DNA of 64,000 nt. It comes from a virus. The number at the start of each line of letters is the position of its first letter. Within the stretch, counting starts at the first letter, position 1. The notes beneath the pieces were generated by a model. The model was not told the origin of the DNA. It did no database searches and was given only the letters and a program-made list of their open reading frames with translations. The stretch covers positions 9,026-73,025 of IMG/VR virus record IMGVR_UViG_3300016667_000188; one strand, given 5' to 3'. The position numbers and the translations under genes were made by a program. Positions 1-64,000 of the stretch are shown piece after piece.

Positions 1-1302
1 ACTTCTAGTGGTTACGGTGGCGGATCAGCAGTCTACGCAACTAGAAACTTTATGTTCGATGTGATTAATCCATCTATTCAGATGCAGAATTTCTCTGACA
101 CAAAGTCTAGTTTCTACTTTATGGGAACTTCTGGTTCTTCTGCAGATGGTACACAGACTGCTTATGTTGCAGACACAGCAATGACACCATGCTTGATTAA
201 GCAGAATAACTACTTTATTGCTCCAAAGGTTGTTGCTTCTGAGATTAACGAAAACACATCAATGGGTGGTAACAAATCTGTTGTGTTCAGTGCGCTGATC
301 TCTACTACTAATGATGCAGTTTCTCCAGTTATCGACACTGCTCGTGCAAGTATGATCGCTGTTTCTAATAAGTTGAACTCCCCAACAGAGAATAACACAA
401 ACGTACCTGCTCTTGATATTAAGTTAATGTTCGCAGGTGCTGCAGGAACTATCACTGGTGTTCCAAATGCTGGCGTCTCTGTGAGCGTCGCAGGTGGCAC
501 TTACAACTATGCTATTACTGGTACATTGCTAACATTGAGTGGGTCTCAGTCGCTAAGTGCTGGAACCCAATACTACTATGCAAATAGACTATACCTATGT
601 ACTGTGGCAGGAACTGCAAGCACTAGTGCACCAACTCATACATATGGTACTGCAACTAACGGAACTGCTACCCTGCAATATGTAGGAAGTGCGTGTTCTA
701 TAACTTCTACAAACTCTACTGTTAGAGGTTTGATGGCTGGTCTCGGTATCGGAAGATACATTATAACTGGTGGATCAAGTAACACCGCTAATAATGGCAC
801 ATGGCTTGTTACTGGTTATAGTGATGACGGAACTACAGGAACTGTTTATGTAGATTCTACTGTTGGAAACGTATTCACAGTAGAAACTGTTACATCTTCA
901 TCGATCTACGTAGCGGTAAAAGAATTGTTCTCCGACGATATCAGCCCAGAAGGAAGTTCTACTCTAAGCAAGTATGTAACTAACCCAGTTAAGTTTGCAA
1001 ATCCATCGACTTACCTGCGTTTGAGTTTTGCGGCAAGTATTCCGTCTGAGGCAGATGTTCAGGTTTACTACAAGACTTGTATCGGCGATTCAAAGCAATT
1101 AGCTACAACTAAATATACGTTATTGAGCCCAGACTCAACTCTACCTAAGATTGCCGTTGGAAATCCAGTATTCTCAGATGTGACTTACACATTAACAAAT
1201 ATGGCAGCTTTTGATAGTATAGTTGTTAAAATTGTTATGAAATCTACAAATACTTCCGCTGTTCCTCTAATCAAAGATTTGAGAATTATTGCTTGCCCAT
1301 AA
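1..1302 (+). CDS. virion structural protein, 5'-partial (Ser/Thr/Gly-rich, baseplate/tail-fibre-like)
   Basis: Frame is open from nt 1 into ORF 52..1302, so the gene starts upstream of the window. Low-complexity S/T/G/N-rich composition typical of fibre or baseplate proteins. Position lies upstream of tail-fibre genes. Confidence 0.5.
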   Translation, partial: TSSGYGGGSAVYATRNFMFDVINPSIQMQNFSDTKSSFYFMGTSGSSADGTQTAYVADTAMTPCLIKQNNYFIAPKVVASEINENTSMGGNKSVVFSALISTTNDAVSPVIDTARASMIAVSNKLNSPTENNTNVPALDIKLMFAGAAGTITGVPNAGVSVSVAGGTYNYAITGTLLTLSGSQSLSAGTQYYYANRLYLCTVAGTASTSAPTHTYGTATNGTATLQYVGSACSITSTNSTVRGLMAGLGIGRYIITGGSSNTANNGTWLVTGYSDDGTTGTVYVDSTVGNVFTVETVTSSSIYVAVKELFSDDISPEGSSTLSKYVTNPVKFANPSTYLRLSFAASIPSEADVQVYYKTCIGDSKQLATTKYTLLSPDSTLPKIAVGNPVFSDVTYTLTNMAAFDSIVVKIVMKSTNTSAVPLIKDLRIIACP

Positions 1303-1303
1303 A

Positions 1304-1528
1304 ATGGATTATCTAAAAGTTCAAGGACATGAAGGTTTAGTTCGAGACGTCTCGACAGGAGCCATCATTAACACAGATAAAACAGAATACGACAGGTATT
1401 TGGAAACCCGCCGAAAGGCGGAACAGCGTGAAAACACAATATCTCAACATACTCTTGAGATAAATAATATAAAGAATGAGTTACAAGACATAAAAAACCT
1501 ACTTGTACAACTCGTTAATAAAAGTTGA
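1304..1528 (+). CDS. hypothetical small protein (coiled-coil C-terminus)
   Basis: ORF 1289..1528. The first ATG after the upstream stop is at 1304. Product is K/E-rich. Confidence 0.35.
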   Translation: MDYLKVQGHEGLVRDVSTGAIINTDKTEYDRYLETRRKAEQRENTISQHTLEINNIKNELQDIKNLLVQLVNKS

Positions 1529-1542
1529 CAAAAGGATCATAA

Positions 1543-2742
1543 ATGGCAAACATTTCAGCACCTTCAATTACGTTAAGAACTACCAAAGGTAGTCCCTTAA
1601 CTAACGCCGAAGTTGATGCTAACTTTAGTAATATTAGTACTGCATTACAGACTGGTTTAACTGCAGCTTCTTACACTGCAGCTGATGTTCTAGCTAAAAT
1701 TCTCACTGTTGACGGTGCTGGTTCTGGCTTAGACGCTGACGTACTAGATGGCTACAATCAAGATACAGCAAATACGGCAAACACAATCGTTCGTCGTGAT
1801 GCAAGCGGTAACTTCTCCGCTGGTACTATTACTGCTACCTTGGCTGGTAATGCTTCTACCGCTACTGCTCTTACAGCAACTTTAGCTGTTGGTTCTGGTG
1901 GTACTGGCTCTACTACTGCTGCAGGGGCGAGAACTAACTTAGGTCTAGAAATTGGTGTAAACGTCCAAGCGTATGACACTGAACTACAAGCTCTTGCTGG
2001 ACTTACATCAGCTGCAGATAAAGTTCCATATTTCACAGGTTCTGGTACAGCTAGCCTATACACTGCCAGTTCTTTTATGCGTGGTCATATGGCAGATGCC
2101 GATGCGATTACCGCTCGCTCAACTCTTGGCGTTCGAATTGGTACAGATGTCCAACCTTTCGATAATAAACTAACTTCTATCGCTGGTTTGGCTACAGTTG
2201 ACAGGGGCTTCATTACTAAGAATGGAGACTCTACAACTGTCGTTAGAGCAATCGCTGGAACTACTGGTAGAATCGTAATTACTAACGCTGATGGTGCCGC
2301 TGGTAATCCAACAATCAACTGCGGTAGCGATGTTCCTACTTTGGCTGGAAATAACACATTTGCTGGCACTACAAATACTTTCTCTGGTATAACTGCTGGC
2401 GCTATCACAGCTACATCATTAACTGCTAGTGGTGACATTACAGGCGCAACAGTTACTACTTCTTCAGACGCAAGACTTAAGCAAGACGTTAAAACGCTAA
2501 ATAATGCTGTAGAGCTCGTTAATTCCCTTCGTGGTGTTTCTTATATTAAGAACGGTAAGGCTGAGATTGGCGTTATCGCCCAAGAAATCGAAGAACATCT
2601 TCCTCAAGTAGTTAGCGAAGATCAAAATGGATTTAAGACTGTGGCTTATGGTAACATAGTTGGTTTGCTAATCGAAGCTATAAAAGGGCAACAAAGAACT
2701 ATAAATGAGCTAACTGCTCGATTAGAAAAACTGGAGAAATAA
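1543..2742 (+). CDS. tail fibre protein with C-terminal intramolecular-chaperone (peptidase S74-like) autoprocessing domain
   Basis: The C-terminus SDARLKQDVK...GVSYIKNG...IGVIAQEIEEHLPQVV...LEKLEK matches the endosialidase/tail-spike chaperone domain signature. The N-terminal part is G/T/A-rich fibre sequence. Shares the module RDASGNFSAGTITA..NASTAT with the 14248 gene. Confidence 0.7.
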   Translation: MANISAPSITLRTTKGSPLTNAEVDANFSNISTALQTGLTAASYTAADVLAKILTVDGAGSGLDADVLDGYNQDTANTANTIVRRDASGNFSAGTITATLAGNASTATALTATLAVGSGGTGSTTAAGARTNLGLEIGVNVQAYDTELQALAGLTSAADKVPYFTGSGTASLYTASSFMRGHMADADAITARSTLGVRIGTDVQPFDNKLTSIAGLATVDRGFITKNGDSTTVVRAIAGTTGRIVITNADGAAGNPTINCGSDVPTLAGNNTFAGTTNTFSGITAGAITATSLTASGDITGATVTTSSDARLKQDVKTLNNAVELVNSLRGVSYIKNGKAEIGVIAQEIEEHLPQVVSEDQNGFKTVAYGNIVGLLIEAIKGQQRTINELTARLEKLEK

Positions 2743-2743
2743 A

Positions 2744-3103
2744 ATGGGTATTGCTGCAACTGGATTTAAGATTTCCTCTGGCGCTGACTTAAATGGCGTT
2801 ATGTGGGGATATACTGGGGAAGTACGAAGAGATATTACTGAATCTGTTAACTGTACATTTAACTGCAATTGCCGTTGCGACGTTAACTGTAACTGTAACT
2901 GCGACCCTGCTGACTTGGCATTGAACGTATACTTGACCGATTATAGAATTGATGCGTTTAGAAACACCGCATATAACGACGGTATCCGTCCTGAAGTCCA
3001 AGACGGAACACCTTCTTTGGGTCTAACACGTTACTACAGAACAAACTGTAATTGTAACTGTAACTGTAACTGCCAGTGTCAGTGCAATTGCGCTTGTAAG
3101 TAA
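2744..3103 (+). CDS. Cys/Asn dipeptide-repeat protein (NCNCNC...; 27 Cys in 119 aa)
   Basis: Two blocks of CN/CQ/CR repeats (NCNCRCDVNCNCNCD and NCNCNCNCNCQCQCNCACK) flank a non-repetitive core. An RBS-like sequence lies upstream. The gene sits immediately downstream of a tail-fibre gene. Confidence 0.5.
   Translation: MGIAATGFKISSGADLNGVMWGYTGEVRRDITESVNCTFNCNCRCDVNCNCNCDPADLALNVYLTDYRIDAFRNTAYNDGIRPEVQDGTPSLGLTRYYRTNCNCNCNCNCQCQCNCACK
2849..2902 (+). repeat. tandem hexanucleotide repeat block 1, (AACTGY)-like x9, in-frame
   Basis: Nine consecutive 6-nt units of the form aactgt/aactgc/aattgc and similar, seen directly in the sequence. Confidence 0.8.
3044..3097 (+). repeat. tandem hexanucleotide repeat block 2, (AACTGY / CAGTGY) x9, in-frame
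   Basis: aactgt aattgt aactgt aactgt aactgc cagtgt cagtgc aattgc gcttgt. Confidence 0.8.
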
Positions 3104-3115
3104 TAGGAGACACAG

Positions 3116-3943
3116 ATGACAATGCTAAGAGTACAACCACTAGCCAATGTTAAGTACAAAGCTAAGTTTTATAAATTGGATGCAAATTCATTCAAAATTG
3201 ATCTGTCACTGGTAACTGGTGATGTTGACTGGGCTCCTATTGAGGGTGAAAAAGACCCAGAAGTTAAAACCCTAATTAGTACAGTGGTAGATAGCCGTGA
3301 GTATACAAAAACTGATTTTCCACTGCCAACCAGAGCACATCAGTTATACACTATTTTGCAAAAAGATGGTAAACTAACTGATATTATTGCTGTGTATGAT
3401 GTCACTCAAACAAGAAAAGAGAGTATCCCACAAAGAGAACACTCTGTTAGAAACGAGAATAATACTGTTGTTATGGGTATTTACAGCTGTGATCCAATTA
3501 ATGATGTTGATGTATTTAGCGATAATACTGTAATCGCTTTTTCAGACAGCATAGACGAGCCTTCTTTAGTTTCTGAATATGATGCTTCTTTATCTGAGGT
3601 GCTCGATACACCTATTATGAAGACTAGTGATGAGCAATACAGCCAATCCTTTATGGCTACTTATCCTAAAGTAACTATCACTTCTGCTGATACTGTTCAG
3701 GCTGGACAACCACTAGTTGTTACAGTTTCTATGGAAAAGGTTGTGAACAAATCCAATAAAATTGAAGTGTTTCTATACAATTCAATGGGTGTTTCGAATA
3801 AACAAAGAATATCTTTGGCAGATGGTGAATCTAGTGAGATCACTATTAACACTGAAGGATTGGTTGCTGGTGAAGAAATTATCTTCAAAGTCAATTTCTA
3901 TAACTACACAAGTTTTGCTAAGAAAACTATCGCCGTTGTATAA
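3116..3943 (+). CDS. hypothetical protein
   Basis: 275-aa ORF with an AGGAGA RBS immediately upstream. No motif recognised. Confidence 0.5.
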   Translation: MTMLRVQPLANVKYKAKFYKLDANSFKIDLSLVTGDVDWAPIEGEKDPEVKTLISTVVDSREYTKTDFPLPTRAHQLYTILQKDGKLTDIIAVYDVTQTRKESIPQREHSVRNENNTVVMGIYSCDPINDVDVFSDNTVIAFSDSIDEPSLVSEYDASLSEVLDTPIMKTSDEQYSQSFMATYPKVTITSADTVQAGQPLVVTVSMEKVVNKSNKIEVFLYNSMGVSNKQRISLADGESSEITINTEGLVAGEEIIFKVNFYNYTSFAKKTIAVV

Positions 3944-3963
3944 TTAACCAAACCTCCGCATAA

Positions 3964-3994
3964 ATACCTTAGTGGAAACGCTAAGGTATTTTTC
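3964..3994 (+). terminator. rho-independent terminator (9-bp stem ATACCTTAG/CTAAGGTAT plus U-run)
   Basis: Perfect inverted repeat 3964-3972 / 3981-3989 followed by ttttcatt. Overlaps an ATAAATA motif at 3960-3966. Confidence 0.6.
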
Positions 3995-4003
3995 ATTACA
4001 GTT

Positions 4004-4846
4004 ATGATTTTTCATCGTCTAGATAAGCAATACAAAGTTAACTATAGCATTAAACCTGCAAATAAAAGGCAGATTTATGAGTTTCAGATCAAACAAAATT
4101 TTAACCAAGACATTCTAAAGATATTATCTGAAAATTCACCACAAGGATTTAGAACAGCTGAAGGTGAGAATCGCTCATATAAATCGATCTCCCTTGTTTA
4201 TAATGATAAGATTGATGATGTAGATCCACTATACTCTACACTGGGTTCGAGTAAAATATCAAATTCAAAGCAATACTACGGTTCAAAAGAATTGTCAGAT
4301 TCATTGGGACTTAAAGAAAATTCTTATTATGACACATATGGATTCAATAAACGAACATCGGTAACTTATGTCGGCGAGTTTAAAGAATTCATCGATTCAT
4401 TTAAATGTTCTTTGATTCGATCAAGAATCTCCGTAATTCCTTCAAATGATATTAATGTAACCAAGTTCTCATATCTCTGGCATAGGGACGAAACTGTTTT
4501 TGAAAACCTTAGATTTAATATCCCAATTCAGACTGCAGATAATTATCTGTTCCAACTTGAAGATAAAATAATTCGACCATCACCGCAATCTCCAACTATG
4601 ATAACAAAGCATCTAGAGGTTGGTAAAGCATATTCTTGGGATACTAATAAACCCCATCGTGTGTTTGCGGATAAAGTTGGAATAATTGATCGGATTCATA
4701 TAGTTTTAGGTTTTAGTCCTTGGTTTGATTATCACCAAGAAACTGATTCTTGGACACCAAACGAATTTTTTAACAAAAAACACCCACATGATATGTTAAT
4801 TGATGGGGATGTAATTCCTTCTAAATACATAGAGTATCTTGGATAA
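4004..4846 (+). CDS. hypothetical protein, possibly Fe(II)/2OG-oxygenase-like (WHRDE ... HRVF)
   Basis: An HxD/E ... H arrangement (WHRDETVF, KPHRVFADK) is compatible with a cupin-type facial triad. Weak evidence. Confidence 0.35.
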   Translation: MIFHRLDKQYKVNYSIKPANKRQIYEFQIKQNFNQDILKILSENSPQGFRTAEGENRSYKSISLVYNDKIDDVDPLYSTLGSSKISNSKQYYGSKELSDSLGLKENSYYDTYGFNKRTSVTYVGEFKEFIDSFKCSLIRSRISVIPSNDINVTKFSYLWHRDETVFENLRFNIPIQTADNYLFQLEDKIIRPSPQSPTMITKHLEVGKAYSWDTNKPHRVFADKVGIIDRIHIVLGFSPWFDYHQETDSWTPNEFFNKKHPHDMLIDGDVIPSKYIEYLG

Positions 4847-4858
4847 CGGAGCCATATT

Positions 4859-5614
4859 ATGCGTATATCTCATAATCACGCAGTGAGATCTTTGCAGGTC
4901 TTAAATCACATTCTATTTGCCATCGGGTTGTGGTACGTATTCGCCACGGCATCATACTTTTTATTATTGGTGGCATTATTCACTTACTGGACTATTGGTA
5001 TTCTAGGAATTAATGTTGGATTACATCGCTTATTATCCCATAGATCATTTAAAACAAATCCAATAATCGAAAAGGTGTTATCTGTTATTGGAGTTTTAAC
5101 CACAGTGGGATCCCCATTAGCTTGGGTTGCTGTTCACCGACACCATCATCGTGCAGCTGATAGACCAAACGATGTACATTCACCATATCAATTAGGTTGG
5201 TGGCGTGCTTGGTTTGGCTTTTGGAATTATGATGGTATCGAGATGAAGCTCGTTAGAGATATGAGACGAGACGCATTTCAAAAAAATTGTCACAAGTATT
5301 ATTTCCACATAATCGCAGTATATTGTATAATTCTGGCACTAATTAACCCATGGTTGATTATATTTGCTTATTGTATTCCAGCTAGTTTATGTTTGCATTC
5401 TAGCTCTGCCATCATTGTTATTGCACATATCCATGGATATGTGAATCACGAGTTAAAACATGACCAAGCTAAAAACTCTTGGATTGCTAATTTAATAACA
5501 ATGGGTGAAGGATGGCATAACAATCACCATGCTAAACCCTATGCTTGGTCTAATTGGGAAAACTGGTGGGAGTGGGATATTCCTTCATTAGTCATTAGAG
5601 TTATTAAAACATGA
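4859..5614 (+). CDS. membrane fatty-acid desaturase (delta-9 acyl-lipid/acyl-CoA desaturase-like), copy 1
   Basis: Three histidine boxes HRLLSH, HRHHH and HNNHH in the canonical order, with hydrophobic TM stretches between them. Confidence 0.7.
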   Translation: MRISHNHAVRSLQVLNHILFAIGLWYVFATASYFLLLVALFTYWTIGILGINVGLHRLLSHRSFKTNPIIEKVLSVIGVLTTVGSPLAWVAVHRHHHRAADRPNDVHSPYQLGWWRAWFGFWNYDGIEMKLVRDMRRDAFQKNCHKYYFHIIAVYCIILALINPWLIIFAYCIPASLCLHSSSAIIVIAHIHGYVNHELKHDQAKNSWIANLITMGEGWHNNHHAKPYAWSNWENWWEWDIPSLVIRVIKT

Positions 5615-6369
5615 CATTCGGAAAAAACTTCTTTCTGGTTTTCTTACCATTACACATTCTTGGTATTGTTGGTCTTTACTTTGCTCCAAGCAATTTAATA
5701 ACTCTATTTGTTATTTGGTTTTTGATTGGGGTTATTGGTAATGGCGTGGCAGCGCATAGATATTTCGCCCATGGACAGTTCACTTGTTCAACACCAACCA
5801 AATGGGTATTAGGATTTCTTTCAACACTTGGTGGTATTGGTCCAATTAGCTATTGGATGATTCAACATAAAACACACCATATTAGAGCAGACAGCGAAAA
5901 TGATCCCCACTATACAGGTAAGGGGATTTGGTACACCATGTATTCTTGGACATTTCCGCAAGGAAATAATGAGAAACAATATATGAAAGAAAGATTCGCT
6001 AAAAGATTGGCAGTTCAAATCGCAAAAGATCCATTCTTATCTTTTTTTCACAAGTATCATTATTTTATCATATACAGTTTTTGTATAATTCTGGCTGTTA
6101 TTAACCCAGTATACTTGTTCCTATATGCACTAGCTTATTGCTTAGACTTTATGAGGCTAGGATTAGTTAATTACTTTTGCCATGGCACAGGCTATAGAAA
6201 CCATGAAACCCAAGACAAGTCAACAAATAACTTATTATTGGGTTTATTAGGAATGGGGTTTGGATGGCATAATAACCACCATGCATCTCCAGGGAAACTT
6301 ATATTAACTGAGAGATGGTGGGAAATTGATGTAGAAGGTTATCTTGGAAAACTGTTTAGTAAAATTTAA
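5611..6369 (+). CDS. membrane fatty-acid desaturase-like, copy 2 (tandem paralogue)
   Basis: His boxes HRYFAH, HKTHH and HNNHH. Paralogous to 4859..5614. Stop and start overlap (ATGA). Confidence 0.7.
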   Translation: MTFGKNFFLVFLPLHILGIVGLYFAPSNLITLFVIWFLIGVIGNGVAAHRYFAHGQFTCSTPTKWVLGFLSTLGGIGPISYWMIQHKTHHIRADSENDPHYTGKGIWYTMYSWTFPQGNNEKQYMKERFAKRLAVQIAKDPFLSFFHKYHYFIIYSFCIILAVINPVYLFLYALAYCLDFMRLGLVNYFCHGTGYRNHETQDKSTNNLLLGLLGMGFGWHNNHHASPGKLILTERWWEIDVEGYLGKLFSKI

Positions 6370-6986
6370 GAGTTTCCAACTTCCCATGTTTTAATTACTG
6401 TTTCCATATATTCATCACAATTTGGGTATTTGCGATACTCTTGTCTAAGTACCCAATTTACAATTACAATATCAGTTTTTGCTACTCTGTTATTAAATAT
6501 GTTTGATGAGAATAGATGATATTTCGATGATCTACCTTTTGGTACAATTTCTTCAATAAACAAATCATATCTTGATAGAATGTCACTTTTCATTCTATAT
6601 TTTGAGATTCTATAAGACAGCGGTCTGGCGTAATAAAATTGATGATATCCATTATCTTCCATATATTTTACTGAGTGTTCCATCAATTTAAATATACCAT
6701 TCTTATTCATCCAAAGAGATGATGGTCTTGAAGTAACATACGCCATATACCAAGAGTTTTGCCCCTGCAACTTAATGTTTAGGATTACGCTGTGTAATTT
6801 GTCTTCAATATAATAACCAAAGACGTTACCCTTATAATCAAATCTTAAACATTCAATAAAAGTCTCTAATAAATTTTCATTTAGAGATTCTTCTTTTATA
6901 ACTTTGGCTGATTTTTCTCTTAGATTAAGTATCTCTTCAATCTCTTTTTTATGTAAAAGGTTTAATTTTTTTATCTCCATAAACAC
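6366..6986 (-). CDS. hypothetical protein
   Basis: 206-aa minus-strand ORF. Start of an ORF string that opposes the flanking + genes. Confidence 0.45.
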   Translation of the reverse strand: MFMEIKKLNLLHKKEIEEILNLREKSAKVIKEESLNENLLETFIECLRFDYKGNVFGYYIEDKLHSVILNIKLQGQNSWYMAYVTSRPSSLWMNKNGIFKLMEHSVKYMEDNGYHQFYYARPLSYRISKYRMKSDILSRYDLFIEEIVPKGRSSKYHLFSSNIFNNRVAKTDIVIVNWVLRQEYRKYPNCDEYMETVIKTWEVGNS

Positions 6987-7756
6987 TCGTCCTTATATTT
7001 CTCAACACTGGATTCCAGCAATTTATATAAAGCGTCATTATTAAATTTTTTCCATCCTAAGAAAAAGATAATTCTATCACCAATTTCTTGATTGTGAGTT
7101 TCTACAGCATGAACTCCCCTGACGCTATTCAAAATGAATGGATATTTACCTGAGTTTCGTTTAACAATAAGTTTTTTACTAAAATCATATTGTTTTGATA
7201 AGTCAACCTTTTCTGTTTTTCCATCTGGTCTAACTTTCCAAGTTTGCACTCTTTCTTCTAGAGGTTCAAACGATGGGTGAAAATATAACTGAGCTCTTTC
7301 TTTTTTAGTTATGTAAAATCTAAACCCGAACCAATCTTCTGGGTCGCTATGTGGAAATACAGTCTTTTCTTGTTTTTGGGCTAATGCTTGCACTCCCCAT
7401 AAGTCATCTAAGTCTGCTGGGAATAATTTTATGTATTCTACAAGTTCTGGAAATCTTTTATCAAACCCATTCATCCAACCAATATTAACACCTGAATTGA
7501 CATATGGAAATGTTGTAATCCAAGGATATTCCTGCTGTTCAACTGATTTCACATTTCCAATAATTGGTAAACCTAGCTTATCAGCTGTACCTGTTTTAAT
7601 TAGAGTTTTGGTTGCGTTATTATCTGTTTCAATCATCCACTCAGTTAATCTTTTAATATCAACTTCTGGAGGTTCTGGTAAATCTAAAGGGCAGTAAATC
7701 AAATCTTTGAATTTACTCAAATGGTCCATGTCTAAAATTCTAATGTGTTTTTTCAT
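6971..7756 (-). CDS. hypothetical protein, HxD...H paralogue A (putative cupin/2OG-Fe(II) oxygenase-like)
   Basis: Paralogous to 7758..8441 (IYCPLDLPEPPEVDI vs IYTPLDLPTPPKVDI; FPHSDPEDWFGFRFY vs FPHSDHDKFFGLRYY). Conserved HSD ... GVHAV motif. Confidence 0.5.
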   Translation of the reverse strand: MKKHIRILDMDHLSKFKDLIYCPLDLPEPPEVDIKRLTEWMIETDNNATKTLIKTGTADKLGLPIIGNVKSVEQQEYPWITTFPYVNSGVNIGWMNGFDKRFPELVEYIKLFPADLDDLWGVQALAQKQEKTVFPHSDPEDWFGFRFYITKKERAQLYFHPSFEPLEERVQTWKVRPDGKTEKVDLSKQYDFSKKLIVKRNSGKYPFILNSVRGVHAVETHNQEIGDRIIFFLGWKKFNNDALYKLLESSVEKYKDECLWR

Positions 7757-7757
7757 A

Positions 7758-8441
7758 TTAATACCAAATTGCGTAGTCTTTGTATTTGTCAGTAGATCTT
7801 TTCAGTAGCGCAAGCATCTCATCCATCTTGTAACCTCCATTACTAGGTGAGGGTATCACTGAGATTCTATCGCCAAATGTGCCTGGTTTAGCATCTACTC
7901 CGTGTAGTGCTCTAATGTTATTTAAAAACCAAGCATGAGGGTAAGGTAGTTGTTTTGGATGGATTTTAACTTTGTCAGTAATCTCAATAAGTTTTTTACC
8001 TTCTTTAAATTTATCTGGAACATCTTCAAGGCGTTCTTTTGTTTTCATAAAATAAAGCCCAGTGTCTTGTTCAGAGAAGTTTAGATAGTATCTAAGTCCA
8101 AAAAATTTATCATGATCACTATGTGGGAATACTGTTTCAGTTGCATACTGCACAGTAAAGATATAAGATCCAGGGTTTACTGGAAAATTAAAGTAGTAGT
8201 CATATATCTCTGGAAATTCTTTTCGTAGGTTGTTCGTCAGATAGTTGTTTTTATCTGCCATATCAACGGTGACATTCAGCCATGGATATTTGATACCCAT
8301 CTTTGCCACTTGGATTTCGTTGGAATAAATAACTTTTTTGTTGTGTTTCATCCAGTCAACAAATGACGGGATGTCAACTTTTGGTGGCGTTGGTAAATCT
8401 AATGGAGTGTAGATTATATCTTTCGCAGAATCCATGTCCAT
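7758..8441 (-). CDS. hypothetical protein, HxD...H paralogue B
   Basis: See 6971..7756. Tandem duplication on the minus strand. Confidence 0.5.
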   Translation of the reverse strand: MDMDSAKDIIYTPLDLPTPPKVDIPSFVDWMKHNKKVIYSNEIQVAKMGIKYPWLNVTVDMADKNNYLTNNLRKEFPEIYDYYFNFPVNPGSYIFTVQYATETVFPHSDHDKFFGLRYYLNFSEQDTGLYFMKTKERLEDVPDKFKEGKKLIEITDKVKIHPKQLPYPHAWFLNNIRALHGVDAKPGTFGDRISVIPSPSNGGYKMDEMLALLKRSTDKYKDYAIWY

Positions 8442-8488
8442 GATAACTCCTAAATAGTTCAGTATGAATGTATTTATAAAGGTAAACT

Positions 8489-9916
8489 ATGAAATATAAA
8501 TTGATTTTACAAGGGTCTAATGATGTGAAACAAGTCATGATGTATGACCCAATGACTTCTGAAGTGTTTTGGGAAGAGACTGGCGAACGACCATCTCTAG
8601 AGCATATTGGCAAAGACGCTGTTTACAAGATTGAAGAGCAGAACTGGATTGCTGCTAAAGTCACTAATCCAAAAGACCCAGAGCTTCATGGGCGAAAAAG
8701 TAAAAAAGTTTCTACACTAAAGATCACGATGGGTCTTAAGTGTAACTTTGCTTGTTCTTATTGCAACCAAGCGCATCAACCACATGATCCAGTTGGTGGT
8801 CCTGAAGATGCTGAAGCGTTGATCCAAAGTATCAAAAAGAATCTAACAGTTGATCCTATAGATCCTATCAGAATCGAGTTCTGGGGTGGAGAGCCATTTG
8901 TTTATTGGAAAACTCTAAAGCCACTAGCTGAAAAGGTTAGACGAGCATATCCGATGGCAACATTCAACATTATCACTAATGGTTCTTTGCTAGATCGCCA
9001 TAAAGTTGATTGGTTGTATCGAATGAACTTTAATGTTGGTATCTCTCACGATGGACCACTACACGCCCAAAATCGTGGTCCAGATCCACTAGATGATTTA
9101 ACTATGAGAGATGGAATCATCTATGCACTTAAGAAATTGGGACCAAATAGAGTTGGGTTTAACTCAGTTCTCACGAAAGAAAATGTCTCATTGGTAGCTG
9201 TTAAGCAGTTTATTTCTAAGAAATTGAACGGCGCAATCCCAGACGATCATATTATCGTCAATACAGAAGAACTCTTACTACCATACGATGCCTCTGGATT
9301 AACTCACTCTATTTCAAACTCAGATGAGGCTAAAGAGGCTATCCATAGTGTTTTCTGGGAGACTATTACTGGCGCAAATTACTTTAGCAATACAGTAACG
9401 CAAAAGGTTAAAAACTTCTTTTCTTCTATTTCTGAACAGCGCCCAGCAAAAATTCTAGGACAGAAATGCGGTATGGATCGTGAGGATATCTTAGCGATCG
9501 ATATGAAGGGTAATGCAACAACTTGCCAAAATACATCTTCTTTAACGAAACACAATATCGGTAATATTGAAGATGTAGATGCTATCCGTCTGCATACATC
9601 ACATCACTGGAGCACACGTGAGGAATGTCCTAATTGCCCAGTACTGCAACTTTGTATGGGTTCTTGCTTGTTCTTAGAAGATGATCTCTGGAAAGCTGGA
9701 TGTGAAAATATGTTCACGTGGAACTTGGCATTGCTTGCCGCAGCTTTGTTTATTATGACAGACGGTCTAGTGCTCGTTGAAATACAGGGACAGAAGATCC
9801 GCTATGACGACGTAACCTCTGTCCCTGTAATTGACATTGAATTTGTCAAGAGCAACGGAACTAAAAAGTCCTGGAAGGTTAGAAAACCTGTAGGAATTCC
9901 TGTTGTAGCTGCTTAA
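8489..9916 (+). CDS. radical SAM enzyme with SPASM-type C-terminal Cys cluster (peptide/protein-modifying maturase-like)
   Basis: CNFACSYC (CxxxCxxC) at about residue 86. Distal cluster CQNTSS...CPNCPVLQLCMGSC. About 85-aa N-terminal and about 100-aa C-terminal extensions. Confidence 0.75.
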   Translation: MKYKLILQGSNDVKQVMMYDPMTSEVFWEETGERPSLEHIGKDAVYKIEEQNWIAAKVTNPKDPELHGRKSKKVSTLKITMGLKCNFACSYCNQAHQPHDPVGGPEDAEALIQSIKKNLTVDPIDPIRIEFWGGEPFVYWKTLKPLAEKVRRAYPMATFNIITNGSLLDRHKVDWLYRMNFNVGISHDGPLHAQNRGPDPLDDLTMRDGIIYALKKLGPNRVGFNSVLTKENVSLVAVKQFISKKLNGAIPDDHIIVNTEELLLPYDASGLTHSISNSDEAKEAIHSVFWETITGANYFSNTVTQKVKNFFSSISEQRPAKILGQKCGMDREDILAIDMKGNATTCQNTSSLTKHNIGNIEDVDAIRLHTSHHWSTREECPNCPVLQLCMGSCLFLEDDLWKAGCENMFTWNLALLAAALFIMTDGLVLVEIQGQKIRYDDVTSVPVIDIEFVKSNGTKKSWKVRKPVGIPVVAA

Positions 9917-10515
9917 TTAACGAACCCAACCAAGACGTTAAGTAAAACATAACTTCCTTGGTTGAGGTTTGTTTCGGTATATCTGACTAGATGTCCTGGA
10001 GTTGCCAAAACTTCATTTTCTTTGGCAGATAGACCGTAAGAGCAGTTTACTAAGTTTTGATTGGTCAATGTTCTTACTGCTTGGATTCCACCTCGTGGAT
10101 CAATAAAATAAGTGAACGGTGTTCTTTCTGGGTTCGCTAGAACGAAGGTTAGAACAGCGGGAGCGAACTCATAAGAGTGGGCTGGAATGTGTTCTAATTG
10201 TTGTTGAAATAAGGTTTGAGACTTAATGATTCGAGGAAAGGATTCTTCGAAACCGAACCCATTCAAATGGGAACAAATGCTGAATACTTCTTCTTTAAAC
10301 TCGTCAACTGCTGGGTCTTCATAGTCGAACAATTCGCCAGAATAACCTTCTTCAAACATTTTATTTATCAAAGCCAATAATTTTTCGTTTAGCTCAGACG
10401 GATTGCTTCGTTCTATAACAGCTAATTTAGTTGGAAAAAGGTCTTTCTCCAAGGTTACTTTGTGTGGTGTAAGATCTTTTTGATCTTGAGTTTCAGAATT
10501 TTGGTCGTTTGACAT
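9913..10515 (-). CDS. hypothetical protein (acidic)
   Basis: 200-aa minus-strand ORF convergent with the rSAM gene. Confidence 0.45.
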   Translation of the reverse strand: MSNDQNSETQDQKDLTPHKVTLEKDLFPTKLAVIERSNPSELNEKLLALINKMFEEGYSGELFDYEDPAVDEFKEEVFSICSHLNGFGFEESFPRIIKSQTLFQQQLEHIPAHSYEFAPAVLTFVLANPERTPFTYFIDPRGGIQAVRTLTNQNLVNCSYGLSAKENEVLATPGHLVRYTETNLNQGSYVLLNVLVGFVN

Positions 10516-10634
10516 ATTATCTCCATTAAAATTAAAAATCGCTTCGCAGCTAATAAGTATTTATACATCACCTATCCTACAAAATCCCTTCGTTTATAAA
10601 TAAGAAGTATAAAAATAGTTTTTCGGGGAATTGG

Positions 10635-10970
10635 ATGGCAACTGTTAGTAACCTTTTTGTTGACGCTGGTGCTAGTTATAGCAACATTATTTCAGTTGCA
10701 GCGACCAACGGTCAACCTCTAAATTTAACAGGGTATAGCGTGGCTTCTCAGATGAGAAAGTCATATCAGTCCAGCACAGCCTATAACTTTACTGCATCTG
10801 TGTTCAACGCAGAACAAGGTAAAGTTCGTCTACAACTAACTCCCCAACAATCAGAGGCTATCCCTGCTGGAAGATGGCTTTATGATGTAGAAATAACTTC
10901 ACCTTCTGGCTCTAAAACTAGAGTTGTTGAAGGTATCGTAACAGTAAATCCTCAGATTACCCAAATTTAA
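10635..10970 (+). CDS. hypothetical virion protein
   Basis: 111-aa ORF with RBS. Precedes the fibre genes. Confidence 0.45.
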   Translation: MATVSNLFVDAGASYSNIISVAATNGQPLNLTGYSVASQMRKSYQSSTAYNFTASVFNAEQGKVRLQLTPQQSEAIPAGRWLYDVEITSPSGSKTRVVEGIVTVNPQITQI

Positions 10971-10971
10971 A

Positions 10972-11223
10972 ATGTCTGATACAATTGCTATTGTACAATC
11001 CGATGAAGCTCTTCAGGTCGCAGTATCCGAAGGTGTTCTTACACTTGCGTCATCAACCGTGTCCAATCCAGCAGTAGTAGAATCTCTTGATAGCGTCGCA
11101 GACGTAGATACAACTACTAATGGTAAGATAGATGGGTCGATTTTAGTATACAGAACAGTAACAAATAGATGGACTTCCACAACTACGCTTGATGCGCAGA
11201 ATATGGAAGGCGGCGAATTTTAA
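10972..11223 (+). CDS. hypothetical protein
   Basis: 83-aa ORF tightly packed (TAAAATG) with its neighbours. Confidence 0.4.
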   Translation: MSDTIAIVQSDEALQVAVSEGVLTLASSTVSNPAVVESLDSVADVDTTTNGKIDGSILVYRTVTNRWTSTTTLDAQNMEGGEF

Positions 11224-11235
11224 CGGAGAACATAG

Positions 11236-13617
11236 ATGGCTTCTATTATTAGAATTAAACGTTCTAGCACATCTGGCAACCCAGCAACGCTGGGCGCTGG
11301 TGAGTTAGCGTACTCAGCATTAGCTGACAATGGATCAAACGGCGGTGATCGTTTATACATTGGTATGGGCACAGAGACTGCAGGTAATGCAGTCAACCAC
11401 GTTATCATCGGTGGTAAATACTACACTGGTTTAGTAGACGCTGGTGGATCTGGTGGTACACTTAATACTTCTGCTAAGTCTATTCCAGTTCTTTCTGCAA
11501 CTGGTTCTATCGACAAGTGGTTAGTTGGTAATTTACAACTAACTGGTAGCACTCTTTCTTCTACTAATACCAACGGTGATATTAACATCACTCCTAATGG
11601 TACTGGTAAGACTATCATCAGCAACCTATACACAGACGCAACTACTAGCCTGACTGAGTTCATCCAGGACGTTGCTGGCGGGGGTATCGTTGACTCTGAT
11701 GAGATTGACGCAACATACGATGACGAAGCTGGTACTACATCATTAGCACTTAAGACCACAGGTGTAACAGCAGGTTCTTACGGTTCCGCAACTGCTATCC
11801 CAACATTCACTGTTGATAGTAAAGGTCGTTTGACTGCAGCTGGATCTGTTTCTGTTGCAACAACACTGAACCTAACAGGTGACACTGGTTCTGATGGCAT
11901 TTCTCTGCTAACAGAAACTCTAGCTATCGTTGGTGGTGAGGGTATCGATACTGCTATTACAGCAAATACTCTAACAATCTCTGCAGAAGATGCAAGCACT
12001 ACTAACAAGGGTGTCGCTTCTTTTGACACAGCTAACTTTACTGTAACTGCTGGTGCTGTCTCTGCGAAGACAATCACTCTTGGTTCTTCTACCCTAGCCC
12101 TTGGTTCTACAACTACTGGTCTTGCTGGTCTTTCATCTCTTGGTGTAACTGGTAATGCTACTGTTGGTGGAACACTAAATGTCACTGGTGCGACTACTTT
12201 AAGCAGCACATTAGGTGTAACTGGTAATACAACCCTAGGTGGAACATTAGGCGTTACTGGTGCAACTACTCTAAGTTCTACACTTGGTGTTGCAGGTGAC
12301 TTTGCTGTTAATACTAACAAATTCACAGTTGCTGCTACTTCTGGTAACACTAGCGTTGGTGGTACATTAAGTGTTACTGGAAACAGCACTCTTGCTGGTA
12401 CACTAGCAGTAACAAATGATTTTAGCGTTAATACCAACAAGTTTAACGTCGCAGCTTCTACTGGTAATACATCTATCGCTGGCACTCTTGGTGTAACAGG
12501 AGCAGCTACTCTATCCAGCACATTAGATGTGACTGGTAACCTTTCTGTTAACAGTAACAAATTCACAGTTGCAGCTGGTTCTGGTAACACCGCTATTGCA
12601 GGAACATTGGCAGTAACTGGTGCTGCTACATTTAGCTCTGCCGTGAATATGAGTGGTCAGAAGATCACTAACTTGGCAGAACCAACTGCTGACTCAGATG
12701 CTGCTACAAAGTACTACGTTGACGCTGCTCGCTCTGGTCTTGATATCAAGAACTCTGTTAAAGCTGCTACAACTGGTAACATCACTCTTTCTGGCACACA
12801 GGTTATTGACGGTGTAACTCTGTCTGTTGGTGATCGTGTTCTTGTTAAAGATCAAAGCACTGCTTCTCAAAACGGTATTTACGTTGTTGCTGCTGGCGCA
12901 TGGTCTCGTTCTACTGATGCTGACGCTCCAGCAGAACTAAACCCAGGAACTTTCGTATTCGTTGAACAAGGTACTGTTAACGATAACACTGGTTTCGTTG
13001 TTGTTTCTGATAGCGTTGTTACTATCGGCACTGATGCGATTAACTGGACATTGTTCTCTGCTTCTGGCACTCTAATTGCTGGTGCTGGTCTTATCAAGAA
13101 CGGTTACACTCTAGAAGCACAAGTTGGTAACGGTGTTACAATTGCAAGTGATACAATTCAACTAGCTTCCACTGTTGCTGGCGCTGGTTTGACATTCACT
13201 TCTGGTGTCTTGGATATCGTTGGAACAGCTAACCGTATCACCGTAAACGCTGACAGTATCGATATCGCATCTACTTACGTGGGTCAGTCTTCTATCACTA
13301 CTCTAGGTACTATTACTACTGGTACTTGGAACGGTTCTGTCATCGCTGATGCCTACATCAACGATGCATTGACTATCTCTGGTGGTACTATCAATAACAC
13401 ACCAATTGGTGCTACTACTCGTTCTACTGGTGCGTTTACGACTCTTGCTGCTAACGGTGCTGCTACACTAACATCTACATTAGCAGTTTCTGGTGCAACT
13501 ACTCTTAGCTCTACTTTAGCGGTAACAGGAAACATTACTGCTTCTGCTAACTTGACAGGCGCTGGTGCTTCTACTTCTACTATCGATGGTTTCACTATCG
13601 ATGGTGGAACTTATTAA
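11236..13617 (+). CDS. tail fibre protein (793 aa) with 19-aa GTLGVTGATTLSSTLGVTG-type repeats
   Basis: Tandem degenerate repeats. Carries the SVGDRVLVKDQ...QNGIYVV module shared with the 14248 gene. G/T/A/S-rich. Confidence 0.7.
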   Translation: MASIIRIKRSSTSGNPATLGAGELAYSALADNGSNGGDRLYIGMGTETAGNAVNHVIIGGKYYTGLVDAGGSGGTLNTSAKSIPVLSATGSIDKWLVGNLQLTGSTLSSTNTNGDINITPNGTGKTIISNLYTDATTSLTEFIQDVAGGGIVDSDEIDATYDDEAGTTSLALKTTGVTAGSYGSATAIPTFTVDSKGRLTAAGSVSVATTLNLTGDTGSDGISLLTETLAIVGGEGIDTAITANTLTISAEDASTTNKGVASFDTANFTVTAGAVSAKTITLGSSTLALGSTTTGLAGLSSLGVTGNATVGGTLNVTGATTLSSTLGVTGNTTLGGTLGVTGATTLSSTLGVAGDFAVNTNKFTVAATSGNTSVGGTLSVTGNSTLAGTLAVTNDFSVNTNKFNVAASTGNTSIAGTLGVTGAATLSSTLDVTGNLSVNSNKFTVAAGSGNTAIAGTLAVTGAATFSSAVNMSGQKITNLAEPTADSDAATKYYVDAARSGLDIKNSVKAATTGNITLSGTQVIDGVTLSVGDRVLVKDQSTASQNGIYVVAAGAWSRSTDADAPAELNPGTFVFVEQGTVNDNTGFVVVSDSVVTIGTDAINWTLFSASGTLIAGAGLIKNGYTLEAQVGNGVTIASDTIQLASTVAGAGLTFTSGVLDIVGTANRITVNADSIDIASTYVGQSSITTLGTITTGTWNGSVIADAYINDALTISGGTINNTPIGATTRSTGAFTTLAANGAATLTSTLAVSGATTLSSTLAVTGNITASANLTGAGASTSTIDGFTIDGGTY

Positions 13618-13639
13618 TTATTGCTAAATAAGTGATAAT

Positions 13640-13660
13640 GGGTGGGTGAAATTCCCACCC
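13640..13660 (+). terminator. stem-loop GGGTGGG-tgaaatt-CCCACCC after the fibre gene
   Basis: 7-bp GC-rich inverted repeat. The U-run is weak. Confidence 0.4.
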
Positions 13661-13707
13661 AGTAGTTCTTACTACTAGGTTGTTGTTCTTTTTAGAATAA
13701 AGAAATA

Positions 13708-14238
13708 ATGTCAAATAAGATTATCCTTAAAAAATCGTCAGTAACGACAAAGAAACCCCTTGTCACTGACTTAGAATACGGCGAAGTTGCTCTTAACTAC
13801 GCTGACGGCTTTCTTTATTTTAAAAATTCTAACAACGAAATCGAAGCATTTGCTTCTCGTGGTTTTACACAACCCTCCTCTAATAGTGCGGTCACTTTCA
13901 CGACCGACGCCCAAAACAATACCATTCTTCAGTTCCAAGTAGGCGGTACTGTCATCGCTAGATTCGGTGGTGGTCAGATCACATTCGATGTGCCGCTGTC
14001 TATGAATGGTAATCTAATTACCGCTCTATCTGCTCCAATCGGAAATACTGACGCTGTCAATAAAGCGTATGCCGATGGCGCAGCGTCAGCCTCTGGTTAC
14101 CCAAAGGGTGACTACGGCGATATCGTTTCTGCCGCAGCATATGATGCGTTCGGCGTCCCTATTGTTGCGATTATCACGTATGATAATATGGAACCTGTTG
14201 GGGTATTTAATACTGTAGATTTTGGAGCACTTGCTTAA
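13708..14238 (+). CDS. hypothetical virion protein
   Basis: 176-aa ORF between the fibre genes. Confidence 0.45.
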   Translation: MSNKIILKKSSVTTKKPLVTDLEYGEVALNYADGFLYFKNSNNEIEAFASRGFTQPSSNSAVTFTTDAQNNTILQFQVGGTVIARFGGGQITFDVPLSMNGNLITALSAPIGNTDAVNKAYADGAASASGYPKGDYGDIVSAAAYDAFGVPIVAIITYDNMEPVGVFNTVDFGALA

Positions 14239-14247
14239 GGATAAGAA

Positions 14248-17200
14248 ATGCCAACACAAATTCAATTAAGACGTGGTACTTACGACCAACACAAAACATT
14301 CACTGGCGCTAACGCCGAGCCGACTTTTGATACGTCAAATAGAGTAATGAGACTTCACGATGGCACTACTCCAGGTGGTAGTGAAATCGTTATGGGTAAT
14401 ACTCTTTACAAGAGTTTACCTGTTAGAGTTATCTCTACTTCTAACATCACGCTGGCTGGCGTGCAGACTGTTGATGGTGTTTCTCTATCTGTTGGTGATC
14501 GTGTTCTAGTTGCTGGACAGACTGATCAGTCTAAGAACGGTATCTACACTGTTGTAGATCTACCAGGAACTTGGGTTCGTGCTTTCGATTTTGATAAGAT
14601 TTATAACATTCAAAAAGGAATGTTTGTTTATGTAGCAGAAGGTTCTACACATAATGAAACTGTTTGGAAGTTAACTTCACAACCAACAACTCTAGATTTA
14701 CACGCAATCACTTTTGAAAAATGGCTTGGTGTAGAAACACGTGGTCTAGCTCAAAACACTGTAGCAGGTATGGTGGTTCGCCAGTCTAAAGGCACATTTA
14801 CTAGCCGAGCAATTACCGTTTCTGGTCAAGGTATTACCGTCACTAACGGCGATGGTATTTCTGGCAACCCTCTACTGTCTCTTAACTCTACCCCAAACAA
14901 CACAGTTAACGCTATTATGGCTCGTGATGCCAATGGCGATTTTGCTGCAAATAATGCAACTCTGGCTGGAGATATCGCAGTTAATGGTGGTGATGTAACT
15001 ACTACATCAACAACTGCTACTCTATTCAATACCAATGCTACTACCCTGAACATTGGTAACGCAGCTACTACTGTTTCTATTGGTGCCGCTACTGGCACTA
15101 CTACGGTTCGTAATGACTTGGTTGTTAACGGAACGTTCACAGTCAACGGTACTACTGAAACGATCAATGCAGTTACGGTTACAGTAGACGACAAGAACAT
15201 TGAGTTGGGCTCAGTTGCATCACCAACTAATACTACAGCTGACGGTGGTGGTATCACTCTGAAAGGTACTACTGATAAGACTATCATTTGGCTGAACTCT
15301 AATAATTCTTGGAATTCTTCTGAAGACTTTAGTGTTGCTACTGGTAAAGTGTTTGAAGTTAACGGTGTTCCAGTATTGACTGCGAACTCTGTTCTAAATG
15401 ATGCGACTCAAACATCTATCACTGTTGGCGGTTCTGCGTCAACGATCACCATGGGTGCTTCGGGTGGTACTACAACTCTACGCTCTGGTACTCTGGTTGG
15501 TTCAGACGCAACTCAGAACGTATACAACACTGTTGCTACAACTGTTAATGCCTTCGGTGCAGCTACATCACTAAACATCGGTACTACATCTACTGGTGCA
15601 CAAACCACAAATATTGGAACTGGCGCAACTGCTAGCGCAACAACCAAGACTCTAAACTTGGCTACTGGCGGTTTGACTGGTTCTACAACTAACGTAAACG
15701 TTGGTTCTACTGCTGGCGGTTTGTTGACTATCAACAACCCTAACGTATCGTTTAACAACGGCATCGTATCGTTCACTAATACAACTGACGCAACAACATC
15801 AGCCGACGGTTCTGTTCGTTTTGCTGGTGGTATTAGCGTTGTTAAAAATATCGTATGTGATGGAACTTTCTCTATCTTCGGTGACATCTCTGTCAACGGT
15901 GGAGACATCTTAACTAACCAGACAAACGTAACTGTATTTAATACTACTGCTACAACAGCTAACTTGCTTGGTGCTGCTAGCACTATCGCTATGGGTGCTT
16001 CTGGTGGTACTACAACTCTACGTTCTGGTACTCTGGTTGGTAGCGATACTACTCAAAACCTATACAATACAGTTGCCACTACTCTAAACATTGGTGGAGC
16101 CGCAACAACTATCAACTTGGGTAACGCAACAGCGGCAACTCTGTTGACTCGTCCTGGTACTATCGTCGGTTCTAACACTACTCAATCTGTTTACGATACA
16201 GTTGCCACTACTGTTAACGCATTCGGTGCAGCAACAACTCTGACACTGGGTAATGCAACTCTTGCTACACTGACTCTGCGTCCTGGTACTATCGTCGGTG
16301 CAAATACTACTCAAAACCTTTTCAATACTGTTGCAACTACTGTTAACTTCGCTGGCGCTGCAACTGCTTTGAGTATTGGTGCTGCTACTGGTACTACTAC
16401 TGTCAACAATAACCTGTCTGTTGCTGGAACTTCTAGTCATACTGGCAACTCAACATTCTCTGGTACTGTTGGTATCACTGGTGCTACAACTCTTTCTAGC
16501 ACTCTGGGTGTTGCGGGTGACTTCTCTGTTGCAACTAACAAGTTTACTGTGGCTTCTGCCTCTGGTAACACTGCTATCGCTGGTACACTAGGTGTAACTG
16601 GTGCAGCTACTCTAAGTTCTACTCTTGCAGTAACTGGTGCCTCTACTTTCACTGGCGCTACTACCCACAACGGTGGTTTGACTGCTGCTTCTTCTAGCAT
16701 CACTGGCAACCAGACTGTTGGTGGTACTCTTGGTGTTACTGGCGCTACAACTCTTTCTAGCACTTTGGGTGTTACTGGTGCAACAACTATCGGCGGTAAC
16801 GTAGCGGTAAACGGTGGTAGCTTGACTACTACTCAGACTACGTTCAACCTAGTCAACGCAACTGCTACTACTCTAAACATTGGCGGTGCAGCTACTACAG
16901 TTTCTATTGGTGCAGCAACTGGTACTACTACTGTTAATAACAACTTGGTTGTTACTGGTAACCTAACAATCTCTGGTACTACTACAACAATCAACGCAAC
17001 TACTTTGGATGTTGCTGACCTTAACATTACTGTCGCTAAGAATGCTGCTACTGCAGCTGCTGCTAATGGCGCAGGTCTGACTGTTGCTGGCGCTAACGCC
17101 ACTATCCTTTACGCTTCTACTGGCGATCGTTGGGAACTGAACAAGCCGCTATATGTGGCAGGTACTGGCTCTATTACTGGCAACACTACTGTTGGTGGTA

Positions 17201-18564
17201 CTCTGGGTGTAACTGGTGCTACAACTCTTTCTAGTACTCTTGGAGTAACTGGCTCTGCTACTTTCGGTACTAACCTAGTTCTTAACGGTTCTACTAGCGG
17301 TTCAACTACTATTGTTTCTTCAGCTGCTGCTTCTGGTACTCTAACTCTACCAGCTGCAACTGATCAGTTGGTTGGTCGTGCTACAACTGACACTCTAACC
17401 AACAAGACAATGTCTGGTGCAAGCAACACGTTCACCAACATTCCAAACAGCGCTCTGTCTAACAACACAATCTCTGGTGTTGCTCTTGGTGGAACTCTAG
17501 CAACCTTGACATTGAACACATCTGGAACTGGTCTAAGTGGTTCTACTACTTACAACGGTTCTGGTGCTGCTACATTCACTGTAACAAGCAATGCAACAAG
17601 CGCAAACACTGCTTCTACTATCGTTGCTCGTGATGCTTCTGGCAACTTTAGCGCTGGTACTATCACTGCTGCATTGAGTGGCAACGCATCTACTGCGACT
17701 ACTCTGCAGACTGCTAGAAACTTCTTAACCAACCTGGCAAGCACTTCTTCTGCATCGTTCAACGGCTCTGCTGATAACACTCACGGTGTTACTGGCACTC
17801 TGCCTATCGCTAACGGTGGTACTGGAGCAACTACTGCAGTTACTGCTCGTACTAACTTATTACCTGCTCAGTCTGCTGGAATTAACGGTTACGTTCTGAC
17901 TACTAACGGTACTGATGCGTACTGGAATTATCTTGGTAATGCGATGGTTACTTCTTTCAACGGAAGAACTAACGTTGTTACTTTGACTTCTGGTGACGTA
18001 ACTGGTGCTCTTGGTTTCACGCCACTGAATAAAGCTGGCGATACTATGAACGGTAACCTATCTTTAGCTGCTGGTACTGCTCTTATCGGTAACGCTGGTA
18101 ACTGGATTGGTGAAAACAACAAACTACAGTGGCACTCTTCTCACCTATACTTTGGTTTGATTAACGGTGGTTCTTGGATCTTTAGAACTAACGGCGGTGA
18201 ACCTGCTTACATCACTAACGGTGGTGTTGTTTTTGGCTCTGGTCACCAAGTTACTTCTGACATTTCCCTAAAAGAAAATGTTGAAACTATTGGCAATGCA
18301 AGCCATTTGTTGAGTAACCTACGTGGTGTTACATTCGACTGGAAAAAGACTAAGAAACGTGCTTATGGTTTCATCGCTCAAGAAATCGAACAGACTGTTC
18401 CTGAACTGGTTGAAGAAATGCAAACTAATTCTATGGAACCAGAAAAAACAGTTAAAACTGTTGACTACGATAAGGTTGTAGCTATCCTAGTCGAAGGCTG
18501 GAAAGAACAACAAGCTAGAATCGAAGCACTTGAGGCTGAAGTAAAAGCACTGAAAGGCGAATAA
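14248..18564 (+). CDS. giant tail fibre protein (1438 aa) with C-terminal intramolecular-chaperone domain
   Basis: N-terminus MPTQIQLRRG. Many GTLGVTGATTLSSTLGVTG repeats. The C-terminus SDISLKENVE...GVTFDWKK...GFIAQEIEQTVPELV...EALEAEVKALKGE is a chaperone-domain signature. Confidence 0.75.
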   Translation: MPTQIQLRRGTYDQHKTFTGANAEPTFDTSNRVMRLHDGTTPGGSEIVMGNTLYKSLPVRVISTSNITLAGVQTVDGVSLSVGDRVLVAGQTDQSKNGIYTVVDLPGTWVRAFDFDKIYNIQKGMFVYVAEGSTHNETVWKLTSQPTTLDLHAITFEKWLGVETRGLAQNTVAGMVVRQSKGTFTSRAITVSGQGITVTNGDGISGNPLLSLNSTPNNTVNAIMARDANGDFAANNATLAGDIAVNGGDVTTTSTTATLFNTNATTLNIGNAATTVSIGAATGTTTVRNDLVVNGTFTVNGTTETINAVTVTVDDKNIELGSVASPTNTTADGGGITLKGTTDKTIIWLNSNNSWNSSEDFSVATGKVFEVNGVPVLTANSVLNDATQTSITVGGSASTITMGASGGTTTLRSGTLVGSDATQNVYNTVATTVNAFGAATSLNIGTTSTGAQTTNIGTGATASATTKTLNLATGGLTGSTTNVNVGSTAGGLLTINNPNVSFNNGIVSFTNTTDATTSADGSVRFAGGISVVKNIVCDGTFSIFGDISVNGGDILTNQTNVTVFNTTATTANLLGAASTIAMGASGGTTTLRSGTLVGSDTTQNLYNTVATTLNIGGAATTINLGNATAATLLTRPGTIVGSNTTQSVYDTVATTVNAFGAATTLTLGNATLATLTLRPGTIVGANTTQNLFNTVATTVNFAGAATALSIGAATGTTTVNNNLSVAGTSSHTGNSTFSGTVGITGATTLSSTLGVAGDFSVATNKFTVASASGNTAIAGTLGVTGAATLSSTLAVTGASTFTGATTHNGGLTAASSSITGNQTVGGTLGVTGATTLSSTLGVTGATTIGGNVAVNGGSLTTTQTTFNLVNATATTLNIGGAATTVSIGAATGTTTVNNNLVVTGNLTISGTTTTINATTLDVADLNITVAKNAATAAAANGAGLTVAGANATILYASTGDRWELNKPLYVAGTGSITGNTTVGGTLGVTGATTLSSTLGVTGSATFGTNLVLNGSTSGSTTIVSSAAASGTLTLPAATDQLVGRATTDTLTNKTMSGASNTFTNIPNSALSNNTISGVALGGTLATLTLNTSGTGLSGSTTYNGSGAATFTVTSNATSANTASTIVARDASGNFSAGTITAALSGNASTATTLQTARNFLTNLASTSSASFNGSADNTHGVTGTLPIANGGTGATTAVTARTNLLPAQSAGINGYVLTTNGTDAYWNYLGNAMVTSFNGRTNVVTLTSGDVTGALGFTPLNKAGDTMNGNLSLAAGTALIGNAGNWIGENNKLQWHSSHLYFGLINGGSWIFRTNGGEPAYITNGGVVFGSGHQVTSDISLKENVETIGNASHLLSNLRGVTFDWKKTKKRAYGFIAQEIEQTVPELVEEMQTNSMEPEKTVKTVDYDKVVAILVEGWKEQQARIEALEAEVKALKGE

Positions 18565-18566
18565 AA

Positions 18567-19526
18567 ATGGCAGTCAATTCAAGAGAAAGTCTTAAACAGT
18601 ATGCGCTGAGAGCACTTGGCGCTCCTGTGGTAGAAATTAACGTAGACGATGATCAACTGGAAGATCGTCTAGACGAAGCCATTGATTACTGGCGTCTATA
18701 CCACTACGATGGTATCGAAGAAATGTATATGAAGCAACAGATTCGTGCTTCAGAAATGACGCTAACAACAAATAACGCAGCAACCTTTAATCTTGGAGAG
18801 ATTGTCACTGGTCTATCTTCTGGCGCTAAAGCAACTGTCACAAAAGACCACAGAACTTCTAGTGGTAACCTTTTGTTGGTTAGAGATGTAAAAGGGACAT
18901 TCCAAGGCGGAGAAGTTTTAGCTGGCACAACCATCACAGCAACTTTAGACACTAACACACCAATCACATTGCGTGAGTACGATAACAAGTATATCAATAT
19001 TCCAGACCACGTATTCGGTGTAACAGAAGTTCTTTCTATCGGATCTGCATCTTCTTCTAGAAATATCTTTGATTTACAATATCAACTACGTTTGAACGAC
19101 TTGTATGATTTGACTTCTACGTCTATCATCTACTATCAAACTGTTATGAATCACCTGTCTCTATTAGACTTCACTCTAAACGGTAAGGACAGCTTTAGAT
19201 ACAACAGACTACAAGATCGCCTATATTTGGACATAAACTGGAAACAGAACGTAGTCTTGGGTGACTATATGATCATTAAAGGTTATCGTGCTATGGATCC
19301 AAATCAGTGGTCTAAAGTTTGGAACGACAACTGGTTGAAAGATTACACAATCGCCTTATTCAAACGTCAGTGGGCGATCAACATTAAAAAGTTTAAAGGT
19401 ATCCAGCTTCCAGGTGGTGTTACTCTTGACGGAGATTCTCTGTATCAAGAAGCCGTAGAAGAAATCTCTAAACTAAAAGAAGACCTAACTAATAAGTCTG
19501 CTCCACTAAACTTTATGATGGGCTAA
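18567..19526 (+). CDS. 13: neck protein (T4 gp13-like) by position
   Basis: First of three genes directly upstream of TerL in T4 order (13, 14, 15). Size is 319 aa vs 309 aa in T4. Confidence 0.55.
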   Translation: MAVNSRESLKQYALRALGAPVVEINVDDDQLEDRLDEAIDYWRLYHYDGIEEMYMKQQIRASEMTLTTNNAATFNLGEIVTGLSSGAKATVTKDHRTSSGNLLLVRDVKGTFQGGEVLAGTTITATLDTNTPITLREYDNKYINIPDHVFGVTEVLSIGSASSSRNIFDLQYQLRLNDLYDLTSTSIIYYQTVMNHLSLLDFTLNGKDSFRYNRLQDRLYLDINWKQNVVLGDYMIIKGYRAMDPNQWSKVWNDNWLKDYTIALFKRQWAINIKKFKGIQLPGGVTLDGDSLYQEAVEEISKLKEDLTNKSAPLNFMMG

Positions 19527-19527
19527 A

Positions 19528-20439
19528 ATGTCTACAACAAATGTATACTTCTCACAGGGAACTCGAAACGAGCAGTACCTAGTCGAAGACTTGATCATAG
19601 AATCATTGCGCATCTATGGTCAAGAGGTTATGTACATTCCAAGAACACTAGTTTCAAAAGATGAGATTCTAGGAGAAGATCGCCTAAGCCAGTTTAAGAG
19701 CGCATTCCCTATTGAAATGTATTTCGAGAATGTAGACTCATTCGGTGGACAAGGTGCATTTATTCAGAAGTTCGGTCTGATGATGGAGCAATCTGCGACT
19801 TTAGTCGTTGCTCGTCGTCGCTGGGAGCAGTTCGTTGGTCGTTATGGAGTTACAACTGTTCCTACCAGACCAAACGAAGGTGATTTAATTTATTTCCCAC
19901 TGTCTAAAGGTTTGTTCGAGATCAAATTCGTTCAACATCAAGACCCATTCTATCAACTGGGTAAATTGTATGTTTACAAGTTACAAGTTGAATTGTTTCA
20001 ATATGCATCTGAGCAGATCGACACTGGTATCGCTCAGGTTGATACATTTGAAACTCTTAAAACATTCAATACTAACACAACTAGAAACCAGACTGGCGGT
20101 CTTAAATCTATTACTATCACCGCCAATGGAAACGGATACACATCTGCGCCAGCAGTTAATTTAATTAGTTCTACTGGTAGTGGAGCAGCTGCTCAAGCCG
20201 TAGTTGTTAATGGTAAGGTAACTTCTGTCAACGTTATTAGTAGTGGAACAGGTTATCAAACACCACCAGTAGTAACCTTTGTTGGGGGTGGTGGTACTGG
20301 CGCACAGGCTGAGTCTCAAATTGAAATTAATATCGATAAAGCAGAATCTTTCGGCGACAACAATAAGTTTAAACAGCAGTCTTCAAGTGTTATTAACTTT
20401 GATGATTCTAACCCATTCGGGGAGATAAACAATGCTTAA
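19528..20439 (+). CDS. 14: neck protein (T4 gp14-like) with GNGYTSAP/GTGYQTPP repeat insertion
   Basis: Assigned by position. Contains the same YT(T/S)AP repeat motif that is inserted in the sheath. Confidence 0.5.
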   Translation: MSTTNVYFSQGTRNEQYLVEDLIIESLRIYGQEVMYIPRTLVSKDEILGEDRLSQFKSAFPIEMYFENVDSFGGQGAFIQKFGLMMEQSATLVVARRRWEQFVGRYGVTTVPTRPNEGDLIYFPLSKGLFEIKFVQHQDPFYQLGKLYVYKLQVELFQYASEQIDTGIAQVDTFETLKTFNTNTTRNQTGGLKSITITANGNGYTSAPAVNLISSTGSGAAAQAVVVNGKVTSVNVISSGTGYQTPPVVTFVGGGGTGAQAESQIEINIDKAESFGDNNKFKQQSSSVINFDDSNPFGEINNA

Positions 20440-21175
20440 TGGAAGCGTTTACTACCATGGCACTATCCGAAAGGGTATTGTAGCATTCGGGCGTTTGTTT
20501 AGTGACATCTACATTGACCGTAAACAAGGTGATTCTGTAAACGGAACAACGATGCAAAGATTGCAAGTTCCTTTGGCATACGCACCAAAAGAAAAATGGT
20601 TAGTTAGATTAGACTCAGACCCTAATCTAGAAAATAATACAATGATTTCTTTGCCAAGAATGTCATTTGAAATCACAGACTACTCGTACGACTCTTCTCG
20701 TAAAACAAATCGTATGCAGAAAATTAAGTCTGGTGACTCCAACGTCCAATCAACTGTGTATACTCCAGTCCCATATAACGTCGGAATCAATCTGTATATT
20801 CTAACAAAAACTCAAGAAGATGGTCTACAAATCCTTGAGCAGATTTTACCAACATTCACTCCCGAATATACGCTAACGATCAATACCATAGACTCACTAG
20901 GTATCAAGACAGATATTCCTATTGTTCTAAATACAGTATCAGTACAAGATGATTATGACGGTTCTTTCCAAGAAAGAAGATTTGTAACTCATACCTTGAA
21001 CTTCACTATGAAGATGAACCTGTTTGGTCCAGTTTCTGGTCAAAGTGTTATTACACAAGTTAATGCTTCTGTTGGAAACAACGAAGATTATTCTAACCCT
21101 AACAGAGCATATACCGCAACAGGCGACACGCAAACCGTAACCGTAACAAGTGAGAATTGGTTAGACACATTCTAA
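20432..21175 (+). CDS. 15: tail sheath stabiliser/completion protein (T4 gp15-like)
   Basis: N-terminus TIRKGIVAFGRLFSDIYIDRK matches T4 gp15 SFRRYATLMGDLFSNIQIKRQ. Confidence 0.65.
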   Translation: MLNGSVYYHGTIRKGIVAFGRLFSDIYIDRKQGDSVNGTTMQRLQVPLAYAPKEKWLVRLDSDPNLENNTMISLPRMSFEITDYSYDSSRKTNRMQKIKSGDSNVQSTVYTPVPYNVGINLYILTKTQEDGLQILEQILPTFTPEYTLTINTIDSLGIKTDIPIVLNTVSVQDDYDGSFQERRFVTHTLNFTMKMNLFGPVSGQSVITQVNASVGNNEDYSNPNRAYTATGDTQTVTVTSENWLDTF

Positions 21176-22750
21176 ATGGCTGAGTTTTATAATAATAATC
21201 CAAACCTGAAGGCAGCTGGTGTCCAGATAGCATTTACACCAGAGCAGATCCAAGAATACATTAAGTGTTCCCAGGATCCAGTTTACTTCATTGAAAATTA
21301 TTGCCATATCGTCTCTCTTGACCATGGTTTGATTAAGTTCAAGCTATATGATTGCCAGAAGAAAAAGATTGACGTCATCCATAACAACCGTAAGGTTATT
21401 CTTATGGAAGGTCGTCAGCAAGGAAAGACCACGACTTCCGCTGCATACATTCTTTGGTATACAGTATTCCAACCAAACAAAAACGTAGCCATTCTAGCCA
21501 ATAAGGCTACTGCTGCTCGTGAAGTTTTGGATCGTTACCAGATTATGTACGAAGCCCTACCAATGTGGCTACAGCAAGGTGTTACTACTTGGAACAAGGG
21601 TGACATCGAATTAGAGAACGGGTCTAAAGTTTTCACTGCAGCAACTGCTGCTTCTGGTATTCGTGGTAAGTCTGTTAACTTACTATACGTTGATGAAGCT
21701 GCGATCATTCCGAATACGGTTGCTGAACAGTTCTTCACTTCTGTTTACCCAACAATTTCTGCTGGTCAGACTACAAAGATTTTGCTGTCTTCAACACCGT
21801 TGGGTTACAATCACTTCTGGAAGTTCTGGAACGACGCTGAGAACGGGCGCAATGGTTTTGTGCCGCTGTTCATTCCTTACTGGGAGATTCCAGGTCGTGA
21901 TGAAAAGTGGGCTGAAGAACAAAAAGCGATGCTGGGCGAACTCAAATACAACCAAGAGGTTGCCTGTAAGTTCCTTGGATCTAGCCTAACCCTAATCAAT
22001 GCAGATATTATCTCACAGATGTCTATAGACCCAACAATCCATCAGAAAGATGGACTAGACGTTTATGTTAGACCTTCTGCTGGGCATACTTACTGTCTGA
22101 TTGCAGACGTAGCAAAGGGTGTTGGTGGAGACCACTCGGCTTTCCAAGTTATTGATATCACAGAAACCCCGTACAGAATCGTGGCTAAGTACCGCAACAA
22201 CGAGATTAGTCCACTTCTTTACCCGAACGTTATACACAAAGTTGCAAAAGAATATAACGAAGCATATGTGCTGATCGAAACTAACATCAGCGAACAAGTT
22301 GCATATATTTTACATGCCGAGCTAGAATACGAAAATATCCTAATGGTGAACAGTTCATCTACTGGACAATATGTAGGTGGCGGTTTCGGTGGAGGAAAAA
22401 CACGTTTAGGTGTGAATACAGACAAGCGTGTTAAACGAATCGGATGCCATAACTTTAAGTCTATGGTTGAAGAGAAAAAGATGATTATTAATGATGCGGA
22501 TACCATCTCCGAAATCTCTACTTTTATCGAAAAGAAGGGTTCTTACGAGGCAGACGAAGGGTATCACGATGACTTAGTTATGCCTCTTGTGCTATTCGGA
22601 TGGCTCACAACACAGCCATATTTCAAAGAACTAAATAATGTAGATCTTCGCAAGATTATGTACGAAAAGAAAATTCAAGCGATCGAAGACGAATTGACTC
22701 CATTTGGGTTTTATGACGATGGACAGGAAGCTGCGCCATTAAACTTCTAA
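21176..22750 (+). CDS. 17: terminase large subunit (T4 gp17-like)
   Basis: VYFIENYCHI..QQGKTT (Walker A) ..LLYVDEAAIIPN.., and C-terminal EGYHDDLVMPLVLFGWLTTQ, all align to T4 gp17. Confidence 0.9.
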   Translation: MAEFYNNNPNLKAAGVQIAFTPEQIQEYIKCSQDPVYFIENYCHIVSLDHGLIKFKLYDCQKKKIDVIHNNRKVILMEGRQQGKTTTSAAYILWYTVFQPNKNVAILANKATAAREVLDRYQIMYEALPMWLQQGVTTWNKGDIELENGSKVFTAATAASGIRGKSVNLLYVDEAAIIPNTVAEQFFTSVYPTISAGQTTKILLSSTPLGYNHFWKFWNDAENGRNGFVPLFIPYWEIPGRDEKWAEEQKAMLGELKYNQEVACKFLGSSLTLINADIISQMSIDPTIHQKDGLDVYVRPSAGHTYCLIADVAKGVGGDHSAFQVIDITETPYRIVAKYRNNEISPLLYPNVIHKVAKEYNEAYVLIETNISEQVAYILHAELEYENILMVNSSSTGQYVGGGFGGGKTRLGVNTDKRVKRIGCHNFKSMVEEKKMIINDADTISEISTFIEKKGSYEADEGYHDDLVMPLVLFGWLTTQPYFKELNNVDLRKIMYEKKIQAIEDELTPFGFYDDGQEAAPLNF

Positions 22751-22766
22751 TGAAAACTTGTAAATC

Positions 22767-22773
22767 ATAAATA
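22767..22773 (+). promoter_or_regulatory. T4-type late promoter motif (c)ATAAATA upstream of the sheath gene
   Basis: The motif lies about 58 nt upstream of the ATG. gp55 late sigma is encoded in this window. Confidence 0.45.
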
Positions 22774-22830
22774 AAATATGTAGACATAAAACCTGTCTAG
22801 AGTAAAACTTATTAAATAAGGAGAATTACA

Positions 22831-24999
22831 ATGCCTTTCCAACTATCTCCAGGCGTTGCAGTCGTTGAAAAAGATTTTTCAGCAATCGTTCCAGCAGTTT
22901 CTAGCTCTCGTGGCGCATTCGCTGGTGCTTTTGCATGGGGTCCAGTATTGGCTCCTACTAGCGTTTCTTCCGAAGGCGAATTAGTTCGCATTTTCGGTAA
23001 ACCTACTGATGCTAACGCTCAGGCATTCTTTACTGCTGCTAACTTCCTATCTTACACAAATAGCCTTTTAGTGTCTCGTACTGATTCTACAGCAGCACGT
23101 AACGCTGTTGCGGTTCAGTCTGGTAGCATCTCTACTATTACTATCAACCTCGCTGGCTCTGGTTACACTACTGCTCCAGCAGTTGCGTTTTCTGCTCCTC
23201 AAGATGCAGGTGGTATTCAAGCAACTGGTACAGCCACACTTTCTGGTGGCGGCGTTACTGCAGTACCTATCTCTAGTGGTGGTTCTGGCTATACTACTGC
23301 TAACGTAACATTCAGCGCCCCACAGGTTGCTGGTGGCGTTACTGCTACTGGTACAGTTACTGTTGCAGGTGGCGCAGTTACTGGTATCACAATCACTAAT
23401 GCAGGTTCTGGTTACACTACTGCTCCAACAGTAAGTATTACTGGTAACGGTACTGGCGCAGCTGCTGGTAGTGTTACTATTTCTGCTTCTAGTGTTGCTG
23501 GTATCACAATCACTAATGCAGGTTCTGGTTACACTACTGCTCCAACAGTTACTATCGCTGCTCCAGCATCTGGTACTACTGCTACTGCAACAGCTACTAT
23601 TGCTGTTTCTGGTGTTAAGATTAACAACTCTCAAGATTACCTAACAACATTTGCAAATGGTTCTGGCACTTTTGGTGAGTTTGCTGCTCGTTATCCAGGT
23701 ACTCTAGGAAACTCTATCCTAGTTTCTATGGCTGACTCTGCAACATTTGCAAACTGGACATACAAAGCTAACTTCGACGCTGCACCAAGCACTTCTACAT
23801 ACGCTGCTTCTATTGGTGGTTCTAATGATGAAGTTCACGTTGTGGTTATCGACGAAGATGGTCTATGGACTGGTACTCCAGGAACTGTTCTAGAAAAGTA
23901 TGCGTTTGTTTCTAAAGCAAGTGATGCTAAGAAAGCTGACGGTACTAACAACTATTACAAAGACGCTATTAACACAAGTTCTGATTACATCTACTGGATG
24001 GATCACCCAGCAGCTGTAGCTGCTAACTGGGGTACATCTGCTCAAGGTAAAGCATTCTCTAGCTTATCTGGTGCTGTTACTCGTTCTCTTGGTGGTGGTG
24101 TTGATAGCTTGACTGCTACTGACGGTGAAACAATGACTGCATTTGGTCTATTCGCTAATGACGTACAGTACGATATCTCCCTAATTCCACTAGGTAAGGC
24201 TTCTACTACTGTTGCTAACTACGTTATCGGAATCGCTGAATCTCGTCTAGACTGCGTTGTGTTTGCTTCTGCTCAAAACATCTCTAGTGGCGATCCAATC
24301 ATCGGAACTGGTTCTACTGCTACAGATGCTATCGTTGCTTACCGTAACGCTCTACCATCTAGTTCTTATGCTGTTCTGGATTCTGGTTACAAGTATCAAT
24401 ACGACCGTTACAACGATAAGTACCGTTGGGTTCCATTGAACGGTGACACTGCTGGTCTATGCGCACGTACTGATTACACTAACGACCCATGGTTCTCTCC
24501 AGGTGGTCTAAACCGTGGTCAGATCAAGAATGTTGTTAAGTTGGCGCATAACCCAACTAAGACAGACCGTGACGCTCTTTATAAAGCTGGTGTTAACCCT
24601 GTTGTTAGCTTCCCAGGAGAAGGTACTGTTCTGTTCGGCGACAAGACTCTATTGGCTAAGCCAAGTGCGTTCGATCGTATCAACGTGCGTCGTTTGTTCA
24701 TCGTTATGGAAAAAGCTATCGCTACTGCTGCTAAGTTCCAACTATTCGAATTCAACGATGGTTTCACTCGTGCTCAGTTTAAGAACTTGATCGAACCATT
24801 CCTACGTGACATTCAAGGTCGTCGTGGTATTACTGACTTTGCTGTTAAGTGTGATGAGACTAACAATACTGGTCAAGTTATTGACGCTAACCAGTTTGTT
24901 GCTGACATCTACGTCAAGCCAAATCGTTCTATCAACTTTATTACTCTGAACTTCGTAGCTGCTCGTTCTAGCATCAGCTTCACTGAGTTGGGTGCGTAA
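22831..24999 (+). CDS. 18: tail sheath protein (T4 gp18-like) with four inserted about 40-aa [10 protein letters not shown] repeats
   Basis: N-terminus [10 protein letters not shown] ... [20 protein letters not shown] aligns to T4 gp18. The repeats lie between residues about 100 and 260. Confidence 0.9.
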
Positions 25000-25006
25000 T
25001 TAGAGA

Positions 25007-25013
25007 ATAAATA
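25007..25013 (+). promoter_or_regulatory. late promoter motif ATAAATA upstream of the tube gene
   Basis: Motif at -28 relative to the ATG. Confidence 0.4.
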
Positions 25014-25034
25014 AGAAGAACAAAGGAGAATTAA

Positions 25035-25622
25035 ATGGCAAATATTGCTGATTTTAAGTCACAGATGATCGGGGGCGGTGCTCGCCCTAATCAGTTCCGT
25101 GTTGAACTGACATTCCCTTCATTCGTTACGCTAGGACCAGTAGCTGGACAACGTGCACAGTTCTTGTGTAAAGCTGCTCAGCTACCAGCATCTACAATCG
25201 AAACTATTCCAGTTTTGTTTAAGGGTCGTCCAGTTAACTTTGCTGGTGAGCGTTCTTTCGCTCCATGGACTGTTACAATTTACAACGATACCACTTTCGG
25301 TATTCGTAATGCTCTTGAGCAGTGGCAATCTGGTATCCAGAATTATGACACTACTCTAGGTAAAGTAAATCCTACTGAGTATCAAGTAGACCTACAGGTT
25401 CACCAACTAGACCGTTCTGGTTCTATCATCAAAACATACAAGTTTGTTGATGCGTTCCCGACTAGCATTTCTGCTATCGGTTTAGATTATGAACAACAGA
25501 ATGCTATTGAACAATTTGATGTAGAGTTTACATACAACTACTTCACATCAGGCACTGGAGCTTCTTCTGGATTCGGAGTTAATGTTTCTGTTGATACACC
25601 AGTTGGCTCTATTCCTCTATAA
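25035..25622 (+). CDS. 19: tail tube protein (T4 gp19-like)
   Basis: PNQFRVELTF...FLCKAAQLPASTIETIPV..FAPWTVTIYND aligns to T4 gp19. Confidence 0.9.
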   Translation: MANIADFKSQMIGGGARPNQFRVELTFPSFVTLGPVAGQRAQFLCKAAQLPASTIETIPVLFKGRPVNFAGERSFAPWTVTIYNDTTFGIRNALEQWQSGIQNYDTTLGKVNPTEYQVDLQVHQLDRSGSIIKTYKFVDAFPTSISAIGLDYEQQNAIEQFDVEFTYNYFTSGTGASSGFGVNVSVDTPVGSIPL

Positions 25623-25641
25623 TTAATAGAAGGACTATATA

Positions 25642-27225
25642 ATGCAATTTTTTGGGTTCGAGATCAAACGTAAGCAAGACAAGGAGTTGGGGAGCGTAGT
25701 AGCCCCACCTCCAGTCGACGGCAGTACCGTAATAAACACTGGTGTTAATGCTGGTGGATATTACGGTATGGTTATGGATGTGGAAGGTATCGTCAAAAAC
25801 GAGAATGACCTTATCCGCCGTTATCGTGAGGTTTCCCAATATTCAGATTGCGACTCAGCAATCGAGGACATCGTCAACGAGGCAATCGTTGTAGACGAGC
25901 AGGGTAAGTGCGTCAAAATAAATCTTGATGGATTAGATGTATCTCCAACAATCAAGAAAAAGATTAGCGAAGAATTTGATAATATTCTTAAAGTTCTAAA
26001 GTTTGAAGAACGTGCGCATGATATTTTCCGTTCTTGGTATATTGACGGGCGTCTTTATTATCAAATTCTTATCGACGAAAAGAATCTAAAGCAAGGTATT
26101 GTAGAACTACGATACATTGATCCACGTAAGATTCGTCGTATTAAAAATGTCGTTAAAGAAAGAAACCAACAAGGCGTTGAAGTTATCAAAGCTGTTGAAG
26201 AATTCTACCTATTCAACGACAAAGGTATTACTGAACAAACAACACAAGGTGTCAAACTATCCATTGACTCTGTTGTTTATGTTCCTTCTGGCTACCTAGA
26301 CCAGAACACTGGTATGATGATGTCATACCTACACAAAGCAATTAAAGCTGTTAATCAGCTAAAGATGATTGAAGATGCTTTAGTCATCTACCGTATTAGT
26401 CGTGCACCTGAACGTCGTATTTTCTACATCGACGTTGGTAACTTACCTAAGGTTAAGGCTGAGCAATATGTTACGGACATTATGAACAAGTTCCGCAACA
26501 AGATTGTTTATGATGCTACAACGGGTGAAGTGCGTGACGATCGTAAACATATGTCTATGATGGAAGACTTCTGGATGCCTCGCCGTGAAGGTGGTAAGGG
26601 TACAGAAATTACTACACTTCCAGGTGGACAAAATCTTGGTGATATCGAAGATATCCAATACTTCCAGAACAAGTTGTATCACGCATTGAACGTACCTGTT
26701 GGTCGTTTGCAAGAACAACAAGGGTTCTCTATTGGTCGTTCTGTTGAGATCTCCCGTGATGAGATTAAGTTTCATAAGTTTGTCAGCAGACTACGTAAGA
26801 AATTTGCAAACTTGTTTACCGATTCTCTGCGCATTCAGTTGGCTGCTAAAAACATTATGCGCCCAGAAGAGTGGGATGATATCAAACAAGATATCCGCTA
26901 TGACTTTGTGGAAGACAATCACTATTCTGAACTAAAAGATAACGAAGTTCTGATGGCTCGTCTTGCAACTATTCAACAAATGGAACCATATATCGGCAAG
27001 TTCTTTTCTGTTGATTGGGTTAAGCGTAATGTTCTTCAACAAACTGACGAAGACATTGAACAGATGCAAAAAGAAATGGATGCCGAAGAAGATTTCCATA
27101 TGGATATGGCATCACGTGATGGTGAGATAGCAGGTGCTACGCAAGCTGCTCAACAAAATTATTTACAAGCAAACGCTCCACAGGCAGTTGAAGCCCCAAC
27201 GAGCGACACACAAACAGGAGCATAA
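25642..27225 (+). CDS. 20: portal protein (T4 gp20-like)
   Basis: 527 aa. Position follows gene 19. Portal-like size and composition. Confidence 0.8.
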   Translation: MQFFGFEIKRKQDKELGSVVAPPPVDGSTVINTGVNAGGYYGMVMDVEGIVKNENDLIRRYREVSQYSDCDSAIEDIVNEAIVVDEQGKCVKINLDGLDVSPTIKKKISEEFDNILKVLKFEERAHDIFRSWYIDGRLYYQILIDEKNLKQGIVELRYIDPRKIRRIKNVVKERNQQGVEVIKAVEEFYLFNDKGITEQTTQGVKLSIDSVVYVPSGYLDQNTGMMMSYLHKAIKAVNQLKMIEDALVIYRISRAPERRIFYIDVGNLPKVKAEQYVTDIMNKFRNKIVYDATTGEVRDDRKHMSMMEDFWMPRREGGKGTEITTLPGGQNLGDIEDIQYFQNKLYHALNVPVGRLQEQQGFSIGRSVEISRDEIKFHKFVSRLRKKFANLFTDSLRIQLAAKNIMRPEEWDDIKQDIRYDFVEDNHYSELKDNEVLMARLATIQQMEPYIGKFFSVDWVKRNVLQQTDEDIEQMQKEMDAEEDFHMDMASRDGEIAGATQAAQQNYLQANAPQAVEAPTSDTQTGA

Positions 27226-27227
27226 TT

Positions 27228-27614
27228 ATGAATGAAAATGTACAAGAATTAGTAAAAGCAATGTTAGCTAAAGATGCAGCAGGAACAGAATCTGCATTCC
27301 AAGCTGCTATGGCAGAAAAGATCTCTGCTAAACTAGACGACATGCGCCAGAATATGGCACAAAGTATGTTTAAGACTCCTGTAGCGCAATCTGCTGATCC
27401 AGTAGTAGAAGAAGAATTAGATTTAGAAACTATCGATACACTAACTGAAGAACAGTTAGATGAAGTTTTGACTAAGAAAACACCAGCCAGCGAATACATT
27501 AGTGACTTTGTTAAGAGTGACAATCCTAAGTTTGCTGGCAAGTCTAAAAAAGAACGCATCAAGATGGCTCTTGGTGCATACTATGCCAAGCACCCAGAAA
27601 AGTCTAATAAGTAA
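27228..27614 (+). CDS. prohead core protein (gp67-like, by position)
   Basis: Small acidic protein between portal and protease, as in T4. Confidence 0.4.
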   Translation: MNENVQELVKAMLAKDAAGTESAFQAAMAEKISAKLDDMRQNMAQSMFKTPVAQSADPVVEEELDLETIDTLTEEQLDEVLTKKTPASEYISDFVKSDNPKFAGKSKKERIKMALGAYYAKHPEKSNK

Positions 27615-28159
27615 TGTACTATACACAGTTTACTAAGACTATCAAACCAGCGAATATTGTTGAGAGTGTTCGCTCTTATCGCCATCTTATTGAGATGACT
27701 GGTGAGGGAAAGGTATTGGTTGATGGCGACGAAACAAATTTCAAGAGTTTAGAAGAAGCCAAGCAATACGTTAAGCAAGAATATATTAGTGAAAAATTAG
27801 AACAGCAAGTATCAAAAGACTTATACGAAGAACTATCTGACAGTAAAGTAGCAAGTATTATTAAAGAATATTACGACATTAAAGTCACAGATACACTTAT
27901 AGAAAATTATATTAAATTGGCTTCTTCTAACATTTTTACAATTGACCCAGTTGTTCAGAGAATCAGACAACTCAATAGACTAGACCGAATCGTAGAAGGC
28001 AAGATCCACTACGTTCTTAATGATGAATCTATCATTGCCATCTCTGAAGAAACGCAAAAACAACTAAATAATTTATTGGCGAATCATACAGAGATTATCG
28101 AGTATATGAGAGAAAGCAGTAGCAATTTCCTTCATGTGCTTGAACAAATAGAGGAATAA
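27614..28159 (+). CDS. prohead core protein (gp68-like, by position)
   Basis: Position only. Confidence 0.35.
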   Translation: MYYTQFTKTIKPANIVESVRSYRHLIEMTGEGKVLVDGDETNFKSLEEAKQYVKQEYISEKLEQQVSKDLYEELSDSKVASIIKEYYDIKVTDTLIENYIKLASSNIFTIDPVVQRIRQLNRLDRIVEGKIHYVLNDESIIAISEETQKQLNNLLANHTEIIEYMRESSSNFLHVLEQIEE

Positions 28160-28162
28160 CAA

Positions 28163-28624
28163 ATGGCTGTCATTTTCACAACAACCAAAAACACAAACCA
28201 GGAGACTGTGATTCATTTCACATCTTCTGCTATAGAAACAGGCACTATTACTATCGCTGATCTAACTGCACCAACACAGCAAAGAAACTCTGACGCACCA
28301 AAAGTTGACATAGTTAAATTTGTATGCTCAGGTGAATTGGGTGCGCATGTTAGAGTTGATCGAAATAACAAACGTGTTATTTCTTGCTCCCCTGAGAATG
28401 ATATCAATATTGAATTCAATACAATGGGCATCCCTGTTAATAATGACAATACATCTGACATTGTCATTGATAACCACTCAGCAAAAGATGTTACTGGTTG
28501 GTTAGTTTTGCGTAAATTGGCTGGTTGGGACACTAAAGTCGAAACTGCTACTTACGGTTCTTACGATGATGTGACTCGTGTTGGCGCTTCTACTACTGCG
28601 TCAGGTTCACCAGATAAGGTCTAA
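28163..28624 (+). CDS. hypothetical head-module protein
   Basis: 153-aa ORF. Confidence 0.4.
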   Translation: MAVIFTTTKNTNQETVIHFTSSAIETGTITIADLTAPTQQRNSDAPKVDIVKFVCSGELGAHVRVDRNNKRVISCSPENDINIEFNTMGIPVNNDNTSDIVIDNHSAKDVTGWLVLRKLAGWDTKVETATYGSYDDVTRVGASTTASGSPDKV

Positions 28625-28625
28625 T

Positions 28626-29282
28626 ATGAAACTAATTAGAGAAGACATTCAAGAAGCAAAACTTATTGTTGAAGACAAAGGTTTAGGTAAGCCTAAACAA
28701 TACTTCATCGAAGGAGTTTTCCTTCAGTCTAACATTCAGAACCGTAACAAGCGTATGTATCCAGAGCACGTTATGGATCGTGAAGTTGCACGTTACCTAA
28801 AAGAACAAGTTGAAAACAACCGTGCGTATGGTGAACTAGGTCACCCAGACACTCCATCTATTAACTTAGATCGTGTCTCTCATTTGATCGTTGACCTTCG
28901 TAAAGAAGGTACTAATTATGTAGGTAAAGCAAAAATTTTAGAAACACCGATGGGCAATATTGCTCGTGGTCTCCTAGATGGAGGTGCCAATCTCGGCGTT
29001 TCTTCAAGAGCACTTGGCTCTCTCGTTCTTAATAAAGAGGGAGTTAATGTTGTTCAGGATGACTTTATGTTATCCACTGCTGCGGACATCGTAGCAGACC
29101 CTTCTGCCCCAGACGCTTTCGTTCGTGGCATTATGGAGAACAAAGAGTGGATTTATATTGATGGAAAGTTTGTGGAGCAACATATCGAAGCTGTTCAGGC
29201 TTCTATTAGAAAGGCTTCTACTCGACAATTAGAGGAAGCAAAATTGCACGCTTTCCAAAGTTTTCTGAGTAAAATCAGATAA
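28626..29282 (+). CDS. 21: prohead core protease (T4 gp21-like)
   Basis: YFIEGVFLQSNIQNRNKRMYP ... NRAYGELGHP..INLDRVSH ... ARGLLDGGANLGVSSRALG align to T4 gp21. The ATG at 28626 follows the upstream stop. Confidence 0.85.
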   Translation: MKLIREDIQEAKLIVEDKGLGKPKQYFIEGVFLQSNIQNRNKRMYPEHVMDREVARYLKEQVENNRAYGELGHPDTPSINLDRVSHLIVDLRKEGTNYVGKAKILETPMGNIARGLLDGGANLGVSSRALGSLVLNKEGVNVVQDDFMLSTAADIVADPSAPDAFVRGIMENKEWIYIDGKFVEQHIEAVQASIRKASTRQLEEAKLHAFQSFLSKIR

Positions 29283-29292
29283 ATAATAAATA
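29279..29292 (+). promoter_or_regulatory. two tandem ATAAATA late-promoter motifs upstream of the scaffold gene
   Basis: agATAAATAATAAATAAtt. Confidence 0.4.
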
Positions 29293-29328
29293 ATTTAATA
29301 GAACTAATCCAGTTACAGGAGATAACGA

Positions 29329-30342
29329 ATGTCTATCGAACAAAAAATTGCTCAGATTCTTGCTGAATCTAAAAAGCAAAAACTAGATGAAGCTAAATTA
29401 GCTGGCGCTGAAACAGGCGCAAAAGATGTTGCCGCTGGCGCATCTGGCGAAAAGGCTGTCATCCGTCAAGGTGACGCTGTACCAAATGGTGGCGAAACAC
29501 CTAATCCAGATGCTGCACGTAATAACGTGGATGATGAAAAGGATGCAGAAAAGGCACCAACAGGTTCTATGAACCCACACAATGGTGACCAGACTCCTGT
29601 TCGTCAAGGTAATGCTGTTAAAGGCATGAAAGAAGATATGGATGCGCTTTTCAATGGTGAAGAGCTAACAGAAGATTTTAAAACTAAAGCTGCAACGATT
29701 TATGAAGCTGCAGTTTTAGCACGTGTTAACGAAGAAGTTGCACGTATCGAAGCAGAATTCGAAGCGAAACTTGCTGAGCAAGTTGAGCAGAATACTCAAG
29801 GGATTGTTGAACAAGTTGATGGATATCTTGGCTATATTGCCGAGCAGTGGATTGCACAGAATGAATTAGCCCTAGAGCGTGGTATCAAGTCTGAGATTTT
29901 AGAAAGTTTCATCGAAGGCATGAAAGGTCTTTTCGAAGAGCACTATATTGACATTCCAGAAGAAAAGTACGATGTACTTGGCGAGATGGAAGAATCAATC
30001 GCTACTTTGGAAGCTAAGCTGAACGAACAAGTTGAAGCCAACGTACAGTTGACTAAGACTTTGGCAGAAGCAAAGCGCCAAGAGATCGTTAAGTCTATCA
30101 GTGAAGGATTGACTGACTCTGAAACTGAAAAGTTTATGAGCCTAGTTGAAGAACTTTCTTATGAAGACGAACAAACTTACGAGACTAAAGTAAAGACTAT
30201 CCGTGAAAATTATTTCTCTGGTAAGAAAACTGAAGTTCCATCTGTTGTTACTGACGCTCCAGTAGAAGTGTTGACTGAGGAAAAGAAAGTTACTTTCGAT
30301 CCAAAAATGTCTGCATATCTATCAGCACTCAACAAAATCTAA
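29329..30342 (+). CDS. 22: scaffold protein (gp22-like)
   Basis: Acidic coiled-coil protein between the protease and MCP genes. Confidence 0.65.
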   Translation: MSIEQKIAQILAESKKQKLDEAKLAGAETGAKDVAAGASGEKAVIRQGDAVPNGGETPNPDAARNNVDDEKDAEKAPTGSMNPHNGDQTPVRQGNAVKGMKEDMDALFNGEELTEDFKTKAATIYEAAVLARVNEEVARIEAEFEAKLAEQVEQNTQGIVEQVDGYLGYIAEQWIAQNELALERGIKSEILESFIEGMKGLFEEHYIDIPEEKYDVLGEMEESIATLEAKLNEQVEANVQLTKTLAEAKRQEIVKSISEGLTDSETEKFMSLVEELSYEDEQTYETKVKTIRENYFSGKKTEVPSVVTDAPVEVLTEEKKVTFDPKMSAYLSALNKI

Positions 30343-30358
30343 TTAAAGGAAAATAAAC

Positions 30359-31660
30359 ATGACAACTCGTCAAGCTCTAATGGAAAAATGGGCACCAGTG
30401 TTGAATCACGAAGGTGCACCAGCTTTCAAAGATAACTACCGCAAGGAAGTTACAGCCGTTCTTTTGGAAAACCAAGAACGTGAAATGCAAAAACAAGCCG
30501 AAGCCCTTTTCGAAGCTGTACCAACTAACAACGGTGGTACTGGTGTTTCTCTAGGTGGCGCAGGTACTAACGCACAAATGGCAGGTTTCGACCCAGTTCT
30601 AATCAGCTTGGTTCGTCGTGCTATGCCACAATTGATCGCTTATGATATCGCTGGTGTTCAGCCAATGACTCAGCCAACTGGCTTGATCTTCGCAATGAAG
30701 TCTCGCTACGCTGCTCAAAACGGTACTGAAGCGTTGTTCAACGAAGCAGATACTGACTTCTCTGGTACTGGCACTCACGCTGGTTCTTCTTGGGATCCAG
30801 CAAATAACACTACTGGTACTGCAATGGGTACAGCTGCTGCTGAAGCTCTAGGTTCTTCTGGTGGTGGTGCTTTCGGTGAGATGGCATTCTCTATCGAAAA
30901 GACTTCTGTAACTGCAAAGACTCGTGCTTTGAAGGCTGAATACTCTATCGAATTGGCACAAGACTTGAAATCTGTTCACGGTCTTGACGCTGAAGGCGAA
31001 TTGAGCAACATCCTTTCTACAGAAATCCTTTCTGAAATCAACCGTGAAGTTGTTCGTACTGTTTACACTGCTGCTAAAGCAGGTGCTGCAGTTGGTACTG
31101 CCACTGCTGGTACTTTCGACCTAGACGTTGACTCTAACGGTCGTTGGTCTGTTGAAAAGTTCAAGGGTCTAATGTTCCAAATCGAACGTGAAGCCAATGC
31201 TATCGGTCAACAAACTCGTCGTGGTCGTGGTAACATCATCATCACTTCTGCAGACGTTGCTTCTGCATTGGCGATGGCTGGTGTTCTAGATTATTCTTCT
31301 GCTCTAACTGGCAAGAATAACCTAACTGTTGACGACACTTCTACTACTTTCGCTGGTGTTCTAAACGGCAAGTACAAAGTTTATGTTGACCCATATACTG
31401 CAAACGTATCTGCTAACCAATTCTTCGTTGTTGGTTACAAGGGTACTTCTGCGTTCGACGCTGGTATGTTCTACTGCCCATACGTTCCTCTACAAATGGT
31501 TCGTGCAGTTGATCCAAACAGCTTCCAACCAAAGATTGGTTTCAAGACTCGTTACGGTCTAGTTGCTAACCCATTCACTACTATCGACGCTGGCGCTGAT
31601 GGTCTTGCTTCTGGTAACAACTACTACTACCGCAAAGTTAAGGTTACTAACCTAATGTGA
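30359..31660 (+). CDS. 23: major capsid protein (T4 gp23-like)
   Basis: QLIAYDIAGVQPMTQPTGLIFAMKSRY and KAEYSIELAQDLKSVHGLDAEGELSNILSTEILSEINREVV align to T4 gp23. Confidence 0.9.
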   Translation: MTTRQALMEKWAPVLNHEGAPAFKDNYRKEVTAVLLENQEREMQKQAEALFEAVPTNNGGTGVSLGGAGTNAQMAGFDPVLISLVRRAMPQLIAYDIAGVQPMTQPTGLIFAMKSRYAAQNGTEALFNEADTDFSGTGTHAGSSWDPANNTTGTAMGTAAAEALGSSGGGAFGEMAFSIEKTSVTAKTRALKAEYSIELAQDLKSVHGLDAEGELSNILSTEILSEINREVVRTVYTAAKAGAAVGTATAGTFDLDVDSNGRWSVEKFKGLMFQIEREANAIGQQTRRGRGNIIITSADVASALAMAGVLDYSSALTGKNNLTVDDTSTTFAGVLNGKYKVYVDPYTANVSANQFFVVGYKGTSAFDAGMFYCPYVPLQMVRAVDPNSFQPKIGFKTRYGLVANPFTTIDAGADGLASGNNYYYRKVKVTNLM

Positions 31661-31685
31661 TCGGTAGCCGACTAGTTCGGTACTC

Positions 31686-31716
31686 AATGGGGATCTTCGG
31701 ATCCCCATTTTTATTT
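31686..31716 (+). terminator. rho-independent terminator (10-bp stem, UUCG tetraloop, U-run)
   Basis: aatggggatc-ttcg-gatccccatt followed by tttatttcc. Confidence 0.85.
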
Positions 31717-31729
31717 CCTAAATAAAAGT

Positions 31730-32248
31730 ATGGCTACATCTATTCCTTCCCAGTTAAATCCGTTATCACCAAACGGCTTCCAGTTCTCTGTGCAGAAACT
31801 GCCTGACATCACATTCTTTTGTCAGTCTGCTAACTTGCCAGGAATTATGCTAGGTGAACCAGAGTTTTATACTCCATTCTCAAGACAACCAATTCCAGGT
31901 GACACTCTATCATACCAACCTTTAGAGTTGCAGTTTTTGGTAGATGAGAATATGCAGAATTATAAAACTTTGTATAATTGGATCGTTGCTCTGGGTTTCC
32001 CAGAAAGTTACGATCAATACATCACTCACAATAATAGTGATACTACTGCATACGGTGAGTTGGCTAAAAATTATTCTGATGCTACATTGCAAATCTTAGA
32101 TAGCAACAATCTAGCAGTTCAGACTATCCAATTTTATGATGTGTTCCCAACAAATATTAGTTCTTTGCAATTTGCATCCACCAATGAAGATGTACAATAC
32201 CTTGTAGGTAACGTAACGTTTAAATTTGGTTGGTATAAAATGTTATAA
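31730..32248 (+). CDS. 3: tail completion/sheath terminator protein (gp3-like; gp19-family fold)
   Basis: NGFQFSVQKLPDITFFCQSANLPGI resembles the gp19-family N-terminus. Position after gene 23 matches the cyanomyovirus order. Confidence 0.5.
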   Translation: MATSIPSQLNPLSPNGFQFSVQKLPDITFFCQSANLPGIMLGEPEFYTPFSRQPIPGDTLSYQPLELQFLVDENMQNYKTLYNWIVALGFPESYDQYITHNNSDTTAYGELAKNYSDATLQILDSNNLAVQTIQFYDVFPTNISSLQFASTNEDVQYLVGNVTFKFGWYKML

Positions 32249-32255
32249 ATCAAAT

Positions 32256-32284
32256 TTGATTTTTTTGCAACTCTACTGTATAAT
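32256..32284 (+). promoter_or_regulatory. sigma70-like early promoter TTGATT-N17-TATAAT with TTTTTTGCA spacer element
   Basis: Seen directly. Same spacer signature as the promoters at 48216 and 58035. Confidence 0.55.
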
Positions 32285-32308
32285 GGTAGAGTCAAATTGA
32301 GGTACATT

Positions 32309-32746
32309 ATGAATATTGAACAACTGCAAGAAATGTGGGACGCCGACTGTCAGATTGATGACAACTTCCTTGGCGAAAACTCCACAGCAACCCCCAAACT
32401 TCACGCCAAGTACGTTAAGCTACTTGTGAACGTCAAACTCAAACACACTAAGTTGAGTTCGGACTATAACATTCTGCGTAAGAATAAATTTCGTTACTAT
32501 CGTGGCGAATTGTCACGTGATGAACTGACAGAACTTGGTTGGTCTCAGTGGCAAGGCGTCAAGCCTCTTAAGAATGAGATGGACGAATTTCTCACGGGTG
32601 ATAGCGAACTAAATACAATGAAGGTCAAGATTGAGTATCTTGAAACAATGATTTATTATCTTGAATCCGTTCTTGGACAGATCAAAGCCAGAGACTGGCA
32701 GATTAAAAGTGCAATCCAGTGGAAAATGTTCCTAGCTGGTCATTGA
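32309..32746 (+). CDS. uvsY: recombination mediator UvsY-like
   Basis: IEQLQEMW ... KYVKLLVNVKLKHTKLSSDYNILRKNKFRYYRGE ... WQIKSAIQWKMFLAG aligns to T4 UvsY. Confidence 0.6.
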   Translation: MNIEQLQEMWDADCQIDDNFLGENSTATPKLHAKYVKLLVNVKLKHTKLSSDYNILRKNKFRYYRGELSRDELTELGWSQWQGVKPLKNEMDEFLTGDSELNTMKVKIEYLETMIYYLESVLGQIKARDWQIKSAIQWKMFLAGH

Positions 32747-32778
32747 CAAATAAAGACTGCGGTTTCCTAAATAAGAGT

Positions 32779-33399
32779 ATGAACAAGTACTGCTTATACT
32801 GGATTCACTATCCAGACCAAAAAGACCCAATGTTGGAAGGATATATTGGTATCACTAGCGATTTTGATACCCGTATCCAGACACACTCCAAGTATACCAA
32901 ATACGCACATATTAAAAACCGTATTGATTCTGGTGCTATCGCTACAATTCTCTATGAAAATTTAACTAAAGAACAAGCAGAGAATCTAGAGCTGGTTCAC
33001 CGCCCAGAAGAAAATATTGGATGGAACATAGCTAAAGGTGGTAATATTCCTCCATCAAGGAAAGGTAAAGTTTCACCGAAGTCTCTATTAAAAGGTGATG
33101 ATAGAACAGCCAAACAAAAAGCTGGCGCTAAATCAAGGTCAGAAAAACTTCTTGGTAAAATAACAAGTAATGCCATTCCAGTCGAATTGTTTGGTAAAAG
33201 ATATCTATCTATAAAACATGCTTTACTAGATCTTAAGTTATCCAAATCACACTACTATAAATACAAGGAGTTAGTTGCTTCTGGTATGTCGTTTGGAAAT
33301 CCAGAGGAACTTAAAGAATATACATATAAATTGAGGAATGATAAGATATCCAAAACTCGTAAGGAGAAAGGGTATCATTATAATCAGTATACTAAATGA
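32779..33399 (+). mobile_element. GIY-YIG homing endonuclease (seg-like)
   Basis: N-terminus KYCLYWIHYPDQKDPMLEGYIGIT is a GIY-YIG motif. Inserted between uvsY and uvsW. Confidence 0.6.
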
Positions 33400-34874
33400 C
33401 TAAAGTTGTTATAGAGAAGTTAGATGAAGTTTATGTGCGTGTCTTTTCAGACCCAAGTATCGAGCAAGAACTTTGCGACTTCTTTACGTATGAATATCCA
33501 GGTGCAAGATTTACACCACAGTACAGAGCAAGATTGTGGGACGGTAAGGTTCGCCTGTACGATCAACTAAGAAAAACTCTTTATGTTGGTCTTTACGATT
33601 ATGTAAAGCATTTCTGCGAACGAAATGAATATCAGCTAGTGCTGAAAGGGGACAGTATATTTCCCGAACCAAAATATACAACCGAAACTGTCGAAGGTTT
33701 CGTCAAGACTCTAAAGCTACCAGAAAAAATTGAGATTCGTGATTATCAGATTGATGCTATCACCAAGGGCATCAACGATGAGAGAGTTGTGCTGCTATCT
33801 CCAACTGGCTCTGGTAAGTCATTCATCATTTATTCCCTAATGCGATACCACATCAGCAGAGGCAATAAATGCATTCTAATAGTTCCAACAACTTCACTTG
33901 TTGAGCAGATGTACTCTGACTTCGAGGACTACTCCAGCGTAAATGGTTGGTCAGTTGGCGCACACTGTCAAAAGTTGTACAGTGGATTCTCTAAAGAGTT
34001 CACTAAAGGTGTATTGATCACAACTTGGCAGTCTATTTACTTACAACCAAAATCTTGGTTCAGGCAGTTCAATGTTATTTTTGGTGATGAGGCGCACAGC
34101 TTTAAAGCCAAGTCTTTGACCACTGTTATGGAAAAGATGGATACGATTCGTTATCGTATCGGTACAACTGGTACACTAGACAACAAAAAGGTGCACAAGC
34201 TAGTTCTTGAAGGTATCTTTGGTCCAGTTCATAAAGTTATCACGACAAAGAAACTTATGGATTCTGGAAGATTGTCTAGCCTAAATATAACTTGTATAGT
34301 GCTTAAATACTCTGAGTCGATTCGTAAAGAACGGAATAAAAACACGTACCAAGATGAGATGGACTTTCTTGTTGGGAACGAATCCCGCAATAAGTTTATT
34401 CGGAATCTGGCAGTAAATTCTAAAGGTAACACGCTGGTTCTTTTTCAATACGTTGAAAAGCACGGCAAAGTTCTCTACGATCTTATCAAGGATAAAGTAC
34501 ACGATAAGCGAAAAGTGTTTTTCGTTTACGGTGGTACTGACACTTCAGACAGAGAAGCCATAAGACATATTACAAAGGATGAAGATGATGCAATCATCAT
34601 CGCATCTTACGGTACGTTTTCAACAGGTATTAATATCCCTTCTATTGAGAACGTAATCTTTGCATCTCCAACAAAGTCAAAAATTCGTAACCTACAATCT
34701 ATTGGTAGAGGATTGCGAAAGAAAGACGGAAAGGAAGCGTGTAATTTGTATGACATAGCTGACGACTTGCACTGGAAGTCTTGGAAGAATCATACGCTGA
34801 ATCATGCGGCAGAACGTTACAAAACGTATGCCGAAGAAGAATTTGATATTAAAGTCGTTGAGGTAGATCTATAA
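33396..34874 (+). CDS. uvsW: UvsW SF2 DNA helicase
   Basis: LLSPTGSGKS Walker A and DEAH box. The N-terminal 140 aa align to T4 UvsW. Confidence 0.85.
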   Translation: MTKVVIEKLDEVYVRVFSDPSIEQELCDFFTYEYPGARFTPQYRARLWDGKVRLYDQLRKTLYVGLYDYVKHFCERNEYQLVLKGDSIFPEPKYTTETVEGFVKTLKLPEKIEIRDYQIDAITKGINDERVVLLSPTGSGKSFIIYSLMRYHISRGNKCILIVPTTSLVEQMYSDFEDYSSVNGWSVGAHCQKLYSGFSKEFTKGVLITTWQSIYLQPKSWFRQFNVIFGDEAHSFKAKSLTTVMEKMDTIRYRIGTTGTLDNKKVHKLVLEGIFGPVHKVITTKKLMDSGRLSSLNITCIVLKYSESIRKERNKNTYQDEMDFLVGNESRNKFIRNLAVNSKGNTLVLFQYVEKHGKVLYDLIKDKVHDKRKVFFVYGGTDTSDREAIRHITKDEDDAIIIASYGTFSTGINIPSIENVIFASPTKSKIRNLQSIGRGLRKKDGKEACNLYDIADDLHWKSWKNHTLNHAAERYKTYAEEEFDIKVVEVDL

Positions 34875-35338
34875 TGTTAACAGGTAACGAGTTGTACGTT
34901 GTAGTTAGATTAGTGTCTGGGGAGCAGATTATGTGTGCGCTCCAGCAAGAAGACGACGAATATATTCAACTGCTCCATCCAATGGTCGTGCGCACCATTC
35001 CCAATTTCGAAACAGGCAAAGAGCACATTACAGCTGCTCCGTTTTGCGCCTTCACTGAAGAAGAATCTTTTGTCTTAAATAAGAAAGATGTTCTTTTCAT
35101 CAAACCACTGCGACAGCAATTCGTTCCGCACTATCTAAATATCGTTAGAGAGAGTCAACACATATCTTTCACTCCACGTGGACAAGATCCACAGTCTGTT
35201 ATTGATAATGAAGAAATGGAACATCTTAAAAGTATTACAGATAAGATTTCTGCCATCAGACAACTAAGTTCTATTGCTGAAGAGACAGAAGAAGAGAAAC
35301 ACCGAGTGTTTATCGAAGGTAACGATACTAAACACTAA
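34874..35338 (+). CDS. hypothetical protein
   Basis: 154-aa ORF with ATGA overlap to uvsW. Confidence 0.45.
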   Translation: MLTGNELYVVVRLVSGEQIMCALQQEDDEYIQLLHPMVVRTIPNFETGKEHITAAPFCAFTEEESFVLNKKDVLFIKPLRQQFVPHYLNIVRESQHISFTPRGQDPQSVIDNEEMEHLKSITDKISAIRQLSSIAEETEEEKHRVFIEGNDTKH

Positions 35339-35419
35339 TGGGTTAACGATCATCCCTAACTCCGTTAGTTTACCCTCAAGTCAACAAAAAAGCAAGTTTA
35401 TTTTGTAATGAAATAAAAC

Positions 35420-35448
35420 TTGTCTTCCACAACAAGTTATTGTATACT
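35420..35448 (+). promoter_or_regulatory. possible promoter TTGTCT-N17-TATACT upstream of gene 55, adjacent to a 7-11-bp hairpin (35391-35419)
   Basis: Seen in the sequence. Weaker match than the other promoters. Confidence 0.3.
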
Positions 35449-35486
35449 TACGGTTAGCTTTGTGGAAACAAAGGAAAATATATGTT

Positions 35487-36080
35487 ATGGCACATTACGT
35501 AAACAACGCTGACTTTTTGCAAGCGATATCAGAATACAAACAACAAGTAAACGAAGCTAAAGAAAAGGGGTTACCAAAACCAATCGTTAGCAATTACATC
35601 GGTGAATGTATATTAAAAATCGCTAACCATCTTTCGTACAAACCAAACTTCATCAACTACTCGTATCGTGACGATATGATTCTTGATGGTATTGAGAACT
35701 GCATTCAGTATATCGATAACTTTGACCCTACGAAATCTAACAACCCGTTCGCATACTTCACACAAATCATTTACTATGCATTCTTGCGTAGGATTGCTAA
35801 GGAAAAGAAGCAATCTTATATTAAAGGTAAGCTAATTCAAGACATGCCTTTTGAGGCATTTGAACTGCAAGAGCAAGATGAGACTGGAGAGTTTCACAAT
35901 GCATATCTTGAGTTTATGCAAAATAATCACAACTTCGATGATTCGTTTATTGAACGCAAAAAAGAAAAAAAGAAAAAGAAGCAAGCTAGTTTAGATAATT
36001 TTATAGGTGAAGAAAATGGCGAATCCAATCCAACAATTGATACGGAATCTGACATCGGGGACTCCTCCAGCTATAGCTAG
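35487..36080 (+). CDS. 55: late-transcription sigma factor gp55
   Basis: YVNNADFLQAI...IGECILKIANHLSYKPNF..Y...MILDGIENCIQYIDNFD aligns to T4 gp55. An AAGGAAA RBS lies upstream. Confidence 0.85.
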   Translation: MAHYVNNADFLQAISEYKQQVNEAKEKGLPKPIVSNYIGECILKIANHLSYKPNFINYSYRDDMILDGIENCIQYIDNFDPTKSNNPFAYFTQIIYYAFLRRIAKEKKQSYIKGKLIQDMPFEAFELQEQDETGEFHNAYLEFMQNNHNFDDSFIERKKEKKKKKQASLDNFIGEENGESNPTIDTESDIGDSSSYS

Positions 36081-36183
36081 ATCGCCTATTCGTCGTGCAC
36101 GTAGATCTAGAAATCGTCGTAAAAAAATTCTAAGAAGATACGCATGGGATGCAACTGATAACATTTTAAACTTGAGTAAGATT

Positions 36184-37206
36184 ATGAACCAAAGTGAAAC
36201 AGAAAATAGAATCTTTTTGGGTACATCTGATTTCGATGACCTGATTAAATCTCAACTGCTAGAACGTCGTGTTACAGCAGGACAAAATACTCTCCATCGT
36301 CAAACAACTGTTCTGTGCAACCGTGCAAGTTGGGCTGAGTGGATGGAAAGTGTATTCAAGGATTACTTGATCGTCCAAGGTAATAGTTCTAATGGTTTTA
36401 TCATTGAGCAAGAAACCAACAACTACATCGATTACAATGTCAACAGCAACACAACTGATGTTCGTGCTTCTGGTGACCAAGAGTTTGTTGAGTCTATTGT
36501 TGGGCTAGTTGAATCTAAATTCTCTGTTGTTACCTCTTACATCGAATGGATCTATTCCAGCGATGGTAACTCTGTCAACGTGCCGCTTAATCGTGAGCGA
36601 CTACCAGTCGAAGAAATGTACCCATTCTTGAATGGTGAGTCTTTAGCTTCTTACTACAAGCGTTATATGGAATCCAATGCCAACATTCTGTTACTGATTG
36701 GTCCTCCAGGAACTGGTAAGACTACATTTATTCGTGGTCTGCTGGCGCAAACAGACTCTTCTGCTATCGTTTCTTATGATGCAAACATTCTTGACAAAGA
36801 TGGGTTCTTCGCTCGCTTTATCGAAGACGATGCCAGCATTATGGTTCTCGAAGATAGCGATGCGTTCTTGAAGAGCCGTTCTGATGGTAACACAATGATG
36901 CACCGATTCCTTAACGTCGGCGATGGTCTTGTTACAACCAAGGGTAAGAAGATGATCTTTTCTACCAACCTTCCAAGCATCCGTGATATCGACAGCGCAT
37001 TGGTTCGTCCAGGTCGTTGTTTTGATATTGTTACGTTTGATCTCTTGAGTGTACAAGAAGCGCAAGCATTGGCAACTCGTCTTAATGTTACGCTGCCTGT
37101 ACGCCCACGTGGTAAAGAAACTCAGAAATATTCTATTGCAGAAGTGTTCAATGAACAAATCAATGCACCTTCAGCACAGAGTAATCGTAAGGTAGGATTT
37201 ATTTGA
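36184..37206 (+). CDS. AAA+ ATPase (Walker A GPPGTGKTT, Walker B IMVLEDSDAF)
   Basis: Motifs seen. Not part of the canonical T4 55-47-46 order. The ORF is open back to 36007, giving an alternative Arg-rich N-terminus that overlaps gene 55. Confidence 0.55.
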   Translation: MNQSETENRIFLGTSDFDDLIKSQLLERRVTAGQNTLHRQTTVLCNRASWAEWMESVFKDYLIVQGNSSNGFIIEQETNNYIDYNVNSNTTDVRASGDQEFVESIVGLVESKFSVVTSYIEWIYSSDGNSVNVPLNRERLPVEEMYPFLNGESLASYYKRYMESNANILLLIGPPGTGKTTFIRGLLAQTDSSAIVSYDANILDKDGFFARFIEDDASIMVLEDSDAFLKSRSDGNTMMHRFLNVGDGLVTTKGKKMIFSTNLPSIRDIDSALVRPGRCFDIVTFDLLSVQEAQALATRLNVTLPVRPRGKETQKYSIAEVFNEQINAPSAQSNRKVGFI

Positions 37207-37367
37207 TGTATAAAGTTACTTACTATCTCACTGGCACATCACGTGTCATATTTAAACTGTGTGAAACTCTTGGCGAGGCTACTGAATTTTCTAACAGTCT
37301 CCCGATAAACAGCGTTATAGAGATTAAACTTTGTAAAGAATATCCCAAGAAAGAAGATCGTTCATGA
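37206..37367 (+). CDS. small ORF (53 aa) bridging the AAA gene and gene 47 by ATGA overlaps
   Basis: MYKVTYYLTGTSRV... Both ends overlap the neighbouring genes as ATGA. Confidence 0.25.
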   Translation: MYKVTYYLTGTSRVIFKLCETLGEATEFSNSLPINSVIEIKLCKEYPKKEDRS

Positions 37368-38416
37368 AGGTTGCTATTATAACTGATCAACATTTTGGCG
37401 CACGAAATGATAGTGTGGCATTTTTAGATTATTTTGAGAAGTTTTATGATACCATATTTTTTCCTACGTTGGATGAAGCCAATATTTCTACTGTTCTTAT
37501 TCTTGGCGATACATTTGATCGCCGTAAGTATGTAAACTTCTATGCTCTTGAGCGAGCAAAGAAAATGTTTTTCGACAAGCTAGCTGTTCGTAACATCAAA
37601 GTTTATATGCTTGTCGGTAACCACGACACATACTACAAAAACACTAACGAAGTTAATTCTCCTGATTTACTCTTACAAGAGTATACAAACATCCACGTAA
37701 TTGATCATCCAGCCACAATCTACGTTGATGATATTCCTATCTGTATGATGCCATGGATTTGTCCCGAGAACTATCAAGATTCTATTGATACGATCAAAGA
37801 CACCCAAGCAGAAATTTGTATGGGGCATTTTGAAATTGCTGGTTTCTCGATGTATAGAGGGATGGAAAGCCATGAAGGAATGGGTAAAGAAATATTCGAA
37901 AAATTTGATATGGTTTTCAGTGGGCACTATCACCACCGCAGTAATGATGGTCACATTTATTACTTGGGTAATCCCTATGAACTCACATGGCAAGATTATA
38001 ATGACCCCAGAGGATTTCACTTGTTCGATCTTGGTACAAGAAGACTCGACTTTATCCAAAATAGTTATCGTATGTTTGAGCGAATTGAATATAACGACAA
38101 GGAACGAGATCCCATTGACCTCGACACCCTCGATCTCAAAGGGATATATGTAAGGTTAGTCGTAGTCAACAAAACTGATTACTATAAATTTGACAAGTTC
38201 GTTCAGAAGTTGTATAATAAATCTTGCGCTGACATTAAGATCATCGAAGATTTATCTGAGTTTGGCGATGGTGAGATCGGCGAAGAAATTAGTTTAGAGG
38301 ATACTCTTTCTGTTTTAACCCACTATGTTGATAGTATTGAAACTGATGTTGACAAAGACCAGATCAAGAACTATATGCGTAGTCTCTACACAGAAGCAGT
38401 GAATGTTGAAGTATGA
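37364..38416 (+). CDS. 47: recombination endonuclease subunit gp47 (Mre11/SbcD-like phosphoesterase)
   Basis: DQHFG, GDTFDRR, GNHDT and GHFEI metallophosphoesterase motifs. Confidence 0.85.
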   Translation: MKVAIITDQHFGARNDSVAFLDYFEKFYDTIFFPTLDEANISTVLILGDTFDRRKYVNFYALERAKKMFFDKLAVRNIKVYMLVGNHDTYYKNTNEVNSPDLLLQEYTNIHVIDHPATIYVDDIPICMMPWICPENYQDSIDTIKDTQAEICMGHFEIAGFSMYRGMESHEGMGKEIFEKFDMVFSGHYHHRSNDGHIYYLGNPYELTWQDYNDPRGFHLFDLGTRRLDFIQNSYRMFERIEYNDKERDPIDLDTLDLKGIYVRLVVVNKTDYYKFDKFVQKLYNKSCADIKIIEDLSEFGDGEIGEEISLEDTLSVLTHYVDSIETDVDKDQIKNYMRSLYTEAVNVEV

Positions 38417-38754
38417 AACAGCTTGAAATTGAATTCTTTTGGCCACTTACACAGCAGGTGCCACTTGACTTAGACTTCACTCCTTGTGAAGAGTATGCTG
38501 CTGAGAAACAGCGCCAACTTTATAGTAACAGCACCGTACTTTCTATCGGTAATGGTGGAATTGGTTCTTGGAATGGAGTCGCTACAGTTTCTAACGACAT
38601 ATCTCTAAAGAATCTAGTTGAATTTAGACCTTCACCTAAGTCAGTCGGCTACTGGAAAGTTTCTCCAGAAGTGAATTATTATGTGTCTAAAGAACCAAAT
38701 TGGTTTGTTAAGAAAATGACCAAGCTATTACTTGGTTGGGAATGGGGTAAATAA
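38413..38754 (+). CDS. hypothetical protein
   Basis: 113-aa ORF between 47 and 46. Confidence 0.4.
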   Translation: MKQLEIEFFWPLTQQVPLDLDFTPCEEYAAEKQRQLYSNSTVLSIGNGGIGSWNGVATVSNDISLKNLVEFRPSPKSVGYWKVSPEVNYYVSKEPNWFVKKMTKLLLGWEWGK

Positions 38755-40473
38755 TTGATTGTTTTTAAAAGCGTAAGTTGGAAAAACTTTCTTTCTACAG
38801 GTAACTCGCCTAATACAGTATTACTAAACAAGTCTCCTACCACTCTTATCATCGGTAAGAATGGTGAAGGTAAAAGCACAATCTTAGATGCATTGTGCTT
38901 TTCGTTGTTTGGTAAACCATTTCGTAACATCAACAAGGGGCAGTTGGTAAACTCTATCAACGGCAAGGGTTGTGTTGTTACTATCGAGTTTTCTATTGGT
39001 CCACGTAACTATAAAATTGTTCGTGGAATCAAACCCAACATTTTTGAGATCTATCTAAACGATGAACTTATCAATCAAGATGCTGCATCTCGTGACTACC
39101 AAAAGATTCTAGAACAGCAGATTCTTAAGCTAAACTATAAGACATTTACTCAGGTGGTTATCTTGGGTTCTGCATCGTTCGTTCCATTTATGCAGTTACC
39201 ATCTGGTCAGCGTCGTGATGTTATTGAAGACATCCTTGACATTCGCATTTTCTCTACGATGAACCAGATTCTAAAAGAAAAGGCTCAGGAGACTAAAGAT
39301 GCCATTCAAAAGATTGAAAATGAGATTGCTGCTGCTAAGACTAAAGTCGAAGCACAAACTACAATTATTAAAACTATCTCGGAAGCGAAAGCAGATAGTA
39401 TTCGATCCATCCAAACGAAAATCTCTAACAGCACTGAAGAAATTGGGCGAACTCAGTCGGAAATTGATGTCATCATCGGAGAGATCACAACTCTTAAAAA
39501 TAAGATTAAAGACAAAGACAAGATCAAAGAAGATCTTACCAAAGCAGGACAACTGCAGCAGCGACTTCTACAAAAAGTCGAAACTTGCGAGCATCACATG
39601 GGATTCTTTGGAGAGCATGATGTTTGTCCAAGCTGCAATCAAGACATCTCAGAAGAATACAAAGAGAGTATTCTCAAAGACCTTAATGAAAAACTGTCAG
39701 AACAAAACGGTAAGGTTGATGAACTCAACCAAGTCCTTACCAAACTTCAAGAAAAACTTTCTGCAGTTAATGAAATTGTACAGCAGATCGCCGACAAGAA
39801 CATCGAACTCTCTACCAAGAATTCATCTATAACTCTATTGAATAGACAAATCTCTGAGGCAGAACTCGAGATCGAACGACTTAAAGCTGACACAACTAAT
39901 GTTGATGAAGAAAAAGCTAAGCTGAAACAACTGGCTCAAGATGCTGTTGCAAAGATCAACCAGAAGACCACTCTTCAAGAGCAACGAAACCTTGAGGAAG
40001 TCGCCAACATTCTCTTGAAAGATACTGGTATCAAGACAGCCATCATCCGTGAATACTTGCCGATTATGAACAAGCTGATCAACAAGTATCTGAATGCTAT
40101 GGATGCTTACATTCACTTCGAGTTGGATGAGTCGTTCAATGAAATCGTTAAGTCTCGCCACCGTGATGAGTTTACTTATGCAAGTTTCTCTGAAGGTGAG
40201 AAGATGCGTATCGACTTGGCTATTCTTTTCACATGGCGTCAGATCGCTAAGATGAAGAACAGTGTCAACACCAACCTTCTGTTGCTTGATGAGATCTTTG
40301 ACTCAAGTTTAGATACAGCTGGTACTGACTACTTCTTGAACTTGATGAACTCTTTTGGTGAAAATTCAAACATCTTTGTTATCTCCCACAAAGGCGATCA
40401 GCTGTTCGACAAGTTTCGTAGTGTTATTAAGTTTGAAAAACGCAACGACTTCTCTGTAATAGCTACAAACTAA
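38755..40473 (+). CDS. 46: recombination endonuclease subunit gp46 (Rad50/SbcC-like ATPase)
   Basis: LIIGKNGEGKSTILDA..FGKPFRNINKGQL, central coiled coil with a CPSC zinc hook, and C-terminal YASFSEGEKMRIDLAILFTW...LLLDEIFD all align to T4 gp46. Apparent TTG start. Confidence 0.85.
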   Translation: MIVFKSVSWKNFLSTGNSPNTVLLNKSPTTLIIGKNGEGKSTILDALCFSLFGKPFRNINKGQLVNSINGKGCVVTIEFSIGPRNYKIVRGIKPNIFEIYLNDELINQDAASRDYQKILEQQILKLNYKTFTQVVILGSASFVPFMQLPSGQRRDVIEDILDIRIFSTMNQILKEKAQETKDAIQKIENEIAAAKTKVEAQTTIIKTISEAKADSIRSIQTKISNSTEEIGRTQSEIDVIIGEITTLKNKIKDKDKIKEDLTKAGQLQQRLLQKVETCEHHMGFFGEHDVCPSCNQDISEEYKESILKDLNEKLSEQNGKVDELNQVLTKLQEKLSAVNEIVQQIADKNIELSTKNSSITLLNRQISEAELEIERLKADTTNVDEEKAKLKQLAQDAVAKINQKTTLQEQRNLEEVANILLKDTGIKTAIIREYLPIMNKLINKYLNAMDAYIHFELDESFNEIVKSRHRDEFTYASFSEGEKMRIDLAILFTWRQIAKMKNSVNTNLLLLDEIFDSSLDTAGTDYFLNLMNSFGENSNIFVISHKGDQLFDKFRSVIKFEKRNDFSVIATN

Positions 40474-40484
40474 AGTATTACTTT

Positions 40485-40505
40485 TACCCTACTGCAAGTA
40501 GGGTA
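40485..40505 (+). terminator. PeSL-like stem-loop TACCCTACT-gca-AGTAGGGTA abutting the -35 box
   Basis: 9-bp perfect stem preceded by cttt. Part of the AAAGTATTAC-leader cassette. Confidence 0.6.
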
Positions 40506-40533
40506 TTGACTTTTCGACAGATTGATGTATAAT
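40506..40533 (+). promoter_or_regulatory. early promoter TTGACT-N16-TATAAT
   Basis: ttgacttttcgacagattgatgtataat. Confidence 0.7.
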
Positions 40534-40559
40534 AAAGTCCTGTCGGAAAGGAGTTTGAA

Positions 40560-40763
40560 ATGGCTGAGATCAAAATGGGTACGGTCTACCGAGTAGACAT
40601 TATCGAATCTGAGCGTGGTTGGGGTCAGAAAATCGAAGATCAAAAGTTCTTCGATAACTATGATGAAGCTGCAAAGTATATCGAAAGATACAATGCAGAT
40701 CTTCCAGCTGGTCCTGCTCCCGACTGGTATATGATGGCTCGTGGTCCTTACAGAGTGAGTTGA
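40560..40763 (+). CDS. hypothetical protein
   Basis: 67-aa ORF with GGAG RBS. First gene of the early unit. Confidence 0.45.
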   Translation: MAEIKMGTVYRVDIIESERGWGQKIEDQKFFDNYDEAAKYIERYNADLPAGPAPDWYMMARGPYRVS

Positions 40764-40764
40764 T

Positions 40765-41070
40765 ATGAAAAAACTTTTTGTTATGATGTTGGTTATTGCA
40801 ATGTCTTCTGCTGTCTATGCTAAAGGTGGTGGCGGCGGTGGCGGTGGTCATGGAGGCGGTGGCGGACACGCTAGTTCTTCTGGTCACTCCAGTTCTTCTA
40901 GCCATGCTAGTTCTTCTGGTGGTGGTAAGGGCACATCGAGTGGTAAGAGTGCATCTGTTGCACCTGAGCCTAGTCGTTCCAATACTTCAAGTAGTTGGTT
41001 CCCTTGGTTTGGTGGAGGTGGATCTAAAGGATCTTCTGAAGAAAAGTGTAAGAAAGAAAAAACCTGTTAA
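40765..41070 (+). CDS. secreted Gly/Ser/His-rich small protein (signal peptide MKKLFVMMLVIAMSSAVYA)
   Basis: N-terminal signal peptide followed by G8HG5H...SSS low-complexity sequence and a C-terminal CKKEKTC. Confidence 0.5.
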   Translation: MKKLFVMMLVIAMSSAVYAKGGGGGGGGHGGGGGHASSSGHSSSSSHASSSGGGKGTSSGKSASVAPEPSRSNTSSSWFPWFGGGGSKGSSEEKCKKEKTC

Positions 41071-41130
41071 GGTTTTCCTATATAAAAAACAGGACAGGTA
41101 GTCTGTCCTACTGATTCTAAGGAGTTTAGA

Positions 41131-42105
41131 ATGAAAACTGGTATCTTCATTGGGCGTTTCCAGCCCGTACATCACGGTCACATCCATGCACTCGGAGTGG
41201 CTGCATCCCAAGTAAATAAACTTTACATCCTCGTAGGCTCGGCTAACGCATGCCGAAGTATTAAGAATCCTTGGACTTTTGATGAGCGTAAGCAGATGCT
41301 GGCTCTCAAACTGCATGCCGAGAGAATCACAAACTACGAAATTATTCCACTCAACGACTATCGTTACAGCGATACGCAATGGATGTCTGACGTCCGTGCC
41401 ACTATCGAACACTACAACATGGGCTCACCGATTCTGTTCGGTCACATCAAAGAAGGTAATGATTACCTGAAGTGGTTCCCTGAATTAAAATTTAAGAGCA
41501 TTGAGGCTCAATATAATATCGATGCAACTCACATTCGTGAGGAGATGTTTAAGAATGACGACCCTCTGATGCCAGAAACTGTCCGAGGCGACTATGCTTT
41601 CTACCAAAAAGAAAAACAACTCTTCAAAGATTATCCATTCCCCGAAACTCTCAACTTCAATTGCTCTGATGCGATCCTCGAATGCCAAGGACATGTGCTT
41701 CTCATCCAACGCAAGTTCAGTCCAGGTCGAGGTGCTTGGGCACTTCCAGGAGGTTTTCGCAACCAGCGTGAAACATTTCTTGACTGTGCCATCCGAGAGT
41801 TGATTGAAGAAACTAACGTGCGAGTCCCTGAGAAAGTTCTCCGTGGCTCTATCGTGAAAACCGAATTGTTCGACAGTCCTCGTCGTTCGTTCGGTATTCC
41901 CCGAAACACCATGGCTGTGTACATGCGTATTAGTCCGAATCCTGACTACTCGCTGCCTCGTGCTAATGGTGCTGACGATGCTGCTCTGTGCAAGTGGGTG
42001 CCACTTACTGACGCACTGAACAACATCGAGATGTATGATGACCACAAGGACATCATTTCTAAAGTAACAGGTGTTATGTCAATGCCTGCATTTGCAAAAC
42101 TGTAA
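41131..42105 (+). CDS. natV: bifunctional NMN adenylyltransferase / Nudix hydrolase (NadM-Nudix, KVP40 NatV-like)
   Basis: N-terminal GRFQPVHHGH nucleotidyltransferase motif. C-terminal Nudix box GGFRNQRETFLDCAIRELIEETNV. Confidence 0.8.
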   Translation: MKTGIFIGRFQPVHHGHIHALGVAASQVNKLYILVGSANACRSIKNPWTFDERKQMLALKLHAERITNYEIIPLNDYRYSDTQWMSDVRATIEHYNMGSPILFGHIKEGNDYLKWFPELKFKSIEAQYNIDATHIREEMFKNDDPLMPETVRGDYAFYQKEKQLFKDYPFPETLNFNCSDAILECQGHVLLIQRKFSPGRGAWALPGGFRNQRETFLDCAIRELIEETNVRVPEKVLRGSIVKTELFDSPRRSFGIPRNTMAVYMRISPNPDYSLPRANGADDAALCKWVPLTDALNNIEMYDDHKDIISKVTGVMSMPAFAKL

Positions 42106-42121
42106 ACGATTAGGATCGTGT

Positions 42122-42415
42122 ATGAACGAACGAATTCAAGAACTTGCTCGTCAGTCTGGTGCATATCATAAAGATGACGACGGTGAAGAAACTAAGATTG
42201 CTGTTCTAATAGGTAAGGAAGTAGAAAAGTTCGCCGAGTTGATTGTTCGGGAATGTATGGAACTTAATAGAAAACAATCCTGGGATCTTACTGGTGTGAT
42301 TATTGATGTTGAAGAAAGCACTGGTTTTGACGAAGTGTGTATGAATACTGTAAAACGAGTAAAGAATTATCTAGCAGGCGATGACTTGCTAAAACATTTT
42401 GGAGTTGAAGAATGA
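42122..42415 (+). CDS. small protein, MNERIxELA/EKFAELIVREC family member A
   Basis: Paralogous to 43003, 43203, 43540 and 43999. Ends in HFGVEE. Confidence 0.5.
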   Translation: MNERIQELARQSGAYHKDDDGEETKIAVLIGKEVEKFAELIVRECMELNRKQSWDLTGVIIDVEESTGFDEVCMNTVKRVKNYLAGDDLLKHFGVEE

Positions 42416-42609
42416 TTTTGAAGTATTTTAGAGAACAAATTGAAGGTGGTGCTACAGATAACTTTTTCTATGGCACTGAAATGAATGGTGAAGTTCGCAT
42501 TGAGCGTCATCGTGGTAGTCTTGACTCATTCCCCACTGATCTAAAATTTACGAGAATGGTAGGAAGTGTTCCGTTCTTTACTCAAGAACATTTCGGAGTT
42601 GAAGAATGA
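42412..42609 (+). CDS. small protein ending in EHFGVEE
   Basis: 65 aa. The body is unrelated to the family, but it shares the junction cassette. Confidence 0.4.
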   Translation: MILKYFREQIEGGATDNFFYGTEMNGEVRIERHRGSLDSFPTDLKFTRMVGSVPFFTQEHFGVEE

Positions 42610-42833
42610 ACGCTAAAAGAGGTCTACCCCTGGAAAGCATTGCGACAGACCCTGTAAGAATGCGAGCGAGATGTGAAGCATTGGTAATTGCTATGGTAGG
42701 CAAAGATATGGCTGAGAAATGGTGGAATGGCCCAAACAAGGCATTTTGTGATGACACACCAGAACAGATTTATAGTGTAGCACCCAGTGCGGTGTATGCT
42801 TATCTAATGCGATCAGCCGAAGGAGAATGGTAA
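42606..42833 (+). CDS. DUF2384-like (ParS/MbcA/Xre-type RES-toxin antitoxin C-terminal domain) orphan protein
   Basis: AEKWWNGPNKAFCDDTPEQIYSVAPSAVYAYLMRSAEGEW fits the A..WL..PN.AL.G.TP......G...V...L.R...G signature. Recognised from memory, with no search run. Confidence 0.45.
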   Translation: MNAKRGLPLESIATDPVRMRARCEALVIAMVGKDMAEKWWNGPNKAFCDDTPEQIYSVAPSAVYAYLMRSAEGEW

Positions 42834-43006
42834 TGAACCAACGTAAAGTTCACTACATTGATGTGAGCAAAATGTCCGAAAAAGAACTATGTGAAACATT
42901 GAACATTCCATATGTTCCGTGGTATTGTGATAGTATCTTTTGGGCATTGGCACTGGTTTTTACTGCGCCCAGTATCCTGATTATTACTTTGGAGATATTC
43001 AAATGA
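42833..43006 (+). CDS. small protein with hydrophobic C-terminus (57 aa)
   Basis: TAATG overlap upstream and ATGA overlap downstream. Confidence 0.35.
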   Translation: MNQRKVHYIDVSKMSEKELCETLNIPYVPWYCDSIFWALALVFTAPSILIITLEIFK

Positions 43007-43206
43007 ACAAACGAATTAAAGAACTGCAGTTTCAAGCTGCCGCACAAGTTAATCCGTTGTTGGAAGGTTCTGAGTGGCAACAAGTGTTTGTTGAGAATTT
43101 TGCCGAGTTGATTATCAAAGAAACACTACAGGTTGCTCGTGCTGGTATAGAGTTCGGCGACGGTATGGAAGATGCTGTTTACAAATATTTCGGAGTTGAA
43201 GAATGA
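43003..43206 (+). CDS. MNKRIKEL/FAELIIKE family member B (67 aa)
   Basis: Family motifs. Ends in YFGVEE. Confidence 0.45.
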   Translation: MNKRIKELQFQAAAQVNPLLEGSEWQQVFVENFAELIIKETLQVARAGIEFGDGMEDAVYKYFGVEE

Positions 43207-43448
43207 ACGAACGAATTAGAGAACTTGCTAGAGAGGCTGGGTTGCCTACATACAACCCCGAAGGTATTCCAACTAAATTAGAAAAGTTCGCCGAGTTGAT
43301 TGTTAGGGAATGTATTCGCATTGGCCAAGAAACCAGCAAAGATATTTTCAAAATGTCAAAGAAAGAAGGTGACATTTTTGAATATGAATCACACGGTGCA
43401 GAACAAGTAGTTGATAATATCAAAGAGCATTTTGGAGTTGAAAAATGA
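43203..43448 (+). CDS. MNERIRELA family member C (81 aa)
   Basis: MNERIRELAREAG..EKFAELIVRECI..EHFGVEK. Confidence 0.5.
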   Translation: MNERIRELAREAGLPTYNPEGIPTKLEKFAELIVRECIRIGQETSKDIFKMSKKEGDIFEYESHGAEQVVDNIKEHFGVEK

Positions 43449-43543
43449 GCATAAGCGAAACTATCGTCATACTTGCTATGATTTCACTGTTTGCCTTGGT
43501 TGCAGTGGGTGTATATAAGTTGATTGTAAAAGGTTTTCTATGA
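43445..43543 (+). CDS. 32-aa single-TM peptide (MSISETIVILAMISLFALVAVGVYKLIVKGFL)
   Basis: ATGA overlaps at both ends. Entirely hydrophobic. Confidence 0.35.
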   Translation: MSISETIVILAMISLFALVAVGVYKLIVKGFL

Positions 43544-43767
43544 ACGAACGAATTAAAGAACTTGCCCAACAGGCTGGATGCAGTATTGATGGAATGGGCT
43601 ATGGCGAAGGTAATGTAGAAAAGTTCGCCGAGTTGATTATTCGGGAATGTATTGGTTGTTGTGAACAAGTTATCAGTGATCCTGTTCCTGAATCCGTGGA
43701 TAGTTGGTTAAATGGTGGCGAACAATGTATCCAAGAGATTAAACAGCATTTTGGAGTTGAAAAATGA
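43540..43767 (+). CDS. MNERIKELA family member D (75 aa)
   Basis: MNERIKELAQQAG..EKFAELIIRECI..QHFGVEK. Confidence 0.5.
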   Translation: MNERIKELAQQAGCSIDGMGYGEGNVEKFAELIIRECIGCCEQVISDPVPESVDSWLNGGEQCIQEIKQHFGVEK

Positions 43768-44015
43768 AAGTTTCCAATCTACGCAAAATCACAGACCCAA
43801 CTACATTTGAACCAAGTGTAGTAGTAGATGTAGAAATCCCAAGAATGACCTTATACGAACTAACTCTAATGAAAGAGGACATTCGTAAAGACATTATCTA
43901 CACACTCGGAGCGGAGTTATTGGGACAGATTGTTGTTCAGATGGGTATGACTGATGAACAAAAGAAAGACCTAATCAAGGACTTGCTGGGAGTGAACAAT
44001 GACACCGAATCCTAA
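43764..44015 (+). CDS. hypothetical protein (83 aa)
   Basis: ORF coupled by ATGA. Confidence 0.4.
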   Translation: MKVSNLRKITDPTTFEPSVVVDVEIPRMTLYELTLMKEDIRKDIIYTLGAELLGQIVVQMGMTDEQKKDLIKDLLGVNNDTES

Positions 44016-44223
44016 AATCCGAGAACTCATTATGAGTATGGGCATTATTCCTGAAAGCGAACACTATGATATCGCTGAACGAGTTATTGAAGAATGTATG
44101 GCAATGTGTAAAACCGCTGTAGGCAACGCTGACTACAACACTGGCAGACTACATTGTTTAGAAAACATCAAAGAACACTTTGGAGTTAAACGATGGCACT
44201 TCGACAACTGCAAAGGTGCTTGA
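43999..44223 (+). CDS. family member E (IRELI..ERVIEECM..EHFGVKRWHFDNCKGA) with read-through of a degenerate junction
   Basis: The junction is mutated to GGAGTTAAACGATGG, so the usual stop is lost. Confidence 0.45.
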   Translation: MTPNPKIRELIMSMGIIPESEHYDIAERVIEECMAMCKTAVGNADYNTGRLHCLENIKEHFGVKRWHFDNCKGA

Positions 44224-44248
44224 CTTTTATTCAATAGTCAGGTATAAT
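44220..44248 (+). promoter_or_regulatory. early promoter TTGACT-N17-TATAAT upstream of the NAMPT gene
   Basis: ttgacttttattcaatagtcaggtataat. Confidence 0.65.
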
Positions 44249-44292
44249 TAACTTACTCCGAGACGGTCTTGGGGAATTTTTAGGAGCTAAAA

Positions 44293-45687
44293 ATGAGCAT
44301 TTCAAAATCAATCATTCTAAACACCGACAGCTATAAAGTTAGCATGTTCAAACAGTATCCTGCAGGTACGACTGGTGTTTATTCCTATATTGAATCACGT
44401 GGTGGACGCTATGATCGCACTGTGATGTTCGGTCTCCAAGCCTTCATTAAGGAGTATCTACTTGATCCAATTACCCAAGCCGACATTGATATTGCTGATG
44501 AGATACTCACTACTCACGGAGAACCCTTCAACCGAGAAGGATGGGAATATATCCTACGTGTCCACGATGGTTATCTCCCAGTCGTTATTCGTGCAGTTCC
44601 TGAGGGTACAGTGGTTCCTGTTAAAAATGTTTTGGCTACAATTGAAAACACGGATCCTGAATGCTATTGGTTGACTACTTATCTGGAAACTGCTCTTCTG
44701 CGTGCAGTCTGGTATCCAACCACTGTGGCTACTCAAAGCTACACCATTCGCAAAGTGATCATCGAATATCTGGAGAAAACTGGTGACCCTAGCCTTATTG
44801 ATTTCAAACTGCACGACTTCGGTGCTCGTGGCGTTTCTTCTATGGAAAGCGCAGGAATTGGCGGTGCTGCCCACTTGGTTAACTTCATGGGTACTGATAC
44901 CATCACTGGTCTTCTGTATGCTCGTGAGTATTACAATGCTGGTATTGCTGCTTTCTCTATCCCTGCCGCAGAACACAGTACCATCACCAGCTGGGGTCGT
45001 GACAACGAAGTAAAAGCCTATGACAACATGCTTACTCAGTTTGCTAAGCCTGGTAGTATCGTTGCAGTGGTCAGCGATAGCTATGATATCTTCAACGCTG
45101 CATCTAAACTCTGGGGTGAAGAACTCAAGCAGAAAGTTATTGATAGTGGCGCTACTATTGTCATCCGTCCAGACTCTGGCGATCCTGATACTGTTTGCCG
45201 TAAACTTGTAGAAATTCTCGGTCAAAAGTTCGGTTACACTACTAACGACAAAGGATACAAGGTTCTGAACAACGTCCGCATTATCCAAGGTGACGGTGTG
45301 AATGAACAAACTATCCGCACTATCCTTGGTGGCTTTGCTGCTTACGGTTGGTCTGCTGACAACATTGCTTTCGGTATGGGTGGTGCTCTACTGCAACAAG
45401 TCGATCGTGACACTCAGAAGTTCGCAATGAAGTGTTCTGCTGCTCTGATCAACGGTGAGTGGGTGGATGTGCAAAAAGATCCTGTCACTGACGCTGGTAA
45501 GAAGTCTAAAGCAGGTCGTGTGCAACTTTGGGAAAGTGGTGGTGAGTTTATCTCTTCTGTCACTCGTCCTAATACTTGGACTGATCGTGGCTTTGCATGG
45601 GCTCCAGCGTTGCAAGAAGTGTTCCGTGACGGTAAACTTGTAACCGAGTACACCTTCGAGCAAGTCCGAGCCAACGCCAAAAAGTAA
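44293..45687 (+). CDS. nadV: nicotinamide phosphoribosyltransferase (NAMPT, KVP40 NadV-like)
   Basis: 464 aa with a NAMPT-like length and composition (e.g. GTDTITGL, FGMGGALLQ segments). Paired with the NMNAT-Nudix gene. Confidence 0.75.
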   Translation: MSISKSIILNTDSYKVSMFKQYPAGTTGVYSYIESRGGRYDRTVMFGLQAFIKEYLLDPITQADIDIADEILTTHGEPFNREGWEYILRVHDGYLPVVIRAVPEGTVVPVKNVLATIENTDPECYWLTTYLETALLRAVWYPTTVATQSYTIRKVIIEYLEKTGDPSLIDFKLHDFGARGVSSMESAGIGGAAHLVNFMGTDTITGLLYAREYYNAGIAAFSIPAAEHSTITSWGRDNEVKAYDNMLTQFAKPGSIVAVVSDSYDIFNAASKLWGEELKQKVIDSGATIVIRPDSGDPDTVCRKLVEILGQKFGYTTNDKGYKVLNNVRIIQGDGVNEQTIRTILGGFAAYGWSADNIAFGMGGALLQQVDRDTQKFAMKCSAALINGEWVDVQKDPVTDAGKKSKAGRVQLWESGGEFISSVTRPNTWTDRGFAWAPALQEVFRDGKLVTEYTFEQVRANAKK

Positions 45688-45707
45688 TACCTTAGGCTTA
45701 CAAAAAG

Positions 45708-45733
45708 AAACCCCACCGAGTGTGGGGTTTTTC
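45708..45733 (+). terminator. rho-independent terminator AAACCCCAC-cgagt-GTGGGGTTT plus U-run
   Basis: Seen directly. Preceded by the AAAAGTAATACCTTAGG leader. Confidence 0.8.
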
Positions 45734-45743
45734 AACTTAGGGG

Positions 45744-45772
45744 TTGTCTTTTTACAAAACCTGATGTATAAT
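45744..45772 (+). promoter_or_regulatory. early promoter TTGTCT-N17-TATAAT (TGATGTATAATA core)
   Basis: Seen directly. Confidence 0.6.
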
Positions 45773-45795
45773 ACTTCTATTGAATCGGAGAATTT

Positions 45796-45963
45796 ATGTG
45801 GAGTGATTTTAGTGACTACGAACTAGCCGAACTGGCTGGTCGCTATGGGTTGGAAGACAACCTAGTTTTTGATTATGAACTCAGTCTTGCAAATCGTGAC
45901 GAGATTGAGAAACTGTTGACTGAATTTGAATGGGAGATTGCAAATGCAGAACGTAGCATCTGA
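45796..45963 (+). CDS. small acidic ORF (55 aa)
   Basis: GGAG RBS. Overlaps the VWA gene start by 20 nt. Confidence 0.3.
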   Translation: MWSDFSDYELAELAGRYGLEDNLVFDYELSLANRDEIEKLLTEFEWEIANAERSI

Positions 45964-48133
45964 TCTTAGCGCACGACTGTTGGCAACAGAAAATCTTTCT
46001 GTTGTTCGTGCCAAAGCGATTACTGCATCTTTCGATATCAAGTCACGTGTGTTGACTCTGCCACTGTGGAAAGATATGACTCCCGAGATCGAAGACATGC
46101 TCATCGGTCACGAAGTCGGTCACGCACTCTACACTGGCGTAGAGTATATGACTCCGATTATGGAAAATCCTAAGCTGAAGTCTTATATGAACGTGTTGGA
46201 AGACGTTCGTATCGAAAAGCTGATGAAGCGCAAGTATCCTGGAATTCGTAAGCGTATGAACGAAGGATACAAACAACTCAATGAGCGTGACTTTTTTGGC
46301 GTCAAAGCCATTCAAGACTTCAATGAATTGCTGCTGATTGACCGCATCAACCTGTACTTCAAAGTTGGTTTTGAATGTGGTGTTAAATTCACACCAGAGG
46401 AAAAGGCGTTTGTCAATCGTGCAGAACGCACTGAGACTATGGAAGAAATTATCCAGCTGGCTCAGGACATCTACGCCTACTCCAAAGAACAAGCTGAAGA
46501 ACGTCGTAAGCAACGTATGGAAGCTGGTGAAGATGTTGAAGAAGGCGATGACTTGGATGACCCAATCACTGGCGACTTTGACATTGATGACTTTGATGAT
46601 TTTGATGAAGACGAAGATGCTAGTGACGATAAGCTAAAATCTTCTAAGTCTGGCTCCAACAAAGAAAATGATGATGCTGCTTCTGACGACCAAGAGGAAG
46701 ACCTAGAGGCGAAGACTGATCGTGTTTTCCAGAAACGTCTGGAAGAATTGGCTGACGATTCTACAGAGTATCTGTACTGGAAGTTTGACACTAACTATTT
46801 CGAAGATCCTGTTGTTGGTTACAAAACCATCCTGAAAGAAACTAAGTCTGTGCATGAGTGGAATGCAGATCTGTATCAAGCGAACGACTACAAGACTCGC
46901 TATATGGACGAAGCGCAACGCAAGGAATTCTTTGGCACGTTCACTAAAGAATTCGATCAATTCAAAACCGATTCTATGCGCACGGTAAACTACCTTGTCA
47001 AAGAATTCGAGATGAAAAAGTCTGCACAACTTTACAAACGTGCTCAGGTTGCCAAAGTTGGCACTCTGGATATGCGTAAGGTTTGGGCTTACAAACTTCA
47101 GGAAGACTTGTTCAAGCGTGTGACTACCTTGCCGCAAGGTAAGAATCACGGTATGGTTATGCTGCTGGACTGGTCTGGTTCTATGGACAACGTGTTGCAG
47201 GACACTCTCAAGCAGGTGATCAACCTTGCTATGTTCTGCCAGCGTATCCAAGTGCCATATCGTGTCTATGCATTTACTACTGACTATAATAAAGATCTTT
47301 CTTATGAAGAACGTGTAGAACGTGATCGTAAGATTCGTGAGTACCGTGCAAAGTTTGGTGAGCAGAAAGATCTGCTGAGCAACACCCGAGGTTTCCATAT
47401 GCTGGAATTCTTCAACAACAAGATGTCTTCTGTGGAATTCAACGAGATGGCTCGTCGTCTGTTGGACTATCGTTTCCGTTGGAATGATGGTTACAGCACC
47501 AGTGGCACTCCGTTGAATGAGGCACTGGCATGGTGCTATCTCAATCTTGGTGACTTCATCAAGAAGCACAATCTGGAGAAGACTACATTCATCACTCTTA
47601 CTGATGGTGAAGGTGGTCAGTTGTCTGGTGATGGTCGTCGCCTAGATCCTGTCCGCAACGAATACGTTGATGGTAAGTATGTGCGCACCAAATTGCGCCA
47701 CTTTGTTCGTGACGATGTTACTAAGAAAACCTATGAGTTGGAAAATAACTCTGCGCAACAGACTGAAGCGATTCTGCGAATGATCAAAGATCGCCACGAT
47801 GTTCGCACTGTTGGTTTCTATATCTGCCGTAACCATCGTCGTGACCTTCAGTCTGTTATCGGTGCAAACCTTCCAGGTTATACTGGTAGTTCTGAAGTGC
47901 TGATTGAGAATTGGCGTAAACAATTCCGTGATCAAGACTTTGCTTCTGTGAAGAATACTGGTCGTGATGAATTGTTCCTGATCCCTCAATCTTCTACGAA
48001 GATCCAAGAGGGTGAACTTGAGGTCAAGTCTGATGCAAAAGCTGCTAGTATTGCTCGCAACTTTAGCAAATACTTGAATGTCAAGAAGACTTCTCGGGTG
48101 CTGCTGAATCGTTTTGTGGCTCTCGTAGCCTAA
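45944..48133 (+). CDS. von Willebrand factor A domain protein with N-terminal HExxH motif and acidic linker (CobT-like partner of the MoxR ATPase)
   Basis: HEVGH near residue 70. Asp-rich linker (DDLDDPITGDFDIDDFDDFDEDEDASDD). MIDAS motif VMLLDWSGSMD. Confidence 0.65.
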   Translation: MQNVASDLSARLLATENLSVVRAKAITASFDIKSRVLTLPLWKDMTPEIEDMLIGHEVGHALYTGVEYMTPIMENPKLKSYMNVLEDVRIEKLMKRKYPGIRKRMNEGYKQLNERDFFGVKAIQDFNELLLIDRINLYFKVGFECGVKFTPEEKAFVNRAERTETMEEIIQLAQDIYAYSKEQAEERRKQRMEAGEDVEEGDDLDDPITGDFDIDDFDDFDEDEDASDDKLKSSKSGSNKENDDAASDDQEEDLEAKTDRVFQKRLEELADDSTEYLYWKFDTNYFEDPVVGYKTILKETKSVHEWNADLYQANDYKTRYMDEAQRKEFFGTFTKEFDQFKTDSMRTVNYLVKEFEMKKSAQLYKRAQVAKVGTLDMRKVWAYKLQEDLFKRVTTLPQGKNHGMVMLLDWSGSMDNVLQDTLKQVINLAMFCQRIQVPYRVYAFTTDYNKDLSYEERVERDRKIREYRAKFGEQKDLLSNTRGFHMLEFFNNKMSSVEFNEMARRLLDYRFRWNDGYSTSGTPLNEALAWCYLNLGDFIKKHNLEKTTFITLTDGEGGQLSGDGRRLDPVRNEYVDGKYVRTKLRHFVRDDVTKKTYELENNSAQQTEAILRMIKDRHDVRTVGFYICRNHRRDLQSVIGANLPGYTGSSEVLIENWRKQFRDQDFASVKNTGRDELFLIPQSSTKIQEGELEVKSDAKAASIARNFSKYLNVKKTSRVLLNRFVALVA

Positions 48134-48177
48134 AACGAAAGTGTTACATTCTGTAAGTTGTTGATTTTACAGGGAAA

Positions 48178-48206
48178 ATAACCCTACTTTTTGTGGGGTT
48201 ATTTCC
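48178..48206 (+). terminator. stem-loop/terminator ATAACCCTAC-ttttt-GTGGGGTTAT
   Basis: 10-bp stem with one G-U pair. Confidence 0.6.
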
Positions 48207-48215
48207 AAAAAGTAG

Positions 48216-48243
48216 TTGACTTTTTTGCAGACTGATGTATAAT
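48216..48243 (+). promoter_or_regulatory. early promoter TTGACT-N16-TATAAT with TTTTTTGCAGACTGATG spacer
   Basis: Seen directly. Confidence 0.7.
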
Positions 48244-48265
48244 ATGTGTATGTTCTTGATTATGA

Positions 48266-49438
48266 ATGGAGTTTGTGATGAGTAAAGTTGACGCTGTGGT
48301 TCGTCGTGAGTTTGAGATCAAACTTGCTGAGATGTTTCCCGATACCCAAACATCTGGTCAGGTGACTCGCCCTCAACTGATTGAAGTTATGGGTGCGCTT
48401 AAGACCGAGAAATTCCCTCTGTGGCTTATGAAGAATAAAGTTGGTCGTGGTATTTACGCCATTGATGGTGGCAAGACTGCACCTGTTGTTGGCAATACTG
48501 CTCTGAAAGATGAACCTGTGGAATCTTACATCGTTGACTACACAAACGTAGAATCACTCATTCCTGTCAAAGACCCGAACTTTGTTCCCTTTGGAAACTT
48601 CACTGATCTTGAGAACATTATCAAGTCGGGTATCTTCTATCCCGCATACATCTCTGGTCCAACTGGTAACGGTAAGTCCACGATGGTCGAACAAATTTGT
48701 GCCAAGCACAAACGTCCTCTCATCCGTGTTAACCTTAACATGATGACTGATGAAGAACAACTTATCGGTTCCAAAACCCTACAGAATGGAAACGTAGAAG
48801 TTGTGGAAGGTCCAGTGCTGATTGCAATGCGTACTGGCACAACCTTGCTGCTTGACGAAATTGACGCTGGCTCTGCCAATACCTTGCTTTGCTTGCAACC
48901 GATTCTCGAAGGTAAACCCTACTATTTCAAACTCAAGAATGAGATGATCATTCCTGCCAAGGGTTTCAACATCTGTGCCACTGCCAACACTAAGGGTAAG
49001 GGTTCAGACGATGGTCGCTACATCGGTACTAACGTACTGAACGAAGCATTCTTGGAGCGTTTCGCTGTGACCTTCGAACAAGAGTATCCTTCAGCTAAGG
49101 TCGAAGTTAAAATTGTCCAGAATCTTATGGAATCTTACGGTTGTGCGGATGCCGAATTTGCAGAGACTCTCGTTAAGTGGGCTGATGCAATTCGTCGCAC
49201 ATTCGAAGATGGTGGTGTCGATGAGACGATTACGACTCGTCGTATGACTCACATCGTTCGTGCCTTTGCGATTTTCAAGAATCGTAACAAGGCTGTTGAA
49301 CTGTGTTGCAATCGTTTCGATTCTGCAACTAAGGATGCATTCCTGAAGTTGTACGATAACATTGCAAACCCTGCGCCTGAAGCACCACCTGTTGTAGAAG
49401 CGACTACTCCCTCTCCCTCGGAGGAAGTGCCCTTCTAA
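48266..49438 (+). CDS. cobS: MoxR-family AAA+ ATPase (phage CobS-like)
   Basis: Walker A GPTGNGKST and Walker B LLLDEIDA. Length and architecture are typical of phage 'cobS'. An alternative start lies at 48278. Confidence 0.75.
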   Translation: MEFVMSKVDAVVRREFEIKLAEMFPDTQTSGQVTRPQLIEVMGALKTEKFPLWLMKNKVGRGIYAIDGGKTAPVVGNTALKDEPVESYIVDYTNVESLIPVKDPNFVPFGNFTDLENIIKSGIFYPAYISGPTGNGKSTMVEQICAKHKRPLIRVNLNMMTDEEQLIGSKTLQNGNVEVVEGPVLIAMRTGTTLLLDEIDAGSANTLLCLQPILEGKPYYFKLKNEMIIPAKGFNICATANTKGKGSDDGRYIGTNVLNEAFLERFAVTFEQEYPSAKVEVKIVQNLMESYGCADAEFAETLVKWADAIRRTFEDGGVDETITTRRMTHIVRAFAIFKNRNKAVELCCNRFDSATKDAFLKLYDNIANPAPEAPPVVEATTPSPSEEVPF

Positions 49439-49452
49439 AAAGTAATACCTAA

Positions 49453-49481
49453 GTAATCCCCTCAAGTTTGTAGGGGATTAC
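49453..49481 (+). promoter_or_regulatory. PeSL-like 10-bp perfect hairpin GTAATCCCCT-caagtttgt-AGGGGATTAC with no U-run
   Basis: Seen directly. Preceded by the AAAAGTAATACCTAAG leader. Confidence 0.55.
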
Positions 49482-49490
49482 AAAAAGGTG

Positions 49491-49519
49491 TTGACTTTTG
49501 GTGCAAGTTGGTGTATAAT
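49491..49519 (+). promoter_or_regulatory. early promoter TTGACT-N17-TATAAT
   Basis: ttgacttttggtgcaagttggtgtataat. Confidence 0.7.
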
Positions 49520-49558
49520 AATCTCTGTTATCGTTGAAAACCCGAAAGGAAATTTACT

Positions 49559-50041
49559 ATGTTGAAGTTTGCTGATCTGTCGCTTTCTCAAAAGCGTTTT
49601 GTTGTTGCCCTGTTGGAAGCCCAACCCCACTTTAAGAAGGATCCTCAGATTACCCTGAAGGAATGCGCTGCATTCTATTACGAGATGCGTGATCAACGCA
49701 CTGGTGCTAAGGGTGAGAAGATCGGTTATCCGAACTGGCTGTTCAACAAGAACAAGGTTGAGCGTGGCGTGTACCAAGTACCTGTTCCCACTGCAACCGA
49801 ACTGTCTGCATTCACCAAGGAAGTTGCTGCTAAGTCTGCACCCAAAGCTACTGCAAAAGCAGCTAAGGTTGCTAAAGCCAAAGTGGTTAAGGTGAAGACT
49901 GCAAAGACCACTCCTACTCCTACTGTAGAGAAAACTCTGGAAGGTACTCGCCTCCAGAAAGTTATCGATGAATCCATCTCTATGGAAGATGAAGTCGAAG
50001 ACTTCAATCAGATCCTGCGTGAGAATGGCATCGAAGTCTAA
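49559..50041 (+). CDS. hypothetical protein with Lys/Ala-rich histone-H1-like segment
   Basis: AKSAPKATAKAAKVAKAKVVKVKTAKTTPTPT. Confidence 0.45.
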   Translation: MLKFADLSLSQKRFVVALLEAQPHFKKDPQITLKECAAFYYEMRDQRTGAKGEKIGYPNWLFNKNKVERGVYQVPVPTATELSAFTKEVAAKSAPKATAKAAKVAKAKVVKVKTAKTTPTPTVEKTLEGTRLQKVIDESISMEDEVEDFNQILRENGIEV

Positions 50042-50113
50042 TTAAGTTATTTCCTGTAAGCTGATGAGGGTTGCCATCCCCTCATCGGCTCTTTTTCGTT
50101 TGATGGTTTTATA

Positions 50114-50389
50114 ATGGAGAAATTTATGTCTCGACAAGCAAAGTTGCTTTCATACCTACAGACTGGTGCTGCAGTTACTGCTCGCCAGATCCACGGTTCT
50201 TTTGGTTTGAAGAATCCCCACGATGCTATTCATCAATTGCGTAGCAAGGGTCATTGTATCTACTCTAACCGTTCTAAACTTGCTGATGGTACTACCACTA
50301 TCAAGTACAAGATTGGTGCACCTAGCAAGCGTATGGTCCAAATCGCTAATGCGGTTCTTGGCGCCGATGCGTTTATGGCTCGTCGTTAA
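50114..50389 (+). CDS. small putative winged-helix DNA-binding protein
   Basis: 91 aa. HTH-like segment VTARQIHGSFGLKNPHDAIHQLRSKG. Weak evidence. Confidence 0.35.
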   Translation: MEKFMSRQAKLLSYLQTGAAVTARQIHGSFGLKNPHDAIHQLRSKGHCIYSNRSKLADGTTTIKYKIGAPSKRMVQIANAVLGADAFMARR

Positions 50390-50441
50390 ACAGCCAGTGG
50401 GCATTCTCTGAGTGCCTATTACCAGTTTAATGGAGAGAAAG

Positions 50442-50774
50442 ATGGCAACATTAGAAGAAGTTAAAGCATCCCAAAAAGCCACCACTGGTGGTCGAAAGTT
50501 TGATGGTGGTAAGCTGCAATATGGTTTGCTCCCACCCCTAGCATTGGCAGAGACCGTAAAGGTTCTGACCTTTGGCGCAGAGAAATATGAACCAGACAAT
50601 TGGAAACAAGTGCCCGATTCCAAGCGTCGTTATTTCGATGCACTACAACGACACCTGTGGGCATACAAAGCAGGTGAAGAATTGGATCCCGAATCTGGTA
50701 TCCACCATCTGGCGCATGCAATGTGCTGCCTGATGTTTCTTTATGAGCATGATGTGAAGTATTCAAAGGAATAA
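50442..50774 (+). CDS. MazZ-like (dATP/dGTP diphosphohydrolase N-terminal-domain-like) protein
   Basis: FDGGKLQYGLLPPLALAETVKVLTFGAEKYEPDNWKQV resembles that family's N-terminus. Recalled from memory, with no search run. Confidence 0.35.
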   Translation: MATLEEVKASQKATTGGRKFDGGKLQYGLLPPLALAETVKVLTFGAEKYEPDNWKQVPDSKRRYFDALQRHLWAYKAGEELDPESGIHHLAHAMCCLMFLYEHDVKYSKE

Positions 50775-50775
50775 G

Positions 50776-51156
50776 ATGTTTTTCTCAAAACAAAAAACCG
50801 AAGATGGTATCGTCGGCAACTACGCTGATGCACTAAAGCGCATCAAAGAACTTGAAGCTGAGGTCGAGCGACTGCAATATGCAAACAAGGCATATCAGAC
50901 TCGCCTCGTGGATGAGTATTCTAAGGCTAGTTACTCTGTTGATTTTGCCAAGATGAATGCGTTCTCGATTGAACGCCACTGGGATAATGGTACACAGAAA
51001 ACTATTATCGGATATATCCTTCAAGAGCCATTCTCAACTACTGAAGGAGAATACTCGACCAAAGATGTAGTTCGTGAATGGAATCTACTTTGCTCTCACG
51101 AAGAACATGAGCGACTGGTAAAACAATTTAATGATTATGTGAAAGGTGGTAAGTAA
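50776..51156 (+). CDS. hypothetical protein
   Basis: 126 aa. Confidence 0.4.
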   Translation: MFFSKQKTEDGIVGNYADALKRIKELEAEVERLQYANKAYQTRLVDEYSKASYSVDFAKMNAFSIERHWDNGTQKTIIGYILQEPFSTTEGEYSTKDVVREWNLLCSHEEHERLVKQFNDYVKGGK

Positions 51157-52028
51157 TGTTTATTTTTGGCGTAACTCTTATCTTGGCACTCCTTGCCGCA
51201 GGTGCTGCATTCTTTGTTAGCGAAAGTGTTCGTGGAGAAACTGTGCATCCTTTCCGCAGGTTCACTGTGCTCCCTCTTATTATCCCCGCTGTAGTTCTGG
51301 CATTTGAATGCTTCACGATTGTCCCTGCTGGTCACGTTGGCGTTCAAGTCACTATGGGTACTGTCAACCCAGTTGCTCTGCAAGCTGGTGTTAATTTTGT
51401 CAACCCAATTTCTAGCGTTCGTGATGTTGAGGTTCGTGTCAAACGAGCAGACCTGAAGGAAGCGCAAGCTGGTACTAAAGACCTACAATCGGTTCACACT
51501 GATATCGTTATCCAGTATCGTATGAGTCCCGATAAGGTTCCTACCATCTATAAAGAATTCGGTCTGAACGTAGATGACAAGATTCTTGGTCCAGGTGTTA
51601 ACGAGGCATTCAAAGCAGTGACTGCCCACTACAACTCTGAAGAACTGATCACCAAGCGTGACCAAGTTAGCACAGAGATTCTTAACCACGTTCGTGCTAA
51701 AGTTGCACCGTTCGATATCGAGATCCAAGGTATCAGTCTAGTGAACTTTGGTTTCTCTGCAGAATACCAGAAAGCTATCGAGCAGAAGGTCATCGCTACT
51801 CAACAAAAGCAGAAAGCCGAACAAGATCTGGAGCGTATCAAAGTTGAAGCACAACAGGCTATCGCTACTGCTGAAGGTCGTGCCAAAGCAATCCAGATTG
51901 AAACTCAGGCTATCAATAGTCAAGGTGGTGCAGCTTATGTCCAACTTGAAGCCATCAAGAAGTGGGATGGTAAACTGCCCCAATTCAACGGTAGCAATGC
52001 CGTACCTTTCATTAACGTAGGAAAATAA
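51156..52028 (+). CDS. SPFH/band-7 (prohibitin-like) membrane protein
   Basis: N-terminal TM helix followed by an SPFH domain (VPAGHVGVQV..., QKAEQDLERIKVEAQQAIATAEGRAKA). Confidence 0.75.
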   Translation: MFIFGVTLILALLAAGAAFFVSESVRGETVHPFRRFTVLPLIIPAVVLAFECFTIVPAGHVGVQVTMGTVNPVALQAGVNFVNPISSVRDVEVRVKRADLKEAQAGTKDLQSVHTDIVIQYRMSPDKVPTIYKEFGLNVDDKILGPGVNEAFKAVTAHYNSEELITKRDQVSTEILNHVRAKVAPFDIEIQGISLVNFGFSAEYQKAIEQKVIATQQKQKAEQDLERIKVEAQQAIATAEGRAKAIQIETQAINSQGGAAYVQLEAIKKWDGKLPQFNGSNAVPFINVGK

Positions 52029-52029
52029 T

Positions 52030-52278
52030 ATGACTCTATCATCTGACGCAGATAAAAAGAAACTCCACGCTGCAATCGTGGAAATTAGTAACTCAATGAC
52101 TCGTGTAGAAGCTGAGCGAGACTTGATCAAAGACATCGTCAAAACTGCTTCTGATAACTTTCAAATTCCGAAGAAGACTATCAGTAAGATCGCTAAGACT
52201 TATCACAAGCAGAATTTCTCTCAAGCTGTAGCTGAGAATGAAGAATTTGAAGAGTTGTACGAGAAGATTACAAAATAA
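52030..52278 (+). CDS. hypothetical protein
   Basis: 82 aa. Confidence 0.4.
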   Translation: MTLSSDADKKKLHAAIVEISNSMTRVEAERDLIKDIVKTASDNFQIPKKTISKIAKTYHKQNFSQAVAENEEFEELYEKITK

Positions 52279-52280
52279 AT

Positions 52281-52309
52281 TTGTTAAAAGTACCTTTTCA
52301 CGGTATAAT
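52281..52309 (+). promoter_or_regulatory. promoter TTGTTA-N17-TATAAT upstream of gene 45
   Basis: Seen directly. Confidence 0.5.
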
Positions 52310-52348
52310 TATTATACATAGTAATGTGTTCATTTGAATGGAGAAAAT

Positions 52349-53005
52349 ATGAAACTTAGTAAAGAAACAGTCGGTCTTTTTAAGAACTTTGCTGGCATCA
52401 ACAGCAACCTTCTTTTGAAGAGCGGCAACAAGCTGGCTACAATCAGCGCACAGAAAAACGTGATGGCTGACGCCACTGTTACCGAGTCATTCCCTGACTT
52501 TGGAATTTATGATCTGAATGAGTTCTTAGGCGCAATGTCCTTGTTCGATGACCCCGAGCTAGAATTCAGCGACAAGTATGTGACAATTAAACAAGGTAAC
52601 AGTTCTATTAAATACTTTGCTGCTGATGCAACTGTCTTGACTGCCCCTCAAAAGAGCATCACATTCCCCAACGCAGAAATTGAGTTTACCTTGAGTGCTG
52701 CTATGTTGAATATGATTCATCGCACTGCATCCGTCTTGCGTGCAACTGACTTGCAGATCGTTGGTGATGGTAGCACAATCACTGCAGTGGTCGGTGACAA
52801 GAAGAATGCTACTGGTAACTCTTTCAGTGAACCTGTTGGCGCAACTGACAAATCGTTCAAAGTTAACTTGAAAGTAGAAAACTTGAAGATGCTTCCAGGT
52901 GATTATACTGTTAGCATTTCTAGCAAGAAGATCTCTCGTTTCAAGGGTGCTGGTGATCTAGTTTATTATGTAGCAGTCGAAGCAGATTCCACCTTTGACT
53001 TTTGA
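52349..53005 (+). CDS. 45: sliding clamp gp45
   Basis: MKLSKETVGLFKNFAGINSNLLLKSG...IYDLNEFLGAMSL...YYVAVEADSTFDF aligns to T4 gp45 end to end. Confidence 0.9.
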   Translation: MKLSKETVGLFKNFAGINSNLLLKSGNKLATISAQKNVMADATVTESFPDFGIYDLNEFLGAMSLFDDPELEFSDKYVTIKQGNSSIKYFAADATVLTAPQKSITFPNAEIEFTLSAAMLNMIHRTASVLRATDLQIVGDGSTITAVVGDKKNATGNSFSEPVGATDKSFKVNLKVENLKMLPGDYTVSISSKKISRFKGAGDLVYYVAVEADSTFDF

Positions 53006-53052
53006 TTTTAGAGGGAGTATAATAACTCCCTCTCTTTTGTTATGAGTTTGTT

Positions 53053-53388
53053 ATGAAAACAAGTATACGAGATAGAAAAACTCCACATGCAGTGACTGCA
53101 AATTTGTACGGTGGTAAATCTACTGATATGGTATGGGCTTGGTGTTTCAAAGATGGCGATGAAGACGGTAAAACTGTTAAGAAACATATCCCTATGACCA
53201 ATGTGTATGTCAACGAGAATACCCAAGACATACCAGATGACAAATTTCGCAAAGCAGATCTTAGAAAATTCCACGTTGATGTATGGAATCAGAAGGCTAA
53301 GAATCTTGAGAAGCATGGTAAGTTTATGACTAATTATGAGTTAAAAGACTATTTTAGTCGTGCAGATCTTGATAAATTTATGGAGTGA
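53053..53388 (+). CDS. hypothetical protein
   Basis: 111 aa. Confidence 0.4.
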   Translation: MKTSIRDRKTPHAVTANLYGGKSTDMVWAWCFKDGDEDGKTVKKHIPMTNVYVNENTQDIPDDKFRKADLRKFHVDVWNQKAKNLEKHGKFMTNYELKDYFSRADLDKFME

Positions 53389-54341
53389 TTATGGATATTC
53401 GTGATGAACAGTTCTTGTGGGTAGAGAAGTATCGCCCGCAGACTATTGATGATTGTGTTTTACCCGAAAGTCTGAAAAAGACTTTCAAACAGTTTGTAGC
53501 GCAAGGCGAGTTGCCTTCTTTCCTATTCACAGGTACGGCTGGTGTAGGTAAGACGACTGTAGCGAAGGCATTATGTAATGAAGTTGGTGCCGATTATATT
53601 ATGATCAACGGATCTGACGAAGGTCGATCTATTGATGTACTACGCACCACTATTAAAAATTTCGCATCAACTGTATCCCTAACCGATGCGAAAAAGGTTA
53701 TTATTATCGATGAAGCAGACTATATGAATGCGTCGTCTATCCAACCTGCCTTGCGCTCTTTTATTGAAGAGTTTTCTGCTAACTGCAGATTCATCTTTAC
53801 CTGTAACTACAAAAACCGTATCATCGAACCACTTTGGTCTCGTTGTGCGGTTATTGAGTTTAAAGTGCCGAATGAAGAAAAAGCTAAGATTGCAGCTGCA
53901 TTCTATCGCCGTATTGTAGACATTCTTGCAAACGAGCAGGTTGAGTTTGATTCCAAGGTAGTCGCAGAGCTAGTGACAAAACACTTTCCTGACTACCGTC
54001 GTATTCTAAACGAACTGCAGCGGTACTCTGCCTCTGGTAAGATTGACACAGGTATCCTCATCAATCTTAGCGAAGATTCTTACAATGACTTGATCAATTC
54101 TATGAAGACTCGTGATTATGCATCAGTGCGTAAGTGGGTTGGTAAGAACACCGATGTAGATTCTGTTGAGTTGTTCCGTGAGTTGTACGATACTGCCAGC
54201 GAGAAGATTGAACCATCTACCATCCCTAACCTTGTATTGATCCTTGCAGACTACCAGTACAAGGCTGCGTTTGTTTCAGATCACGAGCTAAATACTATGG
54301 CTGCGATGACTGAGATTATGATGCAGTGTAAATTCAAGTGA
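53385..54341 (+). CDS. 44: clamp loader large subunit gp44
   Basis: EKYRPQTIDDCVLP...GTAGVGKTTVAKALC...IIDEAD...SRC aligns to T4 gp44. Confidence 0.9.
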   Translation: MIMDIRDEQFLWVEKYRPQTIDDCVLPESLKKTFKQFVAQGELPSFLFTGTAGVGKTTVAKALCNEVGADYIMINGSDEGRSIDVLRTTIKNFASTVSLTDAKKVIIIDEADYMNASSIQPALRSFIEEFSANCRFIFTCNYKNRIIEPLWSRCAVIEFKVPNEEKAKIAAAFYRRIVDILANEQVEFDSKVVAELVTKHFPDYRRILNELQRYSASGKIDTGILINLSEDSYNDLINSMKTRDYASVRKWVGKNTDVDSVELFRELYDTASEKIEPSTIPNLVLILADYQYKAAFVSDHELNTMAAMTEIMMQCKFK

Positions 54342-54348
54342 GGGATTT

Positions 54349-54675
54349 ATGGAAGCTGTTTTTATATTATTTGGTGTCTTGTGTTTTGGAATTATAGTTG
54401 GTTGGGAACTGCGAGAACGATCTGCAAAGCGTTTTGTAGATAAGTTTGTAGAGGAAAACCTTGACCAACTTCAACGACACGTTGAAGAACATTCCGTAAA
54501 TATCGTTATCGAAAAGCATGGTGATATGTTTTACGTGTTCCAGAAAGAAGATAGTTCTTTTATGGCGCAAGGTAAAGACATTAAACAGTTGGAGAGTGCT
54601 CTTGCCAAGAGTTATCCAGGCAAGCGTTTCTTTGCCTCTTCTGAAAACTTGAAAGAAATGGGGTTCAAGTCATGA
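54349..54675 (+). CDS. hypothetical membrane-anchored protein
   Basis: N-terminal TM helix. Confidence 0.4.
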   Translation: MEAVFILFGVLCFGIIVGWELRERSAKRFVDKFVEENLDQLQRHVEEHSVNIVIEKHGDMFYVFQKEDSSFMAQGKDIKQLESALAKSYPGKRFFASSENLKEMGFKS

Positions 54676-54860
54676 TGAAAATTGTAAGTGAGTATCAGCA
54701 GGGTACACGTAACTCCAGAGTTTACAAAACTGCAAATGGTGACTATGGTGTGCTAACTTATGACGCACAAGATGATTTCAATGGCTTTGAAAGTTTTGAT
54801 CACATCGAACTGGCAGAGAACTACGCAGAAGATTGGGTGACCAGAAATGTCGCCATTTGA
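54672..54860 (+). CDS. hypothetical protein
   Basis: 62 aa. Confidence 0.35.
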   Translation: MMKIVSEYQQGTRNSRVYKTANGDYGVLTYDAQDDFNGFESFDHIELAENYAEDWVTRNVAI

Positions 54861-55233
54861 TTTTGTAAAGGCTATCAATCTAACTAAAAAGGATTTGATC
54901 GCTGAAGACCCACAATGCGCAAAGGAGTATGTCAAAGGTCGGTTTTTAATAAACCGAGCACTAAGTTATTTCCCAGACACTGTTATGCCAGCCAATGCTA
55001 TGAACGAGCGTTGGAGCATTCCACCTAAGTGGCAGTTTCAGTTTTTCCTAAATACAGTTACAAAACAGAATCGTTTTAGCAAGTGGGTTGAGAAGGAACC
55101 CACTTCTAAATCTCTGGAACTTGTAAAAGAATATTTTGGTTATTCAAGTGAAAGAGCGAAGGAGGCTCTTAGTATCCTCTCCGCAGACGACTTGAAATTG
55201 ATTGAAGAAAAACTATATAAAGGTGGAAAATAA
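54847..55233 (+). CDS. 62: clamp loader small subunit gp62
   Basis: ALSYFPDTVMPANAMN and KQNRFSKWVEKEP match T4 gp62. Confidence 0.65.
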   Translation: MSPFDFVKAINLTKKDLIAEDPQCAKEYVKGRFLINRALSYFPDTVMPANAMNERWSIPPKWQFQFFLNTVTKQNRFSKWVEKEPTSKSLELVKEYFGYSSERAKEALSILSADDLKLIEEKLYKGGK

Positions 55234-55652
55234 TGTCTGTAGAGATGATTTACTACGACTGGACACCCGAGTCCATGCTTGAAGTGACCCTGCCAGAACC
55301 TGACAACTTTTTAAAGGTTCGAGAGACTCTTACTCGCATCGGCATCGCATCCAGAAAAGAAAACAAATTGTACCAATCCTGCCACATCTTACACAAGCAG
55401 GGTAGGTATTTTATCGTTCATTTCAAAGAACTATTTGCTTTGGACGGTAAGGAATCGAATATCACTAGCGGTGATATCGAGAGACGAAATGCTGTTGCTA
55501 GTCTGTTGGCAGACTGGGATCTGCTAAAGATCCTAAATACCCAGCAGGCAGAGCAGAAAGCATCTCTGTCTCAGATTAAGGTGGTCTCTTATAAAGAGAA
55601 AGACCAATGGGAACTTGTACCGAAATATAATATTGGGAAAAAGACAAAATGA
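55233..55652 (+). CDS. regA: translational repressor RegA
   Basis: PEPDNFLKVRETLTRIGIASRKENKLYQSCHILHKQGRYFIVHFKELF aligns to T4 RegA. Confidence 0.85.
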   Translation: MSVEMIYYDWTPESMLEVTLPEPDNFLKVRETLTRIGIASRKENKLYQSCHILHKQGRYFIVHFKELFALDGKESNITSGDIERRNAVASLLADWDLLKILNTQQAEQKASLSQIKVVSYKEKDQWELVPKYNIGKKTK

Positions 55653-55834
55653 TTAAACTTGATTTGACAATTGAAGAAGTAAATACTATTCTACGTTCTT
55701 TGGGTAAGCACCCATTCGATGAGATCGCAAACCTTATCGTAAAGATTAAGCAACAAGGTGAGCCACAAGTCGCCGAGTTGCAAAAACAATTAGAAGCTGC
55801 AAATTCTGCTAATGCAGACGCACCAGCGAACTAA
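55649..55834 (+). CDS. hypothetical protein
   Basis: 61 aa. Confidence 0.35.
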   Translation: MIKLDLTIEEVNTILRSLGKHPFDEIANLIVKIKQQGEPQVAELQKQLEAANSANADAPAN

Positions 55835-55995
55835 ATAGATTATCCCTCGGGATGGGAACGTAAAGACTCTACTACCTTAGGAGCGTCTTAAGGCTGGCAC
55901 TACGATAAGGTGTCCCTGTACTACAGTAAGCAGGATTGACTACGCCAAATGGGTAGTCTAATTTTATTTTTAACTCGCTTAATAGGAGAAACAAT

Positions 55996-56478
55996 ATGAA
56001 GCAATTCATTCCTGCATTCTTTTCTCAAGATGCATTCAAAGACATCGATAAACTTTTCTTGGGTTTCGATGATCAATTCAAGCGTATGCAAGAACTGCAC
56101 GACGACTTGACTAAAAACATTCCAAACTACCCTCCGTTTAATGTTCGTAAGAACGGTAACACTTACACAATCGAGATTGCTGTTGCTGGTTTCGCACAAA
56201 ACGAAATCGACATCACTATCGATGGCGGTAAGCTAATCGTTAAGGGTAACTCTGAATCTGTAGAATCAGAAGATAACTTCCTGTTCAAAGGTATTGCTAA
56301 TCGTGCGTTTACTCGTGCTTGGGCTATCGGCGACTCATATGAAGTTAAAGATGCAGAGTTGTTTAACGGTATCCTTAAGATCGCACTTGACAAGCTAGTT
56401 CCAGAAGAGCAAAAGGCTAAGAAGGTTCCAGTCAAAGCAGGTAAAGGAAAGCAGTACCTAACTGAGGAAGATCTATGA
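55996..56478 (+). CDS. hsp20: small heat-shock protein (Hsp20/alpha-crystallin)
   Basis: Alpha-crystallin domain FNVRKNGNTYTIEIAVAGF..EIDITIDGGKLIVKG. Confidence 0.75.
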   Translation: MKQFIPAFFSQDAFKDIDKLFLGFDDQFKRMQELHDDLTKNIPNYPPFNVRKNGNTYTIEIAVAGFAQNEIDITIDGGKLIVKGNSESVESEDNFLFKGIANRAFTRAWAIGDSYEVKDAELFNGILKIALDKLVPEEQKAKKVPVKAGKGKQYLTEEDL

Positions 56479-56815
56479 TTAAATCCTTTAAGGGATTTGT
56501 CATGGCACTACTTGAAGGATTAGTTGAAGCAAGAAAAGCAAGAGCAGAATCTATCACTAGGGGGATCGGAAGATGACCTTTCTAGACTCGATAAAAAGAT
56601 TCTTTTCACTACCAAGTGAACAATCTCTTCTTGACGAATTTATTACTAGCAAGAATCCAAAGAGTGAGTCAGATGTAGAACACTGGACTCGATATTTTTA
56701 CGATAACAGAGCGAGGTTCCTATGACTCAGTGGATTCCAATGACTGACGACGACTGGGATTGGGTGAATGGAAAGGTTCCTCCAAACCCAAACGATAAAA
56801 CAAAGTGAGAACTAT

Positions 56816-57265
56816 ATGTCTTTAACACTACAAAACCTTGAGAGTGCATTGGCTGGTGAGTCAATGGCACACATTAAATATCGCTATTTCGCTAAGATTG
56901 CACGTGAAGAAGGTTTCGAAGAAGTTGCTCAGCATTTTGAGCACACAGCTGACCAAGAAATCAAACACGCATGGGGACACCTAGAATTGTTGATCGGTAA
57001 ACCTTCTACAAAGGAATGCCTTGAGAAAGCAATCGCTGGTGAGACTTATGAGTATACAGAAATGTATCCTAAGTTTGAGAACATGGCTAAAGCTGAACAC
57101 AACATCGAAGCTGTTAAAGAATTTAATGAACAGGGTCGTGAATCAAACGAACACGCTCAGCAATTTAAGGCAGTGCTAGAAAAGGCACAAAAGCGTTTTG
57201 CTGCACTGAAGAAAGTTGAAGAGCGCCATGCGCATGCCTATAAAAAAGTATTAGGAGATCTATGA
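56816..57265 (+). CDS. rubrerythrin-like ferritin-fold protein
   Basis: Paired E...ExxH di-iron motifs (AGESMAHIKYRYFA; EHTADQEIKHAWGH; AGETYEYTEMYP). The ORF is open from 56768. Confidence 0.65.
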   Translation: MSLTLQNLESALAGESMAHIKYRYFAKIAREEGFEEVAQHFEHTADQEIKHAWGHLELLIGKPSTKECLEKAIAGETYEYTEMYPKFENMAKAEHNIEAVKEFNEQGRESNEHAQQFKAVLEKAQKRFAALKKVEERHAHAYKKVLGDL

Positions 57266-57393
57266 TGGAACATGTATGTGTAGTTTGTGGTCACATTCAC
57301 GATGAGGAAACTGAGGGTAAGTGGGAAGATCTTCCAGCTGACTTTCTTTGCCCAGAGTGTGGTGTAGGTAAAGACGAATACGAAACTATTTGA
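57265..57393 (+). CDS. rubredoxin (42 aa)
   Basis: CVVCGH ... CPECG. ATGA overlap with the rubrerythrin gene. Below the ORF-track size cutoff. Confidence 0.65.
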   Translation: MEHVCVVCGHIHDEETEGKWEDLPADFLCPECGVGKDEYETI

Positions 57394-57405
57394 TCGTCAT
57401 ACAAT

Positions 57406-57429
57406 TTTAGGGGTCTTCGGATCCCTAAA
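57406..57429 (+). terminator. stem-loop terminator with UUCG tetraloop (TTTAGGGGTC-ttcg-GATCCCTAAA)
   Basis: 10-bp stem with one G-U pair. Same core as the MCP terminator. Confidence 0.6.
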
Positions 57430-57437
57430 TAATTTGT

Positions 57438-57641
57438 ATGATGAGAGCAAAACTTTCCCCTAACTTAATTTCATTCGTGTTAGTGCGAAGAGGGGATTGG
57501 CTTCTCAAAGTTTCTGTTTACAAAAACAAAACGATTTTAGTGTGCGCCCAACACATCATTGATCTTGACCTAGTAGTTGTCAGGTTCTTTGAAGACCAAA
57601 ATGTTGCTGCTGACTTTATCGAAAAATTAGTTGAGGAATAG
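57438..57641 (+). CDS. hypothetical protein
   Basis: 67 aa. Confidence 0.3.
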   Translation: MMRAKLSPNLISFVLVRRGDWLLKVSVYKNKTILVCAQHIIDLDLVVVRFFEDQNVAADFIEKLVEE

Positions 57642-57933
57642 TATGATTAAAGTGTTTAAATTGATCAATGGTGAAGAAGTCATCAGTGAAGTTACATCTG
57701 GTTCTGATGGTGGTTACTATCTAGAATCTCCCGCATCAATTCAGTTGCAACAAACAGCGCAAGGTGTTGGTGTTGGAATCGCTCCATATATGCCATACGC
57801 CAAAGACAAGGTTTATCTTTTCAAGCATGCGATCGCAAGCGAAGCAAACCCAGATGAAAAGATGGAAAACGAATACCGCAGGATTTTCGGCTCAGGTATT
57901 CAAGTAGTCTCTGCTGGCTCTATCAAACTGTAA
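57631..57933 (+). CDS. hypothetical protein
   Basis: 100 aa. Confidence 0.4.
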   Translation: MRNSMIKVFKLINGEEVISEVTSGSDGGYYLESPASIQLQQTAQGVGVGIAPYMPYAKDKVYLFKHAIASEANPDEKMENEYRRIFGSGIQVVSAGSIKL

Positions 57934-57952
57934 TCCTAAAGTATTACTTTTT

Positions 57953-57978
57953 AACCCTCCACTTGGAGGGTTTTTTGC
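57953..57978 (+). terminator. rho-independent terminator AACCCTCC-actt-GGAGGGTT plus U6
   Basis: Seen directly. Preceded by the TAAAGTATTACTTTTT leader. Confidence 0.8.
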
Positions 57979-58034
57979 TTGTAGAATCAACAACTTACAA
58001 TCCCCCAACCCTGTAGGGTTACTCCAGATACCTG

Positions 58035-58062
58035 TTGACTTTTTTGCAGATTAGGGTATAAT
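58035..58062 (+). promoter_or_regulatory. early promoter TTGACT-N16-TATAAT with TTTTTTGCAGA spacer
   Basis: Seen directly. Confidence 0.7.
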
Positions 58063-58093
58063 ATATCTTATGATGAGTCGAAAAGGAGTTGCT

Positions 58094-58267
58094 ATGGATC
58101 TCGATCTAGTCAACGCTGAGTTGCAAGTCTTGTCTGAGCAAGAAATTCAGGATAAGATTGATGCTCAATACGAAGACTTTTTGGAAGAAATGTATCAGTT
58201 GTGGGCTATTGAACAATACGCCGACGACTGCTATGATCTCGATGCTGAATTTTATGGAGTGTGGTGA
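58094..58267 (+). CDS. hypothetical acidic protein
   Basis: AAGGAG RBS. 57 aa. Confidence 0.4.
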   Translation: MDLDLVNAELQVLSEQEIQDKIDAQYEDFLEEMYQLWAIEQYADDCYDLDAEFYGVW

Positions 58268-58491
58268 TGACTGAATTCCAAGGTAAACAATACGACGATC
58301 GCCATGGCGGTGCGTTCGATCGTGGTTCAGCTGACTCTTATTATGGTCGTCCGATTCGCCCACATTTTTTCACTGATGCTACCTATCGTAGCGAAGAAAT
58401 CGAAGAGCGTTTTATGACCAAGACTCAGGTCGCTGAGTATATGGCTGGTTATGAGTGGAATGAACAATTTGGTGAAAAGAAGGAGTATTGA
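58261..58491 (+). CDS. hypothetical protein
   Basis: 76 aa. Confidence 0.4.
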   Translation: MVMTEFQGKQYDDRHGGAFDRGSADSYYGRPIRPHFFTDATYRSEEIEERFMTKTQVAEYMAGYEWNEQFGEKKEY

Positions 58492-58961
58492 TCATGGGTT
58501 TGGATATGTACCTGTCGGCTAAGCGTTATATGAGTAAGTATTTCGACAAGGCTGACATTGAGCGAATTGAAAAGGTCAATGACATCTTTGGTGTCACTGG
58601 CATCGAGGATGGTGACTATGGTGCTCAGGAAGTCAAATTCCGAGTCGCCTACTGGCGCAAGGCTAACGCAATCCACGATTGGTTTGTGCAGAATGTTCAA
58701 GAGGGTGTTGACGAATGTCAAGAAGCGTGGGTGTCTCGTGAACAGTTGCAAGAACTGGTTGACATCTGCAAACAGGTTCTGGAAAACCCGAAGAAAGCCA
58801 AAGATCTTCTGCCTACTCGAAGTGGCTTCTTCTTTGGTTCTACTGAATACGACGAGTGGTACAAGCAAGACCTGACATACACTGTTGAGCGACTGGAGAA
58901 AATCCTCGCCGACCCTGCATTCGATAAGGGTGTTGACTTCTACTATCAATCGAGTTGGTAA
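58488..58961 (+). CDS. hypothetical protein
   Basis: 157 aa. Confidence 0.45.
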   Translation: MIMGLDMYLSAKRYMSKYFDKADIERIEKVNDIFGVTGIEDGDYGAQEVKFRVAYWRKANAIHDWFVQNVQEGVDECQEAWVSREQLQELVDICKQVLENPKKAKDLLPTRSGFFFGSTEYDEWYKQDLTYTVERLEKILADPAFDKGVDFYYQSSW

Positions 58962-59149
58962 TGAAAGCGTTCCAAGAAACGACTAAAGACTGGAGTAGTG
59001 ATGTGAGCAATCACATCTACTACCTGTCTGACGACAAGCGTAAGATGTACGCATTTTATAATGTTGATACTGGTATCGTGAAGAAGTTCAAGAAGCCAAT
59101 CGGTTTCGATCCACGATATCGTACATTCAAAGAATTGAAACACAAATGA
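58955..59149 (+). CDS. hypothetical protein
   Basis: 64 aa. Confidence 0.35.
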   Translation: MVMKAFQETTKDWSSDVSNHIYYLSDDKRKMYAFYNVDTGIVKKFKKPIGFDPRYRTFKELKHK

Positions 59150-60444
59150 ATCTGAACAAGTTTTTCGAGAGTCTTGCTGCCAACTCGTCTCGTAATTTCA
59201 AAATCGAGCAATTGAGCTCTAACAGCGATAACGAAACCCTGCGTGAAGTTGTGCGCTTGGCTCTCGATCCATTCACTCAGTTTTACATTCGCAAAATTCC
59301 TGCTTACTCTCGTGGCACTGATACTGCGAATCTGAGGTGGGCGCTGGATAAACTGTATGATCTTTCTTCTCGTACCGTAACTGGCAATGCTGCCATCGCT
59401 CATCTGACTTCTATTCTAGAATCACTACAGCCTGATGACGCTAAGGTTATCGAACGTATCATTGAAAAGGATCTAAAATGTGGAGTAGCAATCTCGACCG
59501 CAAACGCAGTGTGGACTGGCTTGGTTCACGAATATCCAGTAATGCTGTGCAGCCAGTTCGAGGAAAAACTGGTAAACAAGATCAAGTTCCCAGCCTACGT
59601 TCAGTTAAAGATGGACGGGATGCGGTTCAACGCAATCGTAAAGGATGGTGGCTGTGAGTTCCGCAGCCGAAACGGTAAAGAGATTCAACTGCTGGGTAAT
59701 CTAGAGCAGGAATTCATCCAGCTTGCTAACGGTAAGAATGTTGTATTTGATGGAGAACTCCTTGTGAACGACAAGGGTGTTGTTCTCGATCGTCAAACTG
59801 GTAACGGTATCCTCAACAAAGCCAACAAGGGCACGATCAAAGAAGATGAAGCACGCAAGGTACACGCCACTGTTTGGGATGTGATTCCTTACAACGATTT
59901 TACTAATGGACGAAGCGAACACGAGTACCATACTCGATTCTCTGTGCTTGAGTCTTTGTCACTCCCTAAGAAGATTCATCTGGTTGAGTCTACTATTGTG
60001 GCTTCCCTTGAAGAAGCCCAAAAGGTTTTCGAGCGTTATCTAGCAGATGGGCAAGAAGGTATTATTCTCAAAGATATGTCTGGTGTCTGGGAGGATAAAC
60101 GTGCAAAGCACCAGATCAAATTCAAAGGGGAGCTAGAGTGTGATCTCGAAATTCTTGCAGTTGAAGAAGGTACTGGCAAATATGCTGGAAGACTTGGTGC
60201 TGTTGTATGCGCAAGCAGACCCGAAGACGGGAAGCGTATTACCGTCAGTGTTGGTAGTGGCTTTAATGACGATCATCGAACTAACCTGTGGGATATTCGT
60301 GATAGTCTCATTGGTAAAATTGTTGCTGTGAAATACAACATGCGAATCCAAAACAAACAAGGTGAAGAGTCATTGTTCTTGCCTATCTTTGTAGAGGTTC
60401 GTGACGACAAAACTATCGCAGATAGTATTGGAGATATTAAATGA
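59146..60444 (+). CDS. 30: ATP-dependent DNA ligase (T4 gp30-like)
   Basis: Motif I KMDGMR, motif IV EGIILKD, and KFKGE. 432 aa. Confidence 0.75.
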   Translation: MNLNKFFESLAANSSRNFKIEQLSSNSDNETLREVVRLALDPFTQFYIRKIPAYSRGTDTANLRWALDKLYDLSSRTVTGNAAIAHLTSILESLQPDDAKVIERIIEKDLKCGVAISTANAVWTGLVHEYPVMLCSQFEEKLVNKIKFPAYVQLKMDGMRFNAIVKDGGCEFRSRNGKEIQLLGNLEQEFIQLANGKNVVFDGELLVNDKGVVLDRQTGNGILNKANKGTIKEDEARKVHATVWDVIPYNDFTNGRSEHEYHTRFSVLESLSLPKKIHLVESTIVASLEEAQKVFERYLADGQEGIILKDMSGVWEDKRAKHQIKFKGELECDLEILAVEEGTGKYAGRLGAVVCASRPEDGKRITVSVGSGFNDDHRTNLWDIRDSLIGKIVAVKYNMRIQNKQGEESLFLPIFVEVRDDKTIADSIGDIK

Positions 60445-60665
60445 TCTTAGAAACTTTAGTCAGACAGAAACGATATTTCGATGCATCTAAAAAGATCGAT
60501 ATTGAATCTGCTAGGAAATTTTTTAGCAATCATAGTTGGGATCATGACAAAGGTTGTCCATTCATTCTCGAATATCCTTATGTATCTGTACCTGATATGC
60601 TTAAAGATAAGTTGATACATAAAGTTTTGGGAATTACATTTGACCGAGAACATCACTGGCGATAG
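60441..60665 (+). CDS. hypothetical protein
   Basis: 74 aa. Confidence 0.35.
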   Translation: MILETLVRQKRYFDASKKIDIESARKFFSNHSWDHDKGCPFILEYPYVSVPDMLKDKLIHKVLGITFDREHHWR

Positions 60666-60686
60666 AATTAGTGTTTTGGAGATATT

Positions 60687-61232
60687 ATGGATTACGAAGA
60701 ATTTCAAAAGCGCATGGCTGAAAAGTACCCTCGTTATTTTGGCGAGGGTAAACGCTATGGTGGGTTTGCTATTGGTGAAGGATGGTATCCTATCATTGAA
60801 GCACTAGTGGGTCAAATTGACCACTACACTAAGTGGAAGCGCAGCACTCGTGCGTATCAGCTGCGTTTAGATCGTGCACGTGACAAAGGTCGTGATGCGG
60901 TTCTGAAGTTTATCTGCAAAGGTAGAGAGCCGAAGTACTTCGATGAAGAACGTGCCGATGATATTATGGCGACACCGCATGAGATTATTCCTGCTGTTCC
61001 TTGGATCACTGTTCAGCAAATCAAAGAAAAATTCGGTGGTTTGCGTTTTTACTATGATGGTGGTGATGAACACATCTCTGGTATGGTCACTATGGCAGAG
61101 TCTTGGGCACATCGCACGTGTGAAGTCTGCGGTAACAAAGGCAAACAACGTGAAGGTGGGTGGATTCGTACTCTTTGTGATGAACACGAAGCTGAACGCC
61201 AAGCAAAGATGAAGGAGAGATTCGATGAGTAA
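60687..61232 (+). CDS. hypothetical protein with C-terminal Cys/His cluster (CEVCGN...LCDEHE)
   Basis: 181 aa. Possible zinc ribbon. Confidence 0.45.
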   Translation: MDYEEFQKRMAEKYPRYFGEGKRYGGFAIGEGWYPIIEALVGQIDHYTKWKRSTRAYQLRLDRARDKGRDAVLKFICKGREPKYFDEERADDIMATPHEIIPAVPWITVQQIKEKFGGLRFYYDGGDEHISGMVTMAESWAHRTCEVCGNKGKQREGGWIRTLCDEHEAERQAKMKERFDE

Positions 61233-61554
61233 ATTTGTATTAGTGGAAACTCTTTCTCAATATCGTATGCGTTATGTTATTGAGGTTCCAGATGATCACA
61301 ATGATCGTGAAATTCCTTGCAGCGCTAAAACATGGGCAGAAGATACTGTAACAATGGAAGAGATGAAAGAGTTTTCTCAAAAGTGGTTGGGTGAAACTAT
61401 CATTGATTCCAGAGAAGTTTCTAAGGAAGAAATTTTGCAGATGGTCAACGAAGACAATGACTATTGTAATGGAAAATATGGTGAACCTTGGAGTGATGAA
61501 AAGAAACTCCAGGTGTTTGTTACTGAGATTGGTTATAAGCCGAAGGATTATTAA
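61225..61554 (+). CDS. hypothetical protein
   Basis: 109 aa. Confidence 0.4.
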   Translation: MSKFVLVETLSQYRMRYVIEVPDDHNDREIPCSAKTWAEDTVTMEEMKEFSQKWLGETIIDSREVSKEEILQMVNEDNDYCNGKYGEPWSDEKKLQVFVTEIGYKPKDY

Positions 61555-62129
61555 TGTTTATTTTTGACATCGAGAGTTTGGGAGTTGAGTCAAATGCTGT
61601 AGTTCTTTCTGCAGCTTTGATTCATTTTGATCCAGAGAAACGTCCAACCTATCAAGACCTACTTGATAGTGCGTGTTTCGTTAAGTTTAAAGCCAAAGAT
61701 CAGGTCACTCGACTTGGTCGTACTGTTTCTCAATCTACTCTTGAGTGGTGGCAGAACCAACACGAATATGTAAGACAAGTATCGCTGGATCCTTCTAGCA
61801 CTGATGTGACTGCAGAAGATGGCTTGGCTATTCTACATAACTATATGAATAAGTTTCCGAATGCTAGGAAACAAACTATGTGGGCACGTGGCTCACTCGA
61901 CCAACTTGTAATCGACTCCCTTGCAGTTAAGATTGGAGCACTAGAGATTACAGATTACGCACAATGGCGTGATGTGCGCACTGCAGTAGATATTATGTAC
62001 GGTTCAACTAACGGTTATTGCGAAGTTGACCATCCACTCTTTTTAAGGCATAATGTTATTAAGCACCACCCTGTTCACGATTGTGCATTGGATGCTATGA
62101 TGCTTATGTACGGAAAACAAAATGCTTGA
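61554..62129 (+). CDS. dexA: exonuclease A (DexA-like, DnaQ-fold 3'-5' exonuclease)
   Basis: MFIFDIESLG ... STLEWWQNQ ... HHPVHDCALDAMML aligns to T4 DexA. Confidence 0.75.
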   Translation: MFIFDIESLGVESNAVVLSAALIHFDPEKRPTYQDLLDSACFVKFKAKDQVTRLGRTVSQSTLEWWQNQHEYVRQVSLDPSSTDVTAEDGLAILHNYMNKFPNARKQTMWARGSLDQLVIDSLAVKIGALEITDYAQWRDVRTAVDIMYGSTNGYCEVDHPLFLRHNVIKHHPVHDCALDAMMLMYGKQNA

Positions 62130-62382
62130 GCGTTCGCCACTCGTTGAGTATTACAATAAAGGTATTTTCTTAAACTACCGTAGGAAATACGAAGAGTATT
62201 ACAACGAGTACACAAAAAGTCGTAATGCATACGAAGGTATCGACTTCATTTCAATCCAACTTGACAACAAGTTGTTTGAGTGGGAGAATTCGTATTACGA
62301 TGGTCACACTATTAAGCGACTAACAATTCTAGGGGTTGCCTTCGCTAAAGGTTACTCTTATCAATGGGAAGATTTAGATTAA
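62122..62382 (+). CDS. hypothetical protein
   Basis: 86 aa. Confidence 0.4.
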   Translation: MLERSPLVEYYNKGIFLNYRRKYEEYYNEYTKSRNAYEGIDFISIQLDNKLFEWENSYYDGHTIKRLTILGVAFAKGYSYQWEDLD

Positions 62383-64000
62383 TGGAATTTTACACTAGTG
62401 TTCATCCTATGGGCGACAAGATGCTCGTCCGTGGGTATGATAAAGGTCGAGCATATCAGCGTAAGGTGGACTTCTACCCTACGCTGTATGTCACTTCTAA
62501 GAAGCAAAGTAAATGGCAGACTCTCGAGGGAACTTACGTCGATGAAGTTAAGCCAGGAACAATCAAAGAAACTCGAGACTTTGTCAAGCGTTATGATGGT
62601 GTAGAGGGTTTTGCTGTCTATGGCAACACCAACTACTCATATCAGTACATCAGTGATATGTATCCCGACGATATCAAATGGGATATGGAACTGTTCAAAG
62701 TATTTACTATCGACATTGAGACTTCTACTGAGAATGGCTTTCCTGATATCCGTTCTGCGAATGAAGAGATTCTGCTGATTACTGTGAAGGATCTACAGTC
62801 CAAGCGTATCATCACGTTTGGTTCTCGAGCATTCGTGCACAATCGTGAAGACCTGATTTATGTCCACGCAAGCAATGAGCACGATCTGCTGCGTCAGTTT
62901 TTGGCATTCTGGGAAAAGAGTTATCCAGACGCTATCACTGGTTGGAACACGGACTTTTTCGACGTACCATATTTGATCAAGCGTATCACACGTGAACTTG
63001 GAGACAAAGAGGCTGAGCGTATCAGCCCATGGCGTTATATCAACGAGCGCAATACTTATATCAAGGGTAACGAAGAAATTCACTACGATATTCTTGGTAT
63101 CAGCCAGCTTGATTACTTGGAACTATACAAAAAGTATACTTACACCAAGCAAGAGTCTTACAAACTAGATTACATTGCTCAGGAAGAACTGGGCGAACGT
63201 AAGAAAGAAAACCCTGGAGTTGACTTCAAGGATTTCTACACCAACTACTGGCAGCACTTTGTTGAATACAACATCCACGACGTAGAGTTGGTCGATAAAC
63301 TCGAAGACAAGATGCGACTAATCGAACTGCATCTGACTATGGCGTACAACGCCAAGATCAATCCTGAAGATGTCTACTCACAGGTTCGTATGTGGGACAC
63401 TATCATCTATAACCACTTGCGTAAAAAGGGAATCGTCATTCCTCAAAAGACTGTTAGCGGTAAAGATGCTCAGTTTGAAGGTGCGTTTGTTAAGGATCCG
63501 ATCATCGGCGGTCACAAGTGGGTTGCTTCGTTTGACTTGAACAGTCTGTATCCTCACTTGATTATGCAGTACAATATTTCTCCAGAGACTCTAACTTCAG
63601 AGAAACTGAGTGTCACTGTTGATAAGCTACTCAACAAAGAAGTTGATACTTCTTACTGTCACAAACGTGACCTTGCTGTTACTGCTAACGGTTGGTGCTA
63701 CAGAAAAGACATCAAAGGTTTTATGCCTGAGTTGATGGAAACTATGTACATGAATCGTTCTAAGTTTAAGAAACAGATGCTGAAGGTTCAGCAGGAATAT
63801 GAAAAGGACAAGTCTCAAAAGCACCTGCTGAAAGAGATAAGCCGATTGAACAACCTGCAGATGGCAATGAAGATTGCCCTAAACTCTGCTTACGGTGCGA
63901 TGGGTAATCAATACTTCCGTTACTTTGATATCCGTATGGCTGAAGGTATTACCACTAGTGGGCAGCTGTCGATTCGTTGGATGGCTAACAAACTGAATGC
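62382..64000 (+). CDS. 43: DNA polymerase (family B, T4 gp43-like), 3'-partial
   Basis: MEFYTSVHPMGDKMLVRGYD...FTIDIETS (Exo I) ... DLNSLYPHLIMQYNISPETL ... KIALNSAYGAMG. Open to the window end. Not present in the ORF track because there is no stop codon. Confidence 0.85.
   Translation, partial: MEFYTSVHPMGDKMLVRGYDKGRAYQRKVDFYPTLYVTSKKQSKWQTLEGTYVDEVKPGTIKETRDFVKRYDGVEGFAVYGNTNYSYQYISDMYPDDIKWDMELFKVFTIDIETSTENGFPDIRSANEEILLITVKDLQSKRIITFGSRAFVHNREDLIYVHASNEHDLLRQFLAFWEKSYPDAITGWNTDFFDVPYLIKRITRELGDKEAERISPWRYINERNTYIKGNEEIHYDILGISQLDYLELYKKYTYTKQESYKLDYIAQEELGERKKENPGVDFKDFYTNYWQHFVEYNIHDVELVDKLEDKMRLIELHLTMAYNAKINPEDVYSQVRMWDTIIYNHLRKKGIVIPQKTVSGKDAQFEGAFVKDPIIGGHKWVASFDLNSLYPHLIMQYNISPETLTSEKLSVTVDKLLNKEVDTSYCHKRDLAVTANGWCYRKDIKGFMPELMETMYMNRSKFKKQMLKVQQEYEKDKSQKHLLKEISRLNNLQMAMKIALNSAYGAMGNQYFRYFDIRMAEGITTSGQLSIRWMANKLN

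Follow-up and report, generated by a model that had tools for sequence, protein, structure and literature searches.

A repeated 21-nt gene junction of freshwater phages is mainly the 3' end of a small-protein family and an apparent point of gene exchange

Does a short sequence that recurs at the boundaries of small phage genes represent the shared end of a protein family, a device to start the next gene, or a point at which phages exchange genes? This question is raised by ten small genes at positions 42122-44223 of the window, i.e. the whole stretch of 64,000 nt of viral DNA analysed here (IMG/VR record IMGVR_UViG_3300016667_000188). These genes form a promoter-free, fully overlapping array, in which the sequence-only reading had counted six copies of a 21-nt junction and interpreted them as a module for recombination and translational coupling used to shuffle small genes. 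We found that the 21-mer chiefly represents the 3' terminus of a previously undescribed family of three-helix proteins, MNERI…EKFAELIVRECI…HFGVEE, while sequence comparisons among related phage genomes show genes apparently swapped exactly at this junction. The features of the array are given below, where the tail-less HMM is a profile of the family built without its C-terminal tail, and L numbers denote related loci.

42122-42415, plus strand: family gene 1, 97 aa, MNERIQ…HFGVEE; tail-less HMM E = 2e-18; repeat families D2 and D4; N block at about 42121-42159, middle block at about 42217-42259
42395-42415, plus strand: junction copy 1, CATTTTGGAGTTGAAGAATGA
42412-42609, plus strand: cargo cassette, 65 aa, core GGATDNFFYGTE…VRIERHRG…PFF with a putatively grafted EHFGVEE tail; no match to the family HMM
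42589-42609, plus strand: junction copy 2, CATTTCGGAGTTGAAGAATGA
42606-42833, plus strand: cargo ORF, 75 aa (MNAKRG…), opened by the junction 2 ATG; overlaps the following ORF as TAATG; no family assignment
42833-43006, plus strand: cargo ORF, 57 aa, including a hydrophobic stretch; immediately 5' of the 75-aa family gene in L121-L126
43003-43206, plus strand: family gene 2, 67 aa, MNKRIK…YFGVEE; HMM E = 1.1e-14
43186-43206, plus strand: junction copy 3, TATTTCGGAGTTGAAGAATGA, one mismatch; directly followed by the N block of family gene 3; repeat family D3
43203-43448, plus strand: family gene 3, 81 aa, MNERIR…HFGVEK; HMM E = 3.6e-19
43428-43448, plus strand: junction copy 4, CATTTTGGAGTTGAAAAATGA
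43445-43543, plus strand: cargo ORF, 32 aa, hydrophobic, starting at junction 4; ATGA overlap with the next gene
43540-43767, plus strand: family gene 4, 75 aa, MNERIK…HFGVEK; HMM E = 2.4e-21; more than 1,100 homologues
43747-43767, plus strand: junction copy 5, CATTTTGGAGTTGAAAAATGA; its orthologue in L121-L126 coincides exactly with a mosaic breakpoint
43764-44015, plus strand: cargo ORF, 83 aa, MKVSNL…LLGVNNDTES
43989-44002, plus strand: junction-like, frame-shifted seventh site, GGAGTGAACAATGA, joining the 83-aa ORF to the ORF starting at 43999
43999-44223, plus strand: divergent family-like gene, 74 aa, …PKIRELI…IAERVIEECM…IKEHFGVKR…; motifs visible, no HMM match at 1e-3
44176-44196, plus strand: decayed junction copy 6, CACTTTGGAGTTAAACGATGG, four mismatches
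44220-44274, plus strand: sigma-70-like promoter TTGACT-17-TATAAT with a stem-loop, closing the coupled array and preceding a NAMPT gene

A scan of 40500-46000 revealed no sigma-70-like -35/-10 promoter at any junction copy, strong sites being present only at 40506 and 44220, and no terminator-like site overlaps any junction. Scans of all ten small ORFs against Pfam and PHROGs gave nothing below E = 0.01. Regarding the surroundings, the window carries a metallophosphatase ORF and an SMC/AAA-type ATPase ORF, read as gp47/gp46-like, which represent T4-type general recombination functions together with UvsW, also encoded in the window. Genes for NAD+ salvage neighbour the array, and the cargo carried in such arrays includes Tad3.

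Searching the window with the pattern CAYTTYGGAGTTGAARAATGA returned five copies (one with TAT for CAY) compared to 0.01 expected; shuffled sequence gave a mean of 0.01 matches, and five copies were reached in none of 100 shuffles. Four matches are free of mismatches (42395, 42589, 43428, 43747) and the one at 43186 has a single mismatch, TAT for CAY, resulting in the tail YFGVEE; all copies are on the plus strand. The layout described from the letters alone holds at all five good copies: the final codons (H/Y)FGVE(E/K) are followed by TGA, GGAG is situated 7 nt 5' of an ATG that overlaps with the stop codon as ATGA, and this ATG opens the next ORF. Accordingly, all 21 bases belong to the upstream ORF and the last four are shared with the downstream ORF. 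The total of six copies was likewise confirmed, since the five good ones are joined by the decayed copy at 44176-44196, which was absent from a search allowing up to three mismatches because it has four. Its ORF (43999-44223) runs nine codons beyond the expected stop position (WHFDNCKGA*). At the junction-like site 43989-44002, which the sequence-only reading did not include, the spacer is 1 nt shorter, and therefore the upstream ORF reads five more codons. GGAG at 7-nt spacing is absent from the other true ATGA overlaps of the window; hence, the junction is not simply the usual gene boundary of this phage, and we rejected that explanation. The motif TTGGAGATATT(C)AAATGA, seen at 43003 and 60441, was considered as another type of junction and dismissed; it is found 5' of the start at 60687 as well and resembles a ribosome-binding site of the common, favoured kind.

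The protein family to which the 21-mer mainly belongs is built from an N block (MNERIKELA), a first variable segment, the middle block, a second variable segment and a C block (IK.HFGVEE). The tail-less HMM matched the window ORFs starting at 42122, 43003, 43203 and 43540 (E 1e-14 to 2e-21), while at the 1e-3 threshold it did not match the ORFs 42412-42609 and 43999-44223. The family comprises more than 1,100 clusters at 90% identity and at least 6,189 representatives at 50% identity (E <= 1e-3); among the best 150 representatives, xFG[VIL] with 0-3 further residues forms the end of 129, and 97 begin with MNERI. It was found almost only in freshwater viral contigs. The exact junction pattern is present in at least 120 IMG/VR contigs, and genome contigs with it number only 19 (almost exclusively lake MAGs), compared to about 2 expected by chance. 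Neither tblastn of the 75-aa family protein against 50,697 GenBank phage records nor megablast of 41100-45700 against GenBank phages gave a match, so that no annotated relative is at hand, and a full-text literature search for "HFGVE" found nothing related. In an AlphaFold2 model the 75-aa protein is predicted to form three helices (pLDDT 74), with H and F at the end of helix 3 and GVEE as an unstructured stub beyond it. The best Foldseek hit of this model in the PDB had an E-value of 1.5; therefore, the fold is uninformative on function.

Such a large family invites the plain explanation that the repeat is just the C-terminus of tandemly duplicated paralogues, with GGAG and ATGA being incidental and without any role in gene exchange. 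Paralogy alone can indeed account for five of the six window copies, as four of the six upstream ORFs clearly belong to the family and another is a divergent member, and among the 120 listed loci approximately 90% of the HFGVE-terminated ORFs are family members, the 21-mer being their C-terminal block. Furthermore, tail residues are exchanged conservatively (V to I, E to K), and H and F lie at the end of helix 3 in the model. Nevertheless, we regard this explanation as rather unlikely, because the junction shows hardly any synonymous change in genes whose adjacent codons vary freely, because homology between relatives halts exactly at junctions, because the junction lies 5' of unrelated downstream genes, which form at least 166 clusters, and because the tail is also found on the unrelated 65-aa family, whose other members lack it.

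The conservation of the DNA was assessed in an unbiased sample of 80 family genes, which were fetched via the peptide patterns CCEQVIS and MN[EK]RI.. and not via the junction DNA. The tail is present in 75 of these 80 genes, and its Gly codon is GGA in 75/75 cases against a background of 22%; Val is encoded by GTT in 63/75 and His by CAT in 66/69. The exact 21-mer occurs in 44/80, and the next start is overlapped in 68/75 (60 times as ATGA or GTGA, eight times as TAATG). Among copies that were not picked by the pattern, but lie within pattern-selected loci, GGA was found in 96/105 (p = 7e-51). The preferred Gly codon is GGT, yet the junction Gly is fixed as GGA. Rare codons dominate the N and middle blocks too, namely CGA (86% vs. 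13% background), GCC (83% vs. 20%), GAG (85% vs. 26%) and TTG (80% vs. 26%). In one subfamily, synonymous variation was observed at 21 of 28 codons of variable segment 2 compared to 2 of 13 block codons (Fisher p = 5e-4). The synonymous sites are hence conserved far beyond the requirement of the protein, which upholds the earlier claim that more than protein-level conservation is involved. However, the GGA bias cannot be credited to ribosome binding alone, given that synonymous sites are just as conserved in the N and middle blocks; moreover, GGA is retained in 15 of 17 copies without an overlapping start.

The 65-aa ORF at 42412-42609 represents a separate family with 111 homologues, many alternative tails and most members ending differently, which substantiates the earlier statement that the junction also occurs on a protein unrelated to the MNERI family. 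At least ten other tails were found among these homologues, including the truncated forms GVEE, VEE and EE, which keep the GGAG…ATGA part and lose HF. Homology of this cassette to L149-L152 is confined to 42393-42610, i.e. from junction 1 to junction 2, a finding that contradicts the possibility, named beforehand, of a single duplicated gene family without cassette exchange. About ten apparently unrelated ORFs elsewhere bear a HFGVEE-type tail; thus, the tail is portable. The tail of the 83-aa ORF is a second portable 3' module, which elsewhere is fused to the MNERI family and to the 65-aa family.

Portability could also mean that (K/E)HFGVEE is a functional C-terminal motif for interaction or degradation, which was spread by selection and owes its DNA identity to recent transfer. 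Its presence on at least two protein families in addition to the apparently unrelated ORFs and its very strong conservation among representatives at 50% identity or less would fit such a peptide tag. On the other hand, the homologues of the 65-aa protein do well with their other tails including those without HF, the Gly codon is fixed as GGA despite the preference for GGT, GVEE is predicted to be unstructured after helix 3, and the synonymous freezing in the N and middle blocks is inexplicable by a tag. We therefore consider a peptide tag unlikely.

Direct evidence for exchange at the junction comes from alignments of related loci. Up to …GAAGAATGA, L121 shares 99.6-100% identity with L122, L124 and L125; beyond it, the sequences are unrelated. 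The converse pattern is seen at position 3687. The window segment 42833-43025 matches L121 3831-4023 at 92%. In total, 30 locus pairs share the upstream gene and differ in an unrelated downstream gene, and the converse was found for 15 pairs. The 32-aa cargo ORF also follows a junction in L127, L128 and L129. The relative L127, which is 98-98.9% identical, displays homology that starts at 42214 within the middle block of family gene 1 and ends inside copy 6 after CACTTTGGAGT; at the corresponding position HFGVE* is intact in L127, and a permuted tmRNA comes next (found by Rfam and missed by ARAGORN). Together with the nine-codon readthrough, this end of homology corroborates the view of copy 6 as a mutated, fossil junction. 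Moreover, L127 contains an extra 63-aa cassette inserted exactly at the junction-like site 43989-44002, which is the kind of cassette presence/absence between relatives that the sequence-only reading had expected from a shuffling locus.

Exchange is, however, not restricted to the junction. The N and middle blocks match it in DNA-level conservation and serve as crossover points to the same extent; intragenic crossovers were found exactly at AAGTTCGCCGAGTTGATTGT and hybrid proteins are seen, for example variable segment 1 of family gene 3 joined to variable segment 2 of family gene 4 in other phages. Homology end-points fall within 12 nt of a family block in 30 of 106 unique cases compared to 2.9% expected, whereby it must be considered that the events from metagenome contigs are partly non-independent and that the baseline of 2.9% is not the rate at other gene boundaries. 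Phage gene boundaries are in general enriched for breakpoints. At one breakpoint, L125 at 2763, the junction is present on one partner only; hence, not every event is homology-driven. Regarding the proposed shuffling module, exchange exactly at the junction was found, whereas its stand-alone nature has to be given up, since the 21-mer is the C block of a large family.

As all comparative data stem from metagenome assemblies, chimeric joins at repeats had to be considered, a concern already raised with the first reading of the repeats. This is most improbable, and we rejected it because the alternative arrangements of the L121 type recur in several independent samples, assemblies and assemblers; furthermore, the stretches of 21-45 nt identity are shorter than the final assembly k-mers (contigs named k141), and the ORFs are all intact across the joins.

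A dedicated site-specific system, in which the 21-mer serves as attachment site of a specialised recombinase, is suggested by cassettes that are flanked on both sides by the same short sequence and by promoter-free arrays with all genes in one direction, features that resemble the arrays of promoter-less small cassettes in integrons (attC, IntI). Yet, no stable RNA fold is shared by the five copies when folded with 30 nt on each side (z-scores -1.8 to +1.0), their pairing potential being limited to weak AU-rich stretches of 5-6 bp (CAUUU/AAAUG); a stable hairpin or an imperfect palindrome of the attC type is thus missing at the junction. The Rfam scan of the window gave no match. No integrase domain was present among the precomputed Pfam hits of neighbour genes in the listed loci, which belong to quite different phage types, or in the ten scanned window ORFs. 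In addition, crossovers are as frequent in the N and middle blocks inside genes, and the window encodes its own general recombination functions of T4 type. We rejected the integron-like mechanism on structure and intragenic breakpoints and regard it as very unlikely. Instead, the data point to homology-driven and not site-specific recombination: since the N and middle blocks are equally used, general homologous recombination is assumed rather than a junction-specific mechanism, and the whole looks like ordinary homologous recombination and not like a dedicated cassette system.

We therefore favour as the probable explanation that the 21-mer is the 3' coding block of a large protein family, whose three blocks serve as homology anchors and whose downstream ORF is translationally coupled. 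The first six bases, CAYTTY, encode the end of the last helix, and the remaining bases GGAGTTGAARAATGA contain a Shine-Dalgarno-like GGAG, the 7-nt spacer and the ATG overlapping with TGA. By this spacing and overlap the downstream ORF appears to be placed for coupled translation, such that ribosomes finishing a family gene would be set up to translate whichever ORF lies downstream. GGAG as a genuine Shine-Dalgarno site and the coupling itself are putative and deduced from the arrangement of these letters; Bacteroidota, which are among the candidate hosts, make little use of Shine-Dalgarno sites. As the three blocks are near-identical in DNA across many different freshwater phages, they presumably serve general homologous recombination as short anchors. 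A crossover in the C block would exchange or insert the downstream gene and occasionally graft the HFGVEE tail on unrelated genes such as the 65-aa ORF at 42412, while crossovers in the N and middle blocks would mix the two variable segments anew, yielding chimeric proteins. The ten-gene array would be a product of such block crossovers. The enzymatic route would presumably be homologous recombination, and any selective benefit is likewise presumptive.

Several known systems resemble parts of this arrangement. The promoter-early stem-loops (PeSLs) of T4-type phages combine a sigma-70 promoter with a terminator stem-loop (Arbiol et al., 2010, PMC2839356; Comeau et al., 2014, PMC4122927). Like the junction, they are short, recur next to small non-essential genes within variable regions of T4-like genomes, supply expression signals of the downstream gene and act as homologous exchange points between otherwise unrelated sequences in close relatives, leading to insertions, deletions and replacements. 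However, PeSLs are intergenic and transcriptional, whereas the junction is intragenic, carries translation signals without a promoter or stable stem-loop, and belongs to a protein family with two further anchors. Separate PeSL-like motifs are present in the window at 40487-40535, 44220-44274 and 45706-45772. In the T-even adhesin gp38, conserved glycine-rich motifs separate hypervariable segments (Trojet et al., 2011, PMC3157838; Tétart et al., 1998, cited there). There as well, conserved coding motifs form a structural core between variable segments, and recombination in or near them gives rise to chimeric proteins; but gp38 is another protein family, and in our case the 3' anchor bridges into the next gene, so that whole downstream genes are shuffled, too. 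Linker or boundary sequences are said to be part of the modular theory of phage evolution as put forward by Susskind and Botstein in 1978, and Clark and co-workers reportedly described short conserved boundary sequences in lambdoid phages in 2001. These short boundary homologies were likewise proposed as crossover points that make mosaic genomes; here, in contrast, a defined 21-mer with a coding and a putative translational role occurs hundreds of times in uncultured freshwater phages with exact breakpoints documented. Translationally coupled genes that overlap as ATGA, with the Shine-Dalgarno site in the preceding gene, are known from trpB-trpA and many T4 early genes. They have the same geometry of GGAG, a spacer of about 7 nt and ATG overlapping TGA, but their sequence is ordinarily specific for the pair, whereas here one sequence precedes all the unrelated downstream clusters.

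Homologous recombination at short conserved sequences is an already known principle. Short linker homologies at the borders of modules are an old assumption of the modular theory, but well-defined examples are few, mainly the PeSLs, the gp38 motifs and the lambdoid boundary sequences. The present locus adds a precise 21-mer with two sister anchors, found in hundreds of uncultured freshwater phage contigs with mosaic breakpoints resolved to the base, and this 21-mer joins the roles of protein C-terminus, putative ribosome-binding site with overlapping start and recombination anchor. It also brings to light a very large family of small proteins without a name in any database. The anchors are usable as PCR or search handles to list the accessory genes of such arrays, among which a Thoeris inhibitor was found, and the arrangement represents a natural design for promoter-free coupled cassette arrays. 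More tentatively, the anchors may be maintained because they recombine, i.e. as a homology-based plug-and-play system of freshwater phages, which would reassort the two hypervariable segments of the family and offer a universal 3' adaptor by which any small ORF could enter a translationally coupled early operon and pass between unrelated phages. The reassortment would diversify a small binding protein, which, as a guess from the NAD+ salvage neighbours and the Tad3 cargo, may be directed at host defence. If this possible reading were true, the system would be the counterpart of PeSLs at the level of translation and a recombinase-free counterpart of integrons.

The 21-nt junction (CAYTTYGGAGTTGAARAATGA) matches the window without mismatch at 42395, 42589, 43428 and 43747 and with one mismatch at 43186 (TAT for CAY), with all copies on the + strand; shuffled sequence gave 0.01 matches on average. 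Each good copy encodes (H/Y)FGVE(E/K) and a stop, and carries GGAG 7 nt 5' of an ATG; this ATG, which shares bases with the TGA, is the start of the next ORF. GGAG at this spacing is absent from the remaining true ATGA overlaps of the window. The sixth copy (44176-44196, CACTTTGGAGTTAAACGATGG) has four mismatches and its ORF extends nine codons further, i.e. both the six-copy junction and the nine-codon read-through described in the sequence-only reading were recovered. An additional junction-like site, frame-shifted, lies at 43989-44002 (GGAGTGAACAATGA). The whole array (42122-44223) consists of ten small ORFs in gapless packing, joined by seven ATGA overlaps, one TAATG and one 17-nt overlap, and no promoter-like site within it scored above 9 of 12. 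TTGGAGATATT, found at window positions 42989, 60428 and 60676 just 5' of three start codons (two within ATGA overlaps), is probably the favoured ribosome-binding site of this phage rather than a second shuffling junction.

Four paralogous ORFs (starts 42122, 43003, 43203 and 43540) share the layout MNERIKELA, variable segment 1, EKFAELIVRECI, variable segment 2 and IK.HFGVEE, with E-values of 1e-14 to 2e-21 against a profile made without the tail; the ORF at 43999 looks like a divergent fifth member of this MNERI family of small phage proteins. The family is very large and unannotated. A search with one member gave more than 1,100 clusters at 90% identity, and the family profile search gave 6,189 representatives at 50% identity; of the best 150 of these, 129 have the ending xFG[VIL] plus 0-3 residues, and 97 have the MNERI start. 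Pfam, PHROGs and tblastn searches of the family, the latter against 50,697 GenBank phage records, matched nothing, and the AlphaFold2 model (three helices, pLDDT 74) gave no match in a PDB fold search. At least 120 IMG/VR contigs contain the exact 21-mer; among 185,579 species genomes it was found in only 19 contigs, nearly all lake MAGs, with approximately 2 expected by chance. The junction 21-mer belongs to uncultured freshwater phages.

For the codon analysis, 80 family genes were gathered by the peptide patterns CCEQVIS and MN[EK]RI.., with junction DNA not used in the choice. The tail is present in 75 of these 80 genes, the exact 21-mer in 44 of the 80, and 68 of the 75 tail-bearing genes overlap the next start. 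The Gly codon of the tail is GGA in 75/75 cases (background 22% GGA, preferred codon GGT), GTT encodes Val in 63/75 and CAT encodes His in 66/69. A Shine-Dalgarno role is compatible with the GGA bias but cannot be taken as its only cause. Freezing is equally strong in the N and middle blocks, which keep rare codons (CGA 86% vs 13% background, GCC 83% vs 20%, GAG 85% vs 26%, TTG 80% vs 26%). At codons of invariant residues, synonymous variation was found in 21/28 cases in variable segment 2 versus 2/13 block codons (p = 5e-4), as compared within one subfamily whose members have variable segment 2 in common. Since the junction codons and the N and middle blocks are frozen and variable segment 2 changes freely at synonymous positions, conservation of the N, middle and C blocks is at the DNA level, beyond protein.

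Metagenome contigs of different samples with the same 75-aa gene (the 43540 ORF) are 99.6-100% identical until …CATTTTGGAGTTGAAGAATGA and unrelated directly after. Downstream of the junction, L121, L123 and L126 carry an FkbM-type methyltransferase gene, and in L122, L124 and L125 this slot holds a Tad3-family Thoeris inhibitor; the reverse pattern is seen at a second junction (3687).

L122 4225-4725 (also L124, L125): Tad3-family Thoeris inhibitor, PF25185, E = 9e-36, directly behind the junction

Thirty locus pairs have a common upstream gene and unrelated downstream genes, 15 have a common downstream gene behind different family genes, and 30/106 unique homology end-points lie 12 nt or less from a family block (expected 2.9%). 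An overlapping downstream ORF follows 293 junction-type sites; in 86 cases it is another family member, and the remaining 207 ORFs form 166 clusters; Pfam-matched cargo includes ribonucleotide reductase, PsiE, an OmpA-like protein, HNH endonuclease and Tad3. A mosaic breakpoint in L125 (~2740-2770) has the HFGVE junction in one partner only, the other sharing only AATAATGA; therefore, some exchanges at such gene starts need little or no homology.

The ORF at 42412-42609 belongs to a separate family (core GGATDNFFYGTE…VRIERHRG…PFF), and most of its 111 homologues lack the HFGVE ending; these end in LDTYDEQGGEQGWAER, VEE, KPAGVEE, KQK, a 35-residue extension or a MSVEDKKQLIKDLLGV… tail, which occurs also fused to MNERI-family genes. 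The window's copy is 88% identical to loci L149-L152 over 42393-42610 only, a span bounded precisely by junctions 1 and 2, with unrelated flanks. Hence, the junction-bounded cassette predicted earlier exists. The junction is indeed carried by a gene of an unrelated family. Read-through fusions across the junction were seen in P0083, P0137, P0185, P0270, P0295, P0334, P0368 and P0010-type homologues, in which the partner of the family gene is a Zn-ribbon module (…CPKC…), an …AFKDGVDLSG(K/R)ETP module, the MSVEDKKQLIKDLLGV module or a second family gene; these three modules are also fused to the unrelated 65-aa family. Crossovers are found inside genes as well. L149 and L151 have variable segment 2 and the C block in common and differ in the N block and variable segment 1, L149 and L152 have the N block and variable segment 1 in common and differ in the rest, and both switch points are exactly AAGTTCGCCGAGTTGATTGT. 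Moreover, database proteins have variable segment 1 from the 81-aa gene (43203 in the window) joined to variable segment 2 from the 75-aa gene, and in the alignment one constant variable segment 2 is linked to dozens of unrelated variable segments 1.

Single-cassette presence/absence among relatives, proposed earlier as a check, was found in L127, a 98%-identical relative whose homology begins at 42214 (middle block of gene 1). One additional 63-aa cassette is inserted in L127 precisely at the position of the junction-like site 43989-44002. The homology stops within the sixth junction, after CACTTTGGAGT, where L127 has an intact HFGVE* and then a permuted tmRNA.

L127 4857-5036: permuted tmRNA gene, RF04321, 61.6 bits, truncated at the contig end, directly after the intact sixth junction

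ARAGORN did not detect this tmRNA in L127, and at the corresponding position of the window lie a promoter and NAMPT. The sixth copy had been called a fossil junction; it is altered as claimed, but because the L127 homology ends inside it and the L127 copy is intact, it is a recombination scar at the operon end. Coupling is not needed there, since the gene after it is served by a promoter and a ribosome-binding site of its own.

No stable RNA or DNA structure was found at the junction, no Rfam family matched the window, no promoter or terminator was found at any junction copy, and no integrase was seen among the neighbouring genes that were inspected. Alternatives based on structure, promoter/terminator or integrase were set aside on these grounds. 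The 21-mer (43428-43448 and other copies) forms a weak inverted repeat, CAUUU(U)…(A)AAAUG, with GGAG in the loop and AUG in the stem, too weak for folding to call a hairpin; the preference of CAT over CAC in 93-96% of junction copies would fit this pairing. The best reading of the junction is a composite element. CAYTTY encodes the end of the predicted helix 3, and GGAGTTGAARAATGA would supply ribosome-binding site, spacer and overlapping stop/start. The junction and the N and middle blocks jointly offer 20-45 nt of near-identity usable by general phage recombination, and gene replacement, cassette insertion/deletion, tail grafting onto foreign genes and chimeric proteins would be the outcomes. 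We infer that the junction couples translation of adjacent genes and that the arrangement may be of adaptive value.

The phage is a T4-like myovirus. The window encodes UvsW, the gp44 clamp loader, and metallophosphatase and SMC/AAA-type ATPase ORFs, which we read as gp47- and gp46-like nuclease subunits; a cyanophage 'peptidase' is 35% identical to a 735-aa window protein. The array is flanked by NMNAT/Nudix and NAMPT genes and closed by a sigma-70-like promoter plus stem-loop (44220-44274).

40487-40535, 44220-44274, 45706-45772: three motifs like the promoter-early stem-loop (PeSL), each a GC-rich stem-loop beside a near-consensus sigma-70 promoter
40765-41070: 101-aa ORF, N-terminal hydrophobic segment, then long Gly, Ser and His runs (GGGGGGGGHGGGGGHASSSGHSSSSSH…)
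41131-42105: NMNAT/Nudix bifunctional gene, PF01467 + PF00293
44293-45687: NAMPT gene, PF18127 + PF04095

The PeSL-like motifs, with promoters of TTGACT/TTGTCT, 16-17 nt and TATAAT, then a Shine-Dalgarno site and start codon, appear to delimit early transcription units around the array. The 101-aa ORF looks like a secreted low-complexity protein. The small-gene array splits the phage NAD+ salvage pair. Such NMNAT/Nudix and NAMPT-type pairs are reported to counter NAD+-depleting defence systems; therefore, the array may sit in an anti-defence neighbourhood.

The junction works like PeSL of T4-type phages, because in both a shared expression signal doubles as recombination point (PMC2839356, PMC4122927). 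However, the junction has neither promoter nor stem-loop, and its position is not intergenic, which places it outside the definition of a PeSL. The family blocks, which separate variable segments and carry crossovers, have a second parallel in gp38, whose glycine-rich motifs lie between hypervariable segments and are sites of crossover (PMC3157838). What deserves attention is how precisely the breakpoints are placed, that a single 21-mer has three roles, and how large the still unnamed family is.

Follow-up and report, generated by a model that had tools for sequence, protein, structure and literature searches.

The antitoxins of RES-domain NAD+ phosphorylases carry a toxin-binding domain, DUF2384 (Xre_MbcA_ParS_C, PF09722), and the described examples include MbcA of M. 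tuberculosis (Rv1990c), NatR of P. aeruginosa, Xre of P. putida and VPA0769, each of them encoded beside its RES toxin. ParS, from the Sphingobium ParST system (PDB 6D0H), is a 72-aa antitoxin that consists of the DUF2384 domain alone and is encoded in a bacterial operon, directly upstream of the RES toxin ParT. [quoted passage not shown] In the published structures the C-terminus or the last helix of the antitoxin occupies the RES active site; in fact, the characterised DUF2384 domains all bind an enzyme of the RES/ADP-ribosyltransferase (ART) fold, and ParS, MbcA and NatR occlude the NAD+ site (PMC7758455; PMC11535050).

The RES NAD+ phosphorylases were first reported as an anti-phage defence in 2026. 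Stand-alone RES proteins (aRES), which convert NAD+ to ADPR-1''-P, defend about 4% of prokaryotic genomes; they are overcome by NARP2, not by NARP1, and a small phage protein, aRad1, plugs the RES pocket (bioRxiv 10.64898/2026.01.28.702374). The large AF3 screen for aRES binders, in which families annotated by HHpred were discarded and one hit was followed, reported aRad1 and not the family described here (bioRxiv 10.64898/2026.01.28.702374). A like logic has been described in other mobile elements: AdfN, a DarG-like NADAR protein of T4-like phages, is an orphan antitoxin used for counter-defence (PMC11825919), and the leading regions of plasmids carry orphan antitoxins (PMC11541004). In these cases, as in that of T4 Dmd, an antitoxin homologue of the mobile element, without a toxin, disarms a toxin-based defence of the host.

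Here we analyse a 75-aa open reading frame (ORF) of an uncultured phage that a preliminary description had assigned to the DUF2384 antitoxins, and we evaluate whether it could be an orphan antitoxin turned against the RES enzymes of the host.

The Phage and the Locus

The window, i.e., the whole stretch of 64,000 nucleotides analysed, is part of an uncultured T4-like myovirus encoding gp47/gp46, tail sheath, gp19, gp15 and RegA, together with the prohead protease, UvsY, gp45/gp44 and DNA ligase. Its gp46 shares about 50% of its residues with the gp46 of the Methylophilales phage Melnitz and of marine cyanomyoviruses. Some auxiliary genes are unusual for a T4-like phage, namely two matches to fatty-acid desaturases, rubrerythrin/ferritin-like proteins, Hsp20 and an SPFH/Band-7 protein at 51156–52028.

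NadV and NatV, the pair of enzymes by which NARP2 is recognised, are encoded together in the window. From natV (41131) to 44223 the genes form one chain of translationally coupled units, of which the DUF2384-like gene is one link. The features to which we refer are the following (all on the + strand, except where no strand applies):

40506–40533, +: strong sigma-70-like promoter (TTGACT-16-TATAAT), from a consensus scan only; candidate early promoter of the NatV/small-gene array
41131–42105, +: NatV-type bifunctional NMN adenylyltransferase/Nudix (NARP2 enzyme 2), first gene of the coupled array; Pfam CTP_transf_like and NUDIX, PHROG 395 and 3462
42119–42415, +: hf paralogue 1 (MNERIQELA...KFAELIVREC...HFGVEE); local HMM
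42412–42609, +: hf2, 65 aa, which has in common with hf only the C-terminal HFGVEE; tblastn, no Pfam or PHROG match
42606–42833, +: DUF2384-like gene, 75 aa; ORF, homologues, fold and profile matches, dN/dS
42660–42833, +: conserved domain core M19–W75; alignments of close and distant homologues
42833–43006, +: small ORF immediately 3' of the DUF2384-like gene, 57 aa from the ATG at 42833; sequence
43000–43206, +: hf paralogue 3; local HMM
43203–43448, +: hf paralogue 4; local HMM
43540–43767, +: hf paralogue 5; local HMM
43999–44223, +: hf paralogue 6; local HMM
44293–45687, +: NadV nicotinamide phosphoribosyltransferase (NARP2 enzyme 1); Pfam NAMPT_N and NAPRTase, PHROG 448
41400–44900, no strand: exchanged block of about 3.5 kb, 99–100% identical in DNA to IMGVR_UViG_3300016476_000468 (500-nt sliding identity)

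A stem-loop at 40485–40505 directly precedes the promoter at 40506–40533, and nadV has a sigma-70-like promoter-like site of its own at 44220–44248 (consensus scan). Both sites score 11/12 (TTGACT-N16/17-TATAAT) and each adjoins a short GC stem-loop (40485–40533 and 44220–44274 for the whole units); such units of promoter and stem-loop are like those found on either side of mobile early-gene cassettes of T4-like phages. The surroundings of the array include, just upstream of natV, an ORF of 101 aa (40765–41070) with a signal-peptide-like start followed by Gly/Ser/His runs (MKKLFVMMLVIAMSSAVYAKGGGGGGGGHGGGGGH...) and, downstream of nadV (45926–49438), a protein of 735 aa that has a long acidic stretch and matches no Pfam family, followed by an AAA ATPase of the MoxR/CbbQ type. 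Two other carriers of the family, L002 and L003, encode an AAA protein together with a DUF2201 (VWA-like) protein at a distance of a few kb from their DUF2384-like gene.

The 75-aa ORF Is a Gene under Purifying Selection

The start of the DUF2384-like gene and the stop of the gene before it overlap in ATGA, with GGAG 9 nt ahead of the ATG, and its own stop codon overlaps the start of the following ORF (TAATG, TAA over ATG). Residues 1–18 form a variable N-terminal tail of low confidence with no HTH match in Pfam, while residues 19–75 are a conserved four-helix core that ends in the conserved ...AEGEW. This core (M19–W75) is the minimal form, which occurs as a stand-alone protein of 57 aa in other phages. 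In the AlphaFold2 model, four main helices are predicted with a pLDDT of 79 (about 90 across the core), and the N-terminal tail is disordered.

We found 124 close homologues, 68–99% identical and 57–120 aa long, all from metagenomes and none of them annotated. An exhaustive profile search extended the family to 344 clusters at 50% identity, mostly stand-alone proteins of 57–80 aa. In the alignments the invariant or near-invariant residues are G32, W39, W40, N44, F47, P52, V63 and Y66. The length of the C-terminal tail is also constrained: when a script scanned the whole set of 267 family proteins, which includes 120 close homologues, 250 matched the VYxYL-type motif, and in 171 of these it is followed by exactly 8 residues; a GEW terminus was counted by pattern match in 133 family proteins. 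The median dN/dS of the 57-codon core was 0.118 at a dS of about 1.2 (99 pairs).

Single-sequence scans of the ORF against Pfam and PHROGs gave no useful match. The family had no match in 50,697 deposited phage genomes (megablast and tblastn of the region and of two members), and no relative was detected in 185,579 genomes of bacterial and archaeal species by a pattern scan with patterns taken from the close subfamily only. Every genomic context recovered for the family is phage-like. The family is confined to metagenomic phage sequence in the collections searched.

A small ORF with no annotation in any library could be a chance reading frame or a decaying remnant devoid of function, but this is extremely improbable in the light of the 124 close homologues, of the 344 clusters (50% identity) of the family, of a dN/dS of 0.12 at a dS of about 1.2, of the confident predicted fold, and of a start and a stop both coupled to the neighbours, with a Shine-Dalgarno sequence. 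On the grounds of conservation and selection this explanation was rejected: the ORF is a real gene under purifying selection.

A Divergent Homologue of the Toxin-Binding Domain of RES Antitoxins

The preliminary description had recognised in the C-terminal part of the protein the signature of the Xre/ParS/MbcA antitoxins and had indicated a PF09722 profile search as the way to check it. The C-terminal sequence that it quoted agrees exactly with our translation of the ORF. Searched alone, the 75-aa protein gave no match to PF09722 at E ≤ 1. At the level of the family the outcome was different: PF09722 was matched by 26 of the 33 close homologues and by 44 of the 145 distant family representatives (E ≤ 0.01; best 1.2e-5). 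In the ten members that we tabulated singly PF09722 was the sole Pfam family matched, with 17–24.5 bits, one of them reaching 24.5. As the curated gathering score of this profile is 24.5 bits, scores in this range explain why the family has no precomputed Pfam label.

Other comparisons converge on the same domain. The top PDB sequence for the profile of the 145 representatives was the P. putida Xre antitoxin (6gw6_B; E 0.009 in 177,635 sequences), aligned over its C-terminal toxin-binding residues 89–146. By hhalign, the family aligned with seven RES-associated antitoxins from plasmids with P 9.5e-5 and a probability of 59%, in the same register as with Xre; the reference antitoxins and RES sequences were taken from plasmid records, and four of these seven antitoxins are followed by an annotated RES NAD+ phosphorylase. 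The P. putida Xre fragment, searched in a large protein collection, returned just 4 near-identical fragments. HMMER and hhalign agree in placing G32, W39, P42, F47, T51-P52, V63, L67 and G73 opposite the G, W, P, F, TP, V, L and G of Xre. The resulting motif, G..A..W...P...F.G.TP....V..L....G, sits at the extreme C-terminus of the protein, which ends 2 residues past G73, as Xre ends 3 past the corresponding Gly. Moreover, the modelled helical fold is superposable on the solved antitoxin domains.

The resemblance to the antitoxin signature thus goes beyond chance in the family profile, in the match to 6gw6_B and in hhalign, and that part of the preliminary description holds. One detail of the proposed motif does not: the "G" placed three residues before the conserved V, which is a Gly in the canonical domain, is not a Gly here (APSAV) and is Pro or Ser in the clade. 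Taken together, these data support the view that the 75-aa protein is a divergent, stand-alone homologue of the DUF2384 toxin-binding domain, in a relation that, judged by sequence comparison, lies in the twilight zone for the single protein and becomes significant only for the family.

Among the described antitoxins, ParS is one of those closest to the phage protein, at only about 13–17% identity. It differs from ParS in being phage-borne and without a toxin, and from Xre and NatR in lacking the HTH, although some relatives are fused to hf or to other N-terminal domains. MbcA, NatR, Xre and VPA0769 stand beside a RES toxin, whereas the phage protein does not and has residues of its own clade (WW, N44, YxY and the GEW end). 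In fact, the invariant WW, N44, Y64/Y66 and C23 of the phage proteins are absent from the bacterial antitoxins.

The Gene Is an Orphan

The preliminary description had noted that no RES toxin gene is nearby, and our searches bear this out. Pfam families of RES (PF08808) and of ADP-ribosyltransferases had no match in 56 ORFs of the window (ten around the gene and 46 others), and an HMM of RES, narrow and built from four plasmid-toxin sequences, had none in all six-frame ORFs of the window and of 34 homologue loci. RES was likewise absent from the precomputed Pfam annotations of further family contexts and from the selected neighbours that were scanned. In all, neither the window, whose 64 kb belong to a genome of about 170 kb, nor some 40 related loci yielded a RES/ART gene. 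The ORFs downstream of the DUF2384-like gene are of 57–102 aa and have no RES match, while the control plasmid loci showed the canonical pair, antitoxin and then RES toxin. As no RES-domain gene is paired with it, the gene is not part of a RES-Xre, ParST or MbcTA toxin–antitoxin (TA) system; as far as the data reach it is an orphan, an antitoxin homologue carried by a phage whose toxin was not found.

A partner unrelated to RES could be sought among the immediate neighbours, with the gene as the antitoxin half of a phage-borne TA or addiction pair whose toxin would be hf2, upstream, or the 57-aa membrane-type ORF, downstream. The tight translational coupling to both neighbours would suit such a pair. 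By tblastn over eight or so close loci (L004, L006–L010, L014, L016), hf2 adjoins the gene immediately upstream in six and just downstream in two, and the C-terminal segment of the 57-aa ORF is hydrophobic, as in small membrane toxins. Against this, the 57-aa ORF, which is not RES-like and has no Pfam match, accompanies the gene only in the cassette of the window, being found next to it elsewhere only in L006; hf2 is absent from the more distant loci; neither neighbour resembles a known toxin family; and the canonical pairs that we examined have the antitoxin first and then, as toxin, a RES domain of about 150 aa. We therefore regard a phage-borne pair as improbable.

Among the plasmid sequences, two MbcA/ParS/Xre genes of Pseudomonas (L039, 1210–1662; L041, 1207–1659) have no RES gene listed adjacent to them, in a PLSDB gene table that is incomplete. 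Unlike the 75-aa phage protein, their products are full-length, bacterial-type proteins of 150 aa that pass the annotation thresholds. They adjoin genes for an LPD7-domain protein and an N6-methylase and may be orphan antitoxins in plasmid anti-defence regions.

The hf Genes and Cassette Exchange

The most constant neighbours of the DUF2384-like gene belong to a family of small genes, here called hf. The local HMM detected five copies in the 64-kb window, all of them between NatV and NadV, and hf genes lie within 1.5 kb of the DUF2384-like gene in 18 of 35 loci. Members were noted in the window (42119–44223, with hf2) and in the loci L001–L016. The hf signature comprises an N-terminal MNERIKELA, a central KFAELIVREC helix, a hypervariable middle and a C-terminal HFGVEE. 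The family is large, at least 7,897 clusters at 90% identity, and has no match by sequence or fold in Pfam, PHROGs or the PDB; the model of paralogue 5 predicts three helices and a beta-hairpin, with no specific fold match. The next gene has its Shine-Dalgarno sequence and its ATGA overlap within the codons of the hf C-terminus (TTCGGAGTTGAAGAATGA), and for this reason the conserved ends of hf could also serve as recombination joints in the shuffling of cassettes.

Natural fusions of hf with the DUF2384-like domain occur. In one of them, P0132, the 90% cluster has 83 members from ENA, NCBI, JGI and Logan, and 13 of the 15 listed are of 135 aa; P0215, P0142 and P0250 are further cases. In six other clusters (P0141, P0199, P0205, P0222, P0252 and P0265) the fused N-terminal domain is a second, unrelated one (..FN..ELYGLRSERFY....WL.AAF.EG..), of which neither the window nor the fetched loci hold a copy. 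In P0241 the N-terminal fragment resembles a CDP-diacylglycerol pyrophosphatase (Pfam CDH, E 1e-9); this is a single-member cluster on a contig of 746 bp and maybe an artefact of assembly or gene calling.

Besides the entire hf/DUF2384-like array, the block at 41400–44900 takes in the 3' part of natV and the 5' half of nadV. Its identity to IMGVR_UViG_3300016476_000468 (L006) falls in the flanks to 72–88% on the 5' side and 90–96% on the 3' side. This mosaic, a block of 99–100% identity between flanking core genes of 72–96%, indicates that related phages recently exchanged the block by homologous recombination, the break-points falling within natV and within nadV. The DUF2384-like gene travels with arrays of small hf genes, which in the lineage of the window are inserted between NatV and NadV. 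A second phage lineage (L017–L033) carries the gene among quite different neighbours, mostly without hf.

The association with hf raises the possibility that the domain has been re-purposed, i.e., that it has a partner other than a RES/ART enzyme and works with hf, for example as a module of a complex of phage early proteins acting on another host process. We judge this possible, though unlikely, and regard it as the main rival of the reading as a RES inhibitor given below. It would account for the hf genes within 1.5 kb in 18 of 35 loci, for the position of all five hf copies of the window, which flank the gene, for the natural hf fusions and the second N-terminal domain of the six other clusters, and for the invariant residues without counterpart in the bacterial antitoxins (WW, N44, Y64/Y66, C23). 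On the other hand, the structurally characterised DUF2384 domains, five out of five, bind RES-fold toxins; a family as huge as hf may adjoin the gene simply by its abundance in hyperplastic regions; and in the lineage L017–L033 the gene mostly does without hf neighbours. The fusions mirror the architecture of antitoxins, an accessory domain followed by a C-terminal toxin binder, and are therefore no argument against RES binding.

Position in the NARP2 Locus

The gene lies between NatV and NadV, and the preliminary description had read this placement as a possible second layer of defence against NAD+-depleting abortive-infection toxins of the host. The locus counts do not sustain such a reading. 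NadV or NatV was found within up to 10 kb of the gene in one of the 34 homologue loci, L006, which has the same cassette as the window. Conversely, among 80 NARP2 loci whose NadV is 77–99% identical to that of the window, most have NatV abutting or close to NadV, and three (L122, L131 and L173) have a DUF2384-like ORF within 5 kb. L122 has a cassette of the window type, with the ORF between NatV and NadV; in L131 the ORF directly follows NadV and a weak Macro-like ORF lies between NatV and NadV; in L173 it lies about 1.4 kb downstream of NadV. On these counts (1/34 and 3/80) we rejected the idea of a conserved accessory gene of NARP2. The gene came to lie between the NARP2 genes with a cassette of small genes inserted in this lineage, and its placement reflects no conserved operon design.

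The arrangement of L131 (3149–6635) deserves a separate description: it consists of NatV, a 172-aa Macro-like ORF (Pfam Macro, E 8e-4, below the cut-off), NadV and, 18 nt after it, the DUF2384-like gene. A Macro phosphatase for ADPR-1''-P is a published anti-aRES add-on of NARP1, and the ORF of L131 sits in a NARP2 locus, close to a gene for a putative RES binder.

There is still a way in which the gene could act as a protector of NARP2, by inhibiting ParT-like RES toxins that ADP-ribosylate the PRPP synthetase and so keeping PRPP available for NadV. In fact, ParT modifies Prs (PMC7758455) and NadV needs PRPP. Three independent juxtapositions occur (window/L122, L131 and L173), and the 3.5-kb cassette was recently exchanged as one block with parts of both enzymes. 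The juxtapositions are suggestive, yet their rate (3/80 NARP2 loci; 1/34 homologue loci) is not above chance for one copy of the gene per genome of about 170 kb, and most carriers have no NARP2 gene nearby, so that a dedicated protector of NARP2 seems, if anything, slightly less probable than a phage-borne toxin–antitoxin pair. A link to NARP2 would also be partly redundant, because NARP2 alone already cancels aRES.

A Putative Inhibitor of RES Enzymes

Tentatively, and with a little less than even confidence, we propose as the single most likely function of the 75-aa protein that of an orphan, antitoxin-derived inhibitor of RES enzymes. This rating follows from the homology to the antitoxins, the orphan status, the constrained C-terminal tail, and the precedents of aRES/aRad1 and of the orphan antitoxins. 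The idea is timely and plausible because both RES-domain defence and phage proteins that block its active site exist.

We infer the following sequence of events. The DUF2384-like gene would be expressed early in infection, from an operon starting at natV or upstream of it. Its product would bind a NAD+-consuming enzyme of the host with a RES domain of ADP-ribosyltransferase fold, for which the candidates are a stand-alone aRES defence protein and a RES toxin that the shut-off of host gene expression has released from its labile antitoxin. The NAD+ pocket would be blocked by the last helix and the conserved C-terminal tail (...AEGEW-COOH), as ParS, MbcA and NatR do.

Some observations weigh against an inhibitor of RES. 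An antitoxin of type II is, as a rule, specific to the toxin with which it is paired. The members of the close subfamily are 68–99% identical, and many anti-defence proteins are fast-evolving. The window protein itself falls below every Pfam threshold. The steady genomic partners are the hf genes, with real fusions, and this maybe indicates a different, phage-internal partner. Finally, NARP2 alone cancels aRES in the preprint, and the pairing would be unneeded there.

The job proposed here is like that of aRad1, a small phage protein that binds the RES domain and occludes the NAD+ pocket with the involvement of a conserved Trp. The two differ in that aRad1 plugs the pocket with a flexible internal loop, not with a C-terminal helix of the antitoxin type, and in that aRad1 was tested experimentally while the present family is known from sequence. 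A conserved Gly and a conserved Trp had suggested that aRad1 and the present family could be one and the same. This was rejected, the aRad1a of Table S4 of the preprint (MQQYEIWSEGF...) being visibly unrelated; a phmmer search with aRad1a against all ORFs of the window and of the 34 loci gave a best E of 1.5. AdfN, for its part, is an enzyme that removes ADP-ribose from DNA, whereas the 75-aa protein would be a stoichiometric binder, and the protein families differ.

Conclusions

The DUF2384 fold and the logic of the orphan antitoxin were already known. The novelty lies in a large phage clade of the RES-antitoxin domain that had so far carried no label and that has a signature and fusion partners of its own. 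To our knowledge, aRad1 is the only family of direct phage inhibitors of RES immunity described so far. It is conceivable, although we hold it doubtful, that this antitoxin-derived family of uncultured phages represents a second, independent class of such inhibitors, acting by a C-terminal plug and spread by cassettes, with hf as partner or adaptor modules. On the basis of the sequence comparisons, the 75-aa protein is a credible candidate for a putative phage counter-defence.

If the family neutralises RES domains, phages would do so with an antitoxin domain taken from the bacteria themselves, and RES-based immunity would exert pressure in aquatic phage–host systems that have never been cultured. 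Moreover, this would give a function to hundreds of small phage proteins now called "hypothetical", and a first foothold on the hf family.
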